A DNA stretch of 64,000 nt from Candidatus Babeliales bacterium (GTDB lineage Bacteria > Babelota > Babeliae > Babelales > JANWKD01), in NCBI GenBank assembly GCA_963701665.1, contig OY969622.1:32001-96000 (forward strand), written 5' to 3'. Below the pieces are notes generated by a model, which saw only the letters and a list, made by a program, of their open reading frames with translations, was not told the DNA's origin and did not search any database. Shown here piece by piece: positions 1 through 64,000 of this stretch. Positions within the stretch are counted from its first letter, which is position 1; every line of letters starts with the position of its first letter. The translations under genes and the position numbers were made by a program.

Positions 1-777
1 ATACGCAGCACCTAAAGCAATACCACGCCCTAACTCAAAAGGAAATGCTCCAACCGTAAAATAATGATTATTTTCTAAAGGAATACCAAATGTTTCTCGT
101 ATAGCAAATTTAAGCCACATTTCTCGCATCCAGAAAATTTGGCGCGTAATAAAATGTATATGCCCACTATCAAGACTATCCAGTGTTTTTATGCGCACAG
201 GAGTTGTTCGTGCAATCTCAGGATTGCCCCAATTGCACTGATTACGAAGCGTCAAAAAGAAATCAACGATATCAAAACCATAAAATTCTTTACCGTAATA
301 AATACCAATATTAACATCAATAGTGCTACGGCTGAAGAATATTTCATCTGATTTATTAGCATTATTAAGTAAATTTGCGTTTTTAGCATAGAAGGTTTCT
401 GGTTTATATTTTACCTGAAACTTACCCGACAAATTGCCAAGATGCCAAAGTAGAGGACCTTTTGATAACGTTTTTTCAAATTCCTGATCGGGCATAGGAG
501 CATCATCAGGGATGCCAGCTTGTTCTCTATCCTTTTCCGCTAACAATTCTTGCTGCTCAGTAATCGAATAAATATCACTGTTAAGCATTGTTTCATAAGG
601 AAGTTCTTCATCAAGATCTTCTTCATGCACACTCGGCGATAATTGCTTTGTTACTTGACGCGTGTCAGCAATAGCATGATCTTTGGGCCGAGGGACCAGC
701 TGCTTTGCAACAATACAGGTACTACCTATGAATGATAAAAGAGCAATGATAAGCAAAATCTTTTTTGTGCGTTGCAT
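1..777 (-). CDS. Exported hypothetical protein, runs off the window start (possible outer-membrane beta-barrel)
   Basis: Not in the ORF track. Read by hand: ATG at 777 (MQRTKKILLIIALLSFIGSTCIVA...), open to position 1 (...FTVGAFPFELGRGIALGAAY). Sec-type signal peptide. Confidence 0.8.
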   Translation of the reverse strand, partial: MQRTKKILLIIALLSFIGSTCIVAKQLVPRPKDHAIADTRQVTKQLSPSVHEEDLDEELPYETMLNSDIYSITEQQELLAEKDREQAGIPDDAPMPDQEFEKTLSKGPLLWHLGNLSGKFQVKYKPETFYAKNANLLNNANKSDEIFFSRSTIDVNIGIYYGKEFYGFDIVDFFLTLRNQCNWGNPEIARTTPVRIKTLDSLDSGHIHFITRQIFWMREMWLKFAIRETFGIPLENNHYFTVGAFPFELGRGIALGAAY

Positions 778-988
778 ACAAAATCCATTTCAGGGTATAA
801 ACTAAGAATGAGCATTAACGAAAAGATGCACGATTTACATACGAATTTTTTACGTTTGTACGACAAGGATTGCATAGAATGTATGTAAAAAAAGGTACTG
901 TTTTCTTCACATTTGTCAAATAAAACATCAAAAAACTCACACATTGATAATACATGCACATTCCATGATTATGCATGAAAGGTTACCT

Positions 989-1894
989 ATGCACCAAAAA
1001 AAACCATTATTAATTGGCGCTCACATGTCCGTAGCCGGCGGTTATGATCAAGCGCTCAAAAAAGGAGAATCAATAGGTTGCACAGCCATTCAGCTTTTTA
1101 CAAAAAGTAATCGTCAGTGGTATGCAAAACCGATTACCAAAGAAGATGCTCAAAAGTTCAGAGACGCCCAAAAAACATCCACTATCGACTGCGTTGTAGC
1201 CCATGCAAGTTATCTCATTAATCTCGGATCTGCGGACAAAGCAACAGCAGAAAAATCTATACATGCCCTTATAGATGAACTAGAGCGTTGCGAGTTACTC
1301 GGCATTCCTTTTTTAGTATTACATCCCGGTTCCCTCGGCACTCTTTCAAAAGAAGATGGCAGCCGTCAAATTAGTAAAAATCTTGCTGTTGCCCTTGAAC
1401 AAGCTAACAGCACAACCATGATTTTGCTTGAAACTATGGCTGGCCAAGGCTCATCTTTTGGCTCCTCATTTCAAGAACTCGCATCCCTTTATACACAAAG
1501 CACTCACAAAAACCGTATTGGCTTTTGTTTTGATACCTGCCATGTGTTTGCAGCCGGGTATGATATGAGTACCGAGGCCTCCTACGAACAAGTATGGCAA
1601 CAGTTTGATGATATGCTGGGCATAGAACATCTCAAGGTTATTCACATGAACGATTCAAAAAAAACGTGTGCTTCACATGTGGATAGGCATGAGCACATTG
1701 GTAAAGGGCACATAGGACTGAGTTGTTTTGAACTTTTAATGAACGATTCTCGTTTTTTTTCTGTTGTCAAAATACTTGAAACACCAAAAGACGAAGAAAA
1801 CAAGGATGCTTTGGAGGATGATCTCCGGAATCTAACACAGCTAAAGGAATTAATGAATGAAGAAACTAGACGTCACTTTCAAGGAGAAGAGTAA
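989..1894 (+). CDS. nfo: Endonuclease IV (AP endonuclease)
   Basis: IGAHMS, HASYLINL, HPG, LETMAGQG, CFDTCHVFAAGY, HMNDSK, DRHEHIG and ILETP motifs. ATG at 989 preferred over 944. Confidence 0.95.
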   Translation: MHQKKPLLIGAHMSVAGGYDQALKKGESIGCTAIQLFTKSNRQWYAKPITKEDAQKFRDAQKTSTIDCVVAHASYLINLGSADKATAEKSIHALIDELERCELLGIPFLVLHPGSLGTLSKEDGSRQISKNLAVALEQANSTTMILLETMAGQGSSFGSSFQELASLYTQSTHKNRIGFCFDTCHVFAAGYDMSTEASYEQVWQQFDDMLGIEHLKVIHMNDSKKTCASHVDRHEHIGKGHIGLSCFELLMNDSRFFSVVKILETPKDEENKDALEDDLRNLTQLKELMNEETRRHFQGEE

Positions 1895-2122
1895 TAGCTC
1901 AATAATTTTTGAAGAAGCTAAGAAGGAATTGTAGTCAAAGATTTTGAGCTATTACTCTTACAAAAAAGCAGTGCTTCAACTCATACTACCTAAAACCAAC
2001 TATCACAGATGGTAGAATGGAGTTTAATTAGCCAACTAACTATGAAGCTTTTTAATTTTGATTAAAAAAAAACAAAAAACAATAAAATTACCGTGCACCA
2101 TAAATGCAACAACAAAAAAAAG

Positions 2123-2152
2123 CCCCAAAAAAGCCAAAAAACTTTTTTGGGG
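2123..2152. terminator. Probable terminator hairpin between convergent nfo and the MraY-family gene
   Basis: CCCCAAAAAAG-loop-CTTTTTTGGGG inverted repeat. Confidence 0.5.
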
Positions 2153-2218
2153 TTGTTTTATTGATTTAAATTTTTAAAAAGCAACAAAAATCGCATTATG
2201 CGTTGAAAAATGCCTGCA

Positions 2219-3232
2219 TTAGAAGGCTTTTTTGCGTTTATAGAACAAACAGCTGCTCCAAATCATCATAAAAAGAATGCCTAACCCTATGAGTTCAAAG
2301 AGGGTCACCTTATTAAAGACAAAAGCGAGTGCAACAAAAAACAACAAGATCGACAGGGTAAATACGTAGACTAAAATCTCATAAGCATTCCACCCGTTAT
2401 GTTTTAGGTATAAAGAAAAATGATCAGGGCTCCCTTGATAAAAAGGAATGCCTTTTTTGGAACGCACGAGAATAAGCGTACAAACCTCAACTAAGGGAAT
2501 GGCAAGAATAATGAGCGGCGTTAAAAAACCGTGCCAATTATAGAGTCCCCAATTAAATAGAAAGGGGATTGTTGCCAAAAAACCGCCTATAAAAAGAGAA
2601 CCCGCGTCACCCAGATAAATACGAGCGTGTGGTTTATTATACCACAAGAACCCAACGAGGGCGCCCAATAAGGATCCCAGCAAAAGCGCTATATTCCCCT
2701 GATTAAACGCTAATGCGATAATCATAAATGAACTTGTTGCGTAAATTGCCAGGCTTGTCGCTAAACCATCCATCACGTCAACAAGATTAAAAGCATTTAT
2801 TATAGAAAGCATCCATAATAATGAGATGGGAATATTCCAATAACTTTTTAAAAAAAATGTTTCTTTCAAAAAAAAGCCTGCTTTGAGAAAGCATAGCGAT
2901 GCTAGACATTGGCCAAAAAATTTTTGATACGGTTTGACCACTAATACATCATCAATAAGCCCTACAAACAAAAGCAACGTTGAACCAAGGATAAATAATA
3001 GAATCTTATTTTCAAAAGGATACACAAGCGCTAATGATGTTATAAAACCTAAATATACGGCAATACCACCCAGATAAGGCGTTGGTTTTTCATGCTTTTT
3101 TATTTTGCCATCAGGAATATCGAGAACTCCCAATCGCACCGCGAAATTAGCAACAATTGGTACAATATAAAGCGTGATTAAAAGAGAAATAACGATTGCA
3201 AAAAACAATTTGATTATGAGTATTGTCGCCAC
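2219..3232 (-). CDS. MraY/WecA-family polyprenyl-phosphate HexNAc-1-phosphate transferase
   Basis: P.LGG, GLIDD, NAFNLVDVMDGLA and YLGDAGS motifs; multiple transmembrane helices. Confidence 0.9.
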   Translation of the reverse strand: MATILIIKLFFAIVISLLITLYIVPIVANFAVRLGVLDIPDGKIKKHEKPTPYLGGIAVYLGFITSLALVYPFENKILLFILGSTLLLFVGLIDDVLVVKPYQKFFGQCLASLCFLKAGFFLKETFFLKSYWNIPISLLWMLSIINAFNLVDVMDGLATSLAIYATSSFMIIALAFNQGNIALLLGSLLGALVGFLWYNKPHARIYLGDAGSLFIGGFLATIPFLFNWGLYNWHGFLTPLIILAIPLVEVCTLILVRSKKGIPFYQGSPDHFSLYLKHNGWNAYEILVYVFTLSILLFFVALAFVFNKVTLFELIGLGILFMMIWSSCLFYKRKKAF

Positions 3233-3288
3233 GATGTGCTCCTTTTTTTAAGCATAGGGAACAAAATATAGCCATGTATCAAATAATA

Positions 3289-5283
3289 TTATGCAGGCAT
3301 ATCAAGGAAGCACTCGACTCTATCATCTACCTGCCAGTCATTAAAACCGTCAACAATAAATGCACACTCAAAGTCTGCGTGTACTTCTTTTACCGTTTTC
3401 CTATCGCGTTGCAAACTTTTGATGGGACCTTCGCCAATTTTATTTTTTCCACGCCATGCAATAACATAGCCATTACGCGAAAAACGCCCCTCTTTGACAT
3501 ATGATCCTGCAATGGTGCCCTCGTTTTTTGTTTCAAACACTCGTCTCACAACGGCTTCACCAATTTTTGTGCGAACCATCTTAACGGCTTGCTCTTGCTT
3601 CATCAGCAATGCGACATCATCAAGAAGGCGATAAATAATTTGAAACAATTTAACGGTAACATTATTTTTTTGAGCAAGCACAAGTGCATTTGCTTCCGGT
3701 TTAACGTGAAAACCATAAATAATTGCTTGTGTTGCAGCAGCCAAGGTAACATCGCTTTCACTAATATCACCAACAGCAGCATAGACGATATGCAATGATT
3801 TTTCACCAGCACGCGGAAGTTGATCAATAGCACCTAACAATGCTTCTTTACTTGATTTTGTATCAACTTTGATTAAAAGATTTATAGATTCACCCTGCGC
3901 AAATTTGCTCATGTCAACATCGTGCACAACGGATTTTTCTGAACGCACGTTCTTATAGCGCTCTTGAGAAACTACTTCAAAACTATCACCGGCTTCAGGC
4001 AACACAGAAAATCCTGCAACTTGAACAGGGATAGATGGAGCAACCTTCTTGAGCATGCGTCCGCGCGAATCCATCAATGAACTTACTTTGCCATGTGAAT
4101 TGCCAGCAATAAAATAATCACCAACGGCAAGAGTACCCTCATGACAGAGCACCGTTGCAACGGCACCGCGTCCTTTTTCCATCCGCGCTTCAAGAACAAA
4201 TCCTTTTGCAGGTACCGCCTCATCGGTCGTAAGTTCCATGAGTTGCGATTGTAAGATAATCATCTCAAGCAAATTATCAACACCTTGTCCTGTTTTTGCT
4301 GAAAGTGGCACAAAAAGTGTCTGCCCACCCCATTCTTCAGGTACCAAGTCATGCTGCGCAAGCTGACGCTTTACGGTCTCAATTTGCATAGGCGTTGCTT
4401 TATCAATCTTATTGACCGCAACAATAATAGGAACATTTACCGCTTTTGCATGCTTTATTGCTTCTACCGTTTGTGGCATAACACCATCATCAGCCGCAAC
4501 AACTAACACCGCAATATCAGCAACCTTTACGCCACGAGCACGCATTTTAGTAAATGCAGCATGGCCAGGAGTATCAAGGAAAACGATGTTTCCTTGCGCT
4601 GTTTCGGCTTGGTATGCACCAAGATGTTGCGTAATACCACCTTGTTCTTTTGCTGCAACTTTTGTTTTGCGAATGAAATCTAATAATGTTGTTTTACCAT
4701 GATCAACATGACCGATAATAACAACAACCGGAGAACGGCTATGCGTTTGAGCAGAGCTACGCACAAACGGCTTATGTACATCTGCCCCAACGATAGCTGG
4801 TTGCATTGTTTTTATGCCATAATGGCGCGCAATATGCTCAATTGTTTTTATTGGAAGTAATTGATTTTTAGGAGATACGAAACCCTGCTTTAAAAGCGCA
4901 ACGATAACCTCGCTTACTGGCTTGTGCATTTTGTGTGCAACTTGTGCCACTGTCATTGGCTCAAGCACTAAAACAATCTCACTGCCGTTTTTTGCAGAAG
5001 ATTGTACTGGTTGTTGTGCAACCCTTGGCGCTTCAACAACATGCTGAACAGCAACAGGTTGTGCTTGTTTTTCAGGAATTATTTTTGAAACAGGTTTTGG
5101 TTTTTCAGGTTCTTGCACCGTTTGCTTTTGAGGAGTCCCTGATGCCGGTTTTGTTACGAGATCAATTGCCTCTTGCGAAAGGGCAGACATATGGGTAAGG
5201 CCTTCAAAACCTGCATGCTGCAATTTGTCAATCAACTCTTTATTTGATAACCCAATTTTTTTTGAGAGTTCGTATACACGCAT
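3289..5283 (-). CDS. infB: Translation initiation factor IF-2
   Basis: N-terminal [28 protein letters not shown] and NKID GTPase motifs. Confidence 0.98.
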
Positions 5284-5358
5284 ATGTTTTAATTTTACCC
5301 TATGAAAGAAATTTTATGTTACATGACCATGCGTTGATTTTTCGCATCATCCCTATGC

Positions 5359-6414
5359 TCAATGATCAAGGTGCTCATCTTCATGCTGACTGAGCTTATT
5401 TGAACCACTTTGTACCAAGTGAATATTTACTCCCGTTAGTTGGGATGCCAATGAAATATTTTGTCCCATTTTGCCGATTGCGAGTGACCGCTGATCTTCT
5501 TCTAAAAAAACGTTTGCATTTCTAGCATCAACCATCTCAACACGCGATACAGCTGCTGGTTTTAAAGCATCTCTGACGAGAAGCTCAGGAGAATCATGCC
5601 ACGAAATAATATCGATTTTTTCTGTGCCAAGCTCTTTGAGAATTGGTTTTATACGTACACCACCAACACCAACACAGGTACCGACAGGATCTATGTTAGC
5701 ATCATGAGAAACAACGGCAACCTTTGATTTGTAGCCGGGAATTCTCACTACTTTCTTTATCTCAACCAACTTTTCAAAAACCTCAGGAATTTCTAATTCA
5801 AATAGCTTTTCGATGAACATAGGCGACACGCGATCCAAAATCAGCTGATTATCATTTTTAGGTTCAGGCAATACATCCTTCAAAAGGACCCGAATGGAGA
5901 ACCCAACCGCACATTTTTCACCAGGAATCGTGAGCGATTTTGGTAAAAAGGCAAGGGCATCTTCAATTTTAACAATTACACCATTACGCTCACACTTGTG
6001 AACTATGCCATGAACAATAGTGCCTTTTTTATCTTTAAATTCATTGTAAATTGCTTCGGCTTCAATATGCCTAATTTGATGAGCAATAACCTGCTTTGCA
6101 CGCAAAATTTCAATACGCCCGATTTTTCCTTCAAAAGGAACCCAGATTGTATCGCCCGCTGCAATATCAGGATTTATATTTTTAGCTTTTCGGAAACTAA
6201 TTTCAGTATCTTCATGAGTAACGGTTGGCACCACGGTTTTTTGGACATTAACCGCTATTTCGTCAGATTTCTTATCGTAATCGACCTGGAAGTGGAGGTC
6301 TGGATAGCGTTTGGCATATGCAGCAAGCATGCCTTCGCAAATAATAGAACTGAGAACAGAGCGCTCTAAGCCTTTCTCTTCGACGAGCTCTTCAATAACC
6401 TGAAAAAGTTTCAC
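5359..6414 (-). CDS. nusA: Transcription termination/antitermination factor NusA
   Basis: S1 + KH domains (AKQVI, LFELEIPE, DPVGTCVG, LAIGKMGQN); upstream of infB. Confidence 0.97.
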   Translation of the reverse strand: MKLFQVIEELVEEKGLERSVLSSIICEGMLAAYAKRYPDLHFQVDYDKKSDEIAVNVQKTVVPTVTHEDTEISFRKAKNINPDIAAGDTIWVPFEGKIGRIEILRAKQVIAHQIRHIEAEAIYNEFKDKKGTIVHGIVHKCERNGVIVKIEDALAFLPKSLTIPGEKCAVGFSIRVLLKDVLPEPKNDNQLILDRVSPMFIEKLFELEIPEVFEKLVEIKKVVRIPGYKSKVAVVSHDANIDPVGTCVGVGGVRIKPILKELGTEKIDIISWHDSPELLVRDALKPAAVSRVEMVDARNANVFLEEDQRSLAIGKMGQNISLASQLTGVNIHLVQSGSNKLSQHEDEHLDH

Positions 6415-6504
6415 GATTTCCTTTGTTAAAAAATAGAAAAATTAGGGTGTGTAGTTAGAAGTCTAGCAAAATTTTAGAAAAAAAGAAGGATGTTGTTGTT
6501 GGCC

Positions 6505-6840
6505 GCCTCCATTATCCACATTTTTTGGCTGGCTTATTATTAGTTATATATAATTTATTATATAAATATAATAATAGGCTAGCGCGTTTTTGTGGATAAC
6601 TTAGCCAATTTTTCTAAAAAAGGGCTAAGTTAACAGGTGTTTTCATCTGTTCTCGTATGTGGATAACCATGTGGATAACATGTGGATAACTTCAGGTGAA
6701 GGTTAAAAAATGCGATTATTGGCTTGCTTTCAGAGATACGGGCTTGGAAAGCTTCTTCAAGAGGCCCTTTTAAATGATGGCTAAAAAGTTATCCACATGT
6801 TATCCACATAGTTATCCACATAGTTATCCACATTTTCTAT
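6505..6840. other. Probable chromosomal replication origin (oriC)
   Basis: Nine perfect DnaA boxes: TTATCCACA at 6512, 6789, 6800, 6812, 6824 and TGTGGATAA at 6591, 6658, 6670, 6681. AT-rich stretch at 6534-6577. Spot counts of sample lines show C>G to the left and G>C to the right. Confidence 0.9.
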
Positions 6841-6854
6841 GTGAAATAAACCCA

Positions 6855-7439
6855 TTATTTTGCGTTTTTTGCTAAGGAAATTGCTAATTTTATATCCTGG
6901 CAAAAATTTTTCAATTCATCGGGGTTTCTGAGGATATAGGCTGGATGGTAAGTGGGTACAACAATATACCCATTTTTGTGTTGCTGAGTGCCTCGGATTT
7001 TGGTTATTTTAGCACCGTTTTCAAGAATTGCCTCGAGTGCCACAGACCCGAGGGTAAGGATGACTTTGGGGCGTATGATATTTATTTCAGGAACTAATAA
7101 CAGTTTTTTGAAAACGGCGGCTTCTTGAGGGGTTGGCGTACGGTTGTTGGGAGGGCGACATTTAACAACATTGGTGATATAAACATCGCTGCGAGGCATT
7201 CCATCTTCCTCTAATATTTTGGTAAGTAATTGCCCCGAGCGTCCAACAAATGGACGGCCGAGCTCATCTTCTTGTTTGCCGGGCGCTTCGCCGACGAGCA
7301 CTAATGAGGCATCAGGATTTCCCTCGCCATACACAACGCGCGTTGCGCCCGTGGATTCTATGGGAAATGATGAGCAATGTGGGAATTGTGAATACAATTC
7401 GTGCAAAAGATTTTTTTTATATAATTTTGGTGTCATCAT
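6855..7439 (-). CDS. Family 4 uracil-DNA glycosylase
   Basis: VGEAPG, PFVGRSG, YITNVVKCRPPNNR and TYHPAY motifs. Confidence 0.93.
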   Translation of the reverse strand: MMTPKLYKKNLLHELYSQFPHCSSFPIESTGATRVVYGEGNPDASLVLVGEAPGKQEDELGRPFVGRSGQLLTKILEEDGMPRSDVYITNVVKCRPPNNRTPTPQEAAVFKKLLLVPEINIIRPKVILTLGSVALEAILENGAKITKIRGTQQHKNGYIVVPTYHPAYILRNPDELKNFCQDIKLAISLAKNAK

Positions 7440-7558
7440 GTGAACTAATACTGGTTGTTGGTTTAATCAATACAACAGTATTAGCCTACAGAAAACATGG
7501 TGGAAAGTCATTAGCTGTGTTGTTGGCGCTGTGTGCAAAATAACATTTTAAACAACGT

Positions 7559-7666
7559 TGTCATTGCGAGCGAATGCGTGGCAACCCAGCTTATAAAATT
7601 AATTCATTAAAAAGGGAACTGATTAAAGTTCTGGGTCACCACGGAGCTTTGCTCCTCGTGATGACA
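7559..7666. repeat. REPIN-like palindromic element (TGTCAT...ATGACA family), copy 1
   Basis: TGTCATTGCGAG..CGTGGCAACCCAG / AT-rich spacer / CTGGGTCACCACG..CTCGTGATGACA; near-identical to 15175-15287. Confidence 0.9.
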
Positions 7667-7711
7667 TGATGTGATTTAACGACTGTGGTTCATGCAGCAA
7701 ATATAGATTCG

Positions 7712-9268
7712 TTACAGTTGTATATATTGTGCAATGAAATTGCCCCAATTATTAGTTTGTGCAAATTTTGTGTGTGCATAAGAACCATGAATGCGTTGCT
7801 CGGGGAAATATATAGAGATGCCGCGTGCTTTTGAAAGACCGTGTCCTACAACGTTGGCAATAACCATTTTTTGTATGAGGTCAAGCCCTTGTTGCAATGT
7901 TTTTATTAAATCAGTATGAATTTTGTTGTTTGAGCGTCCATTGGTATATTGAAAACGATTTATATTATTAAGGACATTTGTATAAAAATGATGTAAATCA
8001 ATAAAGCTTTGCTCAACAAACTGTGTGCAGTATAATTTATGTCTACTTGCTTTTAATGCATCGCGAACCTTGTTGCTTTTTTCAACTTTTAATGCTTCCA
8101 ATAGGAGTTTTGCAACAGTATCTATATTGTCTTCAAGCTGCGGCAATAATTCTAATGCAACAGCAGATAGTGTGAAATCCTTGGTGATTTTATGGTACAT
8201 ATCACGAAACTCATTAACAATATGTTGCGCAAAATGAGGCATTGTCATTTTTTGTTGCGCAGCTTTTGCTAGAATAGTGTCATAGCGCCATCCTAAGGCA
8301 AGTTCCACTTCTTCTGATCCGACCATGAAATCGGCATAATCTTTGATAATGTTGCCAATTTCAACCATAGACATGAGACATGCATCGAATCCTATGATAT
8401 CAAATTTTTTGCCATCTAAGCATTCTGTGCAAATTGTTTTTAGCGCATATTCCAATCCTTGATTGGTAATGTAGCGTCCCGTTGAATCATCAAAACATAA
8501 TCCACGCGGATCAGGTAATGATTGTATTAATTCTGAAAAGAATATTGAGCGATCCAATTCAAGCATGTTAATACTCGGATTATAACGGAATAGTTTGCTC
8601 GAATTAAAGGCGCTGTATTGGCCAATATCCATGATGCCTAAACCATGATTGTTGAAAATAAGTACATAATGATCAGCAGGGAAATGTGTAATGGCAAAGC
8701 GACAAAATTTTATTAACGTTTCAGGATCGCCACTATCCATTTTTTGGGTGTTTGGATCATCAGTGTTGAGCATTACCAATTGATCTTTTTTGACATAGTA
8801 AAGTTTGGTTACTTTTTGATTACCAGCCAGACGTGTATTAAGCTCGGTAACAATATTGATAAAGTTATTTGAGCCAACTTGGGTTTGTTGATCTAAATTT
8901 TTCTTTGCAAAATAAGCAAGATTATTATCGGCAGCCATATACGTTAAAAAAGTAATGTGTCTTTTTGGTTGTATTGGAAATGAACGCAATGGAATATCAG
9001 ACATTTCTGCCTGTATGTCGGCATGCAGTTGTGCGTTAGCTTCTTCTTGGGCAGAAAGCAACGCCGTGAGTACTTCCAATAATTTATTTTGATCGGTCGT
9101 ATCGTCGGTAATTTCTTGTGTAGTGGAAGTTGTAGATTCTACCGTTGCAATTTGATCGTTAATGAGTAGTTCGGAAGTAGATTGTTCAAATGCCTCTTGC
9201 GCTAGTATTGAAGATGCTAAAAGTACTATGAATAGTGCAACATTAATTTTTATACGATTAATAACCAT
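7712..9268 (-). CDS. Exported clostripain-family (peptidase C11) cysteine protease
   Basis: Signal peptide; YMAADNNL, NHG (catalytic His), GFDACLM (catalytic Cys), GSEE and GISIYFP motifs. Confidence 0.88.
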   Translation of the reverse strand: MVINRIKINVALFIVLLASSILAQEAFEQSTSELLINDQIATVESTTSTTQEITDDTTDQNKLLEVLTALLSAQEEANAQLHADIQAEMSDIPLRSFPIQPKRHITFLTYMAADNNLAYFAKKNLDQQTQVGSNNFINIVTELNTRLAGNQKVTKLYYVKKDQLVMLNTDDPNTQKMDSGDPETLIKFCRFAITHFPADHYVLIFNNHGLGIMDIGQYSAFNSSKLFRYNPSINMLELDRSIFFSELIQSLPDPRGLCFDDSTGRYITNQGLEYALKTICTECLDGKKFDIIGFDACLMSMVEIGNIIKDYADFMVGSEEVELALGWRYDTILAKAAQQKMTMPHFAQHIVNEFRDMYHKITKDFTLSAVALELLPQLEDNIDTVAKLLLEALKVEKSNKVRDALKASRHKLYCTQFVEQSFIDLHHFYTNVLNNINRFQYTNGRSNNKIHTDLIKTLQQGLDLIQKMVIANVVGHGLSKARGISIYFPEQRIHGSYAHTKFAQTNNWGNFIAQYIQL

Positions 9269-9333
9269 GCTATCCCCCTTCTTTATATAATTATAATTAC
9301 CTTAGAACATTGCACGCTTTTCAGGCAAGAGTT

Positions 9334-10449
9334 TTATGCTTGTGCAGTGCGATATTTAGCATTATGAATACAGGCGAGTGCAAAGGTAAGCCCAAAGCTG
9401 AGCTGAAAATCGAGAAAAAAAAGATGTAGGGGATTTATGGCGAGCAAGAAGATGGTGACGACGCTCAACACATGCAGCGGATTAATTTGGACTTTTAAAA
9501 GGGTATACAAAGCGTACGCCGCATACGTGATAAACGCGCGCGTGAAAGAAATATTTGACCAACTTAAAACAAAGTAAACGAAACAAAATCCTAATAAAAT
9601 AATTGATTTTATTGGTTGCGAAATCGGAATCAAACGCAATAAGAATGTCCAACAGAGCAGAAAAATAATTAAATGAAGCCCAGATCGTGCAAGATAATGT
9701 GAAAGTCCCCAATATTTAAATCGTTCTTTTATGGAAGAAAAATATTTTTTATCAACTGAACGATTGCCGAGAAATAATGAATTAAAAAATGAAAAACAAG
9801 AGCGGGACATTTTTGTTTTTAGGCTCTGCAATAAGCTACTTTTTATTTCAAAACACCACCTGCTTAAAGAAAAACGAGGGCGTTCCACAAGCGAGGGAAT
9901 TTCATGAATAAAAAAGCTTGCGCTTATTCCTTCTTTTAATAAATAAAATTCATAACGCTGATTTTTGGGCCGCTTTAAACATATGTTTGGAATATGTATT
10001 GTATCGCCTACCGTAAGATGAGCACATGTTTGTTGTAGGTAGACAAGGCATCTTACATTTACCTCTTTCTTTGTTAACGAATGTTGCTCATGAAGCTCAT
10101 GCACTTGAAGGGTGAGAATTTCTTTTGTGGGAGAATTTTTTTGTTCTTGTTTATCGAGAATAACGCCGATGAGATTATAGATTTGATTGTCAAACTCAAG
10201 ACTTTGATTATGAATTTCCTGTTTATAGAACAAGCAGAGCATACCACCAAAAAATGCACTCGTTACCAGTAAAAACAATGATTTTTGTTTTAAAATTAAA
10301 CCGATGAAAATGAAACTAAAACATAATAAAAGTATGCAGTGTATTGATAAAGAAAGAGATATTTGCGTACAAATGCCACATATTAAAGCAAATAAACAAA
10401 AAATACTGGGATGATAGTGAGGAAGATGCAAGAGGTGCGGGAAAGACAT
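9334..10449 (-). CDS. ComEC/Rec2-family competence membrane protein (short form)
   Basis: GLSHYLARSGLH and DFQLSF motifs; no C-terminal metallo-beta-lactamase domain. Confidence 0.8.
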   Translation of the reverse strand: MSFPHLLHLPHYHPSIFCLFALICGICTQISLSLSIHCILLLCFSFIFIGLILKQKSLFLLVTSAFFGGMLCLFYKQEIHNQSLEFDNQIYNLIGVILDKQEQKNSPTKEILTLQVHELHEQHSLTKKEVNVRCLVYLQQTCAHLTVGDTIHIPNICLKRPKNQRYEFYLLKEGISASFFIHEIPSLVERPRFSLSRWCFEIKSSLLQSLKTKMSRSCFSFFNSLFLGNRSVDKKYFSSIKERFKYWGLSHYLARSGLHLIIFLLCWTFLLRLIPISQPIKSIILLGFCFVYFVLSWSNISFTRAFITYAAYALYTLLKVQINPLHVLSVVTIFLLAINPLHLFFLDFQLSFGLTFALACIHNAKYRTAQA

Positions 10450-10573
10450 GGTTTTATAATTCTATCTGAATGCTTTTGTGAATTTTTATTAAATTGACTA
10501 TAATAATATAGAATACAGGTGTTAACCTGTAAATAGCGAAATAATAGATAAACTAGTGTAAAAAGGGCAATTT

Positions 10574-10984
10574 ATGAAGAAAAATAATGTTTTTATGGCT
10601 GTTCTCTTAGGTTTGGCATGTATACCTTTTGCTATTGAAAGTCATCCACCTACTAGGAGGGAAGCAAAAAGGGTTTTTAGGAACGCTCCTACTCAACTTG
10701 CTAATGGTGAAATTTCTTTTACTGAATATAGTGAAAGCGTAAAATTTGCAAATGGTATTGGAGGCTTTGTTCAACGACCTTATCATGATCCTCTCCATAT
10801 TGCGGCTTGTCAGGGTAACAGTGATCTTGTAGTATTTTTATTCCTAAAAGGGGCAGATCCCAAATTTGTGGGACCTAGTGGTGAAAGTGCTTTAGATGCC
10901 GCAACAGCGCGTAACAATGCTGAAATCCAAAGATTGTTCGGCATAAATAACAATACAACTTCTTCTTGGTGCACACTCTATTAA
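10574..10984 (+). CDS. Small exported ankyrin-repeat protein with CaaX-like C-terminus
   Basis: Signal peptide; PLHIAACQGN..LV..L...GADP ankyrin repeat; ends WCTLY. Confidence 0.8.
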   Translation: MKKNNVFMAVLLGLACIPFAIESHPPTRREAKRVFRNAPTQLANGEISFTEYSESVKFANGIGGFVQRPYHDPLHIAACQGNSDLVVFLFLKGADPKFVGPSGESALDAATARNNAEIQRLFGINNNTTSSWCTLY

Positions 10985-11004
10985 GTAATTTCAGTACTAT
11001 TATT

Positions 11005-11038
11005 AAAAAAAAGGCGGATGAAAATCCGCCTTTTTTTT
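11005..11038. terminator. Bidirectional Rho-independent terminator
   Basis: A-tract, GGCGGAT/ATCCGCC stem, T-tract, between convergent genes. Confidence 0.85.
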
Positions 11039-12425
11039 AATAATATCTCTCTAATTCCCAATCAGTGACTGCAGTATTAAATGCATACAGTTCGTCTCTT
11101 TTTGATTTTACAATCGAAGCAAATAAATCTTTACCGAGCATTTTTTGCATTAAATTGCTTTGCTCGAAAGCTTCTAATGCTTCACTAAAACTAGCTGGTA
11201 ACATTTCAATATTGAGTGAGCTGCGCGTTCCCTCGTTCATCTTATATACATTTTGATCAACGAGTGTTGGCAATTCATACTTATTTTTGATGCCCTCGAG
11301 TCCTGCGCAAACGAGTGCTGCAAATGCAAGATAGGGATTACACATTGCATCAGGCGAGCGCATCTCAATGCGGCATGCACTCGGTTGTGTTGCCCCTGCG
11401 TGTGGAATGCGAATCATAGCGCTTCTATTTTTTTTACCACAGCAAATAAAAATAGGTGCTTCAAAGCCTTTCACTAAGCGTTTATAGGAATTGATTGTTG
11501 GATTTAAAAGAAGCGTGATTTCACGCGCGTGTTTTAAAATGCCCGCGATGAAATGGCACGCGACATCACTGAGTTGTTCGGGATTTTGCTCGTTAACAAA
11601 AGCATTTTTTTGATTTTGGATATCAAACAAACTAAGATTCAGATGCATACCACTGCCAGCCTCGCCGTGCATTGGTTTTGGCATGAAGCTAACTTCTTTG
11701 CCGTATAATTGTGCAACAACAGCAATTGCTTGCTTAGCCGTGCCTAAACAATCGGCAATATTAAGGGCATTATCATAATGCATACTCATTTCAAATTGTC
11801 CGGGCCCAACTTCATGATGGATTTTTTCAATATTAAGATTCATGCTATTGAGTATTTGTAATGCACTGACTATTGCCTGCGATATTGCAAAATTATCGCA
11901 GCGTTGCGCATAACTCAGCCAATCAATCGGCATTAAGGTTTGATCTTTGGTGGTATCAAAAACATAAAACTCAAGTTCTGGGCCGACATAAAAATCATAA
12001 CCCATGCTGTACGCCTCTTCTAACTGTTTTTTCAAAACCATGCGCGGATCGGATTGATAGGGCGTTTCATTATCAAGATACATGTCACAAATAATACGCA
12101 CCATGGCCCCCGTTTGATCATTGTGCCATGCTAATTTTTCCATGGGCGCATAAAGATCTGGTTTAAGTTGAATATCGCTATTAGTTATATCAGTACAACC
12201 CGGGATTGATGAACCATCGAGGTAGATGCCATGTTGAAGATCGTGTCTGAGATATTTTGCCGGACGAATGACTGATTTGAAATTGCCATCGCGATCGGTG
12301 CAACAAAATTCGATGAACTGTATACTGCTGCTTTCGCAATCGTCACATAGTTGCTCGATTTTATACGCTTGTAGTGAAAACAATGAAAGAAAAAAAACGC
12401 TGAATACGATGTGTCGTGAAATCAT
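11037..12425 (-). CDS. glnA: Glutamine synthetase type I family protein with N-terminal signal peptide
   Basis: DGSSI, GPELEF, HHEVGPGQFE, FMPKP..GSGMH, NSYKRL..GFEAP, NRSAMIRIP and RIEMRSPD motifs. ATG at 12425 has an AAGGAG RBS 7 nt upstream. Confidence 0.85.
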   Translation of the reverse strand: MISRHIVFSVFFLSLFSLQAYKIEQLCDDCESSSIQFIEFCCTDRDGNFKSVIRPAKYLRHDLQHGIYLDGSSIPGCTDITNSDIQLKPDLYAPMEKLAWHNDQTGAMVRIICDMYLDNETPYQSDPRMVLKKQLEEAYSMGYDFYVGPELEFYVFDTTKDQTLMPIDWLSYAQRCDNFAISQAIVSALQILNSMNLNIEKIHHEVGPGQFEMSMHYDNALNIADCLGTAKQAIAVVAQLYGKEVSFMPKPMHGEAGSGMHLNLSLFDIQNQKNAFVNEQNPEQLSDVACHFIAGILKHAREITLLLNPTINSYKRLVKGFEAPIFICCGKKNRSAMIRIPHAGATQPSACRIEMRSPDAMCNPYLAFAALVCAGLEGIKNKYELPTLVDQNVYKMNEGTRSSLNIEMLPASFSEALEAFEQSNLMQKMLGKDLFASIVKSKRDELYAFNTAVTDWELERYY

Positions 12426-12504
12426 GAACAATCTCCTTTATGTAATAGTTTTTTGAGTACCGTACTTTTTTAAGAGCAATTTGTAAAGCAGCAGTTTGCT
12501 TTTG

Positions 12505-13221
12505 TTACTTCTTGCCCATCATAAATGCGGCTATTTTTGGAAATTGTGCAGAATTTTTTTGTACATCTTTTGATGAACCTGATTCAACTATAGTTCCATG
12601 TTCCATCAGGTAAATAGTGCACTCGAGTGCTTGAACGAGTGCAACATCATGCGAGGCTATGATAATTATTAATCCTTGACGCGCGAGTTCTTGAAACGTG
12701 TGCGCAATATGATTTGTAAGTAATGGATCGAGTGCCGAAGTTGGTTCATCTGCGCAGAGAATTTTTGGTTTTAATGCTAACGCGCGTGCAATGGCAAGCC
12801 GTTGTTTTTGACCGCCAGAAAGTTGATTTGGATATGCGTGTGCAAGATTAGCAAGATCGTAATGCTCGAGAAGTTCATGTGCAATTTTTTTTGCGTCACG
12901 TTTTGTTTTGCCCATGACGTGAATAAGTGCGAGCGTAATATTTTGTTCAACGGTAAGATGTTCAAATATATTGAACTGTTGAAAAATCATGCCAATCGTG
13001 TGCTGTTGATTTACCGCGTTTAAGTCGAGTGTTTTGTTATTGAACGAAATCTCGCCTGAATCTGGTTTTTCAAGGTTATTTAATATGCGCAATAAGGTAG
13101 ATTTACCTACGCCAGAATGTCCTAACAGCACGGCAATAGTGCCCGGTGCAACATCGAGGTTAATATGTTTTAAAATGGTTTTTTCGTGAAATTTTTTTGA
13201 AAGATTTTTAATGATTAACAT
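12505..13221 (-). CDS. Polar amino acid ABC transporter ATP-binding protein (GlnQ/ArtM-like)
   Basis: GHSGVGKST, LSGGQKQR and DEPTSALDP motifs. Confidence 0.92.
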   Translation of the reverse strand: MLIIKNLSKKFHEKTILKHINLDVAPGTIAVLLGHSGVGKSTLLRILNNLEKPDSGEISFNNKTLDLNAVNQQHTIGMIFQQFNIFEHLTVEQNITLALIHVMGKTKRDAKKIAHELLEHYDLANLAHAYPNQLSGGQKQRLAIARALALKPKILCADEPTSALDPLLTNHIAHTFQELARQGLIIIIASHDVALVQALECTIYLMEHGTIVESGSSKDVQKNSAQFPKIAAFMMGKK

Positions 13222-13867
13222 GACGATTAATCCTTGCTTGCACATAATGGGCAAGTAGTGAAACGAGGCTTGTTAAAATTAAATAGATGAGTGCAATAGC
13301 GCAGTAAACGGGAATTGCATTATAGGTTCGGCTGATGATTATGGAGCCTTCTTTGAACAATTCAACAACGCCAATCGTTGAGGCTAAACTAGAATCTTTA
13401 ATCAGCGTGATCATTTCATTCAGAAGCGCAGGAATGATCACAGTGATCGCTTGAGGGAACACGATAAAACGCATAGTCTGCCATTGGGTGAGTCCTAACA
13501 CTTTTGCTGCTTCTCGTTGTCCTTTGCCGACTGATAAAATGCCCGATTTTACCGTCTGGCTGATGTATGCAGCACTATTTAAGCCGATGGCAATAATTGC
13601 GGTCGTGATTAATGAAAATTCAATGCCGATTGATGGTAACAAATAATAAAAAAATGGAATTTGAATGAGCATTGGCGTGCCGCGGAACAAGGTGACGTAG
13701 GAAGTAACAAACCACCGTAATGCTAATGGTGCATATACTTGAATAAATGCCAACACGGTGCCCAACACAAATCCTATCAAACTCGAAGCGAGTGCAATCT
13801 GCAACGTAACGAGCGTTCCGCGCAGTAAGAACGGTAAAATTTGCATAAAAAATGAACTGGTGATCAT
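13208..13867 (-). CDS. Polar amino acid ABC transporter permease
   Basis: FRGTP, GQREAAKVLG (EAA loop) and LIKDSSL motifs; ATGA-coupled to the upstream binding protein. Confidence 0.92.
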   Translation of the reverse strand: MITSSFFMQILPFLLRGTLVTLQIALASSLIGFVLGTVLAFIQVYAPLALRWFVTSYVTLFRGTPMLIQIPFFYYLLPSIGIEFSLITTAIIAIGLNSAAYISQTVKSGILSVGKGQREAAKVLGLTQWQTMRFIVFPQAITVIIPALLNEMITLIKDSSLASTIGVVELFKEGSIIISRTYNAIPVYCAIALIYLILTSLVSLLAHYVQARINRHVNH

Positions 13868-14634
13868 GAAAGATGCCACTTTCTTTTGAGTGTTTCAAGT
13901 GAGCCATCTTCAGACATTTCTTGTAGGATTGTGTTGATACGGTCAACAAGTTCAGGATATTTTTTTGAAATGGCAAAAGCTGCTGGCTCACTCGTATTAG
14001 GAATTGGCGTGGTTATAAAATTTTCAGAACCGTATTGATCAAAAAACGGTTTTACCGTTGTTACTGCTGTGACAAATGCATCAGCACGTCCGGAATTTAA
14101 AGCAAGGAATGCATCGGCCACGGTTGGTAACCGTTTGAGTGCAATATTTGGATACTGTGATGAAAGATATGCTTCAGCTGAAAATCCATCATTAACAATG
14201 ACATCTTGATTAGCAAGATCAGCGAGCGTTTTTAAAGGCGCGTGCATTGCACGGGTAACAATAACGAGTGGCTCTCCTGCGGTATAATTTTTAGAAAAAA
14301 GTACTTGTTGCGCGCGCTCTTGCGTTGGCGTGAGCCCTGCGGCAATCATATGCAGCGAACCAAAATTGAGTTGCGTAATGAGGGTAGAGAATGGCATATC
14401 TTTAATGACGAGTTTCTTGCCCATTCTTTTTGCAAGCTCATTAACAAGATCAATATCAAAACCAACGAGCGTATCATGTTCAATGTATTCAAATGGTGGG
14501 AATTCTGCGCTGGTGCCAATTATTAAAGAGGAATCATCATGAAGTCGATGTCGTTTCTTGTTGTAAAAAAATAATACTGTTGATGCAAGTACAATAATGC
14601 TTAGAAGGGTGAATGGTAGCGTATATTTGCTCAT
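13864..14634 (-). CDS. Polar amino acid ABC transporter substrate-binding protein (family 3)
   Basis: GTSAEFPPFE, GFDIDL and T.ER motifs; N-terminal membrane anchor. Confidence 0.92.
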   Translation of the reverse strand: MSKYTLPFTLLSIIVLASTVLFFYNKKRHRLHDDSSLIIGTSAEFPPFEYIEHDTLVGFDIDLVNELAKRMGKKLVIKDMPFSTLITQLNFGSLHMIAAGLTPTQERAQQVLFSKNYTAGEPLVIVTRAMHAPLKTLADLANQDVIVNDGFSAEAYLSSQYPNIALKRLPTVADAFLALNSGRADAFVTAVTTVKPFFDQYGSENFITTPIPNTSEPAAFAISKKYPELVDRINTILQEMSEDGSLETLKRKWHLS

Positions 14635-15101
14635 GCTAATCCTTCTTTTTTAATCTTATAATGCAATGCTTTGCAAATGGTAACATAGATTGATGCGATG
14701 TTTTTGACACTTGTGGGCGCAATAAACAGAACATTTTCTCCTGCTAGGGTACCAATAACACCAGATAATTTTTGTTGATCGAGATAATCACCAACAAAAC
14801 TCGCAAGACCCGGCACTGTGTTAACAATAATTAATACTTCATTATGAACTATTGTGTGAATTGAGCGTACTAACAGTTCAAGGGTGCTATTTTGGTTTTC
14901 GAGATCGTAGACAGAAATATCATCGACTACTTTTTTTGACACATGTAATTCTCGCAAATCACGAGAAATAATTGATTGATTGGTATCAATGTTATATTTT
15001 TGCTTAAGCAACGATGCCAAAGTCGTTTGATCTTCAACAGGATAGAGGCCGATGAGCTCTTTTAAGGCTTCTTGCCGCAACTTTTTCTTATTTTTCCTCA
15101 T
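14631..15101 (-). CDS. argR: Arginine repressor
   Basis: Winged-HTH NQSIISRDLREL; C-terminal T.PGLA and IGTLAGENVL. Confidence 0.9.
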   Translation of the reverse strand: MRKNKKKLRQEALKELIGLYPVEDQTTLASLLKQKYNIDTNQSIISRDLRELHVSKKVVDDISVYDLENQNSTLELLVRSIHTIVHNEVLIIVNTVPGLASFVGDYLDQQKLSGVIGTLAGENVLFIAPTSVKNIASIYVTICKALHYKIKKEGLA

Positions 15102-15174
15102 AGTTTTCCAATCAATATGTTACTTAATGAATGCAATGATATTTACCTGGGGTAATGAACAATGAAAGCACGAT

Positions 15175-15287
15175 TGTCATTGCGAGCCACGTATGTGGCG
15201 TGGCAACCCAGCTTATAAAATTAATTCCTTAAAAAGGATCTGATTAAATTTCTGGGTCACCACGGAGCTTTGCTCCTCGTGATGACA
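15175..15287. repeat. REPIN-like palindromic element, copy 2 (in the argR leader)
   Basis: Same arms and spacer as 7559-7666. Confidence 0.9.
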
Positions 15288-15300
15288 CTTCCCATGAAAA

Positions 15301-15346
15301 TATCACTATATATTCATATTATACTGAATATTTATTAATAAATCAA
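15301..15346 (-). promoter_or_regulatory. Sigma70 promoter of the argR operon overlapped by ARG box(es)
   Basis: Minus strand: TTGATT (15346-15341), 17 bp, TATAAT (15323-15318). ARG-box-like ACTGAATATTTATTAATA at 15323-15340; weaker box at 15301-15318. Confidence 0.7.
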
Positions 15347-15385
15347 GGGTAATTCATTGTTTTCTTTTAAAAATCTGTTTTTTTA

Positions 15386-16110
15386 ACTTACGCAGTCATG
15401 CTGTCCTCATGCCGGACAGGCACAAGGTATTTTGCACGCCCAAAATACCTTGAACAAAAGGGCGTCCTCCTACGCTTATCCACGCCTTCCGGCTTGGCAA
15501 GCTTCGGACGGACAGGCCAACAATGTTTTAACCCTTCGAAGCTTTAGCGTAGTAGGGCCGCGCGAGATGCGCACTCAAAAACATTGATGCTACGCATCAT
15601 GATTTTGAGCTTGTCGCGCTACACGACTTTATATTAATTATTTTTTACGATCACGATTTCCTACAGAATTCCAAAGTGTATTGCATTATGCAGAATTGTC
15701 ATTCTGAGGAGCCGTCCTACTTCGCCAAGGCTTCGCAGGATCCGCGATGAAGCGCCTGTCCGACGTAGCTTGCCAAGTCGGAAGACATGGATAAGCGAAG
15801 GCGGAACGTAGGAATCCAGTCTATAAAATTAATTCATTAAAGGAACTTATTAAATTCTGGATTCCCACGGCTTCGCCTCGGAATGACACTGTTGTTTAAG
15901 AAGTTAACTTGCAATCGTAAGCATCTGATAAATCAATTTCCATATAAGCACAACATGTTGGAGACCTTGTCACACGTTAGTGTGCAAGGTCGACTTGTTT
16001 GCGTTAGGGAGATAAATAAGAGGCTTGCCCTCTTATTTGCCCTTGTATCCAATGTATTGGGCACGCAATACATTGGTGCTGCCCGCACGGGGCCGCATAA
16101 CTGCGTAAGT
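15386..16110. mobile_element. Composite MITE-like non-coding element with long imperfect terminal inverted repeats and nested repeats
   Basis: ACTTACGCAG at 15386 and CTGCGTAAGT ending at 16110; about 75 bp of homologous inverted arms. The right part recurs inverted at about 47452-47763. Confidence 0.7.
15697..15888. repeat. REPIN-like element, copy 3, with nested insertions in the left arm
   Basis: TGTCATTCTGAGGAGC...ACGTAGGAATCCAG-spacer-CTGGATTCCCACGG...GGAATGACA; compare the uninterrupted copy at 31117-31229. Confidence 0.85.
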
Positions 16111-16232
16111 CACAATAAAAAAGTTTTTATGAAGGATATTTATGAATAAATGAAATCTCTCACATAACTGATTTACTTCTTGGCAAAAGAAAAAAGATAG
16201 TTTAAGCTCTCGAACAGTAAAAAAGGGAATTT

Positions 16233-17720
16233 ATGACTATGTCTTCTTTTTCATTGCAAAAACGTTGGCACAATCTTCTGTGCCTTTTTTTAATTGCCAT
16301 ATTAATTCGCTCATTAGTATTTGCATTCTATATTGCGCCCCATGAATTTTATTTACAGCCAGATTCGCGTGATTACCATTATTGTGCTTGTTCCTTAGCA
16401 GCAGGTCATGGCATGGCGCATCCTGATAATTTGTATCCCACATTTTGGCGAACGCCAGGTTATCCTTTGTATTTGACTATTTTTTATCGTATTTTTGGGG
16501 TACAAAGTTTAGATTTTCTAAAAAATAAAAAACAGCTTGAAGCATCAATTTGGGTGCAAATTTTGCTTTGTTCATTGTTGCCGGTTTTATTATTTTTTCT
16601 TGCACTTCATCTGACAGCTTCATCACTGCTTGCTTGGTGTGTCGCGTGGATCTCGGTATTTCATCTCGGTTTTGTGTTGGCAACAAACTATATACTTTCT
16701 GATGCACTCGCATCGTTGTTATTGATGATATTTTTTCTATTTTTCTATCGAATCACGCGTTTCATCGGCGAACCGCGCATGCGCGGTATCCACTATAATG
16801 CGAGTGTTATGAATATTTGTGGCGCAGCATTTTTCTTAGGCCTTTATACGTGGTTACGGCCAAATGGTCAATTTACGGTATTTGTTGCTGCTGGAATGCT
16901 GTTGCTAACGGCATTGTCATGGAAAGTAAAAATGCGTACGGTGTTCCTCTTTTTGCTTACGTTTTTTATCGTTATCGGCGGTTGGTATATCCGCAATTAT
17001 CGTTTAACGGGACATTGGTTTTTTTGTCCTATGACGGGTGCTTATGTACAAACTTTTTGCGCACCAAAAATTGTGCGCTCGCTTACTGGCAGACCACTTA
17101 TTGAGTGCATGAATTATGTATTGCAGCATGTCGGAGCAGCGTTAAAACAAGAATATCAGCGCGTGAAAACCGAAACGCCACATTTATACCTTTCGCGTGA
17201 ATTAGTGTGTGGCAAAGTTGCCTGGCCGATTATTTTTGCGCACCCATTTTATTTTGTTCGCGATTGGATAAAAGAAGTATTAAAAACCACGTTTGATCCG
17301 TATGCAAGCCAATTAGTTGCATTTGCCAATAACACGTACTCGTATGATCCCCCCGAAGAATTTTTATTTGAAAAGCTTTATTTATGTCTTTTTGGTCAGC
17401 CAATGCCAATTTTTTCAAGATTATTGTGCTGGATTGATTTTCTGTTCTTAGTATGGGTATGGATAGGCTTACTAGGGGGTTTGTGGCTTTTCCTGATTAA
17501 ACCCTTATTCAGACGCGAAATTTCTAACGAACTACGTTTTTATCGTGCGCTTTGGCTCAAAACCGGTATATTTGTCGGGGGTTTAGTGGTTTTAACAGGA
17601 GGTTTTGGGTATGCGCGGTTGCGCATGCCTGTTGAACCATTAGTTCTCATCATGACATTAACCTGGTGGTTGCGGTTTTTGGACAAAAAACCAACGCTCA
17701 AATTTGAAACAGGGAAATAA
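16233..17720 (+). CDS. GT-C fold (ArnT/PMT-like) membrane glycosyltransferase
   Basis: DS.DY, RTPGYP, ILSD.L, LRP, W.IRNY and RLRMPVEP motifs; many transmembrane helices. Confidence 0.75.
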   Translation: MTMSSFSLQKRWHNLLCLFLIAILIRSLVFAFYIAPHEFYLQPDSRDYHYCACSLAAGHGMAHPDNLYPTFWRTPGYPLYLTIFYRIFGVQSLDFLKNKKQLEASIWVQILLCSLLPVLLFFLALHLTASSLLAWCVAWISVFHLGFVLATNYILSDALASLLLMIFFLFFYRITRFIGEPRMRGIHYNASVMNICGAAFFLGLYTWLRPNGQFTVFVAAGMLLLTALSWKVKMRTVFLFLLTFFIVIGGWYIRNYRLTGHWFFCPMTGAYVQTFCAPKIVRSLTGRPLIECMNYVLQHVGAALKQEYQRVKTETPHLYLSRELVCGKVAWPIIFAHPFYFVRDWIKEVLKTTFDPYASQLVAFANNTYSYDPPEEFLFEKLYLCLFGQPMPIFSRLLCWIDFLFLVWVWIGLLGGLWLFLIKPLFRREISNELRFYRALWLKTGIFVGGLVVLTGGFGYARLRMPVEPLVLIMTLTWWLRFLDKKPTLKFETGK

Positions 17721-17721
17721 T

Positions 17722-18234
17722 ATGGATCGTTTATACGCGCCTTGGCGTGAAAGTTATGCAACGCGTGTTGACGCTGAAAAAAAAGAACATATTGGGCATG
17801 ATGCGTGCGTTTTTTGTTTGCAGCTCGAAGATGGGAATGATGAAAAGTATTTTATTTTGCGCAGATTTCCCAATACTATCGTGATGCTTAATTTGTATCC
17901 CTATAATGGCGGTCATCTTTTAATATTACCGTTCAAACATACTGATTCTTTATCACAACTTTCTCCTGATATTCGCGCAGAAATTATGGAAGTGACAAAT
18001 CAAAGCATTATCATTCTCTCAGAAGTGTTAGAAGCACAAGGCTTTAATGTTGGGCTTAACCTTGCGCGCGCGGCCGGGGCAGGTATTCCCTCGCATGTTC
18101 ATTTCCATGTAGTGCCTCGTTGGGTTGGGGATACCAATTTCTTAGTTACCCTCGCCAACACCAAACAAATCTCTGTTGATTTATACGCACTTTATACGAA
18201 GTTGCGCCCTTATTTTCAAGAGTTAAAGATATGA
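17722..18234 (+). CDS. HIT-family nucleotide hydrolase (Ap4A phosphorylase-like)
   Basis: LYAPWR, CVFC, LNLYPYNGGH, AGAGI and HVHFHVVPRW motifs. Confidence 0.9.
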   Translation: MDRLYAPWRESYATRVDAEKKEHIGHDACVFCLQLEDGNDEKYFILRRFPNTIVMLNLYPYNGGHLLILPFKHTDSLSQLSPDIRAEIMEVTNQSIIILSEVLEAQGFNVGLNLARAAGAGIPSHVHFHVVPRWVGDTNFLVTLANTKQISVDLYALYTKLRPYFQELKI

Positions 18235-18247
18235 GCAAAGAATACGT

Positions 18248-18487
18248 ATGAAGAAATCTCTAGAAAAGTTTTTTATAGCACTATTATTTTTGGCAACCGT
18301 TAATGCAATGCAACAACAGCCTCAAACTCCAGCAGAACTTGAAGCAGGCATTGAAAGGCTTGAGGTCCAACTTTTGAAAGAAACAATAAGAAACCGTCGA
18401 TTGCAAAAAACAAGAAAAAAACTCAAACTTCAAGAAGAGCAAATTAATAAAATATGCCCATGTCTCAATTGTTGTGTTCTGTGGTAA
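18248..18487 (+). CDS. Small exported coiled-coil protein with Cys-rich CaaX-like tail
   Basis: Signal peptide ending VNA|MQ; ends CPCLNCCVLW. Confidence 0.7.
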   Translation: MKKSLEKFFIALLFLATVNAMQQQPQTPAELEAGIERLEVQLLKETIRNRRLQKTRKKLKLQEEQINKICPCLNCCVLW

Positions 18488-18682
18488 AAATATTGTTATT
18501 TTAAATATTTCTTGAGCAATTCCTGCAAAATTTTAGGATTTGCTTTTGCTCTGCGTTTTTCAACGCATTTAATATATACATAAAAAATTATTTTTATATT
18601 TTAAAACCATTGACCCTAGCCATTTCAATCCAGTATAATTACTCATAGAATAGGATTAGTGTGCCTTAAAAAGAGTAGGGTT

Positions 18683-19879
18683 ATGAAGCAATTATTTTAT
18701 TATCTAACAAAAAATGGCTTATTCTTAGCTGTTTTCTTAACGCAAATCAGTTTGACGGTTCCTCTTAAAGCTATGGAAACTACTGAAGAAGAACCGCGAA
18801 TCTCTGAAGAAACGACTCAATTAGAACATTTGCCTGATGAACTATTGATTGAAGTTGCATTAAATCTTTTTCCAGAAACGATTACTGATTCTTCTCAAAA
18901 CCCAATTGTTGGGGGCTTTATAAAATTATCCAAATTAATGCTAACCAATAAAAGATTCTATACTATAGTTCATGATCCATATTTTCTTGGCTTGCTTGAA
19001 AAAAGATTGATTTCAAGTATTGAAGACCCTTCTTTAATTTCAGCAGCATTAAGCAGTTTAAATGCCTTAGGTGTGAAAGATCAAAAGCTCTTATATGTGC
19101 TAAATAAAGCTAATGAGCAAATAATTTTAATGAGAGATGCTTCTGATTCTATGCTTAACAAAGATATCGAAAAATTTAAAAAAATAATTGCAAAAATAGA
19201 TGACCCAAATTTTTCTGTTTTCCAGGGATATTCTATAATTGATGAAGCCGATAATGTTGTAAAAAAATATAGTAAAATTCCAGCCCTTGACGTAGCAATA
19301 AGTTCAGGCCGTAAAAATTTTGTTGAATCGTTGTTAGAACATGGCGCTGATCCAAATATTTATCTTCCTAGTGGTCTCACACTCCTAACAGCAGCAGCAA
19401 CGTTTCCGAAATCTAAGGGAACTGAGCTCGTTGAATTATTGTTATCAAAGGGAGTTGAAATTAATACAAAAGATCGGTTTGGAAGTACTGCATTAAACAT
19501 AGCAGCACATTATGGTAACAATGAATTGGTATCCCTGTTAATTAAACGGGGTGCAAGTATAGAATCAAGAGCCTCGCAAAGTCTTACACCTTTTTTAAAT
19601 AATGCAGCTAATAGAATAGAAAATTTAAGAAATCAGCTTGAAACAGCACTAGTATTAATTAAAAACGGTGCTGACATTAATGCGCAGGCAGACAATGGTA
19701 AAACTGCATTAATGTTTGCAGTTAAACACGATAATCCTCAATTAGTTGGCATGTTATTGAAATATGGTGCTAACACTGAGCTGCCGGATATAACAGGTCA
19801 GACTGCATTATCAATAGCTAAGAAGAAAAATAATCCGCAAATATTGAAGTTATTTGCACCATATAAGAAAAGAGAATAA
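18683..19879 (+). CDS. Exported F-box-like + ankyrin-repeat protein
   Basis: Signal peptide (LKA|ME); LEHLPDELLIEV F-box-like motif; about 5 ankyrin repeats. Confidence 0.88.
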   Translation: MKQLFYYLTKNGLFLAVFLTQISLTVPLKAMETTEEEPRISEETTQLEHLPDELLIEVALNLFPETITDSSQNPIVGGFIKLSKLMLTNKRFYTIVHDPYFLGLLEKRLISSIEDPSLISAALSSLNALGVKDQKLLYVLNKANEQIILMRDASDSMLNKDIEKFKKIIAKIDDPNFSVFQGYSIIDEADNVVKKYSKIPALDVAISSGRKNFVESLLEHGADPNIYLPSGLTLLTAAATFPKSKGTELVELLLSKGVEINTKDRFGSTALNIAAHYGNNELVSLLIKRGASIESRASQSLTPFLNNAANRIENLRNQLETALVLIKNGADINAQADNGKTALMFAVKHDNPQLVGMLLKYGANTELPDITGQTALSIAKKKNNPQILKLFAPYKKRE

Positions 19880-19882
19880 GTT

Positions 19883-21049
19883 ATGAAGCAATTGTTTTCG
19901 TATCTAACAAAAAATGGCTTATTCTTAGCTATCTTCTTTTCACAAATCAGTTTGATAGTTCCCCTTAAGGGCATGGAAACTCCTGAGGAAAGTGCGCAAT
20001 TAGAAACTTTACCTGATGAAATATTGGTTAATATTGCGTTAAATTTTTTCCCAGTAACTATTACTGATGCTTCGCAAATTGTTGAAGGTTTTAAAAAACT
20101 ATCAAAATTAATGCTTACCAATACTCGATTCTATGATTTAATTCATTCGCCTTACTTTCTCGATTTGCTTAAAAAACGATTAATTGCAGGAGTTGATAGC
20201 TCTCTTATCATTCAATCAGCGTTAGATGTGGTAGATGCAATGGGTATGAGAGATAAAGCTTTCTTTTCTGTGCTAAATAAAGCGAAAGATCAAATAAGCT
20301 TAATGGAAGATGCCTTTTGGATGATGTTTCATAAGAGTATCGCAGAATTTAAAAAAATAATTGCACAAATAGAAGAACAAAATTTTTCTATACTTTTTGC
20401 GGACACTCATGTCGATGAAGAGAATAACGTTATAACAAAATATCTTAAAACGCCAGCACTTGAGTCAGCGATAACGGTAGGGGGTAAAGATTTCGTTGCT
20501 GTAGTATTGGAGCATGGCGCTGATCCAAATATCAAATTTCCTAGCGGCTTTACATCTTTAACGCAAGCCGCAACACTCCCTCCGCCTCTTGGCGCTGAGA
20601 TTGTCGAATTGTTATTATCAAAGGGGGCAAGAATTAATGAAAAGAATCAATTTGGCTCAACTCCATTAAACACAGCAGCATTGCATGGAAACTATGAATT
20701 GGTACAGTTGTTAATCAAAAAAGGTGCAAATATAGAAACCAGGGCAGCAGGAGGTTTTACGCCCTTTTTAAGTAATACGGGTAGTCACATTGAAAATTTA
20801 AGAAATCAGCTTGAAACAGCATTAGTACTCATTAAAAATGGTGCTGATATTAATGCGCAAACAACTTTCAACGGTAAAACAGCCTTAATATTTGCAGTTA
20901 AACACGATAATCCTCAATTAGTTGGCATGTTATTGAAGCATGGTGCTGATGCTCAACTAGAAGACAACAAAGGTAATACCGCCTTATCAATAGCCAAGAA
21001 AAAAAATAATCCACAAATATTAAAGTTATTTGCACAATATAAAAATTAA
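19883..21049 (+). CDS. Exported F-box-like + ankyrin-repeat protein (tandem paralogue)
   Basis: Collinear with the upstream gene; LKG|ME; LETLPDEILVNI; ankyrin repeats. Confidence 0.88.
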   Translation: MKQLFSYLTKNGLFLAIFFSQISLIVPLKGMETPEESAQLETLPDEILVNIALNFFPVTITDASQIVEGFKKLSKLMLTNTRFYDLIHSPYFLDLLKKRLIAGVDSSLIIQSALDVVDAMGMRDKAFFSVLNKAKDQISLMEDAFWMMFHKSIAEFKKIIAQIEEQNFSILFADTHVDEENNVITKYLKTPALESAITVGGKDFVAVVLEHGADPNIKFPSGFTSLTQAATLPPPLGAEIVELLLSKGARINEKNQFGSTPLNTAALHGNYELVQLLIKKGANIETRAAGGFTPFLSNTGSHIENLRNQLETALVLIKNGADINAQTTFNGKTALIFAVKHDNPQLVGMLLKHGADAQLEDNKGNTALSIAKKKNNPQILKLFAQYKN

Positions 21050-21612
21050 ACAACACACGGCTTAAAAGCCGTGGATTTAGAAGCACAAGATGAAAGCTTT
21101 TTATTGATTTCTAACATAATTGAGAATTGTCTCTTCCGAACAATGTCCAAATGTTTCGGAGAAATATCCATCCGCCCAAAAATCATTACCCCACAAAAAT
21201 TTCTTTATTTCAGGCAATTCAGCTCTAAGCATTTTACTTAAATGCGTTTGAGTAGTTGAACTGCCTTGCTCACACTTACACTTGGTGGTAATTGTATTAC
21301 AAGATGTACATGGTCTATCTGAATATTTAATTCCTGAATTTCCCATGCATTAATTTCTGCACATTCTCGCAAGAGTTCTCCTAACCTACTCTTAACGTTT
21401 CCTTCTAATACTTTTTTTCTATATTTCGGTAACCAAACTATGTGATACATGTGCCTATGTGTTGTATGCGCTCCGTGCCAATATTTCTTTGTCATACCAT
21501 TAGTATGACAAAACTAACCTCGCTTCGCAAAAACTTACATTTTTGCTTTGCTCGCGCATTTGATGACATTCATCCCCAGGTTTAAAACCCTGGGGTTTTC
21601 TGTCATGGAAAA
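21044..21612 (-). mobile_element. IS200-type element, copy 1 (tnpA only)
   Basis: Near-identical to 47764-48332. Subterminal hairpins CACGGCTT-AA-AAGCCGTG and CCCCAGG-TTTAAAAC-CCTGGGG. Confidence 0.92.
21101..21495 (-). pseudogene. tnpA: Frameshifted IS200 Y1 transposase
   Basis: Relative to copy 2, GGC ATT TCA AGT becomes CGC ATT TAA GT near 21240 (substitution plus 1-bp deletion), which separates the HUH motif from the catalytic Tyr. Confidence 0.88.
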
Positions 21613-21619
21613 TAAAACT

Positions 21620-21724
21620 TGTAAGGAATTAATTAAAGTTCTGGATTCTACTTCGTTAAAACTTCGTAGAACAGGTCCCCACAGCCCTTCGGAGCTCGTA
21701 GAGCGAAGTAGGGTCGGAATGACA
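21620..21724. repeat. Half REPIN-like element abutting IS200, with two short nested hairpin insertions
   Basis: TAAGGAATTAATTAAAGTTCTGGAT...TCGGAATGACA matches the reverse complement of the 24156 left arm and spacer. Confidence 0.75.
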
Positions 21725-21733
21725 CCCCTTGTG

Positions 21734-23194
21734 TCATTTTAAATATTTCTTAAGCAATTCCTGCAAAATTTTAGGATTTGCTTTTCCTTGCGTTTTGCTC
21801 ATTGCCTGTCCAACAAAGAAGCCAAAAAGCTTTTCTTTACCCGCTTTATATTCAGCAACGTGCTGTGCATTTTCAGCAATAATTGTTTTTACAATTGTTT
21901 CTAATTCTTCTGTTGAACCAATTTGTTGTAATCCTTTTTCTTTAACAATCTGTTCGGGGTCTTGGCCAGTTTTTGCAATAGTGGCAAAAATTTCCTGTGC
22001 CGTGCGGTTGTTAATGATTCCTTGATCAACCAAGATAACTAACTTTGCAAGTCTTTCTGGCGTTATTTTGCATTCGGCTAAACTAATTTTCTCATTTTTC
22101 AACAGCGCCATGATATCGCGCAACACCCAGTTAATAAGCTGCTTGCTTTGCGTGTATTTGAGTGCTTCTTCGAAGTAGTCGCATAATTCTAAATCTTCAA
22201 TCAAAATATCTGCTTCATAGGGCGAAATGCCAATCTCTGAAACATAACGCTCGAATCGCCGTTGAGGGAGTTCTGGCATTATATCTTGAACGCGCGCAAT
22301 CATGTCACTCGTAATTTCAACGAGCGGCAAATCGGGATCTTCAAAATAGCGATAATCTGCAGCTTCTTCTTTTGAGCGCATTGGCTTCGTGCATTGTTCT
22401 TTGGTATCCCATAAGCGCGTTTCTTGGCGCACTTTTTGCCCCGATTCAAGCAGTTCTACTTGGCGCTCGATTTCATATTCGACCGCATCACCAATAAATT
22501 TAAACGAGTTAATATTTTTAAGCTCAACGCGTGTGCCAAATTTTGTTGCACCTTTTTTTCGCATGGAAATATTGGTATCCGCTCGGAAGGCACCCTCTTG
22601 CATGTTGCCGGAACAGATGCGCAAATACATAACAATGAGGCGCAATACTTTAAGATACGCTTTTGCTTCTGTTGCATTGGCAATATCGGGATGGCTGACA
22701 ATTTCAAGCAGCGGTGTCCCGGTACGATTTAAATCAACAAAACTTTCATTGGTGGTCGGCGCGTGAATATTTTTCCCCGCATCTTCTTCCATATGAATTC
22801 TGATGAGCCGAACTTTTTTTGTGCTGCCGTCTTCAAGCATAATAGGAACATAACCGTCGAGACAAACTGGCTTATCACTTTGGGTAACTTGATAATTTTT
22901 TGGCAAATCGGGATAAAAATAATGTTTTCGAGCGAATTCTGAAACGGGTGGAATAGTAGAGTTGGTTGCGAGCCCCGCCATGATGGCATTATGCACAACC
23001 TGTTTATTTAATACGGGTAAAACACCAGGATAGCCTGCACACACTTGGCAAATATTCTTATTCTGTTCGTGTGACTGCTCATTGGAGCAAGAACAAAAAA
23101 TCTTACTTTTTGTGTTGAGTTGAACATGAACTTCAATGCCGATTACACATTCATAATCAGGGTATTTATTTAAAATTGAAGATTGCTCGGCCAT
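21734..23194 (-). CDS. gatB: Asp/Glu-tRNA amidotransferase subunit B
   Basis: IGIEVHVQL, FARKHYFYPDLPK, HMEEDAGK, DLNRTGTPLLEI and DYRYFEDPDL motifs. Confidence 0.97.
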   Translation of the reverse strand: MAEQSSILNKYPDYECVIGIEVHVQLNTKSKIFCSCSNEQSHEQNKNICQVCAGYPGVLPVLNKQVVHNAIMAGLATNSTIPPVSEFARKHYFYPDLPKNYQVTQSDKPVCLDGYVPIMLEDGSTKKVRLIRIHMEEDAGKNIHAPTTNESFVDLNRTGTPLLEIVSHPDIANATEAKAYLKVLRLIVMYLRICSGNMQEGAFRADTNISMRKKGATKFGTRVELKNINSFKFIGDAVEYEIERQVELLESGQKVRQETRLWDTKEQCTKPMRSKEEAADYRYFEDPDLPLVEITSDMIARVQDIMPELPQRRFERYVSEIGISPYEADILIEDLELCDYFEEALKYTQSKQLINWVLRDIMALLKNEKISLAECKITPERLAKLVILVDQGIINNRTAQEIFATIAKTGQDPEQIVKEKGLQQIGSTEELETIVKTIIAENAQHVAEYKAGKEKLFGFFVGQAMSKTQGKANPKILQELLKKYLK

Positions 23195-23266
23195 CTGTCT
23201 TTCCTTATACATTCTGTGCTCAAAAATTAGGTATTAGTATAGCAAAAATCGCATAAACAGTAATGC

Positions 23267-23295
23267 TTGACAGCATCTTGTTAAAACATTACAAT
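23267..23295 (+). promoter_or_regulatory. Sigma70 promoter of ssrA
   Basis: TTGACA, 17 bp, TACAAT. Confidence 0.8.
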
Positions 23296-23330
23296 TAGAA
23301 ATGAAATTTTAACATTTCTTTGAAATTTTT

Positions 23331-23769
23331 GGGGGCGTCCAGGTTTCGACGTGTTATAGATGACACAAGGAGCATGCCGAGTTTTGGCTGGGAACTCGTA
23401 AAAAACGGTCAAAATAATAAATGCAGATCAAAATATTGGTCTATTAAGTCAAGCTCAAAGCTATGTTAACCGTGCAGCAGTTGCTGCTCAAAACGTTGTA
23501 ACCAACGCTTTTGCAGGAATGGCATTCGCTTAATTTTGTCTTAATCTTGTCAGCGAGGCGTGCTTATCAGTTGAGCTGACACGTATAATAAAAGATAAGA
23601 TTCTTGCATGAGACTTTTTTGTTGGGTAGTTCAAGAATATCACGCAACAAGCCTATGATTATTCTTCTGTTTTCGAGGGTTATCATTTGTATATTCGGAA
23701 ACTAAGCATGTAGCTTGCTTTGGGTCTGACATGATGCGGACATGGGTTCGATTCCCATCGCCTCCACCA
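23331..23769 (+). ncRNA. ssrA: tmRNA
   Basis: 5' GGGGGCG..TTCGAC; 3' GGGTTCGATTCCC-ATCGCCTCC-ACCA; G3:U pair; tag ORF at 23423-23533. Confidence 0.96.
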
Positions 23770-24110
23770 GTCTTCGTTTATCCGGGCCTTCCGGCTCGGC
23801 AAACTACGCCTGGCTTCGCCCTGCAGGTAGATTTAAATAAAAAATAAAACGAAGACTGTCCGGCATAGCTTCTTTAACGAAGAAATTGGTAGTCTCAAAG
23901 TGAAAGCGACGACGGACTAATTTTCGCTCCTCCGGAGCTTCGCCTGGCGCAGCCATTTTCTTAAATGATTTTAAATATCAGTTGGCTTTCTTGGCCAAAA
24001 TGCGAAGACTGCCCGGCATAGCATGCTGCAACGTAGTAGTTGACTATCTCAAAACAAAAGCGACGACGGGCGTTGTTCTCTTCGTTTATCCGGGCCTTCT
24101 GGCTCCGCCA
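23770..24110. repeat. Cluster of short structured repeats downstream of tmRNA
   Basis: CTTCGTTTATCCGGGCCTTC twice; CGAAGACTGYCCGGCATAGC...AAAGCGACGACGG twice; CT(A/T)CGCCTGGC twice. Confidence 0.75.
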
Positions 24111-24155
24111 GTTTTCTTTAAGGAAATGATAAAAAGAATTATCGGTTAACAAGGT

Positions 24156-24255
24156 TGTCATCCCGAGGCTTTAGCCGTGGGGATCCAAACTTTAATTAAT
24201 TCCTTAAAGGAACTGATTTTATAATTGGATTGCCACGCTTACGCTCGCAATGACA
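24156..24255. repeat. REPIN-like element, copy 4
   Basis: TGTCATCCCGAGG..CCGTGGGGATCCA-spacer-TGGATTGCCACG..CTCGCAATGACA. Confidence 0.88.
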
Positions 24256-24311
24256 ATTTCGCTTTCAAAATCATTTTTTCTTTTTAAGAAATGTTAATTC
24301 ATCGACTTGGT

Positions 24312-25823
24312 TTACTGCACAATCTTAAACTCATCAAGCGGAATTTCATCACTACTTTCTAAAACCAATTTAAACCCAAAATTTTTCTCAAAGTAAAAAA
24401 TCGAATTGTATTCATGATTTGTTATGTAATCAAATACTCGTGGATGTACCGCGATGGTGAGCATATTATGCCCTTTGTTGGCATATAATGCTTGCTTGAT
24501 ATTTGGCAGTATATTAAAGCAAATTGTTTGAATTGTTTTGATGTACCCAAGTCCTTGGCATGTTGGGCATGATTCGGTCAATTCTTGAATGAGCGTTTTT
24601 CCTGAACGTTTCCGAGTCATCTGCACCAGGCCAAATTCGGAAATCTTCAGTACCACCGATTGAAATTTATCCCGTTCTTTGAGCATCTTTTCAAACGTTT
24701 TAAATACCTTTTGTCTATTTGCCGGTGAAGACATATCAATAAAATCGATGACGATAAGGCCACCAATGTTGCGCAAGCGTAACTGGCGAGTAATTTCTTC
24801 TGCCGCCTCGAGATTTGTTTTTAAAATTGTTTCTTCAAGATCACTTCTGCCGATATAGCGGCCAGTATTAACATCAATCACCGTCATTGCCTGTGTGGTT
24901 TCTATAATGATAGAACCACCTGAGCGCAAATGCACTTTTTCCGATAATGCTTGTTGCAATTGCTTAGTGATATCATATTGTTCAAAAAGATCGTGTGTTC
25001 CTGAAAAAAAATGGATCTTATAGCTAAATTCGGGTGCCATTTTTTTGACAAATTTATAGATCTCTTGTTGGTTTTCTTTATTGTCAGAAGTTACTTCTTC
25101 AACATCATCATCAAGGTGATCGCGTACAATTTGTAAGGTTAGCGGTAAATCTTCATAAATTTTTTCTTGTGGCTGTGCATCATTATATTTCTTTTCAATG
25201 AAGCGCCATGTTGAAACTAAATACTGGAGATCCTGTGCAATCTCTTTTTCCTGGCGCCCTTCAGACGTCGTGCGTATAATGGCTCCCATGCCTTCAGGAA
25301 GGTTTTTTGCTAAAATTTCTTTAAGTCGCTGACGTTCTTCACGTTCTTCAATCTTTTTTGATATGGCAATGCGAGGAATATTGGGCATGAGAACGATAAA
25401 TCTGCCAGGCAATGTGAAGCAGGTGGTGAGTTTTGCGCCTTTTTCATAGACGGGTTCCTTGCTCACTTGCACTAAAATTGACTCGCCTTCTTTGAGAATT
25501 TTGCCTATATCCATGGCAGTATGCGGGATTTTTGCGCTTACTTCATGCCCATCCTCGTCTTCCAACTCGACTGAAGCGGTCATTTTTTCAATTGCCATCT
25601 CGCGATCTATTTCCGAGATGTGCAAAAATCCAGCTTTTTCTTGCCCAATATCAACAAAGGCAGTTTGAATACCAGGCAGCACTTTAATGATGGTACCCTT
25701 AAAAAAGGATCGTTCAAGTGTTTGAATGGTGTGAGATGAGAAATAGATATTTTGTAATTCATCGTCACGGGTTACGGCGATTTTTGTTTGCCAAGGGTTT
25801 GCACTAATTAAAATTTTTTTCAT
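24312..25823 (-). CDS. rng: Ribonuclease E/G family (RNase G-sized)
   Basis: S1 domain VLPGIQTAFVDIG; IDVNTG, LRLRNIGGLIVIDFIDM and CPTC.G.G motifs. Confidence 0.92.
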   Translation of the reverse strand: MKKILISANPWQTKIAVTRDDELQNIYFSSHTIQTLERSFFKGTIIKVLPGIQTAFVDIGQEKAGFLHISEIDREMAIEKMTASVELEDEDGHEVSAKIPHTAMDIGKILKEGESILVQVSKEPVYEKGAKLTTCFTLPGRFIVLMPNIPRIAISKKIEEREERQRLKEILAKNLPEGMGAIIRTTSEGRQEKEIAQDLQYLVSTWRFIEKKYNDAQPQEKIYEDLPLTLQIVRDHLDDDVEEVTSDNKENQQEIYKFVKKMAPEFSYKIHFFSGTHDLFEQYDITKQLQQALSEKVHLRSGGSIIIETTQAMTVIDVNTGRYIGRSDLEETILKTNLEAAEEITRQLRLRNIGGLIVIDFIDMSSPANRQKVFKTFEKMLKERDKFQSVVLKISEFGLVQMTRKRSGKTLIQELTESCPTCQGLGYIKTIQTICFNILPNIKQALYANKGHNMLTIAVHPRVFDYITNHEYNSIFYFEKNFGFKLVLESSDEIPLDEFKIVQ

Positions 25824-26062
25824 ACATTTTTTCCGATGACTATGTTCTAACATTCATGATGGTCTCAATGCTTAGTATTACAGTATAGGAATGTTAGAAG
25901 TATAGCTTTTTTGCCTTTACTCATAAGTATACCGGAACTTAGTTCTAAAGAGTAGAAATTAGCTCATATTATTATTTTGTGGGTAGAAAATTAAAAAAAA
26001 TTGTGATACAGTTCCTTCTGTAAAAATCATAGTATGTGTTACAAATCATCATAAGGAAAAAA

Positions 26063-26719
26063 ATGGCACACGCTTCAGACAAAAGATTACTTATTTCATT
26101 AACAGCTTTATTACTCATGCTTTCGGGGTGCGGGGGGTCAAAGAAAACATCATCTGACAGAGAAAGGCGCCATGAATCTTCTGAAGATATGGCTATGCCG
26201 GTTGCTCACAATGAATCAATGGTGAGCGTTTTTGATGATGGACTCGATGCATTTGTACTCGAAGACGATGTAGAAAATCCATTTGTACAGGAGCCAGTGA
26301 CGGTGGCTGATAATTCGCGCGATCTTGATATTTCATGGGAAGAGCCAACGCACTTGAAAGAAGAAATCAGAGTTGTTTATTTTAATTACGACAGTTCAAA
26401 ACCATTGGAAGAGCAACAAGGCGCTCTAGAAGATATGACTAAAAAAGCCCAAGAAATTTATCGCAGCGATCGTACCGTATGTGTTAAAGGGCATGCATGC
26501 AGATATCATGGTACCGCTGCTTATAACGTTGCGCTTTCTATGGAACGAGCAACAACTATCAAAGAAAAATTGTTAGATGTGGGAATTCCTGAATCTCATT
26601 TGAAAGTATTTGGTGTAGGCTATGAAGAGCCTGCTCAATCTACCTTAGAAGGACAAGCGGTCACCTTGGAAAGTGAAGCGCCAAATCGTCGCGTTGAATT
26701 GTACTCATTAGCTGCTTAG
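26063..26719 (+). CDS. OmpA/Pal-family lipoprotein
   Basis: Lipobox LSGC; VYFNYD, YNVALSMERA and NRRVEL motifs. Confidence 0.88.
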   Translation: MAHASDKRLLISLTALLLMLSGCGGSKKTSSDRERRHESSEDMAMPVAHNESMVSVFDDGLDAFVLEDDVENPFVQEPVTVADNSRDLDISWEEPTHLKEEIRVVYFNYDSSKPLEEQQGALEDMTKKAQEIYRSDRTVCVKGHACRYHGTAAYNVALSMERATTIKEKLLDVGIPESHLKVFGVGYEEPAQSTLEGQAVTLESEAPNRRVELYSLAA

Positions 26720-26727
26720 AATCAATA

Positions 26728-26757
26728 AAGAGGGGATTTCATAAGAACTCCCCTCTT
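26728..26757. terminator. Terminator hairpin between convergent genes
   Basis: AAGAGGGGA / TCCCCTCTT inverted repeat. Confidence 0.7.
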
Positions 26758-26772
26758 ACAAAAAAAGTTATA

Positions 26773-28272
26773 TTATTGGTATGAATAACCGATACCAAAT
26801 TTTTTAACGTTTCCTCTACGTTTTGCCTCTTCTACTTTAATTGATTCAATTGTTTGTAATATTTCTAAATATTTTTTATTTTCCGGATTTTCTGATAATA
26901 ACTCTTTAAAAAAGTTAATAATCGCTTGAAAATCTCTTCTTGTTGATTCTTCATTGGCCTTTTTGGCATCTTCATCAAGGCAGGTTTGACAGATCTCAGG
27001 ATTTTGGGCGAAGGCTGCAAATGCTTTTAATTTGTTTATAATATTTTGAATTGCAAATGTTCTTCTTGTGCGATTGTTGCTATATCTTTCCTGATTATTT
27101 TTAAAGTTTGTGGCTGTTTGAGCCATTTCAGCTAATTCTTCATAAAATGACTTGTACGGTCTGCATTCTTGCCTTTTTAACTTAGGATCATAAATGCAAT
27201 ACGCTCTGAGTTTATTTTCTTCGGCGGACTCTAGATATTCGTCAATATCAATTCCCTCATCAAGTAATGCCTGTTTTTGTTCTCGGGATAATCCCTTAAG
27301 AAGTTGAAGCAATCGTAGCCATTGCTCATTAATATTATTATAAAAAAATCTTGCATCAAGATCATCTGATAAATTTGCTTTGATTTCGGCATCTTGTACT
27401 TCGCCTGAAATTTCAATGGGATATGCTAATCCTTCATCGATGTCGTCACGAATACCCTTGGTGAGTTTGTAACCGGGTTTTATTTTCTTGAATTCTTTTT
27501 CTAAAAAAGCAATTCGATTTTCATAGAGATTCGTCATGAGCTGATATAATGCAAGATTTGCTTCTGACGCGTTAAGATAAGATTTACGCAACGTAGTGAT
27601 TGCTGATTGTATGAGTAACGGATCGATATTCAATATTGGTTTAATAGCTTCCCAAAGTTGTGGTCGTCTTTTTCTTAAATCAACTAATTGGGTTTTTTCA
27701 ACTAGGTTGTTAATGGCATCTAATGTTGCTTTGGCTTCTAATTTTTTGCGTGCCGTTTCTTCTGGTCCTGCGCTTGGTAAACTTGCAAGTTGCTGAATAG
27801 AGTTTTTTAAGTTTACCCAATTTACCGTTTTGGCGGGGATTTCTTGCTCAAGTGGGGATCGAGGAAATATTGCAGATTGAGGGCGAGGTTTTCTTATAGG
27901 TTTTATTGGTTCTTGTTCTTTCTCTTTTTTTTCTTGTTCAAGTTTCAAACTTTTTCTTCTCTCAGCAATTGACATACCGCCTACGGCCGTCTTAATTAAA
28001 GGCTGTATCAGTGGTTTTTCAATTGGTGGACGTTGTATTATAGTTGATTTTGTTCTTCTCAATGGCGGTCTTTTGGGTACCGGCAATGGCAAATTTGGAA
28101 ACTCTTCATATTCTTCTCTTGCTGGAACTGCAGGTTTTTCTAATTCATTTTGAAGATTGTTCAACGCAATGATTAATAGCTGTAAAGAATTGTTCACTGT
28201 TCCTTGAGCACAACTTGTATACAAGCCTAAAATCATAAAAACTAACATAGAATGAGCAGAATGTTTTTTCAT
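26773..28272 (-). CDS. Exported hypothetical protein, Pro/Arg-rich N-terminus and helical C-terminus
   Basis: 499-aa ORF, signal peptide, RBS AAGGAG. Confidence 0.8.
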   Translation of the reverse strand: MKKHSAHSMLVFMILGLYTSCAQGTVNNSLQLLIIALNNLQNELEKPAVPAREEYEEFPNLPLPVPKRPPLRRTKSTIIQRPPIEKPLIQPLIKTAVGGMSIAERRKSLKLEQEKKEKEQEPIKPIRKPRPQSAIFPRSPLEQEIPAKTVNWVNLKNSIQQLASLPSAGPEETARKKLEAKATLDAINNLVEKTQLVDLRKRRPQLWEAIKPILNIDPLLIQSAITTLRKSYLNASEANLALYQLMTNLYENRIAFLEKEFKKIKPGYKLTKGIRDDIDEGLAYPIEISGEVQDAEIKANLSDDLDARFFYNNINEQWLRLLQLLKGLSREQKQALLDEGIDIDEYLESAEENKLRAYCIYDPKLKRQECRPYKSFYEELAEMAQTATNFKNNQERYSNNRTRRTFAIQNIINKLKAFAAFAQNPEICQTCLDEDAKKANEESTRRDFQAIINFFKELLSENPENKKYLEILQTIESIKVEEAKRRGNVKKFGIGYSYQ

Positions 28273-28357
28273 AATGTTTCTCCTTTTTCATCTTTAATGA
28301 TAGATAATCTCTATTAGTGCGCGCAATATTTTTGATGAGTAATGAAAAAGATGAACG

Positions 28358-29734
28358 TTATTTACCGATGCAAAATTCTTTAAAAATTGCATCCATGCTG
28401 TGTTCAGAAATGGTCTTGCCAGAAAGCTCAGTTAAATTTTCTAAAGCAATTTTTAAATGATAAGCAACAATTTCATATTCAATTGTCTCTTGCATTACCA
28501 ATGCAAGAATAGCTGCTAATTTTTTTTCTAAGGAAAGAAGAAGTGTAGCTTGGCGAGTGTTTAACAAAAAAGGAGAAGCTAGATGAGAAAAAAGCGCACG
28601 AATTTTCTTGTCGAGCGTTTCTTCGAGCGCGTGAATTGAAGCTGTGTCGAGTGCAGAAGTTTTGAGCGAGTGCACGGGTAAAGAAAACGAGTGCGATACT
28701 TCTTTATCTGCTTTATTGGCAATGCAGATAATTTTATCGCCATGCAGGTACAATAATTCTTGATAAATTGTTTTTTCCTGTGCCGTCATTACGCGCGAGC
28801 TATCAAACACTAAAAGTATGATATCTGCTTGATGTGCTTCAGTAAAAGAACGTTGAATTCCTTCTTGTTCAATGTGATCATGAGTCTCACGCAACCCTGC
28901 TGTATCAATGAACGTAACATAATAACCTTCTTTATACATGCCTGCTTCCAGCGTATCGCGCGTTGTACCGGCCTGTGGTGAAACAATTGCTCTATTTCTT
29001 TTTACTAATGCATTAAAAAGTGAAGATTTGCCGGCATTAACGGATCCTAACAAGGCAACACGAATACCTTGGCGAATATGTTGTTGCTGATTAAACGTTT
29101 GTTTGATGGTGCTCAGGGATGTTAAAACCGTTTCAATACTTTCTTTGATGCGATGACCAAATTCCATTTCTTCATCGATAAATTCAAAGCTTGCATCAGC
29201 GAGTGCAAGATTTTTAATAAGTTCTTTTTCTAGGGTGGTAATCCAAGCAGAAAAAGTACCCTCGACTTGTGCTAATGCTTGCTTGAGTGCATTTTGTGTT
29301 GATGCGTGAATAAGTTCATTGATCGCTTCAGCTTGTACTAAATCAATTTTACCATGCAAAAACGCGCGTTTTGAAAATTCACCCTGTTGGGCTAGACGCG
29401 CGCCATGTTCAACGGCTTGAGCAATAATTGCTTCAATTAAAAATTGGTTATTATGACACGTGACTTCAACAACATGTTGCCCGGTGAATGTTTTTGGTGC
29501 GTGCATGACAATGAAAAGAACTTGATCAATCGGTGCAGATGTTTTTTGATTGATTACCGATCCATAATGTACCGTGTGGGATGGAACCGCGTGCAAGGGA
29601 ATTCCTGAAGCGAGTGCGCTCATCTTACTTACAATAACGAGTGCATCATCACCAGATATGCGCAACAAAGCGAGTGCACCAGATCCTTGCGGCGTGCATT
29701 GAGCGATAATAGTTTCTTGATCTAGACTTTTCAT
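28358..29734 (-). CDS. mnmE: tRNA modification GTPase MnmE
   Basis: GSVNAGKSSL, GTTRD, DTAG motifs; C-terminal FCIGK. Confidence 0.96.
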   Translation of the reverse strand: MKSLDQETIIAQCTPQGSGALALLRISGDDALVIVSKMSALASGIPLHAVPSHTVHYGSVINQKTSAPIDQVLFIVMHAPKTFTGQHVVEVTCHNNQFLIEAIIAQAVEHGARLAQQGEFSKRAFLHGKIDLVQAEAINELIHASTQNALKQALAQVEGTFSAWITTLEKELIKNLALADASFEFIDEEMEFGHRIKESIETVLTSLSTIKQTFNQQQHIRQGIRVALLGSVNAGKSSLFNALVKRNRAIVSPQAGTTRDTLEAGMYKEGYYVTFIDTAGLRETHDHIEQEGIQRSFTEAHQADIILLVFDSSRVMTAQEKTIYQELLYLHGDKIICIANKADKEVSHSFSLPVHSLKTSALDTASIHALEETLDKKIRALFSHLASPFLLNTRQATLLLSLEKKLAAILALVMQETIEYEIVAYHLKIALENLTELSGKTISEHSMDAIFKEFCIGK

Positions 29735-30387
29735 GGATTCTTGACGATGAGCATTACTTTAAACCCGCGCAAAGGACGCTTGAGCGAGTGGCGCAATGTT
29801 TGCATAAGCAGCAAGGCAAAGCTGCGCATTAATTGTTGATCTCTTTCAGGTGTTTGATTTATTACTCCGTCGAACTTTACATTCAATTGATAGGAGGACG
29901 CCTGCGTTGTGAAGGTTACATTCGGACGATTGAGACGTTCAAACATACCTTTAAGCCATACGTTGACCATATCAATCATTTCTTGCGTCCACACTTCTTT
30001 CTGGGATTGTGGCTGAGGTTGGTGTGTGCGTTGCTCAACGGGTCTTTCTCTTTTTTGCTGTGGCGGTTGTTGCGTGATAGTTTTTTGTTGATACCTGGTT
30101 TTTTCAGCTGTTTGTGCGGGTTCACTATATTGTTTTACTTGTGCTGAACTTATATTTTTGGCACTAACTTGCTCTCGTTTTTTAAATTCTTCTTTTTCGA
30201 CTTTTTTAAGCGGGCTTTTTTCATCAAAGAAAATACCAACTTTGGCCGATTGCACCGTCATGCCAATAAAATTTTTTTTTGGCTCTTCAAAAACTTTTAT
30301 AGAAAATTCTTTTGGTTTTCCTGCATTTTCCCAAGCCTTTTCGATTGCTTTTATCAGTGAAGAAGCTTCTTGCATGAGTGATTTCAT
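29731..30387 (-). CDS. Jag_N-domain protein (truncated KhpB/Jag)
   Basis: N-terminal ...AIEKA...I.V.EEPKKNFIG...AKV; ATGA-coupled to mnmE, the usual jag position. Confidence 0.75.
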   Translation of the reverse strand: MKSLMQEASSLIKAIEKAWENAGKPKEFSIKVFEEPKKNFIGMTVQSAKVGIFFDEKSPLKKVEKEEFKKREQVSAKNISSAQVKQYSEPAQTAEKTRYQQKTITQQPPQQKRERPVEQRTHQPQPQSQKEVWTQEMIDMVNVWLKGMFERLNRPNVTFTTQASSYQLNVKFDGVINQTPERDQQLMRSFALLLMQTLRHSLKRPLRGFKVMLIVKNP

Positions 30388-30557
30388 TGTAATAGAACCC
30401 TTATATTGAATTTTTATATGGAAAACAACCTATTTTTAGCCTATTCTTTCACGATTTTTTGTACAAGAAAAATGACAAGAATGTTTTCAAAAGATAGGAA
30501 CAGTTAATGGGCATTTTTAATTATAATGTGTAGGGACAGGAAAAAGTTAAACAGTTA

Positions 30558-30632
30558 TGGAGCGGGAAACGGGGGTCGAACCCGCGACCTTTGCCTTGGC
30601 AAGGCAACGCTCTACCACTGAGCTATTCCCGC
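30558..30632 (-). tRNA. tRNA-Gly (GCC)
   Basis: GCGGGAATAGCTCAGTGGTAGAGC-GTTGCC-TTGCCAA-GGCAA...GGTTCGACCC...TCCCGC-TCCA. Confidence 0.97.
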
Positions 30633-30710
30633 GCTAAAAACATTTAAATCCTAACAAAAATAGGACTATTGTCAATCGGGCCTAGCCCAGCCTTTTCCCC
30701 TGCAAATGGG

Positions 30711-31046
30711 TTATAGATCGATACTGAGTACAAAAAAAGGTGGTTCGCATTTCTCATCTGCCTCTTGGCACGGGTTATAATCAATATTTTTATAGGTGCC
30801 AATCATTTTACCGGTACATACTTCTAGGCAATTTTTGGCTTTAACGCCGACAAATTCTATCTCTTCAGGCCCATTATGTGCACAGGTGACTTTTGTGCAT
30901 AGTACCGCTTTAGTCTCAGGATTATACACACCGACATACCCTGTATGTAGTTGCTCAAATGAAGAATCACGTAAATTGATATTTTTCTCGCTTCCTTTGA
31001 GAGTTAAAAAAATCAGGCTTACAATGATTACATATTTCCTAGGCAT
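30711..31046 (-). CDS. Small Cys-rich exported hypothetical protein
   Basis: RBS AAGGAG, signal peptide, 6 Cys. Confidence 0.65.
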   Translation of the reverse strand: MPRKYVIIVSLIFLTLKGSEKNINLRDSSFEQLHTGYVGVYNPETKAVLCTKVTCAHNGPEEIEFVGVKAKNCLEVCTGKMIGTYKNIDYNPCQEADEKCEPPFFVLSIDL

Positions 31047-31116
31047 AATTTCTCCTTTCTATGAGAATTCATATGAAAATTACAAACTCAAAACCGGAAA
31101 AATAATAATCAGCAGA

Positions 31117-31229
31117 TGTCATCCTGAGGAGCGCAGCGACGTAGGGATCCAGGACTTTTAATAAAATCCTTAAAGGAATTAATTTTCTAGACTGGATTCC
31201 TACGACAACTTCGTTGTCTCAGAATGACA
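31117..31229. repeat. REPIN-like element, copy 5
   Basis: TGTCATCCTGAGGAGC..CGTAGGGATCCAG-spacer-CTGGATTCCTACG..CTCAGAATGACA. Confidence 0.88.
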
Positions 31230-31391
31230 TCAGCTTGCATATATTTTCTTTGCTAAAGGAACCTTTAATATACTTAAAAATGATTCCCCCATAATTTATG
31301 TTACAATTTGAAATATTAAGAAATCAATGTTTGTTGCTAAAGCTTTTTTTTAGGGGTACGCTCAAAAATAAAAAAATGAAAAGTATATAGT

Positions 31392-31991
31392 ATGATTACT
31401 ACATTACAAGGATGTATAAAAGAAATAAAAGACCAGAGCCTTACGGTGGAAATCAATGGCATTGGTTTTGCTGTTTTAATGCCTCGTACTGAACAGTTCA
31501 AAAAAGAAGCGCACGTTTTTTTAAGAACTTATTTGCACTGGAATCAGGAAAATGGCCCAACCTTATTCGGTTTTGAAACGGAAGTTGAGCGTTCATTATT
31601 TCTATTAATTACTTCATGTTCCGGTATCGGCCCTAAAATTGCTTTAATGGTGCTGAAACATTTGCAACCGGCAGTTCTTATAAAGGCGGTACAAACTAGC
31701 GATGAAAAAATTTTGAGTTCAGTGCCAGGTATCGGTTCAAAAAAAGCTGAACAAATGATTGTGCAACTCCGTCATAAAGTTGAAAAACTTCTTGAATCAG
31801 GCATAGTAGTTAATGATGATGTATCGCTAGCGCATTGGACTACGTTGAATGATGTGTTAACATCATTGCACTATTCTCGTCAGGAAATTGCTGCTGCGTT
31901 ATCACATGTTAAAGATTCAGACACCTATCAGAATGCAACGTTTGACCACCTTCTGCGTCAGGCGCTTTCGTTTTTATCAAAGCGTGTTTAA
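31392..31991 (+). CDS. ruvA: Holliday junction branch migration protein RuvA
   Basis: LFGF...ER.LF..L...SGIGPK.AL and VPGIG.KKAE motifs. Confidence 0.95.
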   Translation: MITTLQGCIKEIKDQSLTVEINGIGFAVLMPRTEQFKKEAHVFLRTYLHWNQENGPTLFGFETEVERSLFLLITSCSGIGPKIALMVLKHLQPAVLIKAVQTSDEKILSSVPGIGSKKAEQMIVQLRHKVEKLLESGIVVNDDVSLAHWTTLNDVLTSLHYSRQEIAAALSHVKDSDTYQNATFDHLLRQALSFLSKRV

Positions 31992-32023
31992 TTACTCATC
32001 AACATTCGCAAGAAAGGCTTGCT

Positions 32024-33334
32024 GTGAACTGCTTAGAATTCTTTACGACCATTAATACGGTAATTGGTATACCGTTTACATTTCTTTTTTTGATTGTGGG
32101 CATTATTCTGACTATAAAAACAGGGTTCCCACAAATTTTTGCATTTGGGCATTTCAGAGAACTCATTAAAGATGGGTTAAAACGTACGCATACAGGCAAT
32201 CTTAAAACAATTGACGCTTTTCATGCACTGTTTACTGCGATGGCGACATCAATTGGTATTGGGAATATTGTAGGCCCTTCTCTTGCCATTGTTGTTGGTG
32301 GCCCAGGTGCGCTTTTTTGGTTGATCGTGTATGCCTTTTTTGGTTCCGTAACGAAGTTAACGGAAGTTGTTTTTGCTATGTATTATCGCACAAAAACTTC
32401 TGATGGACGTATTTTAGGGGGACCGGCAGAATATTTAAAAATGGTGCATCCATGGTTTGCCAATTGGTATGGTATTACAACGGTATTTTTGTTTGCAGGA
32501 TGGTCAGGTATTCAATCAAAAGCATTAGCAGAAATTTTATTAAAAAATGGCATGCAAGAATGGGTTACGGGATTAATACTTGCTTTGTTTACTTTTTATA
32601 TTTTAATTGGCGGTGCACAACGCGTTGGCAATATTGCTAGTAAATTAGTACCACTTATGTTTACTCTCTATGTTATGTTTAGTATGTGGATTTTGCTCAG
32701 TGATATACCATCACTTTTTGCTGCATTTAAAATAATCGGCAGATCCATTTTGACACCAACAGCACCTATAGGAGGTTTTTTAGGGTCAACTATTTTTTCT
32801 TGTATCAAAGAAGGTGTTTATAAGAGTGTTTTTATTACTGAGTCAGGTATGGGCACCTCATCAATTGCGCATTCGATGTCAGATGCAAAAAAACCAATAG
32901 ATCAGGGTATCTTGGCAATGTATTCTGTGGCTGCTGATACACTTTTATGTTTGCTGTCTGGATTGCTTGTAATAACCACAGGAATTTGGAAAATGGGAAC
33001 TTTCAGTAATTCCTTAATTTTTAAGGTATTTGAATCTGAATTGCCGACCATTGGCCCATTATTTTTTATTATGAGTGTAATATTATTTGTTGCTACAACG
33101 GTGCTTGGTAACACTTTTAATGGTGGCCAAAGTTTTGCAACGTTCATTAGTAATTATCGTTGGCTCCGATCATATTATGTTTTTGTGTGTTGTATTATTT
33201 TCCTGAGTGCAATTATGGAAGTGCCGCTGGTGTGGGCAATTATGGATGTGCTTTTACCGCTTGTTGCGCTGCCTAATCTTCTAGGAATTTTGATACTGGC
33301 ATTTAAACATCCCCATGCATTGCGCTATCCTTAA
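32024..33334 (+). CDS. Alanine/glycine:cation symporter (AlsT/AgcS family)
   Basis: IGIGNIVG, GGPGALFW, GGPA.Y, ESGMG and ALPNL motifs. Confidence 0.9.
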   Translation: MNCLEFFTTINTVIGIPFTFLFLIVGIILTIKTGFPQIFAFGHFRELIKDGLKRTHTGNLKTIDAFHALFTAMATSIGIGNIVGPSLAIVVGGPGALFWLIVYAFFGSVTKLTEVVFAMYYRTKTSDGRILGGPAEYLKMVHPWFANWYGITTVFLFAGWSGIQSKALAEILLKNGMQEWVTGLILALFTFYILIGGAQRVGNIASKLVPLMFTLYVMFSMWILLSDIPSLFAAFKIIGRSILTPTAPIGGFLGSTIFSCIKEGVYKSVFITESGMGTSSIAHSMSDAKKPIDQGILAMYSVAADTLLCLLSGLLVITTGIWKMGTFSNSLIFKVFESELPTIGPLFFIMSVILFVATTVLGNTFNGGQSFATFISNYRWLRSYYVFVCCIIFLSAIMEVPLVWAIMDVLLPLVALPNLLGILILAFKHPHALRYP

Positions 33335-33442
33335 TCGAGAAAAAAGATTACAATCTGAGTATTTTTGACATATATTTTCTTATAAAGTACATTATTTATT
33401 AATATCTTTTTATTATGTTAGAAGTCTTACTAGGAAAATAGT

Positions 33443-33910
33443 ATGAAATTATTAGCTGCCGTTTCGCTGCTTCTTACTATAAGCACCGTATTTGGTAACG
33501 AAGATGATTTTTCTTATATCGATAGTATGAGAAAGAAGACTGATTCTCAGAGTGAATGTAATGAACATCAATGTACCGTTCTAAAGGGTGAGCTAAAATT
33601 TCTTGATGCTCGTATTGCACACAGAAATCTTAAGATTAGAAGAATTGAAGATGCCATGTTACATTATAATGGTCCCATTGGATTCGTAGGAGGAGCTATT
33701 TGTTTTGCTTTTGTTAATCCTGCTATTTCTTTCTTATTACTAGGTGGTGCGCTCGTTAGTATAGGGAATGCACATGTGATAAGCCCTGTTCGACATTCTT
33801 GGCATCAAAAAGTGCTTTTTAACCTTGAACAAAAGCGCGCTGAAGCTCGAGAAAAATTCAAACATACGTGCAAGGATCCTTTACAAAAACCCTTTGAAAA
33901 AGTACCATAA
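33443..33910 (+). CDS. Exported/membrane hypothetical protein (coiled coil + hydrophobic hairpin)
   Basis: Signal peptide plus a central Gly-rich hydrophobic segment. Confidence 0.7.
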
Positions 33911-33978
33911 AACCTGTTTTTGTAGTTATATTTATCTCTATTTTATCCACAAACATATTTCAGGACCGAGGATATTCT

Positions 33979-35952
33979 ATGAACCCACTTGAAAGTTATT
34001 TATTACTCATGCTTGTTGCTGCGTGCGGATTGGCCGTGGTAACTTTCTTGTTTTACAAAATTGTTAAAATAAAAGTTGACAGTGATGTAGCACAGAAAAT
34101 TGCAACCGCAATCTCAGAAGGTGCTATGACCTTTTTGGAAGAAGAATACAAAATAATCGGTATCGTAGCGCTTATTGTTGCGGCATTGTTATGGTATGGA
34201 TTAGGCATGTATGCTGCACTCGCATTTTTAGCGGGCGCTTTGCTTTCTTCTGCGACCGGTTTTATTGGCATGCGCGCGGCCACCTTCGCGAACGTACGCA
34301 CGACAATGGCTGCGAAAAATAAAGGTGAACTCGCGGCATTCTCTGTTGCATTTTTTGGTGGCGGCGTCATGGGTTTTGCAGTGGCAACGTTCGGTCTTTT
34401 TGGTTTAGCAACCGTGTTTTATGTATTTGGGTACAGCAGTTCATTCATTCCTATTTTGACCAGTTTTGGTTTAGGCGGCAGTTTGGTTGCATTTTTTGCG
34501 CGCGTTGGTGGTGGTATTTTTACTAAATCTGCTGACGTTGGTGCTGATTTAGTAGGAAAAGTCGAAGCAGGAATTCCTGAAGATGATCCACGTAATCCTG
34601 CAGTTATTGCTGATAACGTTGGTGATTGTGTTGGTGATACTGCCGGTATGGGCGCCGATATTTTTGAATCATATGTGGGCGCAATGGTTTCTAGCATTAT
34701 ATTAGCGCTTGGCAGTACCAACTATAATAATTTCATGTATACCTCGTTGCCTTTGATGCTTTCAGCAATTGGTTTGATTAGCTCTATTATAGGTTTGTGT
34801 TCAAATTTCTTTTTGCGTGTGAATCCTGCTGCCATGTTGCGTTATGCAACGTTTATTGCGATTTTTGTTTTTGCGTGCGCGAGTGGCGGCTATCTTTACT
34901 ATTTTGATCTTGATATGCATCTTTTTGTTTCGATTATATTTGGATGCCTTGCTGGTATTATTATTGGATTAATTACAGAATATTATACCGGTGGACAACC
35001 GGTGATTAATATTGCAAACAGTTCTCGCTCGGGTGCAGCAACCAATTTAATTTACGGATTATCAGTTGGTATGGAGTCAACAGTAATTCCCGTTGTTTTA
35101 CTTGCAATTGCGGTGTTATGCGCATTTAACTATGGCGGCGGACTTTTTGGCGTCGCACTTTCAGCAGTTGCTATGCTTGCAACCGTTGGTATTACCATGA
35201 CGGTAGATGCGTATGGCCCAATTGCTGATAATGCGGGCGGTATCGCAGAAATGTCAGATTTTGGTCCTAATGTTCGTGCTATTACTGATAAACTTGATGC
35301 ACTCGGCAATACAACAGCGGCAATGGGCAAAGGTTTTGCCATAGGTTCAGCATTGTTAACAGCGCTCGCTCTTTTTGCAGCATATTCAGAGTTAGCAAAA
35401 TTGACTGCGCTCAACGTTCTTGATCCATTAGTATTAGGTGGTATGTTCATTGGCGGTGTAATGCCGTTTTTAATATCAGCATTAACGATGCGCTCGGTTG
35501 GTCAAGCAGCATTGAAAATGGTAATGGAAGTGCGCCGACAATTTAAAGAAATTCCTGGCCTTATGGAAGGAACAGCAGAACCCGATTACAAACGATGTAT
35601 TGCCATTAGTACACAAGCAGCATTGCATGAAATGGTTTTGCCCGGTGTACTCACGGTAATTTTGCCGGTAGTTATTAAATTTACGCTCGGCGTACAAGCA
35701 CTTGGTGGTCTTTTGGTTGGTGCGACGCTCGTTGGTGTCCTTCTTGCGCTCATGATGGCAAATGGCGGTGGCGCGTGGGATAATGCAAAAAAATATATTG
35801 AAGCTGGTCATCTTGGCGGCAAAGGTTCTGATGCGCACAAAGCGGCGGTTGTTGGCGACACCGTTGGAGATCCTTTCAAAGATACATCCGGCCCCGCGCT
35901 CAATATTTTAATTAAGTTAATGTCAATCGTTGCATTACTCTTAGTTTCGTAA
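33979..35952 (+). CDS. hppA: Membrane-bound K+-dependent (probably Na+-translocating) pyrophosphatase
   Basis: [42 protein letters not shown] and [10 protein letters not shown] motifs. Confidence 0.95.
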
Positions 35953-35961
35953 ACATTGATT

Positions 35962-36006
35962 AAAAAAAGAAGAGCATGATTTGTTTAATCATGCTCTTCT
36001 TTTTTT
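35962..36006. terminator. Bidirectional terminator
   Basis: A-tract GAAGAGCATGATT / AATCATGCTCTTC T-tract. Confidence 0.85.
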
Positions 36007-36025
36007 GCTATTTATTGCTTAATTA

Positions 36026-36712
36026 TTATTCTTCATCTTCTTCAACAGCGACATAACGAATTTTTTTCCCGCCAGGTCCTCTGCGTGTTATTTGTTGTGG
36101 CGCAGATTTTTTTTGTTGCGCTGTTCTTTTTGCTTGCGCGCGTGTTGTGCGTGTTGGTTTTTTTGGTTCTTCCTTAGCAGGTGCTGGAGCTGCGACAGGT
36201 TTTTTTTCTTTCTTTTCTTCTTTTTCAATAACTTGTTTTTGTTTTCCTGCACCCTGTTTTTGCATTCCGCCATTTTTTAATTGCTCAACAAGATCAGTTA
36301 AGTTGCCTTTTGAGATACCGCCAATGCGAGAAAACAATTGTCCACCATTTTTATCGAAAAAAATAATTGTTGGGTATCCTTCGACCTTTAATTCACGCAT
36401 AACGTCAGGTGCATGATCGCCATCTGCAGCAAGGAAATTTATACTAGCACCATATTCTTTTGCTAATTGTTCATATGGTTCTTTGAGTTCTTTGCATGGG
36501 CCACACCATGATGTGTAACATTTTACAACCATTGGTTTTCCAGCATTTTTATATCTGTTGAATTCATTCATTGATTTAACGTCAATGACTTTATGTGCTG
36601 ATCTAGATGGTACAATGTCGATAGCACCCATGAGACATTCTTCTTTGGCATGTAGCATGCCGATGAAAGCGAATGTTACAATAACATTACCGAGTGCTTT
36701 AATGGTATTCAT
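36026..36712 (-). CDS. Exported thioredoxin with basic low-complexity tail
   Basis: WCGPC, cis-Pro GYPT, signal peptide. Confidence 0.85.
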   Translation of the reverse strand: MNTIKALGNVIVTFAFIGMLHAKEECLMGAIDIVPSRSAHKVIDVKSMNEFNRYKNAGKPMVVKCYTSWCGPCKELKEPYEQLAKEYGASINFLAADGDHAPDVMRELKVEGYPTIIFFDKNGGQLFSRIGGISKGNLTDLVEQLKNGGMQKQGAGKQKQVIEKEEKKEKKPVAAPAPAKEEPKKPTRTTRAQAKRTAQQKKSAPQQITRRGPGGKKIRYVAVEEDEE

Positions 36713-36727
36713 AGCAAAATCCTTATA

Positions 36728-37114
36728 TTAATTGGTTGTAATACTTTTTATTTTTTTGCTGAAATCTTCAGAACGTGGTATGCCAGCTTTTTTCTCAATA
36801 ACGTTACCTGCTTTGTTGCAATACATTATTGTTGGATATCCAGTTATAGTATATTTATCTGCAACTTCTTTATTTGCATCACAATTTACGTTCATAAATC
36901 TAACATCTGGATATTCTTGCGATATCTTTTCAAATGTTGGTGCAAATTTTTTACATGCAGGACACCAAGGTTCATAAAATTTTACTATGGCGGGTTTACC
37001 TTCGTGTAACTTTGTTTCAAATTCTGCAGGCGAGCCTTTGAATTCTTCTACCGTGCATTGTATACTAATATGCATCACTAAAATCATGCACGATGTTAAT
37101 ACTATAGATTTCAT
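36728..37114 (-). CDS. Exported thioredoxin-family protein
   Basis: WCPAC, GYPT; RBS AAGGAG before ATG 37114; signal peptide. Confidence 0.85.
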   Translation of the reverse strand: MKSIVLTSCMILVMHISIQCTVEEFKGSPAEFETKLHEGKPAIVKFYEPWCPACKKFAPTFEKISQEYPDVRFMNVNCDANKEVADKYTITGYPTIMYCNKAGNVIEKKAGIPRSEDFSKKIKSITTN

Positions 37115-37583
37115 CTGACAAATCTCCTTTTTTCTTTTCATTTTTAAGATAGAGGTTTTGTTATTTGTGTGTCAATACTACGCAAGTGTTGCGTGAGTGA
37201 CACATTTTTTGTGAGGAAAAAAGCACAACTGTTTACAATATTTAGGTCATTCATTTATACAATAAATCTTATGGAGAGATTACTATTTGTATTGAGTGGG
37301 AAACTTATTTCATAAAAAAATGAAGAATATGTTTTGTATTTATGACTATTAAATTTTTGTTTGCTTAGAAGGATTTAAGGTGGTACAGTAGATGATAATG
37401 TCATTAATTAATTTTACAAATAGAAAAACAATCTGTTTTGTTTTAATCTGCTTTTTTGTCCGCCTGCTGTACAAGCATGTTGCATAATTTTTTAACAATA
37501 AGGAGTAGATAGGAAGCATGTTTTGTTATTTTTGTATTTTTTTAACAGGGTATTTTTATCTTTAGCATCTAAAAAGGAAAACT

Positions 37584-40154
37584 ATGAATTCTCAGAGCAG
37601 TCTCATAAATGGGGGTTTTGAGACATCAGCTGTGCATAAAAGTACATTTGATCATATGATGGTAACTAAAAGAAATGGTAACCGTGTGCCATTTGACAGT
37701 GATAAGGTGTATGCCACCATTAATCGTATCATGGGCAATTTATCATCACTCGTTTCTATTGATTTGATTGTCAAAGAAGTTATAAAAAATATTTATGACG
37801 GCGTAACAACACAAGATCTCGAAAAAGCATTTGTTTTATCTGCTATTGTATTTTTAGAACAAGATCCTTCGTATGGTGTTATTGCAGCACGACTGTTATT
37901 GCAGGCTGTTTACAAAGAGGTTTTTAAAGTTTCCGCAACTGATGCTACTCTTACTGCTTTGTATCAAAATGCTTTTATTACGAGTATTGAACGTGGTGTT
38001 GAAAATAAGATTCTAAGTCCTGCTATGCTTGACTATGATTTAGAATTTTTAGCACAAAACTTGCGTGTTGAACGTGACTATTTACTCGAATATCTGGGAT
38101 TGCAAACATTATACGATCGCTATTTTCTTAAAATTAATAAAAAGAAAATTGAATTGCCGCAAACGTTCTGGATGCGTATTGCAATGGGACTTGCTTTGCA
38201 AGAACCAAATAAACAACAAAAGGCACTTGAATTTTATGAGCTCTTTTCCACCTTGCGCTATATTTCTTCAACGCCGACATTATTTCATTCCGGCTATATT
38301 ATTCCTCAATTAAGTTCCTGTTATTTAACAACAGTCCATGATGATTTGGCACATATTTTTAAATGCATGGGTGATAATGCGCAATTATCAAAGTGGGCTG
38401 GTGGTATAGGTAATGATTGGACTAATATTCGTGGCACTGGATCCATGATTAAAGGCATCCATGCAACGAGCCAAGGCGTAGTTCCATTTTTAAAAATTGC
38501 TAATGATGTTGTTGCAGGTATTACGCGCAGTGGTATCAGGCGTGGTGGTACGTGTGCCTACCTTGAAACATGGCATTTAGATATTGAAGAATTTCTTGAT
38601 CTTCGCCGAAACACTGGTGATGAACGCCGTAGAACGCATGACATGAATACTGCAAATTGGATTCCAGATCTTTTTATGAAGCGTGTGCTTGCTGATCAAG
38701 AATGGACTTTGTTTTCACCGGATGAAGTACCGGACTTACATGATCTTTATGGCAAAACATTTGAGCAGCGTTATGAAGAGTATGAACAAAAAGCAAAAAA
38801 TGGACAAATGATACAGTTTAAAACTATATCTGCGCTTAAATTGTGGCGTAAAATGTTGAGTAGACTTTTTGAAACTGGGCATCCTTGGATTACGTTCAAA
38901 GATCCGTGTAATATTCGTTCACCACAAGATCATGCTGGTGTTGTACATAGTTCAAATTTGTGTACGGAAATTACGCTCAATACCTCAGTTGATGAAACTG
39001 CGGTATGTAATTTAGGATCAGTCAATCTATCGCGGCATATTGTTAATGGTGTGCTTGACGAAGAAATGCTGGCGCAAACGATTAAAACTGCAATACGTAT
39101 GCTTGATAATGTTATTGATTTAAATTTTTATCCAACTATCGAAGCAAAAAATTCAAATATACGCCATCGCCCTGTTGGTCTTGGCTGTATGGGATTTCAA
39201 GATGCTTTATTTAAATTAAATATTCCTTTTGATTCTGAAGAAGCAGTTACCTTTGCAGATAATCTTGGGGAAAAGTTTTTATATTATGCCGTTCTTGGTT
39301 CTTCTGAATTAGCGCAAGAACGTGGTACCTATAAAAGTTATAAAGGTTCTAAATGGGATCGGGACATTTTTCCACTCGATACGATCGAGCTCCTTGAAAA
39401 AGAACGAGGGATGCCGATCGAAGTTTCGCGTTCAAGTTCACTTGACTGGACGCCAGTTAGAAGACATGTAAAAGAATGGGGGATGCGAAATTCTAATGTG
39501 TTAGCAGTTGCGCCAACAGCAACCATCGCTAACATTGCCGGTTGTTATCCATGCATTGAACCTATGTATCAAAATATTTATGTAAAGGCAAATATCGCTG
39601 GTGAATTTACCGTGATAAATACCTATTTAGTACACGATTTAAAAGCATTAGGATTGTGGAGCCAATCAATGCTTGAGCAATTGAAATATTATGATGGTAA
39701 TTTGCAAATGATTGATGAAATTCCAGATCATCTTAAACGTAAATATAAAGGTGCATTTGAGTTAGATCCTACCCACATGATCAAAATTACTGCTGCGCGT
39801 GGTAAGTGGGTAGATCAAAGCCAATCGCATAATGTTTTCATGCAAGGAGTATCTGGGCAAAAATTGCATGAAATCTATACAACAGGCTGGCGTATGGGAA
39901 TGAAAACATTTTATTATTTGAGAACTCTTGGTGCAAGTCAGATAGAAAAGTCTACCTTAGATGCTAAAAAATGGGGCTATACACAAAAAAGAGAATATAA
40001 AGATGGTTCTTCATCTGATATGCAATCTGAGACTATTATGTTTAGTCCTAACGTTGCTTCATCTGCTGAGCAAGCCGAGCCTATTGCATTTAGCCCTGCG
40101 AAGGCGTACGTGTGTGATATAGATAATCCGGGTGAATGCGAATCATGTCAGTAA
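37584..40154 (+). CDS. nrdA: Ribonucleotide reductase class I alpha subunit with ATP cone
   Basis: VTKRNG ATP cone; QLSSC, SNLCTEI, VCNLGS, APTAT, KTFYY motifs; C-terminal CESCQ. Confidence 0.96.
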   Translation: MNSQSSLINGGFETSAVHKSTFDHMMVTKRNGNRVPFDSDKVYATINRIMGNLSSLVSIDLIVKEVIKNIYDGVTTQDLEKAFVLSAIVFLEQDPSYGVIAARLLLQAVYKEVFKVSATDATLTALYQNAFITSIERGVENKILSPAMLDYDLEFLAQNLRVERDYLLEYLGLQTLYDRYFLKINKKKIELPQTFWMRIAMGLALQEPNKQQKALEFYELFSTLRYISSTPTLFHSGYIIPQLSSCYLTTVHDDLAHIFKCMGDNAQLSKWAGGIGNDWTNIRGTGSMIKGIHATSQGVVPFLKIANDVVAGITRSGIRRGGTCAYLETWHLDIEEFLDLRRNTGDERRRTHDMNTANWIPDLFMKRVLADQEWTLFSPDEVPDLHDLYGKTFEQRYEEYEQKAKNGQMIQFKTISALKLWRKMLSRLFETGHPWITFKDPCNIRSPQDHAGVVHSSNLCTEITLNTSVDETAVCNLGSVNLSRHIVNGVLDEEMLAQTIKTAIRMLDNVIDLNFYPTIEAKNSNIRHRPVGLGCMGFQDALFKLNIPFDSEEAVTFADNLGEKFLYYAVLGSSELAQERGTYKSYKGSKWDRDIFPLDTIELLEKERGMPIEVSRSSSLDWTPVRRHVKEWGMRNSNVLAVAPTATIANIAGCYPCIEPMYQNIYVKANIAGEFTVINTYLVHDLKALGLWSQSMLEQLKYYDGNLQMIDEIPDHLKRKYKGAFELDPTHMIKITAARGKWVDQSQSHNVFMQGVSGQKLHEIYTTGWRMGMKTFYYLRTLGASQIEKSTLDAKKWGYTQKREYKDGSSSDMQSETIMFSPNVASSAEQAEPIAFSPAKAYVCDIDNPGECESCQ

Positions 40155-40168
40155 TATAAGGAAAAGTT

Positions 40169-41173
40169 ATGATACAAAAAAAAACAATCTTAAATAATAG
40201 TGTTACTGATCCTAATAAAATATTGCCTATGACCTATATGTGGGCACGTCAACATTATAAAGATGGTATTGCAAATAATTGGACGCCAGAAGAAATTTCT
40301 ATGCAACAGGATGTTGAGCAATGGAAATCTGCAACATTTTTATCAGAAAAAGAACGCCGATTAATTTTGTGGAACCTCGGTTTTTTTTCAACAGCAGAAT
40401 CATTAACGGCGAACAATCTAGTGTTGGCAGTGTATCGTCATGTTACCAATCCTGAATGCCGTCAATATTTATTACGCCAAGCATTTGAAGAGGCGGTGCA
40501 TACGGATACATTCATCTACTGTTGTGACACATTAGGACTTGATCCTGATGAGATTTATAACATGTATAATACAATTCCTTCAATTGCCCAAAAAGACGCG
40601 TTTGTGATCGATCTGACGCAATCAATTTTTGACCCTAACTTCAAAACAGAAACACAAGAAGATATCAAGCGCTTTGTGCATGATCTGATTGGCTATTATG
40701 TGATCATGGAAGGCATTTTCTTTTATGCTGGTTTTGCTATGATGCTCGCGCTCAAACGCCAAAATAAGATGATCGGTATTGGTGAGCAGTTTGAATATAT
40801 CATGCGCGATGAGAGTGTGCACTTGGCATTTGGCTGTGATTTAATTAACGCGATCAAAGCTGAAAATCCTGCAATTTGGACTGAAACATTCCAACGAGAA
40901 ATCATCGAATTAATTAAAAAAGCAGTTATTTTAGAAAAACAATATGCAAAAGATGCGTGTCCTGAAGGGTTACTTGGTATAAACGCTCAACAATTCAGTG
41001 ATTATGTTGAATACATTGCCGATCGCCGTTTAGAACGTATCGATTTGCCAAAAGTGTATTTCACAGAAAATCCATTTCCATGGATGTCGCAATCGACAGA
41101 TTTGTCAAAAGAGAAGAATTTCTTTGAAACGCGTGTAACCGAGTACCAAACTGCCGGTTCACTCGAGTGGTAA
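40169..41173 (+). CDS. nrdB: Ribonucleotide reductase beta subunit, class Ic (R2c) signature
   Basis: FFSTAESL, EEAVHTDTF, MEGIFFYAGF, RDESVH and NFFETRVTEY motifs. Confidence 0.93.
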   Translation: MIQKKTILNNSVTDPNKILPMTYMWARQHYKDGIANNWTPEEISMQQDVEQWKSATFLSEKERRLILWNLGFFSTAESLTANNLVLAVYRHVTNPECRQYLLRQAFEEAVHTDTFIYCCDTLGLDPDEIYNMYNTIPSIAQKDAFVIDLTQSIFDPNFKTETQEDIKRFVHDLIGYYVIMEGIFFYAGFAMMLALKRQNKMIGIGEQFEYIMRDESVHLAFGCDLINAIKAENPAIWTETFQREIIELIKKAVILEKQYAKDACPEGLLGINAQQFSDYVEYIADRRLERIDLPKVYFTENPFPWMSQSTDLSKEKNFFETRVTEYQTAGSLEW

Positions 41174-41201
41174 AAGGCACTTATTTTTTTATCTTGATAA
41201 T

Positions 41202-41233
41202 AAAAGAGGCGTACGTTTTTGTACGCCTCTTTT
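41202..41233 (+). terminator. Rho-independent terminator after nrdAB
   Basis: AAAAGAGGCGTAC / GTACGCCTCTTTT. Confidence 0.85.
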
Positions 41234-41329
41234 TCTTTGAAGACGCGCGTACTATTTCATTGATTTCATGAAAATTATAGAGGTACTATGAAAGAAGAAA
41301 TTTAGATGCTCTATAAAAGGAAAAGAGCT

Positions 41330-42565
41330 ATGAAAAAGTACGATCGATTTTTAGCAAAGTTATTACTGTTTTGCAGTTTTATTGTGTCTTTGTATGGAAA
41401 TGTTGAATATGCGTTGCATGAGTTGAGAAAAAGGCTTGATGACTTGCACTTTGCATTAAGAGAATCTCAAACAGGGCTAAAAGACCTTCCGATTGAGGTT
41501 GTTGAGAAAATGTTACTTGATAGCATTCCTGATTTTAGAGATATAAGGCAGCCAGGTATTGCAAGAACTGCTTTTTTAGACACAGTTAAATCATTAAGAA
41601 ATTTTTGGCAAACAAATAAAACATATTCTAGTATTTTTTATGACTCAACTTTTAAAAGACTTGTTATGAGGAGATTGTTTAACGGTCTTTCATTTGACAT
41701 ATTGGAAAGCACACCTCTTATACCTATGCCAGAAAAAATTTCATTAGATACAAGTGTTTTTGGTAATATTGCAAATGCTTTTTATTATATACATAATCTA
41801 CACAATAAATTGATATATGACGTTAGCATTGAATTATCTGATCGTGAAAAGGGCATTAAAGATGCGTTGCAGCAACTGGTTGTCACAGGTATTAGCCCAA
41901 ATTTCTTTATGGATTATAGAAATTTATTTCATATCGCAATCGAATATGATTCCCCTCAAATTGTCATAGATATGGTTAATCAAGGTGCCGATGTTACGAT
42001 ACCAACTAAGCCTTATACGGCTGGGATTGTTCCTGCATCTTATCCTGTTATTGCTGTGAAGTATAACCAAATACCCTTTATATTTGCCTTTAGTTACTCG
42101 CCCAAATCGGCCTTCTTTTTATTAAATCAAAACTTAGTTGATATAAAAGCCATTAAAGAACGTCTATCACAGGCATGGCCATATTATAAAATTTATAATG
42201 ATCGAGTAGAGGTTAGACGTCAGGTTAGCTATTATGCAAAAATTGTTAAACAGTTAGTAGAAAATGGTATTGATGCTGACACGGAAGTTGTAGTTACTAT
42301 TCAAAATGATATGGCAATCACAAATTCATTTTTGGCGTTCTTTTTATCCTACTATGACTCCTATAGGTTATATGATGAAGAGCAAGAGGTATTAGAAGTT
42401 ATTAAATTCCTTTTGGATAATAAGGCGAAAATAAATAAAAGATATTATATGGTTGATTGGGCTAAAAATCAGACCCCACTTGAGTTTGCACGTGCACAAA
42501 AGGGATCATTTCCAGAACTATATAAGCTTATTGAGAAATATAAAGATAATCCTGATAATAATTAA
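41330..42565 (+). CDS. Exported F-box-like protein with degenerate ankyrin repeats
   Basis: Signal peptide; LKDLPIEVVEKML; LFHIAI..D...IV..MV.QGADV; TPLEFA. Confidence 0.75.
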   Translation: MKKYDRFLAKLLLFCSFIVSLYGNVEYALHELRKRLDDLHFALRESQTGLKDLPIEVVEKMLLDSIPDFRDIRQPGIARTAFLDTVKSLRNFWQTNKTYSSIFYDSTFKRLVMRRLFNGLSFDILESTPLIPMPEKISLDTSVFGNIANAFYYIHNLHNKLIYDVSIELSDREKGIKDALQQLVVTGISPNFFMDYRNLFHIAIEYDSPQIVIDMVNQGADVTIPTKPYTAGIVPASYPVIAVKYNQIPFIFAFSYSPKSAFFLLNQNLVDIKAIKERLSQAWPYYKIYNDRVEVRRQVSYYAKIVKQLVENGIDADTEVVVTIQNDMAITNSFLAFFLSYYDSYRLYDEEQEVLEVIKFLLDNKAKINKRYYMVDWAKNQTPLEFARAQKGSFPELYKLIEKYKDNPDNN

Positions 42566-42608
42566 TGTTTAAAATTGGTGGAATCTAGAACATCAATACA
42601 TTCTTACT

Positions 42609-43049
42609 TTAGCAAGTCGAGTGTAATAATGCTCCAACGCGTATCTTTTGTGCAGCCAATTCATTATATAATTTAACTGCTTCTGGCGTGCGCATGCGAT
42701 AAATTTTTATATTTTTGCCTTCAAGATATGTTATAGTTTCATCTTTAATTTGTAGGACTCCATCAACGCCTTCTGATAAAATTATAACATCAACATTATC
42801 AATAAAGTCAGTAAGATCGGCTATTTGGGTGCCTGGGACGTGGCGTGTACCTGTTTTATTCCAATTCCATTCTTCATGGTGGTTGGGCCAAATTCTGCAA
42901 TCTCTATATTCAGTTGCATTAACAACGATTTTTCCCCATTCAAAATGGGTAATTAATGCATTGGCTATATTTGTAGTATTGCATGAGGTAGTCATTATGG
43001 TAAATGCACAAAGTATAACGCTTAATAAAAAAATATTTGCGATTTTCAT
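42609..43049 (-). CDS. Mth938/AAMDC-domain protein with signal peptide
   Basis: WG, DC.IWP, W.W..TGT.H.PG.Q and T.EAV..YN.L motifs; C-terminal HSTC. Confidence 0.85.
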   Translation of the reverse strand: MKIANIFLLSVILCAFTIMTTSCNTTNIANALITHFEWGKIVVNATEYRDCRIWPNHHEEWNWNKTGTRHVPGTQIADLTDFIDNVDVIILSEGVDGVLQIKDETITYLEGKNIKIYRMRTPEAVKLYNELAAQKIRVGALLHSTC

Positions 43050-43591
43050 TTTAAAGGCCTTTCTTTCTTATACAGTTCTAATGCATCAAGAACAAGTTTC
43101 TGCGCTTCAGCTTTATTGAAAAACTTTTCAATAACCACTTTCTTTTTTTCTAATGTCTTATAGTTTTGGAAAAATTGCTTGATCGTTTCAAGAAGATCAG
43201 TTGGCAGTTCTTCAAGAGAGGTAATGGTATTTACTGCATGATCATGCGTTGCAACAGCAATAATTTTATCATCTTGTTGCCCACCATCAATCATGTGTAT
43301 AGCGCCAATTACTGTTGCTTCAACAATACTTGAAGGGATCACTTGTTCTGAACAAATGACAATAACATCAAGAGGGTCATTGTCAGGACAATAGGTTTGG
43401 GGGATAAAGCCATAATGTACCGGATAGGTAAGATGCGTAAGTAAAACTCGATCAAGGCGTAATAAACCACTTTCTTTATCGAGCTCATATTTGGTTTTTG
43501 AGCCTTTTGTTATTTCGATAATCGTATTAACGCTTTTAGGGACATTTTCTCCTGCGCTAACCTGATGCCATGGATGCTTTATCATAGACAA
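43046..43591 (-). CDS. ppa: Soluble inorganic pyrophosphatase (family I)
   Basis: KYELDK, YGFIPQT, DNDPLD, DDKIIAV and FF.NYK motifs. Confidence 0.95.
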   Translation of the reverse strand: MSMIKHPWHQVSAGENVPKSVNTIIEITKGSKTKYELDKESGLLRLDRVLLTHLTYPVHYGFIPQTYCPDNDPLDVIVICSEQVIPSSIVEATVIGAIHMIDGGQQDDKIIAVATHDHAVNTITSLEELPTDLLETIKQFFQNYKTLEKKKVVIEKFFNKAEAQKLVLDALELYKKERPLK

Positions 43592-43783
43592 ACCTTCCTA
43601 TTTGATGTGTGGTATTATCTTTTATTTTAACCCAATTACACAATTAAACAACAGCCTGCTTTAGGACTAAATTTTATATATTAATTGAAATAATTAACAA
43701 TATGAAATTAAGCTATTTTTCTTGGCAAGAATAGGTAAAGCTCAGGTATACTAGTATAAAAACAGTAAAAAAAAGGTGTTTTT

Positions 43784-44299
43784 ATGATTAAACAAATTGC
43801 CCTTATTATTGCCCATGTTGGTTACCAACCAATCGAATATGGTATTCCCAAAAAGATCTTCCAAGAAGCTGGCTATAAGGTAGTGACGGTGAGCGACAAA
43901 GCTGGCACCGCGCAAGCAACGGACGGCTCAAAAACCAAGGTTGATCAAGTTATTTCCAATATTGATCCGTACGACTACGAAGCGCTCGTTTTTGTTGGTG
44001 GTGGCGGCGCAATGGATCATCTTGATAATGATGCCAGTTATGCATTGATACAAAAAGCTGTGATGGCAGAAACGATACTTGCTGCAATTTGTATCGCCCC
44101 TCGCATTTTGGCAAAAGCGGGCGCGTTAGTGACGCACAATGCAACTGGATGGGATGAAGATGGCCAACTAAAAAGCATCTTTGATAAACACGCTGCAATT
44201 TATCTGAAAGCTCCTGTTGTGAAAGATAAATTAATAATTACTGCTCAAGGCCCTGCACAAGCTGCAGAATTTGCGCACGCTGTGTTATCAGAAATTTAG
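43784..44299 (+). CDS. DJ-1/PfpI-family protein
   Basis: FVGG.GA, AAICIAP (nucleophile Cys) and ITAQGP motifs. Confidence 0.9.
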   Translation: MIKQIALIIAHVGYQPIEYGIPKKIFQEAGYKVVTVSDKAGTAQATDGSKTKVDQVISNIDPYDYEALVFVGGGGAMDHLDNDASYALIQKAVMAETILAAICIAPRILAKAGALVTHNATGWDEDGQLKSIFDKHAAIYLKAPVVKDKLIITAQGPAQAAEFAHAVLSEI

Positions 44300-44383
44300 T
44301 AAATAGCTAGCTGTAAAGCGCTATTGATCTTTTTATTTTCTATTGTATTATAAAATATAGTTTTTATAAACAACGAGGGACAT

Positions 44384-44767
44384 ATGAAAAAAATAACAGC
44401 GTTTTTTCTTAGCTTGTGTGTATTCAATATTGCTCATGCAATGCAGGAAAAAAATAAGGGTAAACGTCGACCTAAATCTATAGAACTTGGATCTTATTTT
44501 TTAGATCGAAACCGCCCAAAATTATCATGGGATCAAGCGGTACCTGGCATAGTAGCCGCTGTCGACGATAAAACTAATTCATTGTATTTCTCCGAAGAAT
44601 GGCTCGAACATATGGGAAAGATGGCGGACACAATTCTTTCATTAGATACATTGCTTAACAGTAGTGAGCAATTCTCAGATGATAAGTTTATCAAAAGGCA
44701 TGAGCAGCTTATTTCACAAATTGGTCCGAAAAACGATGAAGACGAATTTTGGCTCATTAAAAGTTAA
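44384..44767 (+). CDS. Exported hypothetical protein
   Basis: Signal peptide AHA|MQ; RBS GAGG. Confidence 0.7.
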   Translation: MKKITAFFLSLCVFNIAHAMQEKNKGKRRPKSIELGSYFLDRNRPKLSWDQAVPGIVAAVDDKTNSLYFSEEWLEHMGKMADTILSLDTLLNSSEQFSDDKFIKRHEQLISQIGPKNDEDEFWLIKS

Positions 44768-44772
44768 TAATT

Positions 44773-44815
44773 AAAATATTCCAATCATTATGTTTTTTAA
44801 TGGTTGGAATATTTT
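44773..44815. terminator. Hairpin between convergent genes
   Basis: AAAATATTCCAATCATTA / TAATGGTTGGAATATTTT. Confidence 0.65.
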
Positions 44816-45610
44816 TTATTTTCCTGATTTCGTTGGCGGCATTGGTGCTGTTGTTGGATGTACAGTTTTTTCACACGGTGTTGTTAATGGCGTCACCCAT
44901 TTTGTAATACGTTGCTCAACAACATCCCAATTTATATTATTTTCAAACAATTGAATGTACGACGCGCGTTTTGTACCGAAATCAATAAAATACGCGTGTT
45001 CATACACATCAAGCACGAGGAGCGGCATTACTAAAACGGGCACTGTTTGATTGTGCGCATCGAGGGTGAAGTTATGAATTCTGTTATCGTCGAGTGAATA
45101 TCCAGTAATTACCCAGCCGCGCGCAGAAAGTCCGCACGCGTTCAGATCATTTTTGTAGGCATCAAGCGATCCGAACGCTTCTAGAATGAGTTCCATCATC
45201 TGATCGCCAGGTTTGTTCGATTTTTTTCCACTTATATTTTCAAAATAAAGACGATGTAAAATATCACCATTCATGGCAAATGTTTCAGCAACTTTTAAAG
45301 AACGAAATTGTGAATACGTCGTACTGGTTGGATTGGTTGTATTGATTGTATTGAGCGTTTGTTCAATTTCATTTCGTTTTGCAACATATCCCTGATATAA
45401 CGTCATATGCTCTGCAATTTGATCGGTGGTGAGCCATGGAATTTGATCAAATTTAAATTTTTGTGCTTCATAAATTGGCAATGGTAACTTTTTTGACATT
45501 GATGCAAACGCAGGATCAATGAGAGGTGCCGGTGCACCCTTTTTATCAGCACATATATAAAAACTTTGCGCAATACACCATATAAATATGTATAAATTAT
45601 TTTTTTTCAT
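44816..45610 (-). CDS. Fe/Mn superoxide dismutase family protein with signal peptide
   Basis: EH..LY.GYV, NG..LH.LYF and LDVYEHAY metal ligands. Confidence 0.88.
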   Translation of the reverse strand: MKKNNLYIFIWCIAQSFYICADKKGAPAPLIDPAFASMSKKLPLPIYEAQKFKFDQIPWLTTDQIAEHMTLYQGYVAKRNEIEQTLNTINTTNPTSTTYSQFRSLKVAETFAMNGDILHRLYFENISGKKSNKPGDQMMELILEAFGSLDAYKNDLNACGLSARGWVITGYSLDDNRIHNFTLDAHNQTVPVLVMPLLVLDVYEHAYFIDFGTKRASYIQLFENNINWDVVEQRITKWVTPLTTPCEKTVHPTTAPMPPTKSGK

Positions 45611-45659
45611 TATTTTCTCCCATCTTGTGATGGTAGCAGTATAGAAAATGTATCACATG

Positions 45660-46475
45660 TTACGCAAGTGAAAAAAAATCATCACTTTTTTTCAGAAATC
45701 CTTCTGCAAGCAAATCTTCTATAGCATTCTCAATGCGCATCGGTTCGCGCTCTATGAGTAATTTGAATTGTGCGATGGTGAGTGTTTGCTCACGGGAAAG
45801 TAATTTGAGTATCGTGCCGCGGATTTGCCGATCGGATCCTTCAAATTTACTTTGTTTTGTATGATGTTTGCTCAAGCGACTTGGATTTATAGTGGTTTTT
45901 TTGAGCATAACGCCATAATCCATGAGCGCATAATACCATTCGCGTGGATGTTCATGATCGAGCGTTTCTTGAACGAGCGGCAGAAGTTGTTGATCAGAAA
46001 TTGCACGCGCGTTACTGAAAAAACAAAAAATAAAAACCGTGCGAATATTTGTCTCAATAAAAATTGTAGGTTTATCATAAGCGAACGCAACGATTGATGC
46101 AGCTGTTGCTTTGCCAATACCGGGAAGTGTAACGAGCGTTTCAGGATTATCGGGAACGATACCATTATGTTCTTGTACAATTATTTGTGCCGTACGGTGC
46201 AATGCAAGTGCGCGCCTATTGTAGCCGAGGCCTTGCCATTGTTTTATGACATCAGATTGTGGCGCGTGCGCCAAAGTCTCTAACGAGGGAAAATAGTTCA
46301 TGAACTGTTCATATTTTGGTTGCACGCGATATGTTTGTGTCTGTTGGAGCATAATCTCTGAAATGAGCACGCCATAAGGATTTTCGATGTTTCGCCATGG
46401 AAACTCCCGCTTGTGCTGATAATAATAGTGCCAAATAGTTTTTTTAAACTCTGAAAGTTGTTTTTCTGAATACAT
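45660..46475 (-). CDS. MutY-like HhH-GPD adenine glycosylase lacking the Fe-S motif
   Basis: LISEIMLQQTQ, WQGLGYNRRA, LPGIG..TA and ALMDYG motifs; no CX6CX2CX5C. Confidence 0.85.
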   Translation of the reverse strand: MYSEKQLSEFKKTIWHYYYQHKREFPWRNIENPYGVLISEIMLQQTQTYRVQPKYEQFMNYFPSLETLAHAPQSDVIKQWQGLGYNRRALALHRTAQIIVQEHNGIVPDNPETLVTLPGIGKATAASIVAFAYDKPTIFIETNIRTVFIFCFFSNARAISDQQLLPLVQETLDHEHPREWYYALMDYGVMLKKTTINPSRLSKHHTKQSKFEGSDRQIRGTILKLLSREQTLTIAQFKLLIEREPMRIENAIEDLLAEGFLKKSDDFFSLA

Positions 46476-46592
46476 GCTAAGAGCCACGCAAATTTTTTTT
46501 ACCAAAAATGATGAATTAGTGATAAGACTTCTTGTATACAATAAGTATAGCACACGCAAAAAAATATTTTTAAAAAAAAAGGAGTGAAAAAT

Positions 46593-47381
46593 ATGCATGC
46601 TCTTAGTTTGTTTTCTTCAATTTTCATGCAATCTGCGGCAGTCATTTTTGTGTTCATGACATGCGCATTCGGCATTTCACGCTGGATGAGAAAAATATCA
46701 ATCGTTGATTGCTGTTGCTGGGGTTTGGGCTTTGTCATACTCAGTTGGTATCTTTTGATAATGCACGGTGACATGTGCAGCAGGCAAATATTAATGATAA
46801 TACTAATCACCGTGTGGGGATTACGATTAAGTGCGCATATTTTTATGCGTAGTTGTGGCAAACCGGAAGATATTCGTTATGCAAAATTAATTGAGTCGTG
46901 GCATTTGAACCGAAATTTGCAAATTTATGTAAAAATTTTTTTGGTGCAAGGTTTTTTCATGTTTCTCATTGCTGTTCCAATTATGCTTATAGTACGTGAT
47001 TGCAGCAAAGAGCTCACTATGCTTGATTATGTTGGCGTTGTGGTATGGTTTGTAGGATTTTTATTTGAGAGTGTCAGTGATTACCAATTGCAACTTTTTT
47101 TACAAAGCCCAGAAAACAAAGGAAGGATTATGCGCACTGGTTTATGGGCGTATACGCGTCATCCGAATTATTTTGGCGAAGTAGTTATGTGGTGGGGAAT
47201 CTTTTTAATTGCGCTCAATGCTCAATACGGCATTTTTGCGCTCGTTAGCCCATTAGCAATTTCATGGTTATTATATGTATCATGTATTCCAAAGCTTGAA
47301 AAACATTTGGAAAGCAATGCCGAATTTCAGGCATATAAACGATCAACGAGTGTTTTTTTTCCATGGAGATTTGGGAAGTAA
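46593..47381 (+). CDS. DUF1295 / steroid 5-alpha-reductase-like membrane protein
   Basis: WGLRL, EDIRY, D.QL..F and GLWAYTRHPNYFGE motifs. Confidence 0.88.
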   Translation: MHALSLFSSIFMQSAAVIFVFMTCAFGISRWMRKISIVDCCCWGLGFVILSWYLLIMHGDMCSRQILMIILITVWGLRLSAHIFMRSCGKPEDIRYAKLIESWHLNRNLQIYVKIFLVQGFFMFLIAVPIMLIVRDCSKELTMLDYVGVVVWFVGFLFESVSDYQLQLFLQSPENKGRIMRTGLWAYTRHPNYFGEVVMWWGIFLIALNAQYGIFALVSPLAISWLLYVSCIPKLEKHLESNAEFQAYKRSTSVFFPWRFGK

Positions 47382-47451
47382 AAAGATATTTGTTGATACA
47401 AATGTCTTAAACTAAAAAACAAAAATCATTTCTCTTTTATTTTTTATGTTT

Positions 47452-47763
47452 ACCTTTCGCAAGGTATGCGGCCCTGTGCGGGCAGCACCCTCCTATGCTT
47501 ATCCACGCCTTCCGGCTTGGCAAGTTACGTAGGACAGGCCAATGTATTGCGTGCCCAATACATTGGATACAAGGGCAAATAAGAGTGCAAGCCTCTTATT
47601 TATCTCCCTAACGCAAACAAGTCGACCTTGCGCATTATCATGCGGCAAGGTCTCCGACATGTTGTGCTTATATGGAAATCGATTTATCAGATGCTTACGA
47701 TTGCAAGTTAACTTCTTAAACAACAGCGTCATTCCGAGGCGAAGCCGTGGGAACCCAGAACTT
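47452..47763 (-). repeat. Inverted second copy of the structured right part of the 15386-16110 element, plus a half REPIN
   Basis: Reverse complement matches about 15850-16108; carries an extra 51-bp insertion at 47488-47538. Confidence 0.9.
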
Positions 47764-48332
47764 AATTAAACAACACACGGCTTAAAAGCCGTGGATTTAG
47801 AAGCACGAGATGAAAGCTTTTTATTGATTTCTAACATAATTGAGAATTGTCTCTTCCGAACAATGTCCAAATGTTTCGGAGAAATATCCATCCGCCCAAA
47901 AATCATTACCCCACAAAAATTTCTTTATTTCAGGCAATTCAGTTCTAAGCATTTTACTTGAAATGCCTTTGAGTAGTTGAACGGCCTTGCTCACACTTAT
48001 ACTTGGTGGTAACTGTATTACAAGATGTACATGGTCTATCTGAATATTTAATTCCTGAATTTCCCATGCATTAATTTCTGCACATTCTCGCAAGAGTTCT
48101 CCTAACCTACTCTTAACGTTTCCTTCTAATACTTTTTTTCTATATTTCGGTAACCAAACTATATGATACATGTGCCTATGTGTTGTATGCGCTCCGTGCC
48201 AATATTTCTTTGCCATACCATTAGTATGACAAAACGAACCTCGCTTCGCAAAAATTTACATTTTTGCTTTACTCGCGCATTTGATGACATTCATCCCCAG
48301 GTTTAAAACCCTGGGGTTTTCTGTCATGGAAA
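47764..48332 (-). mobile_element. IS200-type element, copy 2 (intact)
   Basis: Same ends and hairpins as copy 1. Confidence 0.93.
47821..48216 (-). CDS. tnpA: IS200/IS605-family Y1 (HUH) transposase
   Basis: YHIVWLPKYR, DHVHL (HUH), LKG.SS, FW..GYF and YVRNQ (catalytic Tyr). Confidence 0.96.
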   Translation of the reverse strand: MAKKYWHGAHTTHRHMYHIVWLPKYRKKVLEGNVKSRLGELLRECAEINAWEIQELNIQIDHVHLVIQLPPSISVSKAVQLLKGISSKMLRTELPEIKKFLWGNDFWADGYFSETFGHCSEETILNYVRNQ

Positions 48333-49336
48333 TAATTTATGTGAACGGTAAGAATAATGCTCAATATGTATTGGATACTCTATATCGTTTATTCAAGGAC
48401 GTTGAAGGTCTAGATATTGCTCCTCGCTATAATGAAAAAATTACTAGTCTCATTTACTATGCACAAAGCCATGGTGATCGGAAGGTGCTATACCCGCAAG
48501 AATACGTACAGCCAAACATGGAAGTATTCGCACCAGATTATGTTGATCCAGAACATCCCGTTGATTATCGTTTGAATAATCCTGCAAAAGGGAATTTATC
48601 GGTATTGTTTCCTAAAACACAAATAGAAGAACAGCAATTGCCTAAACGATTAACTAATATTTCTTATGAGAGTTTTAAAGGAAGCCGTCAATTTCAGACA
48701 TATCCTGAACAATTAATGCCTTTGAATAAGGCATTAAATATAGATGCCGGTGGATATTATCAGAATGGCTATATCTATATTGCAGCTAAAGAAGGATTTA
48801 ATGGTCCAGAAGCTAGAGATTTAGCAGAGGGTGTTAAAGAACGGTCTGTACAAGAGTATAAAATTCATCTTATGCCAAAAAGTGCTGATGATGTAATGCT
48901 TATACTTGAAAATATTTTCAAAGAAGCAACAATACATGAAAAATTAAAGAATGTAATTCATAATATGAAGTTCAAGCCCGGCATTGATTTTTCTTTATCA
49001 AAAGGGGATATGGAAAAACAGTTGTATAAATCAGGCACTCATGAAATTATTCCTATCATAGTAATATATGTGAACGGCAAGAATAATGCTCAATACGCAC
49101 TGGATACTCTATATCGTTTATTCAAGGACGTTGAAGGTCTAGATATTACTCCTCGCTATAATGAAAGAATTACTAGTCTCATTTACTATGCACAAGGTAA
49201 TGGTGATGAGAAGGAGCATTACCCGCAAGATTATGTACAGCCAAATATGGAAGTATTCGTGCCAGATTATGTTGATCCAGAACATCCCATTGATTATCAT
49301 TTGCGCAATCCTGCAATTGATAATGAGATCAAGTAA
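48333..49336 (+). pseudogene. 5'-truncated repeat-domain protein (1.3 copies of a 243-aa unit)
   Basis: The first ~17 codons of ORF 48281 come from the IS end. Internal direct repeat at 48335-48588 vs 49064-49317 (offset 729 nt). Confidence 0.75.
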
Positions 49337-49511
49337 TATTATTTCAGTCCTTGTAACAAGTTCAATTTGTGAAACTCCCGACTAGACATTCTACAGCTAG
49401 AGAGTGAAATATCCTCTCGGGCTTTTTTCATATCAAAACCCTTGCTATCTTCTTTTATGATTATGTAAAATCTCCTTGAGGCATACCGTTCATTAAAAAA
49501 GGGGTACTGTT

Positions 49512-50204
49512 ATGAAAAAAATTTTAGTTATCGTACTGTTATTTTTCTCGTGTTCATTGCAAAGCATGCAAGAAATAATGCGAGCACAACCGACTAGTAA
49601 AAAAATGGCGCAAAAAATGCTTGTGAGGGGCTTTATTGAACATCAAAAAGGAAAATCCAAAGATATCGAAGAAAGAGAACTTACCACGCAAGCCTTTGTC
49701 CAAAACATTGATAACATAGTTATCGAAAACGGCTTCAATAGCACAGAAAGACAGGAATTAGCAAAGACGAACGATGAATTACGTATGCATGATGTCAATG
49801 ATGACCAAACATTTATCGGCCTTTATGAATTAGCACGATTTGCAAATGTCTTACTGAGCAAAATTGCAACTAAACAACCCAAATCTATGCCAATCTATCT
49901 TGAGCAAACTTTTGTACTCGGAAGGTTGTCAACATTGGCAGCAAAAATAGCCTGTGATCAATTAGACGAAGAAATACTTTCTCAGCAAATGTCAGAATAT
50001 TATGTTGTAAGTCCTCGACCAAAGATAACCGCTCAATCTCCTTTTGCAAAAAAATCTCACAAAACTTCTAAAAAAGTAAGAATACAGGAACCCGAAGATT
50101 CAACGCCAAGATTCATTCTAGCTGAAATTCCAAAGGCACAGTTGAAAGCGGTAATTGCAAACCCGGACAAGTTCTTCGAAGAAGATTTGGAAGAAGTTGC
50201 ATAA
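49512..50204 (+). CDS. Exported hypothetical protein
   Basis: Signal peptide LQS|MQ; RBS GGGG. Confidence 0.75.
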   Translation: MKKILVIVLLFFSCSLQSMQEIMRAQPTSKKMAQKMLVRGFIEHQKGKSKDIEERELTTQAFVQNIDNIVIENGFNSTERQELAKTNDELRMHDVNDDQTFIGLYELARFANVLLSKIATKQPKSMPIYLEQTFVLGRLSTLAAKIACDQLDEEILSQQMSEYYVVSPRPKITAQSPFAKKSHKTSKKVRIQEPEDSTPRFILAEIPKAQLKAVIANPDKFFEEDLEEVA

Positions 50205-50205
50205 T

Positions 50206-50832
50206 TTACATTTGCAGCAACACTGCGCGTGCGGGCGCACCGTCAACATGCATAATTGCGAGCGGTAAACAGACGAGCACGTAATGCCCTTCGTGAACGT
50301 GTGCAAGGCGAAGTCCTTCAAGAATGCCACATCCTTTACTCAGTAATAATTTGTGGGTTTCATGCTCTGGTTGATTACGCTCAATACCTAAATAATCTAT
50401 GCCGATCGTTTTTATGTTTTGCTTCACTAAATATTCTGCACCACTTTTATCAAGATACACAAATTCAGCGTTAAATGGCGCATCATTGGCCAATGAACTA
50501 TTTTTGGTTTTGAATACTATAATTTCTTGATATTCGAATGTGTACTTTTTAAGTACCGATTCAGAAATAACCGCAACATCATCGTCGAGTGCAATGACGC
50601 GGCATGGCCCCAGATACTGTGTCAAAGGAATTTGATCGATGCTTTTGCCATCTTTTAAAAAATGAAGCGGAGCATCAACGTGCGTTCCTGCATGCGTGTG
50701 CATTGTCACCCGATGTTCTGTGGCATCACTCGAGCTTTTGGAAATGTTTTCGAGGGTAATTTTATTGTTATTCTTGTAGGTAGTCATGTGTTCAGTAATT
50801 GGCCAACTGATATCAATAATATTCATAAGCAT
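50206..50832 (-). CDS. Cyclase / kynurenine formamidase (KynB-like) metallohydrolase
   Basis: HAGTHVDAPLH, IGIDYL, ILEGL and DGAPARA motifs. Confidence 0.9.
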   Translation of the reverse strand: MLMNIIDISWPITEHMTTYKNNNKITLENISKSSSDATEHRVTMHTHAGTHVDAPLHFLKDGKSIDQIPLTQYLGPCRVIALDDDVAVISESVLKKYTFEYQEIIVFKTKNSSLANDAPFNAEFVYLDKSGAEYLVKQNIKTIGIDYLGIERNQPEHETHKLLLSKGCGILEGLRLAHVHEGHYVLVCLPLAIMHVDGAPARAVLLQM

Positions 50833-50838
50833 TAACCC

Positions 50839-51732
50839 TTATACTTTTTTGAATGGATGACCGCCAAACTGATTGCGCAACAGGGCAACGATTTTTGTGG
50901 CATAATTGCCGCCAGTGCGCACCGACCATTCACGAATTTTTACTGAATCTTCAATCAAAGGTACGGGTACTTTTTTTTCATGCGCTTCTTGTACCGTCCA
51001 TATACCAGTGCCGTTTGAGGCGATTTCACCCGATACATTCTTTAATTCTTGATCATGTGCAAAAATGTTCTCTGCCAATTCCAAAATCCATGAACGTATA
51101 ACAGCACCATTATCCCAAACTGATGCAATTTTTTCTAAATCAAGTTGGGGATAGCTGCCATTTTTGAGCAATGAAAATCCTTCTGCATACGATTCTAATA
51201 AAGCATATTCAATGCCATTGTGCACCATCTTTACATAATGTCCTGCACCTGAAGGACCGAGATAGGCATATCCATGTGGCGCAGCCAACGTACTAAACAC
51301 TCTTTCTAGATTAAGAAATGCAGCATGATCACCACCGATCATAATTGAAAAACCTGTCTCGCGTCCATGAATGCCGCCTGAAACACCACAATCAAGGAAT
51401 GATACTGAAAGCGTTTCCAACTCTTTTGCACGGCGTACAGAATCCGTAAAATGACTATTGCCGCCATCAACGATGATAGCGCCTGGCTTTAACAATGGAC
51501 GCATTTGCTCAAGAACAGAATCAATGATTGCACCAGCCGGCACCATTAACCATGCAACTTGAGTTTGCTGTAAAATAAGTTCTGCACGATCAACAAGTTC
51601 ACCGCCTAAAGCAGCTAACTCATTCCGTGCTTGCGTATTTGTATCAAAACCGACGACGTGAAAACCTGCTTTTAATAATCTGAAAGCAATAGCATTGCCC
51701 ATTTTTCCAAGACCAATAATGCCAATTTTCAT
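50839..51732 (-). CDS. gnd: 6-phosphogluconate dehydrogenase, short type
   Basis: GLGKMG, DGGNS, GVSGG, KMVHNGIEY and LRNQFGGH motifs. Confidence 0.95.
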   Translation of the reverse strand: MKIGIIGLGKMGNAIAFRLLKAGFHVVGFDTNTQARNELAALGGELVDRAELILQQTQVAWLMVPAGAIIDSVLEQMRPLLKPGAIIVDGGNSHFTDSVRRAKELETLSVSFLDCGVSGGIHGRETGFSIMIGGDHAAFLNLERVFSTLAAPHGYAYLGPSGAGHYVKMVHNGIEYALLESYAEGFSLLKNGSYPQLDLEKIASVWDNGAVIRSWILELAENIFAHDQELKNVSGEIASNGTGIWTVQEAHEKKVPVPLIEDSVKIREWSVRTGGNYATKIVALLRNQFGGHPFKKV

Positions 51733-53135
51733 GATTGCCACCTCATATGATGCTTATCTGCAAATTCTTCCAATTCTTTAGGGCCACGTGATTCCTTTTG
51801 ATATGCATATAACGGTAAGTGTAATGCTTTAATTTTTTCTATAATATCCCATGCAAATTCAATTTCATCAAAGCGTACTGAAATTGATTGTTCACCAATA
51901 AGCACTTCTTGCAACACTAATTCGTACGTATTTCCTTTCACAGAACCAAAGGTACATTCATAACAAAAATCCATAGTCACGGGCATAACCTCGATCAAGA
52001 GACCCGGTTTTTTTACGTTCAATTCGAGTGAAAAGAGCGGTTTTGGCAATACACGAATGGTGAGCTTATTTGCTTGGCTAGGGCAACTTGAACTTAAAAG
52101 ACATTTAACGTGTTTGAATTGCACGGTAATAACCGTATCTTTCGTATTCATGCATTTCCCCGTTGTTATATAAAATGGCACCCGTTGCCAACGTGGCGTA
52201 TCGATCATAAATTTTAATGCCGCAAAGGTTTCAGTTTTTGAACCCTCGGCAACACCCTTTTCTGAAAGATAGCCATCATATTGACCCAAAATGCCATCTA
52301 CCGGATAAATTTTTTGCAACACTGCAGCGACTTGATCGCGCACGGCATCACCACTTAATAACCGCGGTGCTTCCATGGAAAGCAGGGCTAAAATCTGCAT
52401 AAGATGATTTTGCACGACATCTTTGAGCGCGCCGTACGCATCATAATACAACCCTCGTCCTTCAACACTGACCGTTTCTCGTAATGCGATTTCAACCCAA
52501 TCAATATTTTCATAATTCCATAAAGGTTCAAACACGCGATTAGTAAAACGAACGAGTGCCAGCGTGCCAATGATATCTTTTGCCAAATAATGATCAACAC
52601 GATAAATTTGCGATTCATCTAAATACTGTGAAATTACTTTGTTAATCTGTCCTGCAGACGCGCGATCTTGGCCGAACGGTTTTTCATAGACAACGCGACA
52701 CCACCCTCGTTTCTGATCGTTTTGTTTTTTATAAATGACATTATGCTGCCCGAGTGCTTGCGAAACGGGTGCAAAAAATTGCGAGGGTAACGCCATGTAA
52801 ACGAGTGTGTTAACGACATCAGTGGCAAGTTTCTTCTTCTCAGTCTCAAGAAAACGCGCGAGATGTTCAACATCATCAGCGTTAGCAAAATCTGTTTTTT
52901 GATACACAAAATGTGAACAAAATTCTTGCCACGTTGCCTCATCAAATTCTTCAACAAACGGCAATGCTGTTTTCAAAATATCTGGCGTTGTTATTGCTTC
53001 ACGCCCAACGCCACACAATAACCATGATGATGGCAAATGCTTATGTTTTAACAAACTATAAAGAGCCGGCAGCAACCTGCGTTTTGACAAATCTCCTGTT
53101 GCACCCAACAAAATAATGATGATACTTTCATTCAT
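51729..53135 (-). CDS. zwf: Glucose-6-phosphate 1-dehydrogenase
   Basis: GATGDL, EKPFG, RVDHYLAK and DVVQNHL motifs. Confidence 0.95.
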   Translation of the reverse strand: MNESIIIILLGATGDLSKRRLLPALYSLLKHKHLPSSWLLCGVGREAITTPDILKTALPFVEEFDEATWQEFCSHFVYQKTDFANADDVEHLARFLETEKKKLATDVVNTLVYMALPSQFFAPVSQALGQHNVIYKKQNDQKRGWCRVVYEKPFGQDRASAGQINKVISQYLDESQIYRVDHYLAKDIIGTLALVRFTNRVFEPLWNYENIDWVEIALRETVSVEGRGLYYDAYGALKDVVQNHLMQILALLSMEAPRLLSGDAVRDQVAAVLQKIYPVDGILGQYDGYLSEKGVAEGSKTETFAALKFMIDTPRWQRVPFYITTGKCMNTKDTVITVQFKHVKCLLSSSCPSQANKLTIRVLPKPLFSLELNVKKPGLLIEVMPVTMDFCYECTFGSVKGNTYELVLQEVLIGEQSISVRFDEIEFAWDIIEKIKALHLPLYAYQKESRGPKELEEFADKHHMRWQS

Positions 53136-54451
53136 TGTGCTAATAAATTCCTTGTTTCTTGTTTATATGATTCAACATTGGGTTGATCAAACGGATTAAC
53201 TTCTAAAAGAAATCCTAAAAACATCATTTCAATCATTTTAAACTGTAAAAACTGCCCACAATACCATGCATTTAATGCGGGAAATTCAATTGAGATAAAA
53301 GGCCTTTTTTGTTTACGATAGGCTGCTTTTACCCCGTCAATAATTGCTTGCATAATATACGGTACCGATTTGCCTTGAATGTTTGCAACTAAATGACCAA
53401 ATTCAGGAAGGTCAGGCACCATAAGACTATTTTTTTCAGGGCGTACGCTCACAAATGTGTTACATTTATCACGCGGGCCACCTAAATAAAGCTGGCCAAC
53501 TGAATGCAAATCAACGGTGCCAACAGAAACGGTAGGATTGATACCACGCTCCACAACAGCGCCATGAATATCATGTTCTTTGCCAATACTCTCACCCATC
53601 AATTGACGATACCAAGCACCCATGCTGCGCAGCTCGTGGGAAAAAACAAACATATCTTGAATGATAATGCCTTTTTTGTATTGTGCAAATATCGTTGCTG
53701 CACTATGCGCCACCGCATTATATTCGATGATACCAGTCGCCATCTCTTTAACTGATCCTGCGCCAGCTAGAAGATCGTATATCGGCACTTTCAACATGCC
53801 CAATGGGAATAACCCGACAGCAGAAAGCACTGAAAATCTGCCACCAACTTTTTTTGGTATAGGTAAAAGTGCGTAATGATTTTTTTGTGCATAGCGCCAA
53901 AGTACTGAATCTTCATCAGTAGTTATCACGATATACTCTTGATAATCATCAGGGTGATACTGCTGCAACAGTGATAAAAAAAGTTCAAAATTTACGATTG
54001 TTTCTGTTGTAGTGCCAGATTTGGTAATGACATTTATTAAAATGCGATTACCTTTTTCCAATTCATGCTGTGCAATGATCAGTAAACTTTTTAAATACTG
54101 AGCATCAACCGTATCGGCACAATACATTTTAAGTACAGGATCCAGATCGTTATAAAGAATGCCATGCAATGCTTCATGGATCGCAAGAATACCAAGATTT
54201 GAACCTCCTATACCGATCACAAAAAGACACGTTGCTAGCAGTTGCTTTTTTTCATCAATCAAGGCTTGTACTTTTGCATGATACTCAACATCAAATGGTA
54301 CATAGACTGATGCATAGACAGAATCATACTGTTGTGCAAATGCCTGCTTGAGGCGCGCAATTTCTGGTTCTAATTTTTTTAGACTTGCTAACAATTCTCC
54401 TTCTGTACACAAACTGGCGCTCAAATCAATATGTAAGAAATCCATACTCAT
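53132..54451 (-). CDS. pgi: Glucose-6-phosphate isomerase
   Basis: GIGGS, KSGTTTET, GGRFS, QL.GES.GK, DLHS and FDQPNVE.YK motifs. Confidence 0.95.
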   Translation of the reverse strand: MSMDFLHIDLSASLCTEGELLASLKKLEPEIARLKQAFAQQYDSVYASVYVPFDVEYHAKVQALIDEKKQLLATCLFVIGIGGSNLGILAIHEALHGILYNDLDPVLKMYCADTVDAQYLKSLLIIAQHELEKGNRILINVITKSGTTTETIVNFELFLSLLQQYHPDDYQEYIVITTDEDSVLWRYAQKNHYALLPIPKKVGGRFSVLSAVGLFPLGMLKVPIYDLLAGAGSVKEMATGIIEYNAVAHSAATIFAQYKKGIIIQDMFVFSHELRSMGAWYRQLMGESIGKEHDIHGAVVERGINPTVSVGTVDLHSVGQLYLGGPRDKCNTFVSVRPEKNSLMVPDLPEFGHLVANIQGKSVPYIMQAIIDGVKAAYRKQKRPFISIEFPALNAWYCGQFLQFKMIEMMFLGFLLEVNPFDQPNVESYKQETRNLLAQ

Positions 54452-54698
54452 TCCTTTATATGCACGTGTCGAATTTTTTCTCGTAGATTACTATAACACG
54501 AAGAGAATTGTAGTGCGCTGTAATTTTTCAAAAATTGATGACGTTGTCCAAGTTTTAACGACTAATAGGATTACACGGAAAGTCGCTCACACAGCGCCAC
54601 TCGCTGTTGCAAAAGGGTAATGCGCTCTTGCTTTTATCCCATTATTATTTTAGAATCACGGGTACATGTTTAACCCACAACTAAAAAGGAATCCACTT

Positions 54699-55391
54699 AT
54701 GAACTTCTTCAAGTATTCATTACTTGCTTTTTGTTTTCTCATTTCAGGATTCAATTATGCAGAGACCCCTGATACGATGCCTTCCGAACAATCTATGATT
54801 GATGCGCAATCTGACATGAGCCTTTGTGTACGCTCATGTGATGATGAGCAACTCTCAATGCTTGAGATATGCCGCATTGTTTTAACAGAATGCGCAGAGG
54901 TATATCTCACCTTATACGATGGAGAAAAAGACGATCTTGTTAGAATGGCAACCGAACTCATGACTCTACAAACTATGGTTGAACAATACTGCGATAGCTG
55001 TTTGAAAGATGATCCAATAATGAAGAAATACAAAGAGTTCATGCGGCTTGAAAACATGAGTTTGCATGGTACAGTAGGATGTCAATCATGCGATGAGGCA
55101 AACTATGAGGCTGTTAGAATGCCATTCAGCATAAAAACGTTCTTAGAAAATCAGGATATGCAAGCGTTTTACGATACTCTTGATACAGAAGAAAAAAAGC
55201 AATATAAGCACATCGTTAAAGGCATGAATAATTTCTGCCAAGATGTTGTTAAAACCATTGAAATGATTGTTGATCATTACCCTTCACTTAAAGAAAAGAT
55301 CAAAGCAGAACTTGAGGCCCAAGGATTAAGACTCATGATTACCGTTCAATTTGATGAGCCACTTCCTTCAGCAACCTATCAAGTTATCTAA
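54699..55391 (+). CDS. Exported acidic Cys/Met-rich hypothetical protein
   Basis: Signal peptide; several CxxC-like pairs. Confidence 0.7.
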   Translation: MNFFKYSLLAFCFLISGFNYAETPDTMPSEQSMIDAQSDMSLCVRSCDDEQLSMLEICRIVLTECAEVYLTLYDGEKDDLVRMATELMTLQTMVEQYCDSCLKDDPIMKKYKEFMRLENMSLHGTVGCQSCDEANYEAVRMPFSIKTFLENQDMQAFYDTLDTEEKKQYKHIVKGMNNFCQDVVKTIEMIVDHYPSLKEKIKAELEAQGLRLMITVQFDEPLPSATYQVI

Positions 55392-55408
55392 ATCTACGTT
55401 CATTAATT

Positions 55409-55447
55409 AAAAAAAGAGCACATGTTTTTGCATGTGCTCTTTTTTTT
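55409..55447. terminator. Bidirectional terminator
   Basis: A-tract GAGCACATG / CATGTGCTC T-tract. Confidence 0.85.
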
Positions 55448-55455
55448 AACGCCCA

Positions 55456-55866
55456 TTAAATTTTAATTCGTTCAAGTGCTTTCATGGTCTTAAGATATTC
55501 ATTAATACGCGAACAAATTTCCTGCGCAGTTTCCTCATTGTAATCATGCGTTGTTGCATTTCTAGCTTCAGAAATATCTAAGAGTTTTTTAGTTTCTTCT
55601 TCACTAATCATGCCCAGTAAAAAACATTCACGAAAAATTGCCTTTGGAGAAGAAAGCTCAATAGAATGAAATTTTTTTATATATTGTTGGAGAAACTTCC
55701 AGCACATTTCATAACAAATTTCAAAATGCTTCACCAGTGATGCAACAGCATTTTCTGACTCTTCTTCTTGAGATGCGCTATTAAATTTTGAGGAAAAATT
55801 CAAACTACGTTCCAAAGCATGCAGGGACTTTATAAACTTCTGATGGGCACTTATTAACCTTTCCAC
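55456..55866 (-). CDS. HEPN-domain (HI0074-like) RNase toxin
   Basis: FE..YE..WK, SPK.IFRE and RNATTHDY (Rx4HxY) motifs. Confidence 0.9.
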   Translation of the reverse strand: MERLISAHQKFIKSLHALERSLNFSSKFNSASQEEESENAVASLVKHFEICYEMCWKFLQQYIKKFHSIELSSPKAIFRECFLLGMISEEETKKLLDISEARNATTHDYNEETAQEICSRINEYLKTMKALERIKI

Positions 55867-56144
55867 AAAATTCCCTCTTTTAAGATATTTTCTTTCAGTG
55901 CTTGAGGAACACGATTGAGGTCAACAACATCAACTTTTTGTGGAATATTAAGGGCATCGATCATGCTCACTATTTGCCCTTTTTGAGTCATCGATAGCGG
56001 CTCTTTAGCATCAATGGCTATATCAATATCGGATGTCGCTACATAATTTCCTCGTGCACGCGATCCAAAAAGATATATTTTTGCTTCAGGGAAAAAAATC
56101 TCAATAACTTTAATAATTTGTTTTTTTTGTTCTTGGTTTAGCAT
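55854..56144 (-). CDS. Minimal nucleotidyltransferase (MNT) antitoxin
   Basis: LFGSRARG....SDID (GSx10DxD); overlaps the HEPN gene. Confidence 0.92.
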   Translation of the reverse strand: MLNQEQKKQIIKVIEIFFPEAKIYLFGSRARGNYVATSDIDIAIDAKEPLSMTQKGQIVSMIDALNIPQKVDVVDLNRVPQALKENILKEGILWKG

Positions 56145-56203
56145 ACTTTGCTCTTACATGGGTTATAAATGCTATTTTTTATCTTACTACAGCAAAACAA
56201 TTT

Positions 56204-57298
56204 TTAATAATTCAACACAGCTGGCGAAATGCTATATAACCTCTTTTTTTTAGATGGATCTAACACTACAAAAAAGCCATTTTGTACCCATTGCTGACAC
56301 ATCGCACGCGCAGTTCTGGGTTGAACTTTAAATGCTTTTTCAACATCATGCGCTGTGATAACATCCTTTTTTTTGAAAAGCTGTAGTGCTTTTTGCTGGC
56401 GAACATCAAGCCGGGATAATTGACCTGAAGAATCTTGCAATCCCTTTTTTTGCGCACGTTGAGCATGAAGTTTTACTCGCTCAAAACTATGTACTAATCC
56501 AGCACAGAAATATTCAACCCAAGGAGTAATATCAGCTTCCTCGCGACCTTCATAATAATTATGTGATGGCCCAATTGATATTGCGTGATAATATGCAGGT
56601 AAATTATTGGCATAATATTCTTCAAGTGAGTATAACCCTTTCAATCCATAACCCCCTGCATGTAATAAAAATGAGGTAAGTAACCGTGCGGTTCTCCCAT
56701 TACCATCAAAATAGGGATGAATCGTAGCAAATTGGTAATGCATTAATGCAGCACGCAAAGGACAAGGCAACTCCTTTTCTGTTTTATTAACCCATGTGAC
56801 CAAATCCTTCATGAGCTTTTGCACATCTTTAGCTTCGGGAGGAAGATATACAATTCTACGTGTTGCACTATCACGAATAATATTTTGTCCATCACGGTAT
56901 GACGTTGCTGTTACTTTCTTTTTTCCATCGCCCATCACAAGCGCATGAAGAGCTTTTATAGTAGCTTCACTCAATACAATTTTCTTTTTCAATATATTTT
57001 TTAGATAATCAAGTGCAGCATCATAGCCCCAAACCTCTTTTTCATCCCGTTCTCTACCGGGAAAATTCTTTGCATCCTCAATTACTTCTTTTACCTGCTG
57101 TGATGTTAAACGATTACCTTCGATAAAAGTAGAATAATGAATAGATTCTATTCGTGCAGTTTCACGTAAACTCGCAAGTACCACTGAATTTATTGGCAAT
57201 GTATCAATTTCTTGGCGTAATGCTTCAATTTTCATCAAATCTGATGCAATACCTGGTGTAATGGTATAATTTGGTTTAAACATCGTTTCCTTTGCCAT
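56204..57298 (-). CDS. Fic-domain protein with C-terminal winged HTH
   Basis: HPYFDGNGRTAR; inhibitory motif STFIEGN. The start may be ATG 57283. Confidence 0.93.
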   Translation of the reverse strand: MAKETMFKPNYTITPGIASDLMKIEALRQEIDTLPINSVVLASLRETARIESIHYSTFIEGNRLTSQQVKEVIEDAKNFPGRERDEKEVWGYDAALDYLKNILKKKIVLSEATIKALHALVMGDGKKKVTATSYRDGQNIIRDSATRRIVYLPPEAKDVQKLMKDLVTWVNKTEKELPCPLRAALMHYQFATIHPYFDGNGRTARLLTSFLLHAGGYGLKGLYSLEEYYANNLPAYYHAISIGPSHNYYEGREEADITPWVEYFCAGLVHSFERVKLHAQRAQKKGLQDSSGQLSRLDVRQQKALQLFKKKDVITAHDVEKAFKVQPRTARAMCQQWVQNGFFVVLDPSKKKRLYSISPAVLNY

Positions 57299-57343
57299 TA
57301 TTATGCCGTTATCCTGCCATTATTATGCCATTAAATGCCATTA
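57293..57343. promoter_or_regulatory. Five helically phased TGCCATTA direct repeats (putative operator)
   Basis: At 57293, 57304 (TGCCGTTA), 57315, 57326 and 57336. Confidence 0.6.
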
Positions 57344-57384
57344 AAATTCAAGAGTTTTTATCAACGTAATTTTTTAATGGCGTA

Positions 57385-60111
57385 TTAAAATTTCCATCTC
57401 ATTTCAACTTCACCGCCAAAGTCGCCACGTTCATCACGAATAACGCGTAAAGCGCTATCATCGGCAAAGAAGTATTCAACCTCTAACTTTATATCTTCAG
57501 GCAAACTAAAGTTTCGTTGAATAATACCGTGAAGCTGATCGTTCACATCAACTTCAATAGCACCACGAAAGCCGCCACGCCCTTGAGGATCGAAGAATTT
57601 AGGCACAAACCGAATATGTTTGAACGGGCCAAGGATTTCTTTAAAATACCGTTCCAAACGTGATGATGTTTGTTCAGGGCCAAAAAGAATATTCTGAATT
57701 CCTTGCATAAGTACTGATGGCATAACAACGCTCAATGAACCTTCCTCAGATCCAGCCAAAAGCAACGTAATAATTTGTTCTTCGGTCAGTGGTGGGCTTG
57801 ATTCAAATGAAATACGCGGGTTTTGTAATGAACCATCACAACGCATCACAACATGATATTTTCTAATCATGCCCTTTGCAACCAGCTCAAAATAAGGATC
57901 AAAAAGTTGATTAGGCACAAAATAAATACGCCCTTTGGTGATTGCTAATGGTTTATACGGAAATGCTAAACTCCCTCGTTCAACACTCATGTCACCTGAC
58001 ACTAAAGGATTTTGCACCGATCCTTTAATAGCCACGTTCATGCGCGCGCTTGCATCTAAAAAGGATGTTTTGATGGGAATCGAATCTTTGGTTTCAATAT
58101 GCATATCGAGTATGCAATCAAAAGGTTCTTGTGACGATGATTTAGACGACGATTTAAACGATAAAAATCCTTGTTTTTGTGTCGCAAATGAAAAAATATT
58201 TTTTTTGACAAATCCGCGATCAATAATAAGGGCACCCTTGAGGCTTGGAATGGTATTTTTTTTGTATGCAACAATAAAATTTCCTGAAAGCAAAGCAAAA
58301 ATATCTTTTTCAAAGGTAAGTAATGTTTTTAAAATACGGCACGGTACATAGGCAAAAGACAAACCGTACGCATCATCAAGTATGAATGTCGCATGATTCG
58401 TTTCGAGCGAACCGCGATCAAGTTGAACTTTTGTATCATCAAAAACAAGCTTCTTTTTTTGTAAATCTAAAGAAAGGGTGCTCGTAATGCCATGCACGAG
58501 ATTATAAATGGTCGGAATACGAATGTTGCATGCTGCTGTTGCCAAAGAAAGTTTTACAAGATTATTCTGCAACGTTCCGGTAAATAAAAATGTTCCCTCG
58601 CCACTCACTTTATAACCAACGAATGATTCTATGCACGGCTGCAGGAGAGCGTGCGAAAAAAAACCGTTACATCGTACGGTGTCATTATAAGAAACTTCGC
58701 TTGAAAAAACGCACGCTTGCTGCGCATCAAGAACTTTAAGCATGCACTGTTGTTTTTCAAAATCCATAGAGCCAGTTAACGAGTGTTCATTAATGGTGCC
58801 CGAGAGCGTGACAACTAAGTCGCGCGCATGCACCTGCGCACTCGCTTCAATAATTTTATTATCCTCATCAAACGCGTGCACCGTTGCTAATAACGTGCCC
58901 TCGTTTGGCGTAAAATCAACTTCAAGATGCACGGCATCTTGCGCAAGTGTGTAGGAAGTCGATGGGATTGTTAAGCGTTCGGGATTTGAACATTCCATCC
59001 GCCCCTCACGTTCAGCTCTATCAAAAAACCAGGATCCTTCAAGAATAGTTTGATTACCGCGCGTATAAAAAAAATCGCCAAACCATCGATGCAGATCGCT
59101 CCCAAATGTAGCAGTTAAGTCGCCTAATGAGATGCCGGCACACGTTATATCAGAAATGGTAAGGAGGCCGTCAAGCTGGCTATGCTGCGAGCAGGTGCCG
59201 GCAATAGTCAGATTTGCGTGACCTTGCACAAGCGATGTATCGCAATAAAATTTCTGACCAAAAGCGAGTGGCAACCGTACCTTAATATCGCCTTGCACTG
59301 CAGTTTTATCGAGTAACGTAAGAGAATCAGCGCCAATATATAATGATTCATCGTTGTTTTTTAGATGGAAAGATCCATATGATTCATGCCAACTAATGGC
59401 ATAAGAACATCCATGAACAATGCCAAGATCTGGCAACATTACAGAACCATGCACATTGAGATGTACTGCAGGCTCATTCACGTTTTTAACCGAAGCCCCG
59501 AGCGTGCATGCCCAATCTTTACACATAGTTTTTTCATGATGTTTGACACAGCCTTGCGTTGTTTTTAAATCAAGTTTTAATGCTCTACGATACATCGATG
59601 CATAAATTACAAAATGTGTTGTGTATTCAATCGCACGTTCAAAATCTTGCAAAAGAAAAGCACCTTTTTTGACCTGCAATTCTCGCAACCCGATCGGAAA
59701 ACCTGGCGCACCTCCCATCAAACGTAATAAATGATGTACAATACCAATATCGGTATCTTGCAGACGTGATTGGGCATACATACCTTCTAATTGCACGGTA
59801 AGATTAATATTTCGCGTTATGAAAAAATCAAGCCATGAAAAACTAAGCTGAAATTTTTTTGCACGCCATTGCCATAGATCTTTTTCTGTTGAAATGGTGA
59901 CAACATCGTGAAGTTCTAAACTGCCCCCCAGAATACTTACACTTTTTACGGTACCTTCTAGAGTGCAGGCGAAATTTTCTAAAAAAATAATTTTTAAATT
60001 TTTCTCGATAAAACTTTTAAAATAACGATCATGTTCAAGCAGCAAGAAAAAAACCATGATGCCCAAACAAAGTACCGCTGCCGTTACTTGGGCTAACTTT
60101 GCATAATTCAT
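57385..60111 (-). CDS. TamB/AsmA-like (DUF490) protein
   Basis: N-terminal transmembrane anchor, beta-rich body, S.PPL.EEQII.LL and C-terminal EMRWKF. Confidence 0.78.
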   Translation of the reverse strand: MNYAKLAQVTAAVLCLGIMVFFLLLEHDRYFKSFIEKNLKIIFLENFACTLEGTVKSVSILGGSLELHDVVTISTEKDLWQWRAKKFQLSFSWLDFFITRNINLTVQLEGMYAQSRLQDTDIGIVHHLLRLMGGAPGFPIGLRELQVKKGAFLLQDFERAIEYTTHFVIYASMYRRALKLDLKTTQGCVKHHEKTMCKDWACTLGASVKNVNEPAVHLNVHGSVMLPDLGIVHGCSYAISWHESYGSFHLKNNDESLYIGADSLTLLDKTAVQGDIKVRLPLAFGQKFYCDTSLVQGHANLTIAGTCSQHSQLDGLLTISDITCAGISLGDLTATFGSDLHRWFGDFFYTRGNQTILEGSWFFDRAEREGRMECSNPERLTIPSTSYTLAQDAVHLEVDFTPNEGTLLATVHAFDEDNKIIEASAQVHARDLVVTLSGTINEHSLTGSMDFEKQQCMLKVLDAQQACVFSSEVSYNDTVRCNGFFSHALLQPCIESFVGYKVSGEGTFLFTGTLQNNLVKLSLATAACNIRIPTIYNLVHGITSTLSLDLQKKKLVFDDTKVQLDRGSLETNHATFILDDAYGLSFAYVPCRILKTLLTFEKDIFALLSGNFIVAYKKNTIPSLKGALIIDRGFVKKNIFSFATQKQGFLSFKSSSKSSSQEPFDCILDMHIETKDSIPIKTSFLDASARMNVAIKGSVQNPLVSGDMSVERGSLAFPYKPLAITKGRIYFVPNQLFDPYFELVAKGMIRKYHVVMRCDGSLQNPRISFESSPPLTEEQIITLLLAGSEEGSLSVVMPSVLMQGIQNILFGPEQTSSRLERYFKEILGPFKHIRFVPKFFDPQGRGGFRGAIEVDVNDQLHGIIQRNFSLPEDIKLEVEYFFADDSALRVIRDERGDFGGEVEMRWKF

Positions 60112-60632
60112 GTAAGACAGATCCAGGAACTCTCAAGACGGTATAAACGAAGTAATGAAATTGATGAAATTGGAACGGTTAGGGCGTAGGTAATTTTTTT
60201 TTCTGCATCAGCCATATAAATAGTACCGGGTGTCATAGAGCCATCGGGAGAAAAATGCACCGTATTATTTTTAAACGTTATTGCTTTGGAAATACTCTGT
60301 TTTGGGCTTGATGGCGGACCGTAAGCATTGGGGCTAAAACCAAATAACACTCCTTGTGGCACATGATATTCGGTAACATCGGTGTAATAGCGTCGCGTAC
60401 GTTCATCAAAAACTAATTTTTGTTCTTTTTGTGTTGCACACGCTTTTTGTTGTAAATAACGGAATAAGATCGACATTTTTTGCGCGTGCGCATGCACAAT
60501 ATGTCTGCGCAAAACACTCGTTTGTGATAACGAGAGTGTAATGATGAGCACCATCAACGCAAGAACGATACCTACTTGGAAAATAAGAAACCCGTTAGAG
60601 CTCTTCTTGATCTCCTTCAATGGTCGCCACAC
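60108..60632 (-). CDS. Type II secretion/type IV pilus minor pseudopilin (GspH/FimT-like)
   Basis: KKSSNG|FLIFQ followed by a hydrophobic helix; F.PDG...PGTI motif; directly after gspE. Confidence 0.7.
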   Translation of the reverse strand: MWRPLKEIKKSSNGFLIFQVGIVLALMVLIITLSLSQTSVLRRHIVHAHAQKMSILFRYLQQKACATQKEQKLVFDERTRRYYTDVTEYHVPQGVLFGFSPNAYGPPSSPKQSISKAITFKNNTVHFSPDGSMTPGTIYMADAEKKITYALTVPISSISLLRLYRLESSWICLT

Positions 60633-62307
60633 GCAGCACCTCTTCTGGTGTTGTTAAACCTTCTTTAATTTTTCGTACGCCATCTTGTACCAAAAGTGTC
60701 ATGCCTTCGGCTACGGCTTGCTTTCGTATAACTGCCATATCAGCTTTTGCAATGGTAAGTTTTGCAATTTCACTGCTCATTTCCATAATTTCAAAAATTG
60801 CTATACGTCCTTTATAGCCGTTCACACACTCTTCACAGCCCACCGCTTTATAGAAAATAATTGAAGCAGCTTGTAGCTTTGGTATGCCAAGTAATTTAAG
60901 CACCTCATCATCAGGTTTATACGGTTTTTTGCACTTATCACACAACTTACGTACAAGACGTTGTGCAAGTATTGAAACAATTGATGATGCAATTAAAAAT
61001 GGTTCTATACCCATATCAATTAAACGGGTGATAGTAGCTGGCGCATTATTTGTGTGAATAGTACTTAATACTAAGTGCCCAGTAAGTGCCGCTTGAATAG
61101 CAATCTGTGCTGTTTCTTGGTCACGCGTTTCACCGATCATCACGATATCCGGGTCTTGACGTAAAATTGCACGCAAGGCTATAGCAAATGTCAACCCAAT
61201 TTTTGTGTTTACCGCAACTTGAGCAATGCCAGGCATTTGATATTCAACAGGATCTTCAACGGTAATAATATTAACTTCGGGGGTGTTTAATTTACTTACA
61301 ATTGAGTAAAGTGTGGATGTTTTACCAGAACCTGTTGGACCTGAAACTAAAATAATACCATTTGAACGCGCAATGCTTTTCATAATAACATTGTAGTCAC
61401 GCTCACTAAACCCAAGATTTTGTAATGTACCAAACGTTTTTGATTTATCGAGTAAACGCATAACGATACGCTCACCATAATTAACGGGCAATACGCTCAC
61501 ACGAATATCGATCGTTTTATCAGCCACTTTGATTTGAATTCTGCCGTCTTGCGGTAATCTTTTTTCGGCAATATTCATGTTGGCCATAATTTTAATACGA
61601 GAGACCAAAGCTCCTTGGATACGTTTTGGCGGCGTAAATGCAGGGTACATAATACCATCAATGCGATAACGCACGCGCACTTCTTTTTCATATGGTTCGA
61701 TATGAATATCAGAAGCCCCTCGTTTTACTGCTTGCACAAAAATATGATTTACTAATTTTATGATGGGCGCTTCACCCGCCATGGCTAAAATATCTTTTTC
61801 GCCAATCTCCTCAAATTCCATAGTTTCAGGAGCAGCAGCTTTTTCCTCTTCAAGCTCTTCAATCATTTGTTTAGTACCCTCAAGAGGGTAATAACGATTG
61901 ATGCCATCGATAATGGTTTGTGGCGTTGCAATAGCAATTGCTGCGCCGCCTCCCAATAACATATTTAATTCATCGAGGGGTTGATAGAATGTTGGATTTG
62001 CCGTCAATAAGGTAACATTGGTATCAAGCATAACGGGCATGACAACATTTTGACGTAAGAACTTAAGGGGTATTTTGGCAAGCAACGCAGGATCAGCCAT
62101 TTTTTCAGTAACTTTTTCAATAAGCTGATATCCCGTTTGTTCAGCATAGGCACGGGCAATATCTTCTGGCGTAACATAGTGCTGGCCGATCAAACAATCA
62201 GTAAAAGGGAGTCCAGTTTCTGAAACTTTCAGCTGACATTCTTTTATCTGCTCGTCACTAATTATCCCCTTACTACGCAGAATCTCTTCTATAGTTTTTT
62301 TCGCCAT
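60595..62307 (-). CDS. gspE: Type II secretion ATPase GspE / PilB family
   Basis: ASDIHIEP, LPQDGR, GPTGSGKT, LRQDPD, TGHLVLST.H and CxxC..CxxC motifs. Confidence 0.92.
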   Translation of the reverse strand: MAKKTIEEILRSKGIISDEQIKECQLKVSETGLPFTDCLIGQHYVTPEDIARAYAEQTGYQLIEKVTEKMADPALLAKIPLKFLRQNVVMPVMLDTNVTLLTANPTFYQPLDELNMLLGGGAAIAIATPQTIIDGINRYYPLEGTKQMIEELEEEKAAAPETMEFEEIGEKDILAMAGEAPIIKLVNHIFVQAVKRGASDIHIEPYEKEVRVRYRIDGIMYPAFTPPKRIQGALVSRIKIMANMNIAEKRLPQDGRIQIKVADKTIDIRVSVLPVNYGERIVMRLLDKSKTFGTLQNLGFSERDYNVIMKSIARSNGIILVSGPTGSGKTSTLYSIVSKLNTPEVNIITVEDPVEYQMPGIAQVAVNTKIGLTFAIALRAILRQDPDIVMIGETRDQETAQIAIQAALTGHLVLSTIHTNNAPATITRLIDMGIEPFLIASSIVSILAQRLVRKLCDKCKKPYKPDDEVLKLLGIPKLQAASIIFYKAVGCEECVNGYKGRIAIFEIMEMSSEIAKLTIAKADMAVIRKQAVAEGMTLLVQDGVRKIKEGLTTPEEVLRVATIEGDQEEL

Positions 62308-62564
62308 AACACCATGCTCCAAGCTAGCCTAATAATCAATAACCTTTATTAAAGGTAGATTTCTTTGAGAATCTTTATTCTAAGATACCAGATTTTCTTC
62401 ACTTCTTGCTAGTATTGGTCACGTACTTAACATTAATAGTAATGCACGATAGTGCTATCATTTTTAATTTTAAAAACTCTTTTAATAATTTTATTGTGTT
62501 CTTTTAATGGTATTTTGTAAAAATTTGTAAGAGATAATGTTAATCACAATCATCAAAGGAAAAA

Positions 62565-64000
62565 ATGAAGTTCATAGATAATTTTTACCTATCAATCATC
62601 ATATTTCTATTGCCATTTTCTGCTGCATTTGCCGCGCATCGCGAAGGCCCAGAACCAAAAGAGGTTGAAGCACGTCAAGAACTAGAAACTAAAACCAAGG
62701 AAGCAGCAAAAAAAGAAATCGAAATTGAACAAAGAAAAAAAGAAATCGATAAAGAAGTAGAAGACCGTAAGATTAGTGAAGAAAAAGCTAACCAAGAGAA
62801 AATCAAGCTCGACGGAGAAATGGAAACTTCGCTCGATGCCAAACGACAAGCCCTTGACGATCTATTAAGCTTTAAACCTGATGATACAGCAACATTAGAA
62901 AAACAAAAGAAAGCTTTACAAGAAAAAATAGACACCATTGAAACCCAAATCAAAGTACTTGAAAAAAGCATAGCATCAACAGGAACTTCAACAGGTGGTT
63001 CAACAACCCCCCCGCAGAAAGAAGTTTCTGCTACTGAGCTTAACTGGGGAGACCGGCTAAGTAAAAATTTACAAGCATGGCACAAGACTGTCTTGGCAAA
63101 TATTTATGAATTAATAAGCGATCCTATCTTTGCGAGAAATTTACGTAGAGAATTAGTAACACTCTATACAGAATTAAAAAATCCTTTACAAGCAGAAAAG
63201 AATTCATTAGCGGCAGATTATTTGAACATTAAAATGGGACTTGAGCCGGGGAGCATCTACAAACTTGTATCTAAGGTACAGAAAGGAACCGATGAATTGG
63301 ATAAGATTAGCCAAAAAGAAAGGCAAGACATAGCTAATCTTAAGTCAACTGACTATGCAGGAAAACAAGCAATTCAAAAAAGAGCCGCTCAAGAAAGAGC
63401 TGAGTACGCAAAAACAATACCGGTTGAGGATTTGCTTAAGGAAGTAATCAATCTACAAGCAAAGCTTGAAAATCCTAAGAATCTACAAAGCGCTGGCGTA
63501 TCAAAAGAAATGGTTGCAACACAAGTAAAAAAACTTAATGCAGAGATTGAATCAATCAAAAATGTCCTTAAAGCCAGCGAAAGGGGTTGGGGACCACGAA
63601 CGGAGAAAGAAAGAGCATTGACTGCAGAAAATCAAAGAGCATACCTTGATAACCTTAACAATTTACCGATAGCTAAAGAATTTTCTAAACGTTCTAAAGC
63701 TGTTTTAGACGCACTCAATAATCCTAAAGATTTTATAAAGTCTTCAGTAACACGCGAATACAACGATTTAATAAATTATTTAAGCAACTTAGGAGCAATT
63801 GATTATACTCTTTTTCCCGAAGTTGATATTGGTAGAGGAATAACCTCCAAATTAAGCACAACCTATAATTCTTTACTAGAAGCGTATGAAAATTTTAGGA
63901 ACAGCCCGGATTTTGAAAAACTTAGTACAACAAGCAAGATAACAATATTAAAAAATATGAAAGCATTAACTAATAATATAGCAAGGGTAATGCATGAATC
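62565..64000 (+). CDS. Large exported coiled-coil hypothetical protein, runs off the window end
   Basis: Not in the ORF track. ATG 62565 MKFIDNFYLSIIIFLLPFSAAFA..., RBS AAGGA, open to 64000. Confidence 0.8.
   Translation, partial: MKFIDNFYLSIIIFLLPFSAAFAAHREGPEPKEVEARQELETKTKEAAKKEIEIEQRKKEIDKEVEDRKISEEKANQEKIKLDGEMETSLDAKRQALDDLLSFKPDDTATLEKQKKALQEKIDTIETQIKVLEKSIASTGTSTGGSTTPPQKEVSATELNWGDRLSKNLQAWHKTVLANIYELISDPIFARNLRRELVTLYTELKNPLQAEKNSLAADYLNIKMGLEPGSIYKLVSKVQKGTDELDKISQKERQDIANLKSTDYAGKQAIQKRAAQERAEYAKTIPVEDLLKEVINLQAKLENPKNLQSAGVSKEMVATQVKKLNAEIESIKNVLKASERGWGPRTEKERALTAENQRAYLDNLNNLPIAKEFSKRSKAVLDALNNPKDFIKSSVTREYNDLINYLSNLGAIDYTLFPEVDIGRGITSKLSTTYNSLLEAYENFRNSPDFEKLSTTSKITILKNMKALTNNIARVMHE

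Follow-up and report, generated by a model that had tools for sequence, protein, structure and literature searches.

Glutamine synthetase (GS) is known from textbooks as a cytoplasmic enzyme that uses ATP. In the window analyzed here, a stretch of 64,000 nucleotides from the genome of a Candidatus Babeliales bacterium (Dependentiae, a phylum whose members parasitize protists), the gene for this enzyme begins with what looks like a signal peptide. Does this bacterium export its GS and, if so, where would the enzyme work, and on whose ATP?

The enzyme and its active site

The GS gene is located on the minus strand and runs from an ATG at 12425 to a stop codon at 11037 (462 aa); a plus-strand reading of 11037..12425 was rejected, as it contains stops throughout. 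Named homologues belong to Candidatus Babeliales, and the genome (G000) has a size of 1.34 Mb and encodes many leader-bearing and ankyrin proteins. Its completeness of 93.6% bounds all gene absences that we state for it.

The predicted mature protein (residues 21-462, encoded together with the stop codon by 11037..12365, minus strand) was assigned to GS type I-alpha on the basis of Pfam, PDB matches, an AlphaFold model and a table of active-site residues. Firstly, Pfam detected the beta-grasp domain Gln-synt_N (residues 35-116) and the catalytic domain Gln-synt_C (125-461), which, together with a chain of about 440 aa and nearest relatives among the GS of Bacillota and archaea, is the make-up of type I-alpha. 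Secondly, the AlphaFold model (pLDDT 94.8) matched solved type I-alpha enzymes in Foldseek with TM scores of 0.86-0.89 (0.89 for those of M. mazei and B. subtilis). Among all models, NCBIfam TIGR00653 scored best, with 417.9 bits just short of its cut-off of 429.15, and the gamma-glutamylputrescine synthetase model (GGputSyn, NF045547) gave 260.5 bits against a cut-off of 650, which places the protein outside that family. A second GS gene was looked for and not found in the genome (93.6% complete).

Inspection of the active site, using B. subtilis residue numbering read off the 444-aa B. halotolerans GS of locus L103 and residue roles that we mostly presume, showed no variation at 20 positions in the metal, ATP, glutamate and ammonium sites, either across the 40 GS taken from genomes or, bar one substitution, across 106 database matches, a set that partly overlaps the 40. 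The metal and catalytic residues E132, E134, E189, E196, H245, E333, R298, R316, R321, R331 and R335 are kept, as are, in 40/40, those of the ammonium site and flap (D53, S56, Y156 and E304); Glu189 is also invariant. The possibility of a pseudo-enzyme was rejected because of this invariance of the catalytic residues. Two other positions differ. Asn240, which belongs to the glutamate amino site, is replaced by Ala256 here; the residue is Asn in 35 of the 40 relatives and in 61 of 78 controls (the GSI-alpha loci among the matches listed by the contig profile search, with no Dependentiae among them), and Pro, Ala or Ser in the remaining five Dependentiae GS, so Asn is no strict hallmark of type I-alpha. 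Arg62 corresponds to Asp79 here, and the Arg is kept in only 5/40 Dependentiae GS versus 68/78 controls. Thus, the original prediction that all checked GS motifs are intact holds for the 20 positions, and it does not extend to Asn240 and Arg62. Two studies tie Arg62 to glutamine feedback (PMC10799026, PMC9249791), and one of them found no inhibition by glutamine in an enzyme without this residue (PMC10799026). Based on the 20 invariant positions and the frequent loss of Arg62, we predict that the Dependentiae GS are active and that most of them escape glutamine feedback.

The solved GSI-alpha enzymes (M. shengliensis 8oow, M. thermolithotrophicus 8ool, M. mazei 8tfk and B. subtilis 4lni) have the same fold and mature length, share 38-40% identity with the Babeliales GS, and have in common with it all tested metal, ATP, glutamate and ammonium-site positions except Asn240. 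Arg62 is likewise replaced in the glutamine-insensitive enzyme of M. thermolithotrophicus (PMC10799026). The Babeliales GS differs from the solved enzymes in having an export-type leader, and in having an ArgR-like regulator upstream and no glnR beside it. The mature protein is also rich in cysteine (3.2%, versus 1.8% in the clade and 0.9% in the controls), to which we give no weight as an argument from disulfides because exported and cytoplasmic proteins of this genome barely differ in this respect (1.4 versus 1.3%). Taken by its sequence, the protein is a GSI-alpha in every test but two soft ones (Asn240 and TIGR00653), and what would be new about this enzyme of a familiar type is its predicted location.

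The leader and its history

Residues 1-20 (12366..12425, minus strand) form a predicted Sec/SPase I signal peptide with a predicted cut after L-Q-A. The call was made by a hydropathy and charge rule of our own, which among 300 scanned proteins also picked about 11 that are cytoplasmic or mis-started. The n-region has a net charge of +1, the uncharged run is 13 residues long, hydropathy is 2.73 over 10 residues and 1.42 over 19, and the next 18 residues have a charge of -3. By this rule, the leader fits Sec/SPase I cargo: a positive n-region, an h-region of 10-15 residues and a small residue at -1. It contains neither a lipobox Cys nor a twin-Arg; Tat export was rejected, as TatC was also not found in the genome (93.6% complete). 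The Leu at -3 of the predicted cut is unusual for model bacteria and frequent in this genome, where L-x-A is the most frequent pattern before the Met-Glu/Asp/Gln junction of leaders (22/115). Cleavage after Ala20 would leave 18 residues before the first strand, inside the span of 17-21 that holds for the majority of cytoplasmic GSI-alpha controls, whose full range is 12-56. In the AlphaFold model, helix 1 runs on through the leader (H2-32), which gives no support for cleavage.

The original prediction had described a strong ribosome binding site and a signal-peptide-like leader, and had named a true start further downstream as the alternative. The site, AAGGAG, is present at 12433..12438 (minus strand), 7 nt 5' of the ATG. 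The sole in-frame NTG between this ATG and the fold is a TTG at codon 15, and it lacks a ribosome site. In the Dependentiae GS, a ribosome site score of at least 3.5 was found before the leader start in 34/38 and before the downstream start in 0/38, a check that is partly circular in that leader starts were picked by their best score. A leaderless isoform made from a downstream start was rejected on this ground, and the case for translation beginning at the leader ATG is strong as judged from these sites.

The leader rule was positive for 37 of 38 Dependentiae GS orthologues, the window's protein included, and for none of the 78 GSI-alpha of other phyla, so both the leader and the conservation expected of it were borne out, and a one-off or assembly artefact was rejected. 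It is the character of the leader that is conserved: identity among Dependentiae GS is 0.24 in the leader versus 0.44 in the core, and median values are 2.57 for hydropathy, 14 for the uncharged run and +2 for the n-region charge. For 16 proteins of this genome that are secreted or belong to the envelope, the values were 2.83, 14 and +2, a comparison of character only, and partly circular, as they were taken from the rule's own positives. Among the best 120 database matches, 100 have a hydrophobic leader by eye, 13 are leaderless and seven are short or unclear; all 13 leaderless proteins fall outside the Dependentiae group in a FastTree tree. For seven in-clade database proteins the leader was scored as missing or unclear; P0092 (the GS of L027), the one compared with its DNA, turned out to have a mis-called start.

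A GS search of 261 genomes of the phylum gave 49 matches, of which 45 belong to the clade (E < 1e-70), two are divergent and two are weak; clade GS was not found in 216 of the 261. We read 39 of the 44 clade loci beyond this genome, and one divergent GS. The leader is intact in 37 of the 39; it is cut by a contig end in L042 and lies behind a frameshift in L020. In L020, leader and ribosome site are seen just upstream in another frame, a frameshift that may stem from an assembly error or from inactivation. The divergent GS-family protein (L053:6878-8290, plus strand, genome G147) is leaderless and probably a separate acquisition. Trees were made with FastTree (161 rows) and IQ-TREE (57 of these rows) and were midpoint-rooted. 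In the FastTree tree, L053 joined the Dependentiae side by a very long branch, for which reason it was omitted from IQ-TREE. GS with and without leader lie on the two sides of one branch (SH-aLRT 99, leader columns excluded). This split along one branch, together with the grouping of several families, agrees with a single early gain and repeated losses; the ancestor of the sampled Dependentiae likely acquired the leader in one event, and most lineages likely lost the gene later.

The transporter and its regulator

On the same strand, GS is preceded in order by genes for an ArgR-family repressor (14631..15101), an SBP_bac_3 binding protein (13864..14634), a polar amino acid ABC permease of the HEQRo family (13208..13879) and a GlnQ/ArtP-like polar amino acid ABC ATPase (12505..13224), all on the minus strand and assigned by profile matches, alignments or, for the binding protein, Pfam and alignment. 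The gap between ATPase and GS is 79 nt. A terminator-like hairpin at 10998..11045 (-27 kcal/mol, z -9.0), predicted to act in both directions, is common to GS and the convergent ankyrin gene; it was missing from the list of the pattern scan and was found by its folding energy. As originally proposed, therefore, GS appears to be the last gene of this unit. A tandem ARG-box-like operator with 22 bp between the boxes, supported by shuffles, is located at 15303..15338 (minus strand), and it is overlapped by the best sigma-70-like promoter (TTGATT-17-TATAAT, 15318..15346, minus strand, 10/12), a class of sites whose frequency is not above chance.

How tightly is GS coupled to the transporter? Of the 261 genomes, 137 contain an orthologue of the binding protein (E < 1e-40), 45 contain GS and 29 contain both (Fisher p 0.10, for genomes that are related and not independent). 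Obligate coupling is unsupported, since 108 of the 137 lack GS and 16 of the 45 lack the binding protein, several of the 16 being incomplete. At 40 loci, some of which end at a contig edge, the full set of binding protein, permease and ATPase was found upstream of GS in nine (three of them with inserted genes); in four there was only the binding protein or a remnant, and in three argR. In a genome of the same genus, the ABC ATPase and GS are separated by three genes that bear leaders and are encoded on the other strand (L014:3874-6890). The wider neighborhood of GS is conserved, with atpD and a HerA-like ATPase upstream and a convergent M23 peptidase, which suggests an ancestral locus. The link between GS and transporter is old but loose: orthologues keep the leader (37/38), but the full transporter set is present at only 9/40 loci. 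This weakens the proposal that the co-transcribed transporter takes up the product of GS, as the two are no obligate partners.

ArgR was found in 37/261 genomes, with 34 strong matches. Gly-Asp-Asp is the conserved turn by which ArgR binds L-arginine (PMC7248756); at all 30 Dependentiae loci read, including the one analyzed here, it is replaced by Gly-Glu-Asn, so these proteins lack the arginine-sensing signature. Tandem ARG boxes, 20-22 bp and mostly 22 bp apart, precede 20 of 30 argR genes versus a mean of 0.01 in 200 shuffles. In the binding protein, the Arg that we take to contact the alpha-carboxylate (Arg107 here) is kept in 78/81 relatives, and the Asp presumed to contact the alpha-amino group is present in 0/81; the position is Ala190 here, and each of the five solved arginine or glutamine binders compared has Asp or Glu there. 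A search for literature on the contacts of TmArgBP gave no match. Asn148 is near-invariant (76/81). The N-terminal anchor of the binding protein is followed by a basic cluster, which is unusual for an outward-facing domain. The altered pockets of both proteins suggest that the ligand is probably not arginine, and glutamine is a possible one; the Dependentiae ArgR is likely, on this reading of its pocket, to be a repressor with a new co-repressor.

The ArgR-glnPQ genes of Chlamydia pneumoniae, likewise an intracellular energy parasite, are reported to form an arginine uptake module (PMC2175317). As in the genes described here, ArgR and ARG boxes go together there with an ABC transporter for polar amino acids. 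In contrast, the present genes have the Gly-Glu-Asn ArgR, boxes 22 bp apart, no alpha-amino Asp and a GS that may follow, and a plain arginine regulon as in Chlamydia was rejected on account of the differing pockets.

Where an exported enzyme might work

The genome encodes four genes of the TLC family (ATP/ADP translocases). ATP/ADP translocases were reported in all seven genomes of one study, together with a degenerated Gram-negative envelope, and the words glutamine and signal peptide are absent from its main text (PMC4776705). On its way to translocases of the inner membrane, host ATP has to traverse the periplasm, and delivery of GS to the host would therefore not be required. The original prediction had reasoned that periplasms lack ATP, a premise that seems weak here, and that GS may be exported to a host compartment; leader and intact enzyme agree with the export, but the host destination becomes unnecessary.

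For export, the genome encodes SecA, two signal peptidase I genes and two secretins; a type III export gate was not found in it (93.6% complete). A tandem signal peptidase I pair (G000:C1:911724-913352, L180) might serve different leader classes. The secretins (G000:C1:9233-9706 and 14488-14955, L132) are very large; their open reading frames span about 975 and 1052 aa. Users of glutamine encoded in the genome are GatA, GatB, two GluRS-like proteins, a GlmS-like protein and AsnB. An ammonium transporter, the SDF (dicarboxylate/amino acid) symporter family and a class I glutamine amidotransferase were not found in the genome (93.6% complete); CTP and GMP synthases are apparently missing, given the lack of the last. 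Since 216/261 genomes lack clade GS and many of these have the transporter, glutamine can usually be obtained without GS.

That this leader-bearing GS is exported in some way is very probable from its genes. We give about an even chance to the more specific proposal that it is exported via Sec, cut by SPase I, and works in the periplasm on host-derived ATP. Translation would start at the leader ATG, and Sec export would be followed by cleavage after Ala20. The ring would then assemble outside the inner membrane, as suggested by the kept N-terminal helix and C-terminal tail, and produce glutamine from host-derived ATP, glutamate and ammonia, with no feedback owing to the replaced Arg62, for which there is the archaeal precedent. 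In the last and weakest step, glutamine would be taken up for GatCAB, GlmS and AsnB; the adjacent transporter could serve this step, and is not necessary for it.

A less likely course, though one to be taken seriously, is that GS leaves the cell after Sec, as a monomer through the type II secretin or in outer membrane vesicles, and serves as a metabolic effector that raises the glutamine or removes the ammonia of the host, in its cytosol or in the vacuole. The same class of leader is found on eukaryote-directed domains of this genome (DOT1 methyltransferase, UCH, Macro, MavL-like, WD40 and ankyrin), secretins are present with no type III export gate found, and lost feedback suits an unregulated enzyme. 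However, an assembled GS dodecamer (about 600 kDa) would probably not fit through a secretin, protist hosts have a GS of their own, and the old linkage to an inner-membrane uptake system suits a periplasmic role. A study of a cultured member of the Dependentiae, from whose text the word glutamine is absent, reports signal peptides for 44% of CDS and for 78% of the ankyrin proteins, along with apparent outer membrane vesicles, which also favors an effector (PMC6561590).

It is improbable that GS is an ordinary cytoplasmic enzyme whose leader stays uncleaved as a membrane tether or is poorly used. This would agree with its being the only GS of the genome and with ATP being surest in the cytoplasm, but an uncharged run of about 14 residues and a 19-residue hydropathy of 1.42 are low for a transmembrane helix, the positive charge is N-terminal with at most +1 in the next 18 residues in 31/38 (the export orientation), and downstream starts lack ribosome sites. 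Quite improbable, too, is an exported gamma-glutamyl-amide ligase for another amine, whose product or substrate the altered ArgR and binding protein would sense and import: the Ala at Asn240 (Pro, Ala or Ser in 5/40) and the altered pockets (Gly-Glu-Asn in 30/30, Asp in 0/81) would suit it, but Asp53, Ser56, Tyr156, Glu189 and Glu304 of the ammonium site and flap are invariant, GGputSyn scores 260 (cut-off 650) versus 418 for GlnA, and the top Foldseek matches are true GS, with the methylamine ligase in 50th place. GS-like ligases (the PuuA family, NF045547, and GmaS, 9qur) share the fold and a variable Asn240 position with the Babeliales GS, but they score far lower, and the Babeliales GS keeps the ammonium-site residues of a true GS.

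GS is no isolated case of a leader in this genome, which weakens the original reading. By the strict rule, 435 of the 1165 ORFs of this genome (37%) have a leader. A Pfam scan of 300 of the 316 cluster representatives of leader-bearing proteins yielded no ribosomal protein, tRNA synthetase or polymerase among these 300, which, with about 11 false calls, indicates that leaders are not spread over such housekeeping proteins. Leader-bearing cofactor enzymes include a GDP-mannose 4,6-dehydratase (above the family cut-off), a sulfotransferase, and FkbM and DOT1 methyltransferases; glycosyltransferases, a flavodoxin-like oxidoreductase and a viperin-like radical SAM protein also have leaders. The last (L166:6915-7940, minus strand; NF038283, below cut-off) starts with a signal-peptide-like leader, and a thioredoxin reductase-thioredoxin fusion (L168:3795-5252, plus strand) has an N-terminal hydrophobic anchor or leader. 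The dehydratase is present twice, as a leader-bearing copy (L191:11621-12748, minus strand) in a run of leader-bearing genes with a sulfotransferase and a STELLO-type glycosyltransferase, and as a leaderless copy (G000:C1:123329-124438); by eye, 14 of the best 30 phylum loci for this enzyme have a leader. This is the best independent sign that Sec cargo of the phylum reaches a site with cytosolic metabolites. We tentatively propose, at somewhat less than even chances, that Dependentiae put Sec leaders on cofactor enzymes that would work either inside the host or in a leaky periplasm, drawing on host ATP, SAM, PAPS and nucleotide sugars, and that the feedback-free GS, the ArgR rewired away from arginine and the binding protein with its new pocket would be the nitrogen arm of this strategy.

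Mycobacterium tuberculosis GlnA1 is an extracellular type I-beta GS that is leaderless and released without a signal peptide. The likeness is that of a GS of an intracellular bacterium outside the cytoplasm, here predicted from genes alone; the difference is that the export tag of the Dependentiae is genetically encoded and clade-wide. We found no published description of a leader-bearing Dependentiae GS in literature that comprised few subscription papers and the main texts of PMC4776705 and PMC6561590, whose supplements may list the gene; PMC11495043 and PMC9938205 add nothing on it.

If true, an energy parasite would fuel biosynthesis with host ATP that it has not imported, and the leaders on other Dependentiae enzymes would be a general strategy, not noise. 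The finding bears on the contents of the periplasm in an intracellular ATP thief, and on the route by which Sec-tagged proteins may reach the host, and both questions can be approached through one well-understood enzyme with a simple assay.
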